Notes under the pieces: model-generated
Told to the model about the DNA's origin: nothing
Seen by the model: the letters and a program-made list of their open reading frames with translations, nothing else
Databases searched by the model: none
Position numbers and translations under genes: made by a program
Assembly: GCA_027622665.1 (NCBI GenBank)
Contig: JAQBYT010000046.1
Span: 1-30,714 of the forward strand
Source: Verrucomicrobiota bacterium
GTDB lineage: Bacteria; Verrucomicrobiota; Verrucomicrobiia; Opitutales; Seribacteraceae
Direction: 5' to 3'
DNA: 30,714 bases
Shown: in pieces, positions 1 to 30,714 of the stretch
Numbering within the stretch: the stretch's first letter is position 1
How the letters are laid out: each line of letters opens with the position of its first letter

Positions 1-22
1 GTGCATTTAATCAGCCGGGGTC

Positions 23-470
23 TCACGCGGCCTCGCGATGGTAGTAGTTTAGCAGCCCGCCGACGCGTCTGCGCCTCCGCACGCCGGCGTCCGACTTCGG
101 TGGTGGTGGTTCTGATAGCAGCCGGTTCTCCAGACCCTGGTGGTTGCGCTCCCGGTGGTAGTGTTCGACGTACTCGCGAACCAGAAGTCGCAGGTGGCGT
201 TCGCCCAGCACGACCACACGGCTCAGACATTCATTCTTGATCGAGCGAACAAACCGCTCGGCGTAGGCATTCAGATTTGGGCTCCTCGGCGGCAGCTTGA
301 TAGGCGTCACGCCGCTGCTCTTCAAGATCTCCGCAAACTTGATGGTGAACAGCGGATCCCGATCGTGGATCAGATGTGTTGCGTCCCGCAGGAACCCGTC
401 GAAGGCGTCGGTCAGGTTCCGCGCAGTCTGTTCCATCAGCTCGCCGTATGGCTGGTGATGGATGCCCGCT
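23..470 (-). mobile_element. C-terminal part of an integrase-core (rve-type DDE) transposase
   Basis: LIHDRDPLFT, PPRSPNLNAYAERFVRSIKNECL, YVEHYHRERNHQGL and GGLLNYYHREAA are typical integrase-core motifs. The N-terminal part is absent. Confidence 0.85.
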
Positions 471-751
471 TCGTGGAGCATGCGGTCGAAAATGGTGTCC
501 TCGTAGATGGTCCGGTTCTGGACCGCTCCCTTTTCCTTGTTCCACACGATGCGCTGGTGCTGTTCGAATCTGCGGAAGAGAAGGTAGAGTTGCATCATTG
601 CGCCCCAGCGGTTCATGTCCTCATAGAAGTCGGACAAGTAGGGGTTGTCATCCACGGGCTCGTTGAAGGCCTCGTAGCCGAGGTGCTCGGCAAGTTGTTG
701 GGAGAGGGTGGACTTTCCCGCCCCGATGATTCCGGCAATTCCGATGAACAT
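461..751 (-). pseudogene. N-terminal fragment of a deoxynucleoside kinase (dNK family), fused in frame to an integrase fragment
   Basis: P-loop GIIGAGKST, EPVDDNPYLSDFY, MQLYLLFRRFEQH and a QNRTIYED motif (canonically DRS/T). Similarity stops at about aa 97, so the C-terminal half with the lid region is missing. Confidence 0.85.
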
Positions 752-1017
752 GATTCTTTCGACCCTACTGGCCGGACGCCTTCGGTCAAGTCCGGGGTGG
801 AAACGGATTAGTTGTTTTGAACGAGCTTTGCCGAGGAACCGTCTGGAGAGTGTCGGTTATTTCGGGATGGCTATCTTCAGTGACCACCCTCCCCCCCGCC
901 GAGGGAAGGAGGGATTTCCCGGTCTGGTATTGCAGATCTCCGCAGACGATGAAGGCGAAGCGTTTTTCCTTGGCGTGGAGGTCCTGAATGCCGGGTGGTT
1001 GCATTTGGAGAAATTAC

Positions 1018-4000
1018 CTAGTTCAGCTTCAAATACTCCACGACGTCGCGCAATTGCTGGGCGTCCAAGCCCAATCGGCTGGCGGGCGCCATGAAGGATG
1101 TCTTGACCTGCTTGCGGGACTTGAGGTCCGCTTTGCTGATTACGATGTCTTGTCCTCCAAATACTCTGATGACCAGCGGGTCTCCTTCTGCCTGTATGAA
1201 CCCTTGGATTCTCTTGTCTCCTTTGACGACTAATTCGGTACCCTCGAATCCGTGGGAAAGTTCGGCGGAGGGGTCAAGGATGGCCTTGAGGATGACTTCG
1301 CGGGATTGACCGCGTCCCCAACCTGCCAACGTTGGCCCGAACTCGACCCCGGTCGATCCGATCTTATGGCAGACGTAGCACCGTCCGATCATTGTCTTTC
1401 CCGCCTTGGCATCTCCCTTGAGTGAAAGGATTTCCGCGGCCTTCGGTAATTTGCTTTCGGGGGCAAACTGAAGCGGTGCGAGCCTATCGACGTAAACGGT
1501 CGGTCCTGCCGGTTTACCCGAAAGCTGATCCTTTGCTTTATAGCGATTCCAGATTCCCTGGTCTCGCTTGTCGATGAAGACGGAAGCGAGTTTGCCTGTT
1601 TCGCCTCCTGCAGACTTGGCAATTTCCACCATCGCGGTTGCTGCCTGCGGGGCTTCGATCAAGCTGATGGCAAAAAGCATGGATCGCCGGGTGGCATCAT
1701 CCCTGTCCTTGTCCATGGCCCATCCCTTGAGCTCGTTCACCGCGCTGACCGGGTGCAACCTCCAGACGAGTCCGGCATACTTCGGGTCGAATTCCTTTGC
1801 GGAATGTTTTTCGCGCAAAGCGGCGTAGACCTTTTCCTCCTTGTCGGTACAGCCGATGCCGAAAGCCTCGACGTAGTAGCGATCCTTTCCGTCGTATCCA
1901 TCGGCAATCCGGAGAAGGAGGTCACGGCATTTGTCAAAGGGAACGTAGCGGAGTGCCAAGGCCACTTCCCGCCGGACCAATGGGGATGAGTCTCCGGCCA
2001 GCTTCACGGCATGCTCTAGAACTCGGTGGTTCTCATGCCGAAGGGCTCGGAAAGCCGAGATGCGAGCTTGGGGGTTCTTGTGGGCGAGGCGCGATTCGAC
2101 GATGGAAAGTCCTTCGGAACCAAGCTTGGCCAAGAGCCAAGTCGCCCGAGCCTGAATGAAACCGTTTGGGGCATCGAGTAATTTATTGACGGCGGGAATC
2201 GATTTTGCTCCTGCAGCCGCAAGGGGGGCGCGTCCGAGCTCGCGCACATTGGGAGATGGATTTTTGAGGGCCGCAATTTGTCCATCTGTGGACGATAGGT
2301 CGAACTTGGGAACGGAAAGCTTGTCCCCCTTGGGCGCGATTCGGTAAATCGCGCCGGTCTGTCCACGGTCACGCGTGCTGTGCCCTCCGACGCGAGCATC
2401 AAACCAGTCGGAAACGTAAATCGCTCCGTCCGGACCGACGGTGACGTCGCTAGGGCGGAACAGGGTGATGTTTCCAACCTGACCTCCGGCATTTCGAAAG
2501 TCCGCCCCGGCAAAGTTTTTATCCGGGTTGCTGGTTAGGAAAACGTCTCGCTGGGGCAGGGTGATTCCCGCTCCCTCAGGTTTTGGGTGATATCCGAACA
2601 AAGTGTTGCGGGCAGGTTCGCAACTAATGACGTATCCCCCGAATCGGTCTTCCATAATACCGTTCTCGTAGAAGGCGATACCGGTCGGTGAACCTCCCCC
2701 ATAGACGTCTCCGGCCGGCACCGAGCCGGGATCTTCCTGTCTCCACTCTCCGACTTGGGTGGTCTGTCCGGGCATGATGTCGGCCCGCCAATTGCGAAGC
2801 CCGTTACGGGAGGCGAATCCCATGTTTCCGTACTCCATGAGCCAAGCCGTTCGGCTTGCCGGTGGGTCGTCGTTGTCATTTTGGAATACGTCACCGAACG
2901 AACTGACAGCCTGCTCGTAGGAATTGCGAAAGTTGTGTCCGATCGGACGCAAGCCCGTACCGTCTTGATTGACCCGCAAAGCGACTCCACCAACGTAAAC
3001 TTGCCCATCCCCGCTAGGCAGACCCGAAACCTGACGAGATGAGTAGAAACTACCTGCGTTCAGTTGCCAACCATCCTTATCGGTGACCTTCGAGCCCTTG
3101 TTTCCATGGTTGAAATAATACTGCCCGTTGGGTCCCACCGTGACGGAGTGAAGGCTGTGGTCGTGGTTGTTTCCGTCGAATCCCGTCAAGAGCACTTCCC
3201 GCTTGTCCACTCCTTCGTCAAACACCGCGTTGCGATTTACGTCGGTGTAAACGATCAGGTCGGGGGGTTGGGAAACGAGTATGCGGTTGTCTACCACGGC
3301 CACGCCCAGGGGTGAGTTGAACATCTTTTCCTGTACGAAGACGTGAGAACTCTCGGCTATCCCGTCCCCGTCCTTGTCCTCGACCACTACTATCCGGTCC
3401 CCATCGGCTTGGGTTCTTCTTCCCCTGTAGTTCCGTCCCTCCGCTACCCAGATACGCCCCTTGTAGTCGATATCCATATTTGTCGGGTTATAGAAGAGGG
3501 GAGACTTTGCCCAGAGCTTGATCTCCAGACCCTCGGGCAGGACCAGTTGATCGGGCGGGAAATGATCGATGCCCGGAGCAAGCCCGCGTTCCTTGGCCGA
3601 GGCCTGTGAAATGCTTCCGAGGTTCGGTGGCTTGTCGAATACGAGGAACTGCACACTGGTGACCGATGCTCCCTGCTGCCTGCTCCCGCCGTCGTCCAGT
3701 CCCCCGCGGGCCAAAAAAGTGACGTACTTGTGGTCTTTCGGAAACTGGTAGTGGATCACGCTGTTGGCGTGCGCCCCAATGCCGTAGGCAACCGGTCTGC
3801 CGTTGATTTTCAAGGGTTGTCCCCCGCAGTTCTTGTTGATCCCGATTCTTCCCCAACCCGTACTTGCGGACTTCCACTTGAGCTCGGTCAATTTGGTCTC
3901 CTTGCCCGCGGCGTCAACTAGGCGGGCTTCCGCCCAGTCCGCCCAGTCGCAGGAATGAGAATCCCCACCGTCCGCCATGACCAGGTACAGATCCTTGGCG

Positions 4001-4992
4001 CCCTTGACCTTCGCCTTGATATCGACGGCGTGCCCCTTGGTCTTAGTCGTGATCACCTTGCTCGCAAAGAGGGCGTCTTTTACGTCCAAGGGCTTTGTCT
4101 TGGGACTGGTCGACGAACTTTTCTTAAGCCTCAGAGTTGGATTGGGAAGAGATTTAACGCCGTGTTTCGGCACTTCGAGCTTTGCCGTCCATATGATGGC
4201 ATTGAGCACGCAGGTTCTGAAATCGTCCTGATCCCACGACTTGTGATGGTGGGCGCCGGTCGTGCCGAACCCTCGCTGACCGTTAGGTCTCTCCGCGGTC
4301 CAGGCCAAGTGTTGCTTTTCCTTCCTTTCGAGCACTGCTTTTCTTACGGCCGGGTTATTGCTGTGCGGCCCATCCCCTCGTTTTAGAGTGTCGGCCGGAG
4401 GTAGGGCGCTGAGAATGGGGGTCACTCCCTCCATTCCATCTCGAAACCGCATGTGGTAGTACCATTCGTCCTTCAAGGCGAAGGGCTTGACGCCGTTGGC
4501 CACTGGGTGCTTGGGGATCGACTTGAATTCCGCGGTCCAATGCGGATTAACCGACCAAAAGGTCTCGAAGTAACCGCCTATCCACTTGAGGAGCATTTTC
4601 CCCGGATAGCCCTTGGGCACTTCGACCGCATAGTGAACGCAGACCAATCCCACTCCCTTTTCGGCCAAGGCGTCGAATTCCTTGAGATACCTGTTGATGG
4701 GATGACCGCCACCCCCATCCGATAGAATAACCACTGTAGCCGCTCCGTCAAAAATGGAGGCGTCCTTGGGCCATCCTCCCTTGTGGATAGCCGTTTCAAT
4801 ATCAAGTCCGGACTCCTTGGTAAGGGCATCCGACAAGAGGTCGACGCCGTCTCCCCAATTGTGGGCGCTCGTCCCGTGACTGTCGCGTCCTGCGATGAGG
4901 ACCACTTTTGTCTTGGCCCACCCGGATGCCGGCAAGGCCATTAGGAGGGCAAGCGCGATGCGTGCGAAGAGACGATGTGTTTTCTTGTTCAT
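1018..4992 (-). CDS. PVC-type heme-binding membrane-bound-dehydrogenase-like protein (ThuA-like, NPCBM, beta-propeller, HEAT repeats, cytochrome c)
   Basis: 1324 aa. Signal peptide; ThuA-like domain (DEWYYHMRF); NPCBM-like DWADWAEARL and GIGAHANS; NPTNMDIDYKGRIWVAE; FRPSDVTVGPDGAIYVSDW; C-terminal CYVCH followed by GPTL. Confidence 0.9.
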   Translation of the reverse strand: MNKKTHRLFARIALALLMALPASGWAKTKVVLIAGRDSHGTSAHNWGDGVDLLSDALTKESGLDIETAIHKGGWPKDASIFDGAATVVILSDGGGGHPINRYLKEFDALAEKGVGLVCVHYAVEVPKGYPGKMLLKWIGGYFETFWSVNPHWTAEFKSIPKHPVANGVKPFALKDEWYYHMRFRDGMEGVTPILSALPPADTLKRGDGPHSNNPAVRKAVLERKEKQHLAWTAERPNGQRGFGTTGAHHHKSWDQDDFRTCVLNAIIWTAKLEVPKHGVKSLPNPTLRLKKSSSTSPKTKPLDVKDALFASKVITTKTKGHAVDIKAKVKGAKDLYLVMADGGDSHSCDWADWAEARLVDAAGKETKLTELKWKSASTGWGRIGINKNCGGQPLKINGRPVAYGIGAHANSVIHYQFPKDHKYVTFLARGGLDDGGSRQQGASVTSVQFLVFDKPPNLGSISQASAKERGLAPGIDHFPPDQLVLPEGLEIKLWAKSPLFYNPTNMDIDYKGRIWVAEGRNYRGRRTQADGDRIVVVEDKDGDGIAESSHVFVQEKMFNSPLGVAVVDNRILVSQPPDLIVYTDVNRNAVFDEGVDKREVLLTGFDGNNHDHSLHSVTVGPNGQYYFNHGNKGSKVTDKDGWQLNAGSFYSSRQVSGLPSGDGQVYVGGVALRVNQDGTGLRPIGHNFRNSYEQAVSSFGDVFQNDNDDPPASRTAWLMEYGNMGFASRNGLRNWRADIMPGQTTQVGEWRQEDPGSVPAGDVYGGGSPTGIAFYENGIMEDRFGGYVISCEPARNTLFGYHPKPEGAGITLPQRDVFLTSNPDKNFAGADFRNAGGQVGNITLFRPSDVTVGPDGAIYVSDWFDARVGGHSTRDRGQTGAIYRIAPKGDKLSVPKFDLSSTDGQIAALKNPSPNVRELGRAPLAAAGAKSIPAVNKLLDAPNGFIQARATWLLAKLGSEGLSIVESRLAHKNPQARISAFRALRHENHRVLEHAVKLAGDSSPLVRREVALALRYVPFDKCRDLLLRIADGYDGKDRYYVEAFGIGCTDKEEKVYAALREKHSAKEFDPKYAGLVWRLHPVSAVNELKGWAMDKDRDDATRRSMLFAISLIEAPQAATAMVEIAKSAGGETGKLASVFIDKRDQGIWNRYKAKDQLSGKPAGPTVYVDRLAPLQFAPESKLPKAAEILSLKGDAKAGKTMIGRCYVCHKIGSTGVEFGPTLAGWGRGQSREVILKAILDPSAELSHGFEGTELVVKGDKRIQGFIQAEGDPLVIRVFGGQDIVISKADLKSRKQVKTSFMAPASRLGLDAQQLRDVVEYLKLN

Positions 4993-5137
4993 TGCTTATC
5001 TGAAGGCTTGAATTGAAAGGAACCGTGAATCGTATTGAAGGAGTCCAACCAGACAAGCCGAATAGCCTTGTGGCATGAGAATCCGGATAAGGGCCGGGGA
5101 TTGCATATCAGCGAATAAATAGTCCGAATTAATCTGA

Positions 5138-7405
<2,268 letters not shown>

Positions 7406-7452
7406 TCGATACCGAATTCTTTTAGACCAAGAGTAATGGCCTTGCCCGTTTT

Positions 7453-7475
7453 GCCTCAAGTTTTTGGCTTGAGGC
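7453..7475. terminator. 8-bp perfect hairpin downstream of icd, possible terminator or stabiliser
   Basis: GCCTCAAG-TTTTTGG-CTTGAGGC. No following U-tract on either strand. Confidence 0.4.
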
Positions 7476-7547
7476 CGATGGTGCGCGATTTCCTTAGAAG
7501 CCGTAAAACAGCTACGTTCACAAATATATGATCATTGCCTCCGTAGT

Positions 7548-9305
7548 ATGTCGCCAATGAAGAGACCTCTTTTGATTTTCTCTCTATTCCTTACCTCTCT
7601 TGCCTGTTTTGCAGACAATGGTTCGGAAATTAAGACAACGTCTTCCGGTTCGGGATACGATTGGACTACCGATCACATGCACGTCGGGGTCAGGTGGCAG
7701 CCATTCCCCGGGCGTCCCGCCAACAATGCGTACGACGCCAAGCGTCCCGTGATTGCAGAGGACAGTAGTTACGCTCAGTTCTGGGTCAGTTGGCACGCCG
7801 CCGAATCGTCCAAGGCCAACGTCGACTACGCCCGAAATATGTCGGTTTACTTGAAAACGATAGAGGATGCGGTGGACGCCTGCGTGGCGGAAGGGGTCAA
7901 GGTGGAACTCGTTGTTTGGCATTGCCCGGCCTGGGCGTCCGAGAGTGGTAAGGCGGGAGCTTGGAAACCCAAGGAGAATCATTATCGCGACTTCGTTACC
8001 CGCTTGGCCACTCATTTCAAGGGACGCGTGAATGCCTACCAGCTCTACCACGAGGCGAATCTTCAGGGGATGATGAACGGCGGCGACGTGGATTTTCTCA
8101 TCTCCGAAATTTTCATCAAGGGAGCGAAGGCAATAAGGGGCGTGTACGACGCCTCTCCCGAGAAGCAGGTAATCGTCTCGACTTCCGGATGTTCCCCTTG
8201 CGAGGCTTGCGGAACCCTCCGGGGTTTGAAAGGGAAGGGCGCCGTGGCCGTTCGCGATTACTACTCCAAGTTGATTGCAAACAAAGAGCTCATGGGATTG
8301 GTGGACGCGCTGAACATGAACGTTTCCGATCATTTCAACGGATTCGGGATGATGGACGGCAGCATAATTTCCTCGGTCTGGGGAAACTACGACCTCGCTC
8401 GTTCCCTGCTTGACGCCGCCGGTTATCGTTCCAAGCAGGTGATTTCCTCGGAGTCGTGGATCACCTGGGACGACTCATCCTTTTCCCACGACGTCAACGG
8501 CGACGGAGTAAAGAACGAGAAGGACGCCTACGACAAGGCCGTCACCATCATGGGCAAGCTTCTCGAGCGAGGTCTCAACACGATCAATCTTCCATGGTCG
8601 GACAACTCGAGCCCGTGGTCGATGGGATTGACGAAGAGGCACGACTACAACGGTCGAGTCAAGAAACTGTCCCCCGACATCGTGATTCCTGCCAAAAATG
8701 GAGTCGCCGGAATAGTTACCGAGAAAGTCGGGTTTCGCGGAAGCGACGAAACCTTTTCCATCGTACGAATCGAGAAAGGCGCCTTCAGCGCAAAGAACTA
8801 CGCCGATCCGTCGGATCCCAACCACCTCCACTACTACGTCTGGAAATGGTACTCGCAAATAGCGGGAGGCTCCGACGAGGTGATCAGGCACGCCGTCGCC
8901 GGGGAAAAAGGTAACGACGTCACCGTCCTCGGACCCGCCTTCACGGGTAAGGAGCAGTACAAGGTGTCTTCCTACGACAGAACCAATAAGAGCTTCAAGG
9001 TCTTGCTCTATTCGGACGGCGCGAGCGGAACCTCATGGGCAAAGGTTTCCATTCCCTCCACCATTCAAAACGGAAAACTGTACAACAACGAGTTCTCCAC
9101 CAAGGATTTCAGGGGCGAGGGCTTGGCCGAGGGGGATCGCTACGAGGTCCGCATTGTCACAAAGGACATTAGCCGCGAAAACGGAACCGATCTCAATCGC
9201 CGCGAGGAAGTCGCCAAGCCGGCTACCGTTGCGAATGGCGTCTTGCACACCCAAGTGGGAAACATGCGAAAGTTCACCTCGATCGAATTCGTCAAGCTCG
9301 ACTAG
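7548..9305 (+). CDS. Secreted putative glycoside hydrolase, clan GH-A-like TIM barrel with C-terminal beta domain
   Basis: Signal peptide; HCPAWAS; FVTRLATHFKGRVNAYQLYHEAN resembles the NEP acid/base motif; VISSES resembles the nucleophile motif. Confidence 0.65.
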   Translation: MSPMKRPLLIFSLFLTSLACFADNGSEIKTTSSGSGYDWTTDHMHVGVRWQPFPGRPANNAYDAKRPVIAEDSSYAQFWVSWHAAESSKANVDYARNMSVYLKTIEDAVDACVAEGVKVELVVWHCPAWASESGKAGAWKPKENHYRDFVTRLATHFKGRVNAYQLYHEANLQGMMNGGDVDFLISEIFIKGAKAIRGVYDASPEKQVIVSTSGCSPCEACGTLRGLKGKGAVAVRDYYSKLIANKELMGLVDALNMNVSDHFNGFGMMDGSIISSVWGNYDLARSLLDAAGYRSKQVISSESWITWDDSSFSHDVNGDGVKNEKDAYDKAVTIMGKLLERGLNTINLPWSDNSSPWSMGLTKRHDYNGRVKKLSPDIVIPAKNGVAGIVTEKVGFRGSDETFSIVRIEKGAFSAKNYADPSDPNHLHYYVWKWYSQIAGGSDEVIRHAVAGEKGNDVTVLGPAFTGKEQYKVSSYDRTNKSFKVLLYSDGASGTSWAKVSIPSTIQNGKLYNNEFSTKDFRGEGLAEGDRYEVRIVTKDISRENGTDLNRREEVAKPATVANGVLHTQVGNMRKFTSIEFVKLD

Positions 9306-9347
9306 TTTCGTCCATCCCTTTTCAGCAAATTGGGGCCTGAATATCCT

Positions 9348-9404
9348 GCTTCGGGGCGCATCCGCAACGCACTGTTCGCCGGTCGATTGAACAAACGCCG
9401 AAGC
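9348..9404. terminator. Imperfect long hairpin between convergent genes
   Basis: Outer stem GCTTCGG/CCGAAGC and inner stem TGTTC/GAACA. Confidence 0.3.
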
Positions 9405-9422
9405 CGATTGCTTGCGAACTTT

Positions 9423-9989
9423 TTAAAGGTTCCCGTTTATCAAAAGTCCCAGAATGGTGTTGGGGATTATCTGGGCTTGGGCCAACACCGCGACTGATCC
9501 TTGGTATCGAATGTTGTGTTTGGCCAAGGCGCTTGCCTCGGCGGCCATGTCCAAGTCCATTATCCGTCCCTCCGCAGCTTCGGTCGCAATCATCCTCCTG
9601 CTGTTCTCGTCCGTCTCTTTTTCCAGACGCTGTACGTTGGCGGCGGCTTGGGATAGTGCACGGGTCAGGCAATCGATCACGTGGTCGATCTCTTTGAGGG
9701 CACTTTGGGCGTTGGACACGGTTTTCAGGTCGTATCCGGAGAAAAGGGGCAGGTTCACGGCGGTGAGGTTCACTTCCGTGCCGAAACCGTCCGAAAGCAC
9801 GCTGAAATCCTTATCGTTGGACTCGGGCAGGATCTCGATGCTGTGCTCCCACTCGGTTACGTTAGGCGTGAGGTTGATGTCGGATACCGTGGCTCCTCCC
9901 TCGTTTCGGTAGTGTTGCAAGAGATATGTTTGGGCAATCGATTCGAAAACGAAATGCCGGTCGTTCAGGTGAAACAGGAAATGCCGCGT
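9423..9989 (-). pseudogene. 5'-truncated flagellin-family gene (C-terminal domain only)
   Basis: AQSALKEIDHVID, AANVQRLE and AAEGRIMDLDMAAEASALAKHNIRYQGSVAVLAQAQ match the flagellin C-terminal domain. The frame is closed upstream by TAG at 9990-9992 and no N-terminal domain is present. Confidence 0.85.
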
Positions 9990-10260
9990 CTACAGCATCT
10001 TGCGAAATTCGATCCCAGACCAATTGTTTACGACGATTTTTGCGAATATAGATCAGCGCCTGCAGTCGAACAATTGCTCGGCATCACGCACCAATAGAAG
10101 TCCCGTCTTCATCATCTTAGTACTTTTGCGCCACCACGACGAGTACGTTTTGCTCCATGTCTTGATCTGCTTAATAATCGGACAGCATGGCAAAGGCATA
10201 AGCCGTCAATCTAGCTTCGCATTCAAGGGCTGTCTTCTATGTGGTCTCGGAATCGTTCAT
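9979..10260 (-). pseudogene. Decayed ECF-type sigma-70 factor, region 2 only
   Basis: Manual translation: MNDSETT*KTALECEARLTAYAFAMLSDY*ADQDMEQNVLVVVAQKY*DDEDGTSIGA*CRAIVRLQALIYIRKNRRK. Four in-frame stops at 10237, 10171, 10117 and 10084; region 4 is absent. Confidence 0.75.
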
Positions 10261-10452
10261 TGCGTCAATAACGTAACACTGCCCAAAGTCTAATCGTGGA
10301 AAAGAATCTTTGCCTAACCCTCTTAAGTGAAAAAAAAAATAGCTAAATGAACCTTCATGGTCTTTGACTATTTACTTATATTAGAATCTTATTTTTTACT
10401 GACAAACTTTTGTCCACTATTTCACTTTTGTCTACATCTAGTTCTGTTGTTC

Positions 10453-11430
10453 ATGAACCGCTTTATTAAACACAGTTTTTTTCTTCTGTTGAGCTTTATG
10501 CTTTTTCTTTTCGCCGAGTCGGAAGAGCCGAAGAAGCCCATCCGGGTCATTACGCAGGGACAGGTCATCGTCCCGACCGAGAAAATGCGCCGCATTTGGG
10601 GTGAACTGATAAGTGTTGATTTGGAAACCCGAACTGGGTCATTTCGTGCGGAAAGCGAAGACAAGGTTTATCCTTTTGCGGCTATGCCCTATGCGGAAAT
10701 GTTACACCACGCGACGAAAGGGGACTTAAGTGATTTCATCATTGGCGAAAGAGCGATTTTTCGGATGCATTTGAATGAGGCGGGAAAGTGGTACTGGCTC
10801 ACTTATATTCAGGATGAGATGAATATGCTGAATGGTCACAAGGAATATTATTTCGTTGAGACAATTGACGAGTCATCCGGACGTATCGGCTTCACTTGGG
10901 CTAGGGGAGACAAGAGCTTTATTCGCGAGAAGGGACTATCTCTCGAAACGAACTCGGAAACGCAATACTGGAAGGACGGAAAACCCGCGAAGTTTTCCGA
11001 TATAAAATTGGGAGACCGTTTGCGCGCGAAAACACATGGCCGTGGCAAAGGTCGCAGCCGGATTTGTTGGCACGTGTTTCTGGATGAGATGAGTTTGCTT
11101 AAGTTCAGGACTCGGCAGATTGCTGTTCAAGATGAACGGTTGGCAAAAGACGGCGCTATCGGTTATCTGGACCTAATCAAAGGACTGGAAATGAATTTTA
11201 CGATGTTCGGGAGTGGAATCGGTTTGGTCGAGCAGCTGAAGTCGGGCATGAAAGTGTTGGTCGCTCCTGCAGGGAACAACCTTAAGCAGACTGGCGAATC
11301 AGTATCCGGGACCGTTGTCGCAGTGGGTCGGGCTGGGCATACGCATACCCGGCCTTTGACCCTGAAGCTGGATGCTTCTGGCAAAGGTTTTTTCGAAAAG
11401 GGCGTGGTGCGCATATGGCCGGCTAAATGA
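10453..11430 (+). CDS. Exported hypothetical protein, paralog of 15397..16656
   Basis: Signal-like N-terminus from the ATG at 10453; motifs collinear with the downstream paralog. Confidence 0.8.
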   Translation: MNRFIKHSFFLLLSFMLFLFAESEEPKKPIRVITQGQVIVPTEKMRRIWGELISVDLETRTGSFRAESEDKVYPFAAMPYAEMLHHATKGDLSDFIIGERAIFRMHLNEAGKWYWLTYIQDEMNMLNGHKEYYFVETIDESSGRIGFTWARGDKSFIREKGLSLETNSETQYWKDGKPAKFSDIKLGDRLRAKTHGRGKGRSRICWHVFLDEMSLLKFRTRQIAVQDERLAKDGAIGYLDLIKGLEMNFTMFGSGIGLVEQLKSGMKVLVAPAGNNLKQTGESVSGTVVAVGRAGHTHTRPLTLKLDASGKGFFEKGVVRIWPAK

Positions 11431-11495
11431 ATTATAAAGTTGTCCATGAATTTGATTATTATGACATCTCTTTTTGTATAAACTAAATTTCACTG

Positions 11496-13904
11496 ATGAA
11501 GCTTTGCCTGTTTTTATTCCCTTCTCTGCTTTTCCACGCGGTAATTGTCGCGAAGCCTGTGGCGTCTTTTGAAAAAGGTCTTCAGCCGTTTCTTGAGAGC
11601 TATTGTATCCGTTGCCATGGGGAAAAGAAACAGAAGGGGGATTTCCGGATCGATGATTTATCTCATGAAATTGGAACCAAGGACACGTTACTTTGGGCGG
11701 AAGTGATGGAGCGGATCAGCTCGGGTGAAATGCCGCCGGAGAAGGAAAAGAAGCGTCCCACAGCCGAGCAAGGGGCGGTGATGGTGGAGTGGCTGGCTGC
11801 GCGAATCAAGGAAGGGGAGGCAGCTCGTATGGCCAAGCGGGACCGTGTCTCCTACAATCGCCTGACCAGGGAGGAATACGTCAACACCACATACGACCTA
11901 ATTGGCGTACAATACGACGCCTCGGATCCGGGCGGATTACTGGAAGACCCTGAGTGGAATGGCTTTGAGCGCCTTGGCTCCATCCTGACGTTGTCCCCCA
12001 CGCATGTGGAAAAATATATTACTGCTGCGGAGATCGTGCTGAGTGAGGCGTATCCCGAGAAGCCGATTGCGTATATCGAGGGTAGCAGGCGGATGGAGCA
12101 CATCGCTCCCAACCATTCACACTATGAGCGTCTGTCCAAAGCGGGCCAGATCGACAAGGTGCGAAAACTGTTATGGGCGAGCGACCTGCACCATGGAGGG
12201 GCTCCCTGGTCCGGGGAGACCCCGTACCAGGGTCCCGGTATCTACGAAATCAGTTACACGATGAGTGGACTCAAGGCGGCAGGTCAGGCTGCTCCCCGGT
12301 TTCAGGCATATTCTCCGGACCTCGACCGTGTATTGTTCGAGCAAGACGTCATCGCTCCGGAAGACAAACCGGTCACAGTCAGTTTTCGGGCTCACTTTCC
12401 ATCGAGCAGAGGGAATGGCATTCATTTGCTGAACAATGCCAATTCTCTCAATAAAAGTCACCGCTCGGCGCGCCATGGGCGCAAACCGTTTGTCAGCTTT
12501 GCGGAAGAGCGTATGCCGTGGCAGATGAAGATCATTAGTGATGATGGCGAACCGCTGCACTCAGTACTGATTATGGATTCCATGTCGGTGCGCGGCCCGA
12601 TTATATCGGAGCAGGTGAAACATTTCCGTGAGACATATATGGCCAGTGAGGAGGGAAGCATGGCACAAGCCCGCGCCGGGCTCGGGGCCATGGCCAAGCG
12701 CGCCTTCCGTCGTCCGCTCTACAAGGTTGAGCTGGATGGGTTCGTCCGCATCGTCGAGGTCGAAATCGCAGCGGGAGAAAAGTTTAAGGATGCGGTGAAA
12801 ACGGCGATGACTGCAGTTTTGTCTTCAAAGAGCTTTCTTTTTATTGCCGAAGGCGATGAACATGCTGAGCGGCACACACTCAACGATTGGGAAATTGCCT
12901 CGCGCCTATCTTATCTTCTTTGGAGCACGATGCCGGACGAGAAATTGTTCGCTCTCGCTGAAAAGGGTAAGCTTCGCGATCGGGCTGAGTTGAAACGCCA
13001 GGTGGTTCGTTTGCTGGCGGATTCCAGGTCCGTGCGGTTCACGAAATCATTTACCAAGCAGTGGTTGCATTTGCGCAAGGTCGGGATGTTTGCTCCTGAT
13101 AAGAAGATTTACCCGAACTACGATCAACATTTGGAAGATAGCATGATCGGCGAGTCGCAGGCTTACTTCAAGGAGGTCTTGGATAACGGTCTGACGTTGC
13201 GTGAATTCATTGATTCGGACTGGACGATGATGAACCCGCGCCTGGCCAAGTTTTATGGAGTGCCTGATATCACCAAGGATCAGTTTCAACGGGTCTCGCT
13301 CAAGCCGGAACAGCATCGAGGAGGGTTGTTGACCCACGCTTCGGTTCTTTCCCTAACGTCCGACGGCACTCGACATCGTCCCGTTCATCGGGGTGCCTGG
13401 CTATCGGAAGCAATTCTGGGTAAAACGCCGCCCCCGCCTCCGGCAAACGTGGAACCTATCGAGCCGACTCCGGTGGATTCACCGAAAGCGACTTTGCGAA
13501 TGAAGTTGGATGCCCACAAACGCAATCCTAGTTGCGCATCCTGCCATCGCAAGATCGATCCTTTGGGCTTGGCTTTTGACAACTACAACGCGATTGGCGA
13601 ATGGCGTACGCATGAGCAAGTGTCCGGTATGGGCGATGATCCCTTGGTCGATGCCAGTGGTGAACTGCCCGATGGCCGAAAATTTAATAACGCCAAGGAA
13701 TTCAAGCAATTGTTAATGGACGACCTGGATGCGTTCAATGAGGCGTTTACCGAGAAACTCGCGATCTATGGATTGCGCCGAACGGTGACTTTTGAGGATC
13801 GCGACGAACTGGAGGCAATCACGAAGATCGGCCGCGAAAAAGATTATCGCGTCAAAGACATTGTGGAAGCCTTCGTGCTTTCGGAACTTTTCCAGAAAAG
13901 ATAG
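11496..13904 (+). CDS. DUF1592-family (DUF1587/1595/1592/1588/1585) planctomycete-type cytochrome c protein
   Basis: [62 protein letters not shown] and [12 protein letters not shown]. Confidence 0.93.
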
Positions 13905-13920
13905 CAAAAGGAACTTACTC

Positions 13921-15282
13921 ATGAATATTCAAACTAATAAATGGCATCTCAGTCGCCGCCACATGTTGCGTGGGATTGGAGCAAGTATCGCGTTACCTGT
14001 CTTGAATTGCATGGGCGCACCAGGTCTCCCGAAACCGACTTCACCGAAACGCAGTGTGTTTCTTTATATTCCCAATGGCGTCAACACCCTGACCTGGCAG
14101 ATCGAAAAGGCGGGAGCAGATTACGAATTCACCTCACCAATGAAGTCATTGGAGGTGCATCGGGCCGAAGTCTCGCCGATTAGTGGACTCCACCATCCAA
14201 AGTCACAGGCTCATCACAATTGCGAAAAGATCTGGCTCACAGGCGAAAAAGTCCCGGCCAACGGTGGCGCCTTTCGCAACACCGTTTCGGCTGATCAGGT
14301 CATGGTTGAAGCGCAGGGCAAGTTCACCCGCTTCCCATCCATGGAGATGGCAGTCGAAGGCAGTTCCTTGGCATGGTCTCGCGATGGGATTCAGTTGCCG
14401 GCTGAAAGTAGTGTGAAATCTATCTTCAATCGGATGTTTGGAGAGGAACGCGGAGGCAAAGAAGCGGTTCGTCGCCGTCTGGCTCGTCGCGGTAGCATTC
14501 TTGACGCGGTGTTGAGTGACGCCAAACGGGTCAATCAACAGTTCGGTTCCGAAGATCGCACCAAGCTCGACGAATACCTCACTGCCGTTCGTCAGGTCGA
14601 AGTGCGCACCGAACGAGCGGATGCTTGGCTCGACGTGCCGAAACCGGAGATCAAGAAATCGGAGTCGGATCGCTTTACTCGGCAACTGAACAAAAGCCAG
14701 GTGCAGATGTATCACCGCCTATTTTACGATCTTATGGTGTTGGCCCTACGTACCGACATGACTCGGGTCATTACTTGCATGATTTGCAGCGAGTCCAATG
14801 GCGGAGCAATTCCTGACATCGGTATTTCACAGGGTCGTCATCAGCTTTCCCATCACAACGGAGATCCGGAGCAACTTCGCCGCCTCACCCAGACCGATAC
14901 CTTTCTTGTCGAGCAACTGAGTTATTTCCTTACCCAACTTAAGGAACATAGCGATGAAGAAGGGAGCCTCTTGGATACGACTCAAGTGCTCTGGGGCAGT
15001 GGCATGTCCTATGGTCACAGTCACGGTTTGGCGAATCTTCCCACAATTTACGCGGGGGGAAAGAAAATAGGTGTCAAGCATGGCCAACACATCGATTACA
15101 ACCTTCCTGTAATCGGTAAATACAACGTCGCCAATGCTAATGAGCATTATAAAATTCATGGAGGACCGGTCGATAGCGATGCGAGATTGAGCAACTTGCT
15201 GTTAACCATGATTCAACGCATGGACGTCGAAACCGACCAGTTTCAGGATAGCCTGGGAACGATTGCCCGAATTACGGCGTAA
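13921..15282 (+). CDS. DUF1552 (HXXSHH) domain protein with Tat-like leader
   Basis: [46 protein letters not shown] and LSNLLLTM. Start at the ATG at 13921. Confidence 0.93.
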
Positions 15283-15396
15283 CAAAAAACTTTAGGCAAG
15301 AAGTGTAAACGAAATGATGAAATTACGAGGATGCAGTTTCGCTTTGTGGAGAGAGCTGGTCATTAGACGGTGAAATTAAATAAATACAGAGCACCC

Positions 15397-16656
15397 ATGA
15401 AAATATGCATCCTGATCTTTATCCTGCTTCCCGTGGCAGGTGTTGTCGCAGACGATACGCCCGTGTTCCGTACGGATGGCAACCCGAATAACAGTCTCCC
15501 TTGGTTCGAGCCACTGGATGGCGAATTCCCTCCGGAAGAGTATGCCCACTATGTTGCTGGTGAACTCATCGGTTTCGATCATATCGAACGCACGGTGAAA
15601 CTACGGGTCGATCGTCAGGACGGACGAGCTGGGAAGGATGAGGCGCTTGAAGCGACAATGTTGCCTTACGGTAGCATCCATTATCGCAACGCCCCTGCTG
15701 CGCTGCGTGACTTGCCAATCGGTACGCATCTTCATGGCTGGTTTTATATTCGGCCTGAAGAAGATCGATTTTTTGAAATGCGAAACGGTAAGCTTCAGCG
15801 GAAGAGCGGGAAGCAGGGGAACGCTTCGGCTGAAGTCGATTTCACTCGATGCTTCCGATTGGAAGATGACTTCAGCTTCTATGCCCGAAAGAATCAAATC
15901 TGGAAAGTCGAACGCATCGAGCCTCCCGTAGCGGTGACGGAGGGGAACTTTACAGACCTTTCGCACAGGATCATCAAAAAGAAACTAACCGTCACAATTC
16001 AAGGAAAGGACGGTAAACCGTACGGCGAATCGAAGGTGTTTGATTTGATGGACAGCACAACGGTTTTCAAGGGAAATGGCTTCGGGGCGCTTGCAGACAT
16101 TGAGCCGGGCCAGCTGTTGCAGATGAACGTCACCTGGGCGACCCTGTTCGGTCCGGGGCGAGTCACCGACGTCTGGCTCGACGAACAGAGCCGCTCACTC
16201 GCCACTGATCGGCAACTCAAGCGCCATCATCGGCACATTCGCGAGCGCGGACTGCCCGGCTTCGTCACTGCGGTAGAAGATAGGAAGCGTGTTGTCACGA
16301 TTACGTTTTTCGACTCGATAGATCCGGTTCTTTTCAAGGAACTGCCCAATCCTAACCCCAAAGCGCTTGGTTGGCCCACCAAGGAATACAATTGGGGTAA
16401 CGTTGCGTCGAAGGGGAATATCATCGCCGTCAGGGAATGTCTAATGTGTTACAATCAGGTGAATGATCGCAAGGGCGGTAACATTCTGAAGATTGGAAAA
16501 GTACCGGTTATCCCCGGATGTAGTGGTGTTCAGATTCAGGTGCAGTGCGGCATTCTTCTGGAAGGTTTCAGACCCGGGAAAATCGTGCGCTTCTTCCCCG
16601 CAACCTGGGCCGTGGCGCCGCTTCCTAAAGAGGAGGAATTCCATGGACGCGAGTAG
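15397..16656 (+). CDS. Exported hypothetical protein, paralog of 10453..11430
   Basis: Signal peptide MKICILIFILLPVAGVVA; motifs GELIGFDHIERT and MLPYGSIHY. Confidence 0.82.
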   Translation: MKICILIFILLPVAGVVADDTPVFRTDGNPNNSLPWFEPLDGEFPPEEYAHYVAGELIGFDHIERTVKLRVDRQDGRAGKDEALEATMLPYGSIHYRNAPAALRDLPIGTHLHGWFYIRPEEDRFFEMRNGKLQRKSGKQGNASAEVDFTRCFRLEDDFSFYARKNQIWKVERIEPPVAVTEGNFTDLSHRIIKKKLTVTIQGKDGKPYGESKVFDLMDSTTVFKGNGFGALADIEPGQLLQMNVTWATLFGPGRVTDVWLDEQSRSLATDRQLKRHHRHIRERGLPGFVTAVEDRKRVVTITFFDSIDPVLFKELPNPNPKALGWPTKEYNWGNVASKGNIIAVRECLMCYNQVNDRKGGNILKIGKVPVIPGCSGVQIQVQCGILLEGFRPGKIVRFFPATWAVAPLPKEEEFHGRE

Positions 16657-16706
16657 GATTATCAATCCGAATGCTGTGCCGAGATCCACTAACCGTAAGG
16701 CTTTAT

Positions 16707-17795
16707 ATGAAAAACCCCCCATCCATAATATTACTCGGCTTTGTGGCGCTTATCACGAACGGCAACCTTGCGGCGCAAGTCGCGGATTTGCCTCGGAGCA
16801 CTCCCGAAGCTCAAGGAGTTTTTTCAGCAAAGATTCGCGCGTTTATAGAAACCGCTGATCAAAAAGTGAATTCCATGCACAGCTTCATGCTGGTGCGTCA
16901 CGGACACGTTGTTGTCGAAGCATGGTGGCGACCTGAGTCAGCCAAAAAACAGCACATATTGTGGTCACTTAGCAAGAGCTTCACCTCGACGGCGGTAGGG
17001 CTGGCAGTGGCAGATGGGAAGCTGAGTGTCGACGACCCCGTTTTGCAGTTCTTTCCCGATGATGCTCCTTCCGAACCTTCCGCCAATCTAAAGAAGATGC
17101 GGGTTCGTGATTTACTGACCATGACGAGTGGACATCAGGATGAGGTCAAGCTGGACGCTAAGACTCCCTGGGTGAAGGCGTTCCTCGCTCATCCCGTTCC
17201 GCACAAACCGGGAACCCATTTCCGCTACAATACGCCCGGAACCTATATGCTATCGGCGATTGTTCAAAAGGTGACGGGGAAAACGGTTTTAGCCTACTTG
17301 AAGCCCTCCTTGTTTGACCCTCTCGGCATTCGTAGCCCTAAATGGGACGCGAGTCCGGAGGGGATTTCCATTGGAGGTTATGGATTATTTGTTCGCACTG
17401 AGGATATTGCAAAGTTCGGTCAGCTCTATCTACAGGGAGGCAAGTGGCAGGGGAAGGAATTGATTCCATCGTCATGGGTTAAGCAAGCTACTTCGAAGCA
17501 AGTCTCTAATGGGAGCGATCCCAGTCGGGATTGGGATCAGGGCTACGGTTTTCAATTCTGGCGCTGCCGTCACGGGGCTTTTCGCGGCGACGGGAAAGAC
17601 GGTCAGTTTTGCATTGTGCTTCCGGACCAGGATGCAGTGATTGCGATTACCGCGAACACCCGGGATATGCAGGGTGAACTGAATATTGTTTGGGACAAGT
17701 TGCTTCCTGCGTTCGCCGACAAGCCAATCAAAGAAAATCCTTCCGCTCAAGCCAAACTCAAAGCAACCATCACTCAACTCAAAGCCTCCAGATGA
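16707..17795 (+). CDS. Serine hydrolase, beta-lactamase class C / 6-aminohexanoate-dimer hydrolase family
   Basis: SxxK motif (SLSK), LLTMTSG, PGTHFRYNT, EDIAKFGQLYL and GYGFQFW; signal peptide. Confidence 0.92.
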   Translation: MKNPPSIILLGFVALITNGNLAAQVADLPRSTPEAQGVFSAKIRAFIETADQKVNSMHSFMLVRHGHVVVEAWWRPESAKKQHILWSLSKSFTSTAVGLAVADGKLSVDDPVLQFFPDDAPSEPSANLKKMRVRDLLTMTSGHQDEVKLDAKTPWVKAFLAHPVPHKPGTHFRYNTPGTYMLSAIVQKVTGKTVLAYLKPSLFDPLGIRSPKWDASPEGISIGGYGLFVRTEDIAKFGQLYLQGGKWQGKELIPSSWVKQATSKQVSNGSDPSRDWDQGYGFQFWRCRHGAFRGDGKDGQFCIVLPDQDAVIAITANTRDMQGELNIVWDKLLPAFADKPIKENPSAQAKLKATITQLKASR

Positions 17796-19714
17796 TGAAA
17801 ACTATCTCGTTCCTTATCGCGACCCTAAGTCTTGTTTCGCCCGTTGCGGCAGACCAGTTCCTCTTCCTGGCTGCGGCAAAGGATTCTGATCTGGTCTCCT
17901 ATCGCATCGATCCTCAATCGGGTGCCTTGAGCGAACACATGCGCCTGCAACTTCCTGGTGTTGGCGGACCCATGAGCCTCTCGGCCGATGGCGAGATGCT
18001 GTACGTGGAGTCTCACCTCAAGGCCGAGGGGGGAGAGCAGGCCAAACCGCACATCATCAGCCTGAGGATCAAGCGCGGAAAGTTCGAGCAAATCCACATC
18101 GCACCGGTCAGCATGCGCTCTCCGTCGATTCACCTCGATGCCAGTGGCAAGAATCTGCTTGGAGCTCATTACGGCGAGGGCAAGGTGAGCGTCTGGAAAA
18201 TCGATGCCCAGCGTCGTTGCACCGGCGAACAGTCCGACGAACATACCACCTCAACGCATGCACACTTTGTTATTACCGATCCAAGCAATCGCTTTGCCTA
18301 TGTGCCGCACACCAAAGCGAATGCGGTGTTCCAGTTTGCTCTTGATTCCGAGAAGGGAAAACTCACTCCGCTCGATCCGCCATTCGCCCCCGGACCGGAC
18401 GTGGACCACGAATACCATGGCCCGCGCCACTATGCCCACCATCCCATTCTCCATATGGGTTTTACCGCGAATGAACGAGGAGGCGGCATCAGTTCGTGGA
18501 ACTTTGATGATAAAAACGGCCGACTTTCTTTGTTGCAAACGCTCTCAAGCCTGCCCGCGGACTGGGAGGGGAAAAGTTTTGCCGCGGACATTCATATCAC
18601 GCCCAATGGCCGTTTCGCTTACGTATCGAATCGGGATGGGCGAAAGATGGAAAAGGGAGAGCCTCATGGCGACACCTTAGCCGGTTTTGAGATCGATCTG
18701 AAAACAGGAGGAATGAAGTCGGTGGGCCATTTCCCAACGGGGCGTTTCCCGAGATCGTTCTGCATCGATGCAACGGGAAATTTCATCTTCGTTGCATGTG
18801 AATTGGATCACAAGTTAGAGGTTTGTCGCGTTAATCAGGAAACGGGGGCGCTGAAACGGATAGGGAGCTATGAAACGGGTAAAACTCCCATTTGGGTGAC
18901 TTGTAGCGGTCTAAAGCTTCCGCTTGGAGATGACGGTCCGGGGATTTCGAGGATCATACCAGTTGAAGCAACTCAACAGCTCAAGGCGATTCGTGACGAG
19001 ATCGGGGTAATTAAAAATCTCGATACCCTGTACGAAGATCGTACACACAAAAACGGACTACCTTATCATGTCTATGTCCCTAAACACCTTAAGGCTGGGG
19101 TGAAATATCCGATGGTGACGTTTCTTCACGGATATACGGATCTGACGATTGATACGCACAAAGGTTTTCCTAAAGGAGTGTGGTCACTGCCGAAGATTCA
19201 GAAAGCCCATCCGCACATTCTTTTCATCCCCCGGAACAGGAACAATCAAGACCGCTGGACGAGTGACGAATATCGAGGCATGACCATCAAGGCCCTTGAT
19301 GACTTGATTGCTGAACTGAACGACAATCCGAAGACGCCCGACATCAATGTGAATCAACTCTACCTGACGGGTTTTTCGCGCGGAGGGCAGGGCACTTGGA
19401 ATTTCATCCGCACCTTCCCTAACAAGTTTGCGGCCGCTGCACCGTTGTCAGGATTTTTTCATGGCCCACAGAACGCCGGAGAAGCAAAATCGATCAAACA
19501 CCTTCCCATTTGGATCTTCAATGGTGACGGTGACAAAGGAGTTGAAGGTTCACGCGTAAGTTTCAAAGCTTTGACCGAGGCAGGTGCCGTAGACGTAAGG
19601 TATCATGAATACAAGGCCCAAGGTCATGTCATTGACGACTTTGCCTACTTCACCAAGGGTTTCATGGATTGGTTGTTTACCCAAAAGCAAAAAACAGCTT
19701 CAGCGGGGCTGTAG
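17792..19714 (+). CDS. Fusion of a 6-phosphogluconolactonase-family beta-propeller and an alpha/beta-hydrolase (esterase-like)
   Basis: HAHFV, GPRHYAHHP, AADIHITPNGRFAYVSNR and FPRSF, then YPMVTFLHG, LYLTGFSRGGQG, PIWIFNGDGD and GH. ATGA overlap with the upstream stop codon. Confidence 0.9.
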   Translation: MMKTISFLIATLSLVSPVAADQFLFLAAAKDSDLVSYRIDPQSGALSEHMRLQLPGVGGPMSLSADGEMLYVESHLKAEGGEQAKPHIISLRIKRGKFEQIHIAPVSMRSPSIHLDASGKNLLGAHYGEGKVSVWKIDAQRRCTGEQSDEHTTSTHAHFVITDPSNRFAYVPHTKANAVFQFALDSEKGKLTPLDPPFAPGPDVDHEYHGPRHYAHHPILHMGFTANERGGGISSWNFDDKNGRLSLLQTLSSLPADWEGKSFAADIHITPNGRFAYVSNRDGRKMEKGEPHGDTLAGFEIDLKTGGMKSVGHFPTGRFPRSFCIDATGNFIFVACELDHKLEVCRVNQETGALKRIGSYETGKTPIWVTCSGLKLPLGDDGPGISRIIPVEATQQLKAIRDEIGVIKNLDTLYEDRTHKNGLPYHVYVPKHLKAGVKYPMVTFLHGYTDLTIDTHKGFPKGVWSLPKIQKAHPHILFIPRNRNNQDRWTSDEYRGMTIKALDDLIAELNDNPKTPDINVNQLYLTGFSRGGQGTWNFIRTFPNKFAAAAPLSGFFHGPQNAGEAKSIKHLPIWIFNGDGDKGVEGSRVSFKALTEAGAVDVRYHEYKAQGHVIDDFAYFTKGFMDWLFTQKQKTASAGL

Positions 19715-19824
19715 ACTTCACAACAGGCGCATTCACCTTTGATTGGAATATTTGTCCAAGATTTCCTGTTTCCGACCTTTCTCTTCATGAATGTATCGGC
19801 CAACGAATTATGCAGTTCGAATCC

Positions 19825-22800
19825 ATGAAACTCTCTCGTCTTATCCTCGCCCACCTTCTCGTTTCAGTCTCAGGATTTGCCGAAGTTCAACCAAGCGCCA
19901 TCGATGTCGATAGCTCCGCCGCGTTTCGCGAGACCAGATCGGAGCCCGCAACTGCTGAAACGCTCAAAGGTCTTATCGCTCCCGCAGCTAGCGAAATCGA
20001 GCGCGCAAGCTGGACGATCGAAGCGTCCGAATCGGAACGACGCAGCCGAGGCACGTATCACTTTCGAATCGCGTTCAAGGAGTCCCAGTCGCTCGGCGGC
20101 CTGACGGCGGTTTTACAGAATCCGGGTACGGTCACGATCCGCGCCCTGAAGCCCAATGCTCCGTTTCCGGGCGACCCTGCAGCAGATCACTGGATCACGT
20201 TGCCGGCTTGGAATGCATCGGAAACGATCGATTGCGTGCTGTCGCCCGGCTTCAAAACACGGTCGATTCTGATTACGGATTCGCGCCCGAGCGGGCAGAG
20301 CAACCTCCGTGGCCTTACGTTTCGCTTAGAGCGAAGATACGTCGTTACGGGCTCCGCGATCGCACAGGGCGAGCAGACGAAACATGGCCAGGATCCAGCT
20401 AATTTGATCGCTGGGGATTTGTGGCGGAGCGCGGGGACGGAGCCGAATTCGGACAAGGTGAATCGGTCCCCTGTCACAACGGTGGCCCCTTCGTGGGCCA
20501 GTCTCGTCTGGGACGAACCTCAATCCGTTTCGAGCATCCGGATCCGTTCGAACGCGAAGAAATTCGAGCTACGTGAGTTCATTGGTGAACCCGACGTAAA
20601 CCCTGCGCTGGCACCAGCTGCTGCTTGGCGCGTTGTTGACGTTGAACCTGTGATTCGACCGATCTGGCGAAGCCGCCACCTGCTCGAGCAAGTCTACACT
20701 TTCGACACACCTAAGCCGATCAGCGCGTTGCAATTTCACGTGACCAAGGTTACCTCCGCGAGCCGCTACAATTCGATTCTCGAAATCCACGACTTCACGG
20801 TCTTTCGGAATCTCGCTGCGAACGAGCCGGTGCCGGTGCCGGTGAGGCGCACCGAGCCTCCGCCCCCTCTCCAATTTACTTGGAAAACTGAAGTCGATTC
20901 AGAGCCTGCCATGGTTATAAACACTCCCGAAGGTCGCCGGGTTCGCAATCTCTTCGCTCAGGTGCCCCAGAAAGCAGGCGATCACCTTGCCGCTTGGGAT
21001 CTGAAGGACGACAAGGGTTTGCCCGTTGCTCCGGGCACCTATCATTGGGAAGCGGTTTATGGACCGGAACCTCGCCTGATTTATCAGATGACGCCTTATC
21101 CGAACAGCTACGCGCATTCTCCGCATAGTTCGCCGTGGCAGGGCGAATCAGACGATGGATGGATGTCGAATCACGGTCAACTTACTGCCGTTTGCGCTTT
21201 AGGAGACCACGTCTTTATGGGCCAGAACGGTTCCGAAGGCGGACACGCTCTTATTGAAGTGACGAATTCAGGTAGCAAATTGTGGGGTACGCATGAGACA
21301 ACGGATACACTTTTTACCGACGGAAATACATTGTTTAGTCACAATATATGGCAAGGGAACATTAGCCGTCTGAATCACGAAACAAAGAAGCAGGAATTGA
21401 TGTTTTCGCTCGCCCAGGACCCTGCTCGACAAGGCAACATTGTTGGTCTGGCGGCAAAAGACGATAGAATTTACATCGCGTATCACGCTCCTGTTCCTTT
21501 TCTTGAGGATGCGACTGGTGAGACAAAAATTTCGATCGGGGATTGTTTGCCAAAGTTGCGCAGCGAAATCACGGGGAGTTCGAACTATGGGATCTCGGGT
21601 CGACCGCAGTGGGATTTCATGAGCCTTTTCCGGCTTACGGAATTCGTTAACGGCTCTGATTCAAACGGTGGCTTGTTGCGCATTCCTAGCACGAAAGGAA
21701 TCGGTCGGGAGCAACATATTCTTTTGGCGTTCAAAGAGCCGACGCCTCTTGGCAGCCTTATCTTTCCAGGCTTTAGCGCACCTAAAGGAGTCAAGATGCT
21801 CGCTTATGTCCTTAAACCAAAAGGATCATTTCCCCCGAAGGTGGACAAGCTAGGTGATTGGACGCCGGTTCCCTTGGGAGTGGTCGGGGACTGGAATTGC
21901 GTGGCACTTCCCAAGCAAACGCTAACTCGAGCATTGCGTATTACCTTCAGCCAACCGGGGGGGGAGTTGGATTTGGTTTTGGATGGAGATACGCTGGGCG
22001 AGCCGAGCTTGAATATCGATTTGCCCTTGGGGGGCGCTAAGAAAAAAGGGGCCGGTGGTCTGATCGCGAGCAAAAACGAGTGGCGAGCGGAGCTCGACGG
22101 CATGCGAATTCTCCGGCGGCGTTTTGAGAAAGTCAGCCAAAAGGCAAGGATTCAAGTTAACTCGGGCACCTACGATGAGAAGGCAGGGGAGTGGGATGCG
22201 CTGCGGGATGAAATCCTCAGCGAAAGCAATCCTGCGATCTTTATGATGGAGTGGGACGAACTACAAAGTATTCGCGGGCTTTCGCTTAAGGAGTTGGACG
22301 GCGAGGAAGCGAGAATCGATGTTTTTACAGGTCCCGTCGGCGCTGAAATTGATTTATCTTCTTCTCGAAACTGGGAAGAAGTCGCCGTTTACAACCAGAA
22401 ACTTCGTTATCTCTATGCTCCGGATCGTCGCAACAACTCTCGAGCGATCTACCTCGATGGGGTCGTCGATTTCGGTCGTTCCTATGAAACGCGAGCGGTG
22501 CGGTTGCGGATCGTATCGCAGTGGAAGGAACAGGATGGGCGACAGTGGGGCATCCGTCTGGATCGCGGCGGAAGCGAAATCGATTGGAAGCGTTGCAGGC
22601 TCTACGGAATTGCCCCTCTACGCTATCTCGGCGGAGAGCCCGAGAAAAGCGCGATGGGGGTACGCCGCATCGAAGTGCGAGATGGTGCAACGGGTCAGTT
22701 GATCGAAGAAAAGCCTTCACGTGTATCAGGTGAGCTTTGTTTTGACCCCCATGGCCAACTGCACGGCATCGTCGGCAAGTCTGTCGTGCGGATTGAGGAC

Positions 22801-25038
22801 GGCGCCGTGGTTGCCACCGGCTTGGAGAACCCGCGTTGCCTACAGATTTCAAAAGGTGGCGAGTTTTACGTTTACGACCATGGAGTGGAGAATCGTCAAG
22901 TGAAGGTCTTCGATTCGTCGGGAACTCTGCTTCGCTCTATTGGGAAACCGGGCCGCCGTTTAGCAGGGCCTTATGATCCGGATTTCCTCGAAGACATCAA
23001 CGAAATGTCGCTCGATTCCGAGGGTAGTCTCTGGCTCGTTTACGAACACGACAATCCGCGTCGTATCATGAAGTTCAGTGCCGACGGGAAATTCCTTGCC
23101 GACTTTTTTGGAAACACCAACTACGGGGGCGGCGGAACCATCGACCCATGGGATCCTACGCGTATGTATTTCCGGGATATGGTTTTTAAGCTGGATCATG
23201 AAACGGGCGAAAGCCGACTGGCGGCTTTGACCTCGGCCGACCATCTGGAGTCCAGCGATCAATCTAGTCGTCATATTCGAAGGCAGACCGAGGTGTTTGT
23301 TCTGAATGATCGGCGTTACGTGGTGACTGCTCCCATTTCTCACACCCCTGAACAAAACGTGGCCTTGATCAACCTTTTCGACGAGAAGAAGATGACCGTT
23401 CGAATGTGTGCAGCAGTGGGGCATGCGTCCAGATTTCCTCCTCTGCAAAATGAAAAGTTCATCGCGAAAACGGGTGGTGCCCCATTAGGGGGCTATCGCT
23501 TTCTCTGGAACGATCTGAATCAGGATGGCGAAGTCGAGGTTGATGAAGTCGTCTTGACCAAATTGGAATCCAGAGACTTCTTCCTCGGACGATTTGACGA
23601 CGGTCTCGGCGTCATGTCCGGAAACCTTCGATTCGAACCTGAGCGTTTTCTCGATGACGGCACCCCGATCTTGAAAGAGAACAAACTGTCTTTCTCCGCA
23701 GATTACCGACTCTCCAACGGCAACTATTTTCGCTACGCCAAGGGCGCGAACGAGGTGGTTACACCTGCTGGTGAACCCATCTGGAGCTATCCTGCCCACC
23801 ACCGGATGAGTGGGCTTTACGTGCCGCCTTACCAACCCGGCAAGGTCGATTTACAATACGGGATCAAAGGGCACGGACGCACTAGCCCTGAGGGGCTGGG
23901 GGACTTTTTTGTAATCTTCAGCAATAGTGGGCAGGCCAACGTGTGGACCGCCGATGGTTTTCTAGCCACTCGGATTTCCTATCACAAAAATAATCCCCGT
24001 CGAAATAATTTCTCCTCCTTCGATCACAAACGCGGCACCGATGTGTCGCGAGTGACTTTCGGGCAAGAGCATTTTTCCAATTACTTCACGCAAAGCGTCC
24101 AAGATGGCCGGCACTTTGTCGTTGGGGGACATCTGACGATGAGCCTTTTCGAGGTCAAGGGTCTGAATGATTTCAAACGTATCCGGGGCACGATCGAAGT
24201 GACTCCCGAGCTAGTTGAAAAAACACGCATTTGGGATGCCCACCGGATTGCCCGCGAACAATTTTCCAAGCCTCACCTCGCGCAGTCTCTGCCCGGTACA
24301 CCTGAGCCAGACGGACAAATTGACTCGAATGAATATCAAGCCGCTCCTCTTGAAATCGAGGGAATCGCTGACTTGCGCATTTCTCATGATGATAACGCCC
24401 TCTATCTCGGATGGCGCGTGCATGCTCTCGCAGGTCCCTTCAAGAATACGGGGACCGAGTTTCAGCGCACCTTCAAAACCGGTGGCGGCGTTGATGTCAA
24501 GTTGGGCCTCGATCCAACTGCCAATCCCAATCGCCGCCAACCCGTGATCGGTGACGCGCGTCTTATCCTAACCAAGTTTAATGGCAAACCAACCGCGATT
24601 CTATACCGTCCCGTTGCTCCCGGAAAACCGGGGCCATGGAGCACTGAAACTGAGGCTGGCGGGATGACTTCATTTGATGATGTAAAGATCATCCGAGATA
24701 TCAAACTAGTTCACAAAGGCGAGGGAAGTGGCTATGTGCTTGAAGCCACGATCCCTTGGCAATCCTTGGGGCTCAATAAAGCTCCAAATGGACAACGCCT
24801 GCGATTCGATTGGTCTGTTTTATCAACAGCGACTGGCCACAAAACCATAGCTCGCCGCTCTTGGGCCAATAAACTTGCCGTCGGCACTACCGATGAACCT
24901 ACGGAGGCTCGGCTAACACCCGGTTTGTGGGGCTGGTTGGAAATCCAGTCACAAGACGATAGCACTCCGGACTTGTACAACGTTTTTGACAAAAAGAAGG
25001 AATCCGGCGATCTGGATATCCTAATTGATGGATTGTAG
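19825..25038 (+). CDS. Large exported multidomain protein (discoidin-like repeats, FlgD Ig-like, NHL/propeller, EF-hand-like loop, CBM9-like C-terminus)
   Basis: 1737 aa from the ATG at 19825. GRRVRNL and WDLKDDKGLPVAPGTY (FlgD-like); VKVFDSSGTLLRSIGKPG (NHL); WNDLNQDGEVE; HDDNALYLGWRV and GYVLEATIPWQSLG (CBM9/DOMON-like). Confidence 0.8.
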   Translation: MKLSRLILAHLLVSVSGFAEVQPSAIDVDSSAAFRETRSEPATAETLKGLIAPAASEIERASWTIEASESERRSRGTYHFRIAFKESQSLGGLTAVLQNPGTVTIRALKPNAPFPGDPAADHWITLPAWNASETIDCVLSPGFKTRSILITDSRPSGQSNLRGLTFRLERRYVVTGSAIAQGEQTKHGQDPANLIAGDLWRSAGTEPNSDKVNRSPVTTVAPSWASLVWDEPQSVSSIRIRSNAKKFELREFIGEPDVNPALAPAAAWRVVDVEPVIRPIWRSRHLLEQVYTFDTPKPISALQFHVTKVTSASRYNSILEIHDFTVFRNLAANEPVPVPVRRTEPPPPLQFTWKTEVDSEPAMVINTPEGRRVRNLFAQVPQKAGDHLAAWDLKDDKGLPVAPGTYHWEAVYGPEPRLIYQMTPYPNSYAHSPHSSPWQGESDDGWMSNHGQLTAVCALGDHVFMGQNGSEGGHALIEVTNSGSKLWGTHETTDTLFTDGNTLFSHNIWQGNISRLNHETKKQELMFSLAQDPARQGNIVGLAAKDDRIYIAYHAPVPFLEDATGETKISIGDCLPKLRSEITGSSNYGISGRPQWDFMSLFRLTEFVNGSDSNGGLLRIPSTKGIGREQHILLAFKEPTPLGSLIFPGFSAPKGVKMLAYVLKPKGSFPPKVDKLGDWTPVPLGVVGDWNCVALPKQTLTRALRITFSQPGGELDLVLDGDTLGEPSLNIDLPLGGAKKKGAGGLIASKNEWRAELDGMRILRRRFEKVSQKARIQVNSGTYDEKAGEWDALRDEILSESNPAIFMMEWDELQSIRGLSLKELDGEEARIDVFTGPVGAEIDLSSSRNWEEVAVYNQKLRYLYAPDRRNNSRAIYLDGVVDFGRSYETRAVRLRIVSQWKEQDGRQWGIRLDRGGSEIDWKRCRLYGIAPLRYLGGEPEKSAMGVRRIEVRDGATGQLIEEKPSRVSGELCFDPHGQLHGIVGKSVVRIEDGAVVATGLENPRCLQISKGGEFYVYDHGVENRQVKVFDSSGTLLRSIGKPGRRLAGPYDPDFLEDINEMSLDSEGSLWLVYEHDNPRRIMKFSADGKFLADFFGNTNYGGGGTIDPWDPTRMYFRDMVFKLDHETGESRLAALTSADHLESSDQSSRHIRRQTEVFVLNDRRYVVTAPISHTPEQNVALINLFDEKKMTVRMCAAVGHASRFPPLQNEKFIAKTGGAPLGGYRFLWNDLNQDGEVEVDEVVLTKLESRDFFLGRFDDGLGVMSGNLRFEPERFLDDGTPILKENKLSFSADYRLSNGNYFRYAKGANEVVTPAGEPIWSYPAHHRMSGLYVPPYQPGKVDLQYGIKGHGRTSPEGLGDFFVIFSNSGQANVWTADGFLATRISYHKNNPRRNNFSSFDHKRGTDVSRVTFGQEHFSNYFTQSVQDGRHFVVGGHLTMSLFEVKGLNDFKRIRGTIEVTPELVEKTRIWDAHRIAREQFSKPHLAQSLPGTPEPDGQIDSNEYQAAPLEIEGIADLRISHDDNALYLGWRVHALAGPFKNTGTEFQRTFKTGGGVDVKLGLDPTANPNRRQPVIGDARLILTKFNGKPTAILYRPVAPGKPGPWSTETEAGGMTSFDDVKIIRDIKLVHKGEGSGYVLEATIPWQSLGLNKAPNGQRLRFDWSVLSTATGHKTIARRSWANKLAVGTTDEPTEARLTPGLWGWLEIQSQDDSTPDLYNVFDKKKESGDLDILIDGL

Positions 25039-25116
25039 GAGAATTTTGTAATATCGCTCCTGTTCTGGAGTCATCCCCATCGCATCGGCCCGGCATCCCG
25101 GACAACGTCTCGGACT

Positions 25117-25685
25117 GGATTGCCACGCCCTACGAGCTCGCAACTACAGCATTATGAGAGTCATCCCTAAACCGTGTCTTGACCCAGCTCGCACTTTGTC
25201 ATTGCAAGGAGCGAAAGCGACGCGGCAATCCGGCGACCGCTTTGGGTATTCCATCGCATCGTCCCAGAATCCCGCACAACGCCCCGGACTGGATTGCCAC
25301 GCCCTAACGGGCTCGCAATGACAGCATTGTGGGAGGCGTCTTCGAGTCGTGATGCTACCCACCATCCCACCTTGTCATTGCGAGGAGGGGCAAAGCCCCG
25401 ACGCGGCAATCCAGCGGAACCATTAGGCAACGCCCTCCATCACCTTGGCAACCCAGTCATCCCACACCTTGTCATTGCGAGGAGGAACAACGTCCCGACG
25501 CGGCAATCCGGCGACCGCTTTGGGTATTCCATCGCATCGTCCCAAAATCCCGCACAACGCCCCGGACTGGATTGCCACGCCCTAACGGGCTCGCAATGAC
25601 AGCATGGTGGGAGGCGTCTTCGAGTCGTGATGCTACCCACCATCCCACTTTGTCATTGCGAGGAGCGAAAGCGACGCGGCAATCC
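25117..25685. repeat. REP/BIME-like cluster of seven palindromic units
   Basis: Type A units (TGTCATTGC(G/A)AGGAG...CGACGCGGCAATCC) start at 25197, 25373, 25470 and 25651. Oppositely oriented type B units (GGATTGCCACGCCCTA...CTCGCAATGACA) start at 25117 (degenerate), 25291 and 25569. Confidence 0.9.
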
Positions 25686-25800
25686 AGCGAACGCGTAGGT
25701 CACCTCTTGCAATGTCCGGTCATCTCCAACGATTCTTTCCCTAACGCGCGCATTGTAACTAATTGACCTCCTACGCTATTCGGGCATCATTTCATCCAAG

Positions 25801-28800
25801 GTGATCTCATTTGCCGAAAAAAGTTCCCGATCCCTCGCTCGCCTCCTTGCGGTTGGCCTGCTTCTGCTCGGATTGGTCTCCACTGCACATGCGGACCTCA
25901 CCGCCGGCCTAGTCGCCTACTATCCCTTCGACGGCAACGCCTCCGATATGTCGGGGAATGGGAATGACGGGACGGTCAATGGAGCGACGCTAGGGGCGGA
26001 CCGTTTTGGAGAGGCAGGGAAGTCGTACGACTTCGATGGTAACGATTATCTCTCTTTTGGGGACAAGCAGGACTTTGATATGGGAACGGGCGATTTCACC
26101 ATATCCGCTTGGATCAAGACCTCATCTTCCTCACGAGGGGAAATAACCAACAAAGGATCCAATGTTTCCAACACGGGCTATAATACTTTCGTTATGCCCT
26201 CCGGAGTTCTCGCCATCGAGATTCATGATAACTATGCCGCTTTTTCCACCGCAACGGTTAACAATGGTCAATGGCGCCATGCCGTGGGGATGCGCGACGG
26301 GGACAACTTGAATCTGTTTGTCGATGGTGTCGCCGATGGCTCAAGAACCGGAGTCAATAACTATGAAGTCAGTGCATCGAATCAATTTTACGTCGGTTCG
26401 AGGGAGGCAACCTCTCCTTTTTTCAACGGCTCCATCGACGAGTTCCGCGTCTACAACCGGGCCCTTTCCGCAAACGAGGTGACGGCCTTGTACCAGTTGG
26501 AAAGCACTCCACCGCCGAACCAAGCCCCCGCCTTTGCCGAAAGCAACGCCACTTTCACCACCGCCGAGAACAATGCCTCTGCCAGCTTCGTTGTAAGTGC
26601 GACGGATACCGACGCGAACACGACCTTGGTCTACGCAAAGTTCGGGCCCGACGCGGGCAAGTTCACCCTCAACATAGCCACAGGAGCACTCACCTTCACC
26701 AACACGCCCGATTACGAGGCCAACGCCTCCGCCGCCGGCAATAATGCTTTCTCCCTAACCATCAAAGTAACCGACGGCGAAGCCAACGCCACCCAAGCGG
26801 TCACCGTCAACGTGACGAATTTGTTGGAGACCGTTCCACCTTTGATCTCTATTCCTGCCGGAGTTTACGAGAGCAACTCCACCTCCGTGGCCTCGGGACT
26901 CGAGGTGGCTCTTTCGGCTTTTTCAATCGAGGCTCACGAGATGCCTTTGTTCCTCTGGAATGAAGTCTACCTATGGGGTACGCCGAACGGCTACGCTTTC
27001 TCCAATGCCGGCTTGGCTTTCAGCCCCGATCACCCGGTCCATTCGGTCAACTGGTATGACGTTGTGAAATGGGCCAATGCCCGTTCCGAGAAGGAAGGGC
27101 TGACTCCGTGTTACTACACCGACGTCAATCGTACCCGAGTCTACCGTTCAGGCCAAGTCGACGTCACCAACATGATGGTCAAGTGGAGCGCCGATGGCTA
27201 CCGCCTTCCCACTGAGGCTGAATGGGAAGTGAGCGCGCGAGGCGGCTTGGTCGCCAATAACTACGCTTGGGGCAATTCGCCCTCCACCAGCAACGCCAAT
27301 TACCTCGCTGCCGGGCTCGGCCAAACGGTTCTCTCGGGAAGTTACAATCCCAATGGCTACGGTTTGCGCGACCTGGGCGGCAACCTCAGGGAATGGGTCT
27401 GGGATTTGAATAATTCGCATTTTGGTCACGATTTCGTTTATTCAAATACCACTGCAAATTCCTTGTCAGCCATTTTTGATGAAGTGAACTCCTCGGCCAT
27501 CTATGTGCCGGAAACAAACGGCTTTCAGCCTTTCTTTGAAAGTACTTATTCTCTCTCCGAAGTGGTGAAAAGCAGCATGAGTTTCTCTTTGGCCAAGACC
27601 TTGAATTTCGACCCGGCTGCTCAAATCGGCAGTGTAACAAATCAAATAGCAAATAAACGTGCCAGTGGTGGTTATCCCGCTCAATGTAAAATGAAATTTT
27701 ATTATATTGATGGCACTTCGGCTGAAAGTACGACTCATGGCCATGAATCGTCTCCGTGGTCTTGGGGAACAAAGTCATACGCCAACCCCAATACTGATAA
27801 GCTGGTATCCAAGATAGAGGTGTTTCTTAAGAAGAATTACAACCAATCGGCTTGGGGTACTTTTGAGAGAAATACAAGAGTCTACGGGCTTCACTATGAA
27901 GATAATACAGGACACCTGACCTTTGACTTGCCTCAATATGAAGAAAGCAATGCCACGCATTTTTTTGTGAAAGTAGATGCTGTCAGTGAGAATGGTGATG
28001 ATATTTGGTTTGAGTTGATCGATGGCTCGAGCGTGGCAACTTTTTCAAATGATGATTTTGGCCAGAGGCTTCCTTTGCCTGTAAATGTTTTAATTCCAAA
28101 GCAGCTTCGGATTTATCTCAAAAGGTCTGCCCAAAATAATTCTGTGGGAGGCTTGTCCGTAAGTTCAGTTTCTTGGAATGTTGATAATCCCAAAGCTTTT
28201 GCTTCAACTTCTTCTAAACGTGTGGTTAGAGACAACCACTTTGGCGAAAATCTTAAAACCCTCAATCATCGAAGTTTCTTCAATCCAAATGAGGCTAACT
28301 CTACTATTGGGTTCCGCTTGGTCAGAAGGCTCGCGCCCAACCAACCTCCCGTTTTTGCCGGCGGCTCCACCTTCACCACGGCCGAAAACAATGCATCGGC
28401 CAGTTTCGTCGTAACCGCGACCGATCCCGATGCGAACACAACCTTGGTCTACTCCAAGTCCGGGCCCGACGCGGGCAAGTTCACCCTCAACGTAGCCACG
28501 GGAACCCTCACATTCACCAATACGCCCGACTACGAGGCCAACGCCTCCGTCGCCGGCAACAATGCTTTCTCCCTAACCATCACCGTAACCGACGGCGAAG
28601 CCAACGCCACGCAGAGCGTAACCGTCAACGTGACGAACATGGTGGAAGACTTCGACCAAGACGGCATCGATGATCACTTCGACACCGATGACGATGGCGA
28701 CGGATTCAGCGACACCGCCGAGATTGCCTATGGATCGGACCCGAGGAACGCGAACTCGGTGGCCAACCAAGCGCCCACGGCGCTCGATCTCAACAATACA

Positions 28801-30714
28801 ACCATCGCAGAGAATCAACCTGCGGGAACGATCGTGGGCAAGTTAACCGGAGTCGATCCGGATGGAAATGCGACCTTGGCTTTTTCCCGAGCCAATGGCC
28901 AAGGATCCAAGCACAACAACCAGTTTTTCGTCGGCCCCCACAATAACTTGAAAGCCAAGAACCCGATTGATTTCGAAGCCAACGCCACCTTGACGGTCCG
29001 CCTCAAAGTGAGAGACGAGCACAACGCAAGCTACGAAAAGATCTTCCAGATTACTGTTCTTAACATAGTCGAAGACCTAGACTCCGACGGCATCGAGGAT
29101 CATGCCGACCCCGACGACGACAACGACGGCTTCAGCGACGCGGAGGAGCTGGCTGCTGGTACGAATCCCGACGACAACGCGAGCATCCCCAACCGGGCCC
29201 CGACCGACATCCTGCTGCCGACCAACGTCATCCTCGAGAACCGGCCCGTCGGCACCTTGGTGGGCACCTTGTCCGCAGTCGATCCGGACTTCGGGGCATC
29301 TCACGGATATTCCTTTGCAGGCATGAACGCTAGCATCGTTACCCACAATCCTTTGGTTGCTTATGGTATCGATACCGTGGTCGAGGTTAACGGAACTCTT
29401 TGGAAAGCACTCGTGGACTTGTCGCCACAGGGCATACACAACCCTGCGACGAATTATGCGCTTGGAAATCGTGTTACAAATGGGCAAGGCCGGTACTACG
29501 AAGCCAAGATGGATTTTCAGAATGCTCCTGTCTGGGCTTCTCACTCATGGTACGAAGCGAGTACGATAGTTTCATACCAAGGAAACTTCTATCTTTCCAA
29601 ATCCTATCACAAGACCAAGACGCCAACCACCCGTCCCGATTATTGGGATTTGGTCGACTTGACGCTTGTGGGAACCGCTTGGGAAAACGTAACTGCAAAC
29701 GCCATGCCCGGCGGTTCATTTTGGTCATCTTTCGATCCTCCTTACAAGAATCACCTCTTCACCCTTGACGCCAATGGCACCTTAAAGACCGCCGCTATCC
29801 TCGACCACGAGACCAACGCCTCACGAACCATTCGCGTCCAGGCCACCGACGAACACAACGCAAGCATCGAACAAACCTTCGTCATTACCGTTCTGGATGA
29901 TCCTGCCGACAACAACACAAGCCAAGTAGTAGACGACAACGGAACGATCCCTGATCAAAACGGAACCGTCGTCGATTCCAATGGCACCTACGTCGATGAC
30001 AATGCAACAGTACCCGACGGGAACGGAACTTTCGTCGATACGAATGCAACTTTGCCCGACAACAACGCAACCCTGCTGGATACCAACGGGACTTTCGTGG
30101 ATGACAATGCAACAGTACCCGACGGGAACGGCACCCATGTAGACACGAACGGAACTTTACCTGATTCAAATGCGACTGTCCCTCATCCGACACCCTCCGA
30201 TCAGAACGAAACGATTGTGGAACCGCATGAACCTCACCCCGATGCGAACGGAACCGTTCTGGGTCAGAACGGGACTTTCGTGGATCATAACCAAACGCAC
30301 ATTGATACGAACGGCACGATTCCTAACACGAACGCAACTTTACCTGATTCAAATGCGACTGTTCCGGATCCGAGTACGACACCCCCCGACCAGAACGAAA
30401 CGATTGTGGAACCGCATGAACCTCACCCCGATGGGAACGGAACCGTTCCGGATCAGAACGGGACTTTCGTGGATGACAATGCAACAGTACCCGACGGGAA
30501 CGGCACCCATGTAGACACGAACGGAACTTTACCTGATTCAAATGCGACTGTCCCTGATCCGACACCCTCCGATCAGAACGAAACGATGGTGGAACCGCAT
30601 GAACCTCACCCCGATGGGAACGGAACCGTTCCGGACCAAAATGGGACTTTCGTGGATCATAACCAAACGTACGTGGATACGAACGGCACGATTCCAGACA
30701 CGAACGCAACTTTT
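25801..30714 (+). CDS. Giant surface or adhesin-like protein (LamG, cadherin-like x4, FGE/SUMF1-like, TSP3-like, CBM5/12-like, sequon repeats), 3'-incomplete
   Basis: Manually translated frame with no stop from GTG 25801 to the window end (1638 codons); upstream in-frame TAA at 25756. Signal peptide ending in AHA; GLVAYYPFDGN and FNGSIDEFRVYNRALS; GYRLPTEAEWE, GNLREWVWD and GFRLVR; PDYE and DFE cadherin motifs; DFDQDGIDD. Confidence 0.93.
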   Translation, partial: MISFAEKSSRSLARLLAVGLLLLGLVSTAHADLTAGLVAYYPFDGNASDMSGNGNDGTVNGATLGADRFGEAGKSYDFDGNDYLSFGDKQDFDMGTGDFTISAWIKTSSSSRGEITNKGSNVSNTGYNTFVMPSGVLAIEIHDNYAAFSTATVNNGQWRHAVGMRDGDNLNLFVDGVADGSRTGVNNYEVSASNQFYVGSREATSPFFNGSIDEFRVYNRALSANEVTALYQLESTPPPNQAPAFAESNATFTTAENNASASFVVSATDTDANTTLVYAKFGPDAGKFTLNIATGALTFTNTPDYEANASAAGNNAFSLTIKVTDGEANATQAVTVNVTNLLETVPPLISIPAGVYESNSTSVASGLEVALSAFSIEAHEMPLFLWNEVYLWGTPNGYAFSNAGLAFSPDHPVHSVNWYDVVKWANARSEKEGLTPCYYTDVNRTRVYRSGQVDVTNMMVKWSADGYRLPTEAEWEVSARGGLVANNYAWGNSPSTSNANYLAAGLGQTVLSGSYNPNGYGLRDLGGNLREWVWDLNNSHFGHDFVYSNTTANSLSAIFDEVNSSAIYVPETNGFQPFFESTYSLSEVVKSSMSFSLAKTLNFDPAAQIGSVTNQIANKRASGGYPAQCKMKFYYIDGTSAESTTHGHESSPWSWGTKSYANPNTDKLVSKIEVFLKKNYNQSAWGTFERNTRVYGLHYEDNTGHLTFDLPQYEESNATHFFVKVDAVSENGDDIWFELIDGSSVATFSNDDFGQRLPLPVNVLIPKQLRIYLKRSAQNNSVGGLSVSSVSWNVDNPKAFASTSSKRVVRDNHFGENLKTLNHRSFFNPNEANSTIGFRLVRRLAPNQPPVFAGGSTFTTAENNASASFVVTATDPDANTTLVYSKSGPDAGKFTLNVATGTLTFTNTPDYEANASVAGNNAFSLTITVTDGEANATQSVTVNVTNMVEDFDQDGIDDHFDTDDDGDGFSDTAEIAYGSDPRNANSVANQAPTALDLNNTTIAENQPAGTIVGKLTGVDPDGNATLAFSRANGQGSKHNNQFFVGPHNNLKAKNPIDFEANATLTVRLKVRDEHNASYEKIFQITVLNIVEDLDSDGIEDHADPDDDNDGFSDAEELAAGTNPDDNASIPNRAPTDILLPTNVILENRPVGTLVGTLSAVDPDFGASHGYSFAGMNASIVTHNPLVAYGIDTVVEVNGTLWKALVDLSPQGIHNPATNYALGNRVTNGQGRYYEAKMDFQNAPVWASHSWYEASTIVSYQGNFYLSKSYHKTKTPTTRPDYWDLVDLTLVGTAWENVTANAMPGGSFWSSFDPPYKNHLFTLDANGTLKTAAILDHETNASRTIRVQATDEHNASIEQTFVITVLDDPADNNTSQVVDDNGTIPDQNGTVVDSNGTYVDDNATVPDGNGTFVDTNATLPDNNATLLDTNGTFVDDNATVPDGNGTHVDTNGTLPDSNATVPHPTPSDQNETIVEPHEPHPDANGTVLGQNGTFVDHNQTHIDTNGTIPNTNATLPDSNATVPDPSTTPPDQNETIVEPHEPHPDGNGTVPDQNGTFVDDNATVPDGNGTHVDTNGTLPDSNATVPDPTPSDQNETMVEPHEPHPDGNGTVPDQNGTFVDHNQTYVDTNGTIPDTNATF
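26518..26826 (+). repeat. Cadherin-like coding repeat, copy 1
   Basis: Highly similar in DNA to 28339..28647, for example the shared CGGGCCCGACGCGGGCAAGTTCACCCTCAAC. Confidence 0.9.
28339..28647 (+). repeat. Cadherin-like coding repeat, copy 2
   Basis: Direct repeat of 26518..26826. Confidence 0.9.
29908..30714 (+). repeat. Coding 21-nt (7-aa) tandem repeat D-x-N-x-T-x-x with a 372-nt higher-order repeat
   Basis: DDNGTIP DQNGTVV DSNGTYV DDNATVP and so on; 30085..30341 recurs at 30457..30713. Confidence 0.95.

Follow-up and report, generated by a model that had tools for sequence, protein, structure and literature searches.

The window analysed here is a stretch of 30,714 nucleotides, contig C42 of the source genome (G000; 4.5 Mb, 93.5% complete). 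Named homologues and relatives point to the marine Opitutia/Opitutales. The window ends in a gene for a giant exported protein on the forward strand (25801..30714), whose 1638 residues are cut by the contig end; the rest of the protein was not found elsewhere in the source assembly. N-x-S/T sequons preceded by an acidic residue at position −2 (D/E-x-N-x-S/T, hereafter extended sites) make up 56 of the 69 sequons in this fragment. Pfam identified LamG, cadherin (three stretches), FGE-sulfatase-like and TSP3 (two repeats) domains, and domain boundaries were drawn from Pfam and by eye.

The protein starts with a signal-peptide-like N-terminus (25801..25896), recognised by eye and by hydropathy from its basic residues, hydrophobic stretch and AxA motif. 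It is followed by a LamG/ConA-like domain (PF13385; 25897..26508) with one extended site, Asn46 (codon at 25936), and by cadherin domain 1 (26509..26835), which has five (Asn249, 258, 273, 308 and 329). The FGE-sulfatase-like domain is split. Its N-terminal part (PF03781; 26836..27435) contains Asn359, 443 and 537 and its C-terminal part (28225..28338) contains Asn833, while between them lies an AT-rich insert (27436..28224; GC 0.42) that carries Asn563 and Asn717 and gave no match in a Pfam search. Cadherin domain 2 (28339..28650) is a copy of domain 1, with 84% identity and four extended sites. Two TSP3-like repeats flank cadherin domain 3 (28777..29079; four extended sites): a Ca-binding acidic repeat (PF18884; 28651..28776), which has no sequons though it is Asp-rich, and a second repeat (29080..29193) with one extended site, Asn1126. 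Cadherin domain 4 (29194..29907, boundaries by eye) is interrupted by an aromatic-rich insert (29335-29748), with three extended sites in the cadherin part and one in the insert. The fragment ends in a Pro/Thr/Asp-rich repeat stalk (29908..30714) of 3.1 copies of a 183-bp unit, in which 31 of 34 sequons are extended. In close homologues, the C-terminal end is a Trp-rich module without a convincing Pfam family (one of six members matched, to WW, E=5e-4).

Sequon excess outside the repeat

The 1369 residues before the repeat (25801-29907) contain 35 sequons of the form N-x(not P)-S/T, of which 25 have an acidic residue at −2 (16 Glu and 9 Asp); the initial annotation had estimated about the same numbers. 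We shuffled this sequence 5000 times under each of four schemes, namely across the whole protein or within windows of 50, 20 or 10 residues (20,000 shuffles). Between 2.0 and 2.3 extended sites were expected, with maxima of 8-11, so that the observed count is about ten times the composition-preserving expectation. Agreement with the shuffles, which would have refuted the initial annotation, was not seen, and its view that the repeat does not account for the signal is supported. Sequons as such were also in excess, with 35 observed and about 21 expected. Acidic residues at other offsets from −6 to +6 accompanied 0-9 of the 35 sequons, and Ser or Thr occupied +2 in 25 of 30 D/E-x-N triplets versus 10 of 97 other Asn residues. 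The extended sites are written with many synonymous codons, and the signal thus lies at the protein level.

The share of extended among total sequons was 1/3 in LamG, 5/6 in cadherin 1, 4/4 in FGE, 2/5 in the AT-rich insert, 4/5 in each of cadherins 2 and 3, 1/1 in TSP3, 3/4 in cadherin 4 and 1/2 in the second insert. Without the duplicated cadherin 2, 21 of 30 sequons were extended (2.1 expected). The proposal that the sites span unrelated domain types, including the AT-rich insert, holds for the non-cadherin regions together: LamG, FGE and the two inserts alone had 8 of 14 extended, where 1.2 were expected and 7 was the maximum in 20,000 shuffles. For the AT-rich insert by itself the result is borderline and not significant (2/5, p=0.052). 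The two sites of this insert were kept in 3/3 and 2/3 homologues, and the second was kept across an indel in a paralogue on contig C12. The remaining 14 ORFs called on the same contig had 4 of 32 sequons extended, consistent with the earlier impression that the other proteins of the window are not enriched.

Extended sites across the source genome

We next counted sequons in all ORFs of the source genome, found with a crude caller of our own. An acidic residue at −2 was present in 1672 of 6997 sequons (24%), versus 10-12% at six other offsets. The genome-wide excess amounts to about 980 extended sites. Fifty of 3368 ORFs were enriched at a 5% false discovery rate; at three control offsets there were none. 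Pro was found at −1 and +1 in 35 and 40 of 1720 cases, respectively, versus 325 and 437 of 5854, a depletion at both x positions that leaves about as much Pro as the chance share by itself accounts for. The acceptor rule described for PglB is D/E-X-N-X-S/T, where X is not Pro (PMC12229607).

We divided the ORFs by predicted location and, as the cytoplasm-like class contains contig-end fragments of giant proteins, used the figures for ORFs below 1000 residues. Extended sites made up 371 of 1523 sequons (24%) in ORFs with a hydrophobic N-terminus, 73 of 319 (23%) in multi-transmembrane ORFs, 189 of 1184 (16%) in an ambiguous class and 251 of 1831 (13.7%) in cytoplasm-like ORFs, where the frequency of D/E was 13.3%. 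In this comparison, the control patterns N-x-nonS/T, Q-x-S/T and N-P-S/T were flat. Extended sites are enriched in exported proteins only. Of 20 ORFs picked from the enriched list, all that could be named with Pfam are envelope proteins: SecDF, YidC, SecG (sites in the tail), ExbB/MotA (sites at the N-terminus), LptA, NfeD, YdbH and YhdP, and VWA-TPR, FKBP-type PPIase, M16 peptidase, ankyrin, DUF2807 and propeller proteins. Single proteins carry tens of sites, with 56 in the giant fragment and 80 in another. Many exported proteins carry no extended sites, and the rest of the window is similarly poor (4/32).

A PglB-like enzyme encoded on another contig

The sole STT3 match in the source genome was a frame of 1086 residues on a contig other than that of the giant protein (G000:C43:2660-5920). 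Both PF02516 and PF21436, representing the STT3 N-terminal membrane domain and the STT3/PglB core, scored over their cut-offs. The best match among solved structures was C. lari PglB (E=5e-43 with the single sequence, E=1e-71 with a profile), versus 9e-4 for yeast STT3. In the profile alignment, D123, R218, D225, D227, E451 and R529 correspond to C. lari D56, R147, D154, D156, E319 and R375, the last of which binds pyrophosphate; E451, in the E319 loop, lies in a weak separate segment (5.8 bits) that is in register. R463 is the equivalent of R331, the residue that pairs with the −2 acid in C. lari PglB (PMC7226087), and was present in 28/28 homologues. The WWD motif (W630-W631-D632) was found in 120/120 homologues. 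I746 corresponds to I572 of the MxxI motif (27/28 homologues), the Met of which is replaced by Ile; like WWD, this isoleucine serves the Ser or Thr at +2. Wherever the aligned homologues covered them (26-28 of 28), the catalytic, metal-binding and peptide-binding equivalents were invariant.

The donor pocket was less similar. At the position of Y468, to which the donor's N-acetyl group binds in C. lari PglB (PMC7226087), Ser was found in 120/120 homologues and Tyr in none, and the DGGK(H) stretch is replaced in the Opitutales enzyme. A Cys-rich insert follows directly after R463 in 97/120 homologues. The enzymes of the family measure 1030-1200 residues with a C-terminal extension, the source enzyme being about 370 residues longer than C. 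lari PglB. The NCBIfam PglB model NF050801, a Campylobacter equivalog, gave 197 bits, far below its cut-off of 1300. Thus, the enzyme is PglB-like on the peptide side, while the alignments suggest that the sugar side may differ. R331 is also kept in the PglB of D. gigas, which is nonetheless relaxed at −2 (PMC4894442); the −2 preference proposed here is therefore argued from the proteome rather than from that residue. Some homologues of the enzyme are already labelled as oligosaccharyltransferases in databases.

The pglB gene stands alone, without a pgl operon. Upstream are two membrane/coiled-coil genes and directly downstream is the gene for an FG-GAP surface protein in which 43 of 45 sequons are extended. 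Candidates for a donor pathway are found on contig C13, which encodes a PglK-like ABC transporter, two phosphoglycosyltransferases, a WecA-like protein, a dehydratase, a LegC-type aminotransferase and GT4 glycosyltransferases; these genes may instead serve LPS or capsule. A PglK-like flippase was considered as a partner marker (25 candidates scored per genome) and was rejected, as its presence in 8/24 genomes of the family and 3/16 others shows that it does not track PglB. Metatranscriptome contigs from four runs of four studies cover parts of pglB, at small shares, which is at most a weak hint of expression, with DNA carry-over possible.

Distribution of the enzyme and the motif among relatives

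PglB was detected in 22 of 24 genomes of the family, spanning five genera, versus 0/16 for the remaining families of the order. The two genomes without a hit appear to reflect gaps in assembly. In one (G016, 91% complete), the contig stops inside the gene upstream of pglB, and in the other (51% complete), this upstream gene is missing as well. Loss of pglB in G016 was rejected in view of this contig break and of SecDF and YidC, which keep their sites. In three other families the upstream gene was found with no pglB in the 0.7-1.5 kb visible behind it, which fits one insertion in the family ancestor. The pglB of G024 contains three in-frame stops, and as its neighbours are broken too, this suggests an assembly error. 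A scan for PF02516 across the phylum matched 18/200 other genomes. Only two of them carried WWD in the longest reading frame at the matched locus, and their enzymes are distantly related to that of the family.

The motif followed the same distribution. In YidC, 44 of 92 sequons were extended in 13 family genomes, with at least one extended site in every one of them, versus 0 of 48 in 16 other families. In SecDF, 31 of 69 were extended in the family versus 6 of 65 in other families once a universal membrane motif was removed; this removal succeeded in 28/31 rows, and two variants that escaped it account for 2 of the 6 outgroup sites. In columns shared between genomes, the x residues vary while D/E, N and S/T are kept. 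Genus g3 had a low site density, with 1-2 sites in YidC. Proteins with the Trp-rich tail had 452 of 827 sequons extended in the source genome versus 6 of 90 in 30 proteins of equal D/E content from four families in which PglB was not found. Among 119 homologues of the giant protein, 24 had 53-81% of their sequons extended (one on the basis of 3 sequons) and 95 had at most 37%. Homologues were also where the initial annotation expected its idea to stand or fall, and domains from taxa in which PglB was not found carry almost no motif: 1/24 sequons were extended in LamG, 1/24 in cadherin (20 domains, taken from loci outside the family and from named proteobacterial plasmids) and 1/10 in FGE. A count of one degenerate codon pattern at the DNA level in 41 genomes gave overlapping ranges (12-70 per Mb in the family versus 3-17 per Mb in others) and is not counted as evidence, as it is sensitive to GC content and its control was no matched protein motif. 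As the family genomes are kin, the contrast is one lineage versus sixteen and not many independent events. The correlation between gene and motif rests on a single gain.

Origin of the sites in cadherin, LamG and FGE folds

To see how the sites arose, we surveyed 2518 cadherin domains of 150 unlabelled proteins, with two site-rich proteins set aside. At sites 258, 273 and 308, the −2 acid was present in 89%, 91% and 98% of homologous domains (1855-2323 domains), whereas Asn was present in 14%, 8% and 0%, and the complete motif in 5.3%, 2.5% and 0.2% (876-2412 domains per site). In relatives from the family, these three sites were complete in 12/22, 6/17 and 11/25 domains. In alignment with solved cadherins, the −2 acids fall on the xEN, DxD and D(R/Y)E motifs, which bind Ca. 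By this comparison, the acid at the three positions is an ancestral, structural Ca-binding residue and the Asn a later addition. The acid by itself therefore does not count as evidence, but the completed motif does.

The LamG site was complete in 41 of 52 domains of site-rich homologues versus 2 of 59 of the others, groups that were formed by site density and are thus partly circular. Here the alignment indicates the reverse order, with an old Asn and a new Ser. Across the protein, Asn was conserved in 217 of 306 cases at extended sites, 26 of 90 at plain sequons and 382 of 981 at other Asn residues, again with homologues grouped by site density and hence partly circular. The initial annotation had proposed mapping the sites onto surface loops. 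For cadherin 1, the AlphaFold model (pLDDT 92) has a cadherin fold with four extended sites in loops and one at the start of a strand, while the sole plain sequon (Asn337) lies mid-strand. This mapping covers 6/35 sequons and was read from secondary structure, not solvent accessibility. A fold of residues 33-846 from a 13-row alignment had a pLDDT of 47.7 and was discarded.

Alternative explanations

The extended sites could be a structural motif, an element that binds Ca or caps turns in cadherin, TSP3 and beta-rich domains and whose count is inflated by domain duplication. The high conservation of the acid at three cadherin sites (89-98%), aligned to motifs of solved cadherins, fits this explanation, as do two of the 150 unlabelled cadherin proteins, in which a structural motif that is repeated brings the extended share of sequons to 42-55%, and SecDF, where a universal D-A-N-x-T motif occurs in 30/31 genomes. 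However, Asn occupies the cadherin positions in only 0-14% of homologues, the motif is also found in folds that are unrelated and in tails that are disordered (SecG, ExbB, NfeD), and its x residues vary around constant D/E, N and S/T. The TSP3 repeats are the most acidic regions, yet they hold one site, and YidC of the 16 other families has none among 48 sequons. Structure accounts for the acid at some sites and not for the motif. The comparisons of YidC, homologues, cadherins and Trp-rich tails largely refute this explanation, which we consider the least probable of the three discussed here.

Two further explanations accept the motif as a modification signal but not its present use by PglB. 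The sites might serve another enzyme or chemistry (a cytoplasmic HMW1C-type N-glycosyltransferase, a protease or an isoaspartate-forming motif), with PglB having another role such as the glycosylation of lipid or LPS. The divergent donor pocket of PglB, its additional ~370 residues and its lack of linkage to pgl genes would agree with this. A search with HMW1C_N gave no match in the source genome, and control genomes gave none either, which leaves the absence of such an enzyme unproven. On the other hand, the PglB rule is matched at all five positions, including the depletion of Pro at −1 and +1, and the peptide-binding residues are invariant, so we regard a different enzyme as very unlikely. 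Slightly less probable still is a relic, in which the ancestor of the family had a working system whose sites are now decaying, as the lower site density in genus g3 and the in-frame stops in G024 might suggest, although assembly error is the suggested cause of the latter. Against such decay stand 120 homologues with frames that are open and active sites that do not vary, the conservation of the motif despite variable x residues, and the saturation of recently expanded repeats in the stalk (31/34) and in the protein adjoining pglB (43/45).

Proposed mechanism

The motifs very probably serve as acceptor sequons for a general N-glycosylation system of the PglB type in a single family of marine Opitutales. 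As this family has both PglB and the motifs and related families have neither, N-linked sugars probably cover the surface proteins of its cells. An oligosaccharide would be built on undecaprenyl pyrophosphate and flipped, after which PglB, holding the Thr or Ser at +2 through WWD and the −2 acid through Arg463, would move the sugar onto Asn at the periplasmic side. The protein would then reach the cell surface as an adhesin dense in glycans, its stalk forming a glycan brush. Because several −2 acids bind Ca once the cadherin has folded, the sugar is probably transferred during translocation or immediately afterwards, ahead of the locking of the cadherin fold by Ca.

The sites may have arisen by minimal steps. 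In cadherins, Asn would have been added two residues past an existing acid (xE, DxD, DYE), in FGE a new Asn would have appeared in a D-x-x-x-T context, and in LamG a new Ser would have followed an existing D-G-N. Likely purposes of the sugars are the stability of surface proteins, shielding from proteases or phages, and hydration.

A more far-reaching version of this model is that one divergent PglB was acquired and that the surface proteome was then rewired into a eukaryote-like N-glycocalyx, with a different lipid-linked donor (perhaps one without a 2-acetamido reducing sugar, given the loss of Tyr468) and with transfer during translocation to sequons whose −2 acid is later used to bind Ca. 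We put this forward tentatively and consider it somewhat unlikely as a whole. If true, there would be about a thousand sites, giant adhesins would bear glycans by the tens, and N-sites would make up their mucin-like stalks. Glycoengineering would gain a new class of oligosaccharyltransferase, and marine glycoprotein would have a source that has gone unrecognised.

Comparison with known N-glycosylation systems

The feature is real and is best read as PglB-type N-glycosylation in a new phylum. Characterised PglBs are listed from Campylobacter, Helicobacter, Desulfovibrio, Nitratiruptor, Sulfurovum and Deferribacter (PMC6025236), and the accessible literature places PglB-type N-glycosylation in Campylobacterota, Desulfobacterota and Deferribacter. 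Our search, which covered main texts and lay mostly outside subscription journals, found no paper on PglB or N-glycosylation in Verrucomicrobiota. The string "Verrucomicrob" is absent from the main text of PMC12229607. "PglB" and "Verrucomicrobia" both occur in PMC8878594 and in PMC4973528; in the latter the mention is unrelated, while its trees might include such sequences. If the system works, PglB-type N-glycosylation would reach into another phylum and into free-living bacteria of seawater, with sites at a very high density. It would also be a clean natural example of sequons evolving across a proteome after the gain of one enzyme, traceable one residue at a time in LamG, FGE and cadherin folds. 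The altered donor pocket makes the enzyme a candidate for glycoconjugate engineering.

The closest known systems are those of Campylobacter jejuni and C. lari (PDB 3RCE, 5OGL, 6GXC), whose PglB recognises the same D/E-x-N-x-S/T sequon with x not Pro. Like C. lari PglB, the enzyme described here is predicted to be a single-subunit oligosaccharyltransferase with equivalent catalytic, R331, WWD and I572 residues, and like those of the Campylobacter pgl system, its predicted acceptors are periplasmic and membrane proteins, that is, exported proteins. Unlike the Campylobacter enzymes, it comes from the phylum Verrucomicrobiota, is longer, has Ser at the Y468 position and a replaced DGGKH stretch, and is encoded outside any pgl operon. 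The C. jejuni pgl glycan is a heptasaccharide initiated with diNAcBac. C. jejuni proteins generally carry one to few sites, well below the tens of sites per protein counted here.

PglBs of Desulfovibrio, Helicobacter pullorum and the deep-sea vent bacteria Nitratiruptor, Sulfurovum and Deferribacter are likewise found outside Campylobacter, none of them in PVC bacteria. Scattered genes have a precedent in H. pullorum, where the pgl genes are reported from five loci (PMC6025236). Several Desulfovibrio PglBs are described as relaxed at −2 (PMC4894442, PMC12229607), unlike the strong preference for an acid at −2 in the Opitutales proteome. Dense sequons on large surface proteins are also known from archaeal AglB and eukaryotic STT3 (S-layers and cadherins). 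These enzymes use N-x-S/T without a −2 acid, however, and the Opitutales enzyme is far closer to bacterial PglB.

Distribution of extended sequons

Extended sequons (D/E-x-N-x-S/T, the proposed PglB acceptor site) were not found in every exported-looking protein of the window. One such protein, of 1789 aa (window 19669-25038, + strand), is encoded immediately upstream of the site-rich gene; its sole Pfam match is a weak one to FlgD-Ig, and of its seven sequons none is extended (0/7). Site loading is thus selective. At the other side of the window, near the contig end, a single frame (23-751, - strand) combines a deoxynucleoside-kinase domain with an integrase-core (rve_3) fragment, and is probably an insertion-sequence remnant that forms an in-frame fusion.

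Elsewhere in the source genome, G000, two giant ORFs of 13428 aa (G000:C2:14216-54499) and 8761 aa (G000:C34:8693-34975) contain 71 and 72 extended sequons, respectively. The FG-GAP propeller protein encoded directly downstream of pglB (G000:C43:3-2435, which is L002:3-2435, - strand) has 43 extended sequons out of 45; at its C-terminal end an 8-residue unit, with one extended sequon in every copy, is repeated approximately 40 times. This protein stays beside pglB in genus g1, whereas a different large protein takes its place in other genera. In the assembly of genome G024 (contig C8, L017), stops interrupt pglB as well as both neighbouring genes, which is more likely a sequencing error than a loss.

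Another site-bearing protein is YidC (L029, G000:C55:242969-245062), which has a DnaJ domain at its C-terminus and a CxxC within its periplasmic part. It measures ~690 aa in the PglB-carrying family, compared to mostly 570-660 aa in other families. In G000, 33-34 proteins (e.g., L191-L196) share a Trp-rich module of ~105 aa, in most cases C-terminal, that matched no convincing Pfam family. Beyond G000, 24 copies were found in genome G030 and 2-3 copies in three other families. Opitutales surface proteins may use this domain for sorting or anchoring.

PglB, a polysaccharide cluster and a second STT3-like protein

The PglB of this family (in G000, L002:2663-5920, - strand) has a CxCxxC insert right behind the R331 equivalent (residues about 470-477), found in 97 of 120 homologues, and a long C-terminal extension (residues about 780-1086); one homologue has a LysM match. 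A large polysaccharide cluster on contig C13 (G000:C13:16000-55703; L157, L158) encodes a PglK-like ABC transporter, a WecA-like protein, two phosphoglycosyltransferases, a dehydratase, a LegC-type aminotransferase, WecB and GT4s.

A distant second STT3-like protein of ~710 aa, with a WWD motif, occurs in family f53 of the same phylum (L135 in G115, L136 in G193). It has an Arg 12-13 residues from a putative T-I-x-E-like motif. It may represent a separate oligosaccharyltransferase lineage within the phylum.

Follow-up and report, generated by a model that had tools for sequence, protein, structure and literature searches.

A tandem array of D-x-N-x-S/T sites in an Opitutales surface protein as a probable dense acceptor for a PglB-type oligosaccharyltransferase

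The closest described system is the Pgl pathway of Campylobacter jejuni and Campylobacter lari, in which PglB (GT66; PDB 3RCE, 5OGL, and 6GXC), a single-subunit STT3-family oligosaccharyltransferase of about 712 aa, modifies exported and membrane proteins at the extended sequon D/E-X-N-X-S/T, where X is not Pro (PMC8728485). Its gene is clustered with glycan-synthesis and flippase genes, and it binds its donor through Y468, whose role at the donor-sugar site has been described (PMC7226087), and a DGGK motif. According to a 2015 survey (PMC4894442), the bacteria with PglB homologs belong to the epsilon- and deltaproteobacteria and the Aquificae. Among bacterial enzymes from outside Campylobacter, DgPglB and DmPglB of Desulfovibrio have altered motifs (WWDWG and DGGR) and are described as relaxed at position −2 (bioRxiv 10.1101/2024.08.12.607630). 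Synthetic DQNAT glycotags place extended sequons head to tail in an unfolded segment; four tandem repeats have been reported (PMC7857678), and ten tandem sequons were fully occupied by C. jejuni PglB (PMC8728485). Dense surface O-glycosylation is known from the PVC group, including anammox S-layers (PMC5088730; bioRxiv 10.1101/2020.12.03.409086), and the PVC glycoproteins that we found described were O-linked. Mucin-like and Pro/Thr-rich O-glycosylated stalks likewise serve as low-complexity linkers between a head and an anchor.

The window (the whole stretch of DNA analyzed, 30,714 nt) ends inside a surface-protein gene whose features are collected in Table 1. The protein as far as it is encoded contains 56 D/E-x-N-x-S/T sites; 25 of these, among 35 sequons, lie outside the array and were missed in the initial annotation. 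An AT-rich insert at about 27424-28215 splits the FGE-sulfatase-like domain, and the last cadherin domain is split by a Trp-rich insert that matches CBM5/12 weakly. Given its signal peptide, the protein should pass through the periplasm, the compartment in which PglB works. Downstream of the array, close homologs have an FN3-like domain and then a Trp-rich C-terminal domain without a Pfam match. The continuation of the protein was not found in the source genome (G000), in which the best match to the C-terminal module was 47% identical, versus 79% between close relatives.

Table 1. Features of the array-bearing gene at the end of the window
Feature	Position	Strand	Basis
Exported surface-protein gene, at least 1638 aa, cut by contig end	25801..30714	+	ORF in frame with array
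Sec-type signal peptide (basic start, hydrophobic core, A-H-A end)	25801..25893	+	Read by eye
LamG/concanavalin A-like domain (PF13385)	26035..26481	+	E 4.5e-29
Cadherin domain 1, 5 extended sequons	26515..26832	+	Domain match; boundaries set by analyst
FGE-sulfatase-like domain (PF03781), 6 extended sequons	26833..28338	+	Domain match
Cadherin domain 2, 4 extended sequons	28339..28656	+	Domain match
Bacterial TSP3 repeat (PF18884), no sequon	28657..28770	+	Domain match
Cadherin domain 3, 4 extended sequons	28771..29076	+	Domain match
Second TSP3 repeat, 1 extended sequon	29077..29190	+	Domain match
Last cadherin domain, 4 extended sequons	29191..29898	+	Domain match
Array of 31 D-x-N-x-S/T sites, runs past contig end	29908..30714	+	Sequence count

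Within the 269 codons of the array, 34 of the 36 Asn residues belong to N-x-S/T sequons. The initial annotation had counted 33; all of these are present, and an overlapping N-N-T at the start of the array makes one more. Its remaining counts were reproduced: Asp at −2 in 31 sequons, no Pro at −1 or +1 of any sequon though 31 of the 269 residues are Pro, and a spacing of mostly 7 aa (25 of the 33 intervals). The array is acidic (46 D/E), and Lys and Arg are absent. When the array was shuffled 10,000 times with its composition preserved, the extended motif occurred 0.94 times on average and at most 7 times, versus 31 observed, and N-x-S/T occurred 6.3 times on average and at most 14 times, versus 34 observed. 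The copies cannot be treated as independent, given a 372-bp internal duplication, a 183-bp period with 3.1 copies, and the fact that the 31 tabulated units comprise 14 distinct 5-mers. Asp and Asn are each encoded by both of their codons and Thr by all four. Between the conserved positions, eight different residues occur at −1, four at +1, and seven at +3, as expected from the earlier statement that the other repeat positions vary; +3 and +4 are, however, confined to hydrophobic, aromatic, or Pro residues and so are not freely variable. Residue +3 was V, I, F, L, H, Y, or M in 31 of 31 units. The proposal that the repeat was selected as a dense putative acceptor array is supported: each of the earlier suggested checks that was run turned out favorably for it. 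In contrast to the short, engineered DQNAT glycotags, the array occurs naturally, comprises 31 sites or more, and differs from unit to unit at its X positions.

A PglB-like pathway had been predicted for this PVC bacterium, and the genome does contain an intact gene for a PglB-type oligosaccharyltransferase (G000:C43:2660-5920; 1086 aa). Like its Campylobacter counterpart, the predicted enzyme is a single-subunit STT3-family protein with the TIXE motif position kept; it is longer, comes from a different phylum, and belongs to a separate branch. Its best solved relatives were C. lari PglB structures (E 5e-43), the STT3 N-terminal (PF02516) and STT3-PglB core (PF21436) profiles matched at 71.9 bits (cutoff, 24.5) and 74.7 bits (cutoff, 23), respectively, and a simple hydropathy scan gave 10 helices. 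With residue numbers counted from a profile alignment with C. lari PglB, the catalytic residues D56, D154, D156, E319, R147, and R375 correspond to D123, D225, D227, E451 (in TIRE), R218, and R529 and are kept in 106 to 107 of 107 alignment rows. The WWDxG motif that the initial annotation had suggested searching for is present as WWDYG (W630-G634), and I572 has its equivalent in I746; both would bind the +2 Ser/Thr. H485 is kept as H651. R463 lies 12 residues after E451, as R331, the residue that recognizes the acidic −2 position, does after E319, and is Arg in 100 of 107 rows. Of the three named neighbors in the strict C. lari pocket, two are kept (I323 and L374, as I455 and L528). Relaxed enzymes are reported to have R331 too (PMC4894442), so this residue does not fix the −2 rule. 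According to the Desulfovibrio report, Asp precedes R375 of DmPglB, whereas Asn precedes R463 here; and, in contrast with the relaxed Desulfovibrio enzymes, the G000 proteome points to a strict acidic −2 rule. A Cys-containing insert follows R463. Y468 and DGGK are changed to S635 and TSPA. The enzyme scored 196.6 bits against the NCBIfam PglB equivalog NF050801, below the cutoff of 1300, and is not filed as a member. In a FastTree phylogeny, it grouped with Pedosphaera, Limisphaerales, and Verrucomicrobiales proteins, apart from the Campylobacter-cluster branch (SH 99); the tree was midpoint rooted without a clade test, and only a minority of rows carry names, so we claim no donor or direction of transfer.

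Unlike Campylobacter pglB, this gene has no recognizable glycan-synthesis genes beside it and no adjacent pgl locus; two membrane-protein genes precede it and a surface-protein gene follows, and related loci appear to have the same gene order, as judged by ORF sizes. A search for flippase and glycosyltransferase clusters, also proposed earlier, yielded flippase, phosphoglycosyltransferase, and glycosyltransferase candidates elsewhere in the genome. Contig C13 encodes a PglK-like ABC transporter (best NCBIfam match, 310 bits, below the cutoff of 1000) together with a small PF02397 protein, PF02719 and DegT-family proteins, a GNAT protein, and GT4s, which could as well serve O-antigen or capsule synthesis. 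A PglK-like gene was found in 22 of 51 relatives when 26 candidates were scored per genome. Since Y468 and DGGK are missing and no pgl locus flanks the gene, the glycan may differ from that of Campylobacter.

The sites extend well beyond this protein. The G000 proteome contains 1658 extended sites, versus 517 to 971 for ten permuted or altered motifs, and 10 dense runs with the extended motif, versus 0 with the permuted or altered ones; single proteins have up to 80 sites, and natural tandem arrays exceed 30. Enrichment of D/E is confined to −2. The comparison of secreted with cytoplasmic proteins that had been called for showed this enrichment in membrane proteins, lipoproteins, and giant surface proteins, with ordinary signal-peptide proteins barely enriched (0.139 versus 0.121; p 0.02). 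After 7 site-rich, probably misclassified proteins and 30 signal-bearing ones were moved out of the no-signal class (0.159 at the first crude split), that class showed no enrichment (0.121 versus 0.115 background). Outside the family, the proteins with the Trp-rich C-terminal domain total 42,332 aa and carry 13 sites; those of other family genera carry 223 (17,887 aa), and those of G000 carry 434 (46,534 aa). The matching is imperfect, because the family set was chosen by closeness to the query. In cadherin-like domains, we counted 1 extended sequon in 31 domains outside the family, 152 in 57 from relatives, and 157 in 64 from G000 (2.5 to 2.7 each within the family). In the membrane protein adjoining pglB, 35 of 36 family orthologs share a site at a single column, in which D alternates with E and S with T, whereas the 22 outside-family orthologs have 1 site in all; one conserved site abuts a predicted membrane helix. 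These matched controls of domains and orthologs appear to exclude a structural cause of the motif.

The enzyme was found in 22 of 24 family relatives versus 0 of 16 genomes of other families, and in 42 of 51 genomes of a wider same-family sample; among 300 other genomes of the phylum, just 2 gave matches, both weak and distant. pglB appears to be a near-core gene of this marine Opitutales family. A triple-site DNA pattern occurred in 18 of 24 family relatives, versus 0 of 16 genomes of other families, and was absent from the other 6 relatives and from the genome of L102. Two genomes without a pglB match still show the motif: G016 (91% complete) has a protein stretch with 12 sites, and G002 (51% complete) has the triple pattern. 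The pattern also occurred in 6 of the 300 other genomes of the phylum, none with a credible array. The match in G301, which was read, is a Pro/Thr stalk in another frame; the other five, judged from the matched segments only, are simple repeats at the DNA level that contain stops in frame, have irregular units, or have a period that three does not divide. Because the co-occurrence of enzyme and motif belongs to one lineage, it counts as one evolutionary event. Among the relatives searched, only this bacterial family has both, and it therefore probably wears a dense sugar coat.

We consider it very probable that the array sites are PglB acceptor sites and, given that they are, likely that the array serves as a stalk. 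Overall, the best explanation, which we regard as quite probable from sequence comparison, is that the array provides dense acceptor sites for a PglB-type oligosaccharyltransferase kept by a marine Opitutales family and forms a stalk. The surface protein would be exported by Sec. A lipid-linked glycan would come from one of the surface-polysaccharide loci of G000 and be flipped, with the PglK-like ABC transporter as one candidate, and, in the periplasm, would then be moved en bloc onto the Asn residues. Once glycosylated, the linker could become an extended and hydrated bottle-brush, shielded from proteases, and keep the LamG/FGE/cadherin head at a distance from the cell. It would be an N-linked counterpart of the O-glycosylated Pro/Thr stalk; in O-glycosylated stalks and anammox S-layers the glycan sits on Ser/Thr, whereas the array motif centers on Asn. 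In an Opitutales protein from a genome without pglB, the stalk is of the plain Pro/Thr type.

Alternatively, D-x-N-x-T could act as a Ca2+-binding loop or Asx-turn and form the unit of a beta-solenoid or of a metal-bound linker like TSP3, with glycosylation incidental or absent. The D-1/N-3/T-5 arrangement is like the ligand spacing of DxDxDG loops, many cadherin sites take Ca-binding acidic residues as their −2 residue, and +3/+4 are hydrophobic or Pro. Among homologs, the array is an optional linker, none to >270 aa long, between the last cadherin domain and the C-terminal FN3-like and Trp-rich module, and in many of them the same slot is filled by Asp-rich TSP3-type D-x-D-x-D-G repeats (PF18884), two of which also lie upstream in this protein; in the array, however, position 3 is Asn and position 5 is Thr, Gly never follows T (position 6), and there is no TSP3 match. 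In most homologs the linker is short or missing, which also argues against a structural repeat, as does the finding that unrelated arrays in equivalent linkers of other proteins differ in sequence and period (7, 8, or irregular; one with period 8 is in the gene immediately downstream of pglB) and have the motif alone in common. Comparable folds from outside the family are without the motif, which tracks pglB and export class. A confident beta-solenoid or Ca-binding fold had been named as evidence against glycosylation, and none was predicted: in an AlphaFold2 model of a close homolog, the flanking domains reached pLDDT values of about 90 to 97, and the array stayed below 50 with no secondary structure, in an alignment in which the repeat is covered by only about 4 of the 32 rows, a situation in which AlphaFold2 may miss solenoids. 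Fold searches of this model matched only cadherin and FN3/Ig and barely probed the array and the Trp-rich domain. A single-sequence model of positions 29071-30714 was set aside (mean pLDDT, 36; even the cadherin domain was unfolded). We regard a structural repeat as very unlikely.

Transfer could also occur in the cytoplasm, sugar by sugar, by an HMW1C/NGT-type N-glycosyltransferase rather than PglB. Such HMW1C-type enzymes modify N-x-S/T in large adhesins. The source genome had no match to HMW1C_N (PF18071), as was equally true of control genomes, and the acidic −2 rule and the lack of enrichment in no-signal proteins fit periplasmic PglB, which is present; we consider cytoplasmic modification extremely unlikely. 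It is also conceivable that scattered sites are glycosylated in the family and that the array is a recent, partly occupied tandem amplification of one or two of them with no selected stalk function. The internal duplications and the variable length of the array among homologs fit this reading, as does the limited occupancy reported for a single chromosomal pglB copy in engineered E. coli (PMC8728485). Against it, the units have diverged everywhere except at D, N, and T, whose codons show synonymous changes, and arrays that differ in sequence are present in several genera and in several proteins, one of them a lipoprotein tether. We regard this reading as a whole as very unlikely.

More tentatively, as a possibility that we would not yet favor, the whole surface proteome of this free-living marine family may have been rebuilt around one oligosaccharyltransferase, with hundreds of sites gained in folded domains and in tandem arrays that grew independently, giving an N-glycan coat with bottle-brush stalks. 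The PglB branch would be strict at −2, would lack the Tyr and DGGK that grip a 2-acetamido sugar, and would move a donor that Campylobacter PglB rejects, possibly from variable O-antigen-like loci.

If the acceptor interpretation is true, a bloom-associated marine family relies on PglB-type N-glycosylation far denser than the 2 to 10 sites of engineered carriers, with a bearing on encounters with phages, grazers, and algal polysaccharides. The acceptor rule would be readable from genome sequence alone. The array is a candidate natural high-density acceptor scaffold and the enzyme a branch with a changed donor site; both are testable in glyco-competent E. coli and would be useful in glycoengineering, a field limited by donor range and site occupancy.

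Some minor observations concern the enzyme and the array-bearing proteins. Parts of pglB are covered by contigs from four marine metatranscriptomes; because pglB itself served to find these runs, and because they may hold DNA, they were not counted as expression evidence. The array had an Atlas match of 0.85 to a cluster with one member known as Campylobacterota, which we take as a lead only, and Atlas matches to the Trp-rich C-terminal domain were all below 0.9 and all in Verrucomicrobiota clusters. In one relative, the C-terminal extension of the enzyme scored as LysM.

The array makes up the last 269 codons of a surface-protein ORF, and 34 of its 36 Asn residues lie in N-x-S/T sequons, one more than the 33 of the initial annotation, whose counts of 31 sequons with Asp at −2 and of none with Pro at −1 or +1 stood on recounting, as did the predominant 7-residue spacing (25 of 33 intervals). 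Shuffling the array 10,000 times gave a mean of 0.94 extended sites (D/E-x-N-x-S/T, the PglB acceptor type) and a maximum of 7. By eye, the product appears to begin with a signal-peptide-like segment, and it contains LamG, cadherin, FGE-sulfatase-like, and TSP3 domains. The 1369 residues N-terminal to the array hold 35 further sequons, 25 with D/E at −2, and these extended sites mostly number 4 or 5 per cadherin domain. In close homologs (loci L169 and L170; proteins P0392 to P0395), the array is followed by an FN3-like domain and then a Trp-rich C-terminal domain, and an alignment of 32 C-terminal regions revealed an optional linker: between the last cadherin and the FN3-like domain there is nothing, a TSP3 repeat, or a sequon-rich stretch of differing sequence. 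AlphaFold2, run on L170 with this alignment, predicted the cadherin, FN3-like, and Trp-rich parts with pLDDT of ~90 to 97; the array, covered by few alignment rows, had pLDDT of <50 and no secondary structure, so that the model depicts it as unfolded and makes a solenoid unlikely.

The Trp-rich domain (~90 to 100 aa), for which a beta-hairpin fold is confidently predicted, matched no Pfam family. It has 34 matches in the source genome (G000; 4.5 Mb, 93.5% complete), terminates many surface proteins of the family, and was also found in 10 of 38 other genomes searched. Its position makes it a candidate anchoring or sorting module.

The PglB-like pathway that the initial annotation had inferred from the array gained an enzyme when a search of G000 for STT3/PglB homologs found an intact gene, pglB, on contig C43. 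Its 1086-aa product exceeded the cutoffs of both STT3 Pfam domains, and the nearest solved relatives are the C. lari PglB structures (E value, 5e-43). Residues were mapped through a profile of 107 homologs, with numbering counted from the alignment: D123, R218, D225, and D227 correspond to C. lari D56, R147, D154, and D156; E451 (in TIRE), R463, and R529 correspond to E319, R331, and R375; and W630-G634, H651, and I746 correspond to WWDYG, H485, and I572. R331 is described as forming a salt bridge with the −2 Asp, and relaxed enzymes are described as keeping this Arg too (PMC4894442). Among the strict-pocket neighbors of R331 named in one preprint (bioRxiv 10.1101/2024.08.12.607630), I323 and L374 are retained in the family and V327 is replaced by Thr; the residue preceding R463 is nonacidic. 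The position of Y468 is Ser or Thr in the 19 rows listed from the family's part of the tree and Tyr in both Campylobacter-branch rows listed. The family enzyme did not reach the NCBIfam PglB equivalog cutoff (197 versus 1300), and in a FastTree phylogeny of 107 rows it clustered with proteins named from Pedosphaera, Limisphaerales, and Verrucomicrobiales, apart from the branch holding the Campylobacter cluster (of 30 clusters looked up, 3 had an organism name). The enzyme also has a C-x-C-x-x-C insert following R463 and a C-terminal extension of ~200 aa; the latter scores as LysM in a relative (P0077) and perhaps tethers the enzyme to peptidoglycan.

Homologs are labeled Opitutae or Opitutales, and the records of 53 loci are titled Opitutales, Opitutia, Opitutae, Puniceicoccaceae, or Verrucomicrobia. 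Among them is Candidatus Chordibacter forsetii, placed by NCBI in Candidatus Seribacteraceae, which we take to be the MB11C04 family. Orthology and gene order suggest that G000, too, is a member. MB11C04 cells are reported to be mostly single and to increase in spring blooms (PMC8857213). Both enzyme and motif were restricted to the family: the enzyme matched in 22 of 24 family relatives (42 of 51 in a wider family sample) versus none of 16 genomes from the order's other families, and a DNA pattern of three close D/E-x-N-x-T sites matched in 18 of the 24 versus 0 of the 16, with no matches to the reversed control pattern. Since both lie within one lineage, we count their match as one event and draw no statistic from it. 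Two fragmented drafts (G016 and G002) had motifs without a pglB match. Elsewhere in the phylum, the enzyme search gave 2 weak and distant matches in 300 genomes, and the triple-site matches in 6 of the 300 were not credible. The two enzyme matches (G115:C81 and G193:C165; loci L146 to L149) are distant STT3-like genes of ~710 aa in another Verrucomicrobiota family, and both genomes lack the triple-site pattern. In protein P0399, N-A-T units recur with a period of 7 and mostly have no acidic −2 residue, a lead to a relaxed-specificity system elsewhere.

We considered three other explanations for the array. Under neutral amplification, the repeats would simply have multiplied; part of the array did arise recently by duplication (of 372 bp and of 183 bp), so the 31 sites cannot each be counted as an independent event. 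The D, N, and T residues, however, are encoded by varied synonymous codons and the residues in between differ, a pattern that points to selection on these three amino acids. The 3556 mechanically called ORFs of G000 contain 1658 extended sites, whereas each of ten control motifs, made by permutation or alteration, occurs 517 to 971 times; dense runs number 10 for the extended motif and 0 for the controls. Alternatively, a cytoplasmic NGT could modify the array. The comparison of secreted with cytoplasmic proteins proposed in the initial annotation was made with 37 proteins of at least 5 sites set aside and classes assigned by hydropathy rules rather than a trained predictor. Membrane proteins had D/E at −2 in a fraction of 0.197 of their sequons (background, 0.107), lipoprotein-like proteins in 0.204 (0.124), other signal-bearing proteins in 0.139 (0.121), and proteins without a signal in 0.121 (0.115), a restriction to exported proteins.

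The array could also be a calcium-binding or turn repeat, in which D, N, and T would serve a fold. Three matched comparisons bear on this rival, and in each the same folds outside the family are nearly without sites. Proteins with the Trp-rich domain had 13 sites in 42,332 aa (37 ORFs) in 10 genomes without a pglB match, versus 223 in 17,887 aa (31 ORF ends) in other family genera and 434 in 46,534 aa (33 ORFs) in G000. Cadherin-like domains had 1 site in 31 domains outside the family, 152 in 57 from relatives, and 157 in 64 from G000. Finally, among 36 full-length family orthologs of a 764-aa membrane protein, three alignment columns carry a site in 35, 24, and 32 orthologs, respectively, and D/E and S/T replace each other at these sites; the 22 orthologs from outside the family, shorter and alignable chiefly in their C-terminal half, have 1 site in 12,727 aa. 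At the level of sequence, the array is very probably a natural series of acceptor sites for PglB, belonging to an N-glycosylation system shared across the family.

By analogy with the Campylobacter pathway, the surface protein would be exported by Sec, a lipid-linked glycan flipped, and the glycan transferred en bloc in the periplasm; the glycan-loaded array, like a mucin-like linker, might then form an extended, shielded spacer from head to anchor. Synthetic tags show that closely spaced sites can be filled, as with four tandem DQNAT sites (PMC7857678) and, with extra PglB, 10 of 10 sequons (PMC8728485). Some family members are already annotated as STT3 or PglB-like in databases, so the gene is not hidden. 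A literature search on PglB, Verrucomicrobia, and N-glycosylation returned one paper, which in its accessible text mentions Verrucomicrobia solely in tree labels (PMC4973528; its supplementary trees may list homologs), and a search on N-linked glycosylation, Verrucomicrobiota, and oligosaccharyltransferase returned none. The PVC glycoproteins found were O-linked anammox S-layers (PMC5088730; bioRxiv 10.1101/2020.12.03.409086). We found no printed account linking the enzyme to a sequon-loaded surface proteome, although papers beyond those searched may list homologs.

Locations of features in the window and, where a contig or locus is named, elsewhere
Feature	Location	Strand	Description
Chimeric ORF	23-751	-	Deoxynucleoside kinase N-terminal half (PF01712) into integrase core fragment (PF13683)
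Lone flagellin C-terminal region (PF00700)	9423-9920	-	Upstream frames blocked by stops
Intergenic palindrome region	25110-25700		Upstream of surface-protein gene; short palindromic element, several near-identical copies
Surface-protein ORF	25801-30714	+	1638 aa, open at contig (C42) end
AT-rich insert in FGE-sulfatase-like domain	27424-28215	+	GC 0.40-0.42 versus 0.55-0.60; ~265 aa
Trp-rich insert dividing last cadherin domain	29299-29760	+	Weak CBM5/12 match, E 6.5e-4, under cutoff
Array	29908-30714	+	
Contig-end gene with period-8 array	G000:C43:3-2435	-	
Contig-end gene with period-8 array	G000:C57:21098-22582	-	
pglB	G000:C43:2660-5920	-	Locus L002
Gene pair upstream of pglB	L002:5979-9984 (G000:C43)	-	
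PseB, PseI	L141 (G000:C40:7819-9898)		Above cutoffs
Trp-rich C-terminal domain	L170:1-330	-	

No glycan genes adjoin pglB. The product of the gene immediately downstream is an FG-GAP protein in which 35 sites follow one another with a period of 8; contigs C43 and C57 terminate in the same period-8 array, and their end genes are probably halves of one gene split by the assembler. Directly upstream throughout the family are two genes without Pfam matches, encoding the 764-aa membrane protein and a coiled-coil protein of 573 aa that has a membrane segment at its N terminus; by eye, the two resemble MotA/TolQ/ExbB and ExbD-like partners; orthologs of the former also occur in pglB-negative families. 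A scan covering 58 of the 169 ORFs listed identified, on contig C13, genes for a PglK-like ABC transporter, several GT4s, and a small phosphoglycosyltransferase, together with a dehydratase, an aminotransferase, and an acetyltransferase; these could, but need not, supply PglB. Pseudaminic acid synthesis, indicated by PseB and PseI, is a possible further source of surface sugar.

Within the window, the AT-rich insert, without a Pfam match and with 2 extended sequons, looks like a swapped variable module. The palindromic elements are presumably REP-like, and their region also holds a duplicated block of ~290 bp. The stops upstream of the flagellin region indicate a truncated or partial gene, and the chimeric ORF looks like a kinase gene that a mobile element has disrupted, or like sequences joined in assembly where the contig starts.
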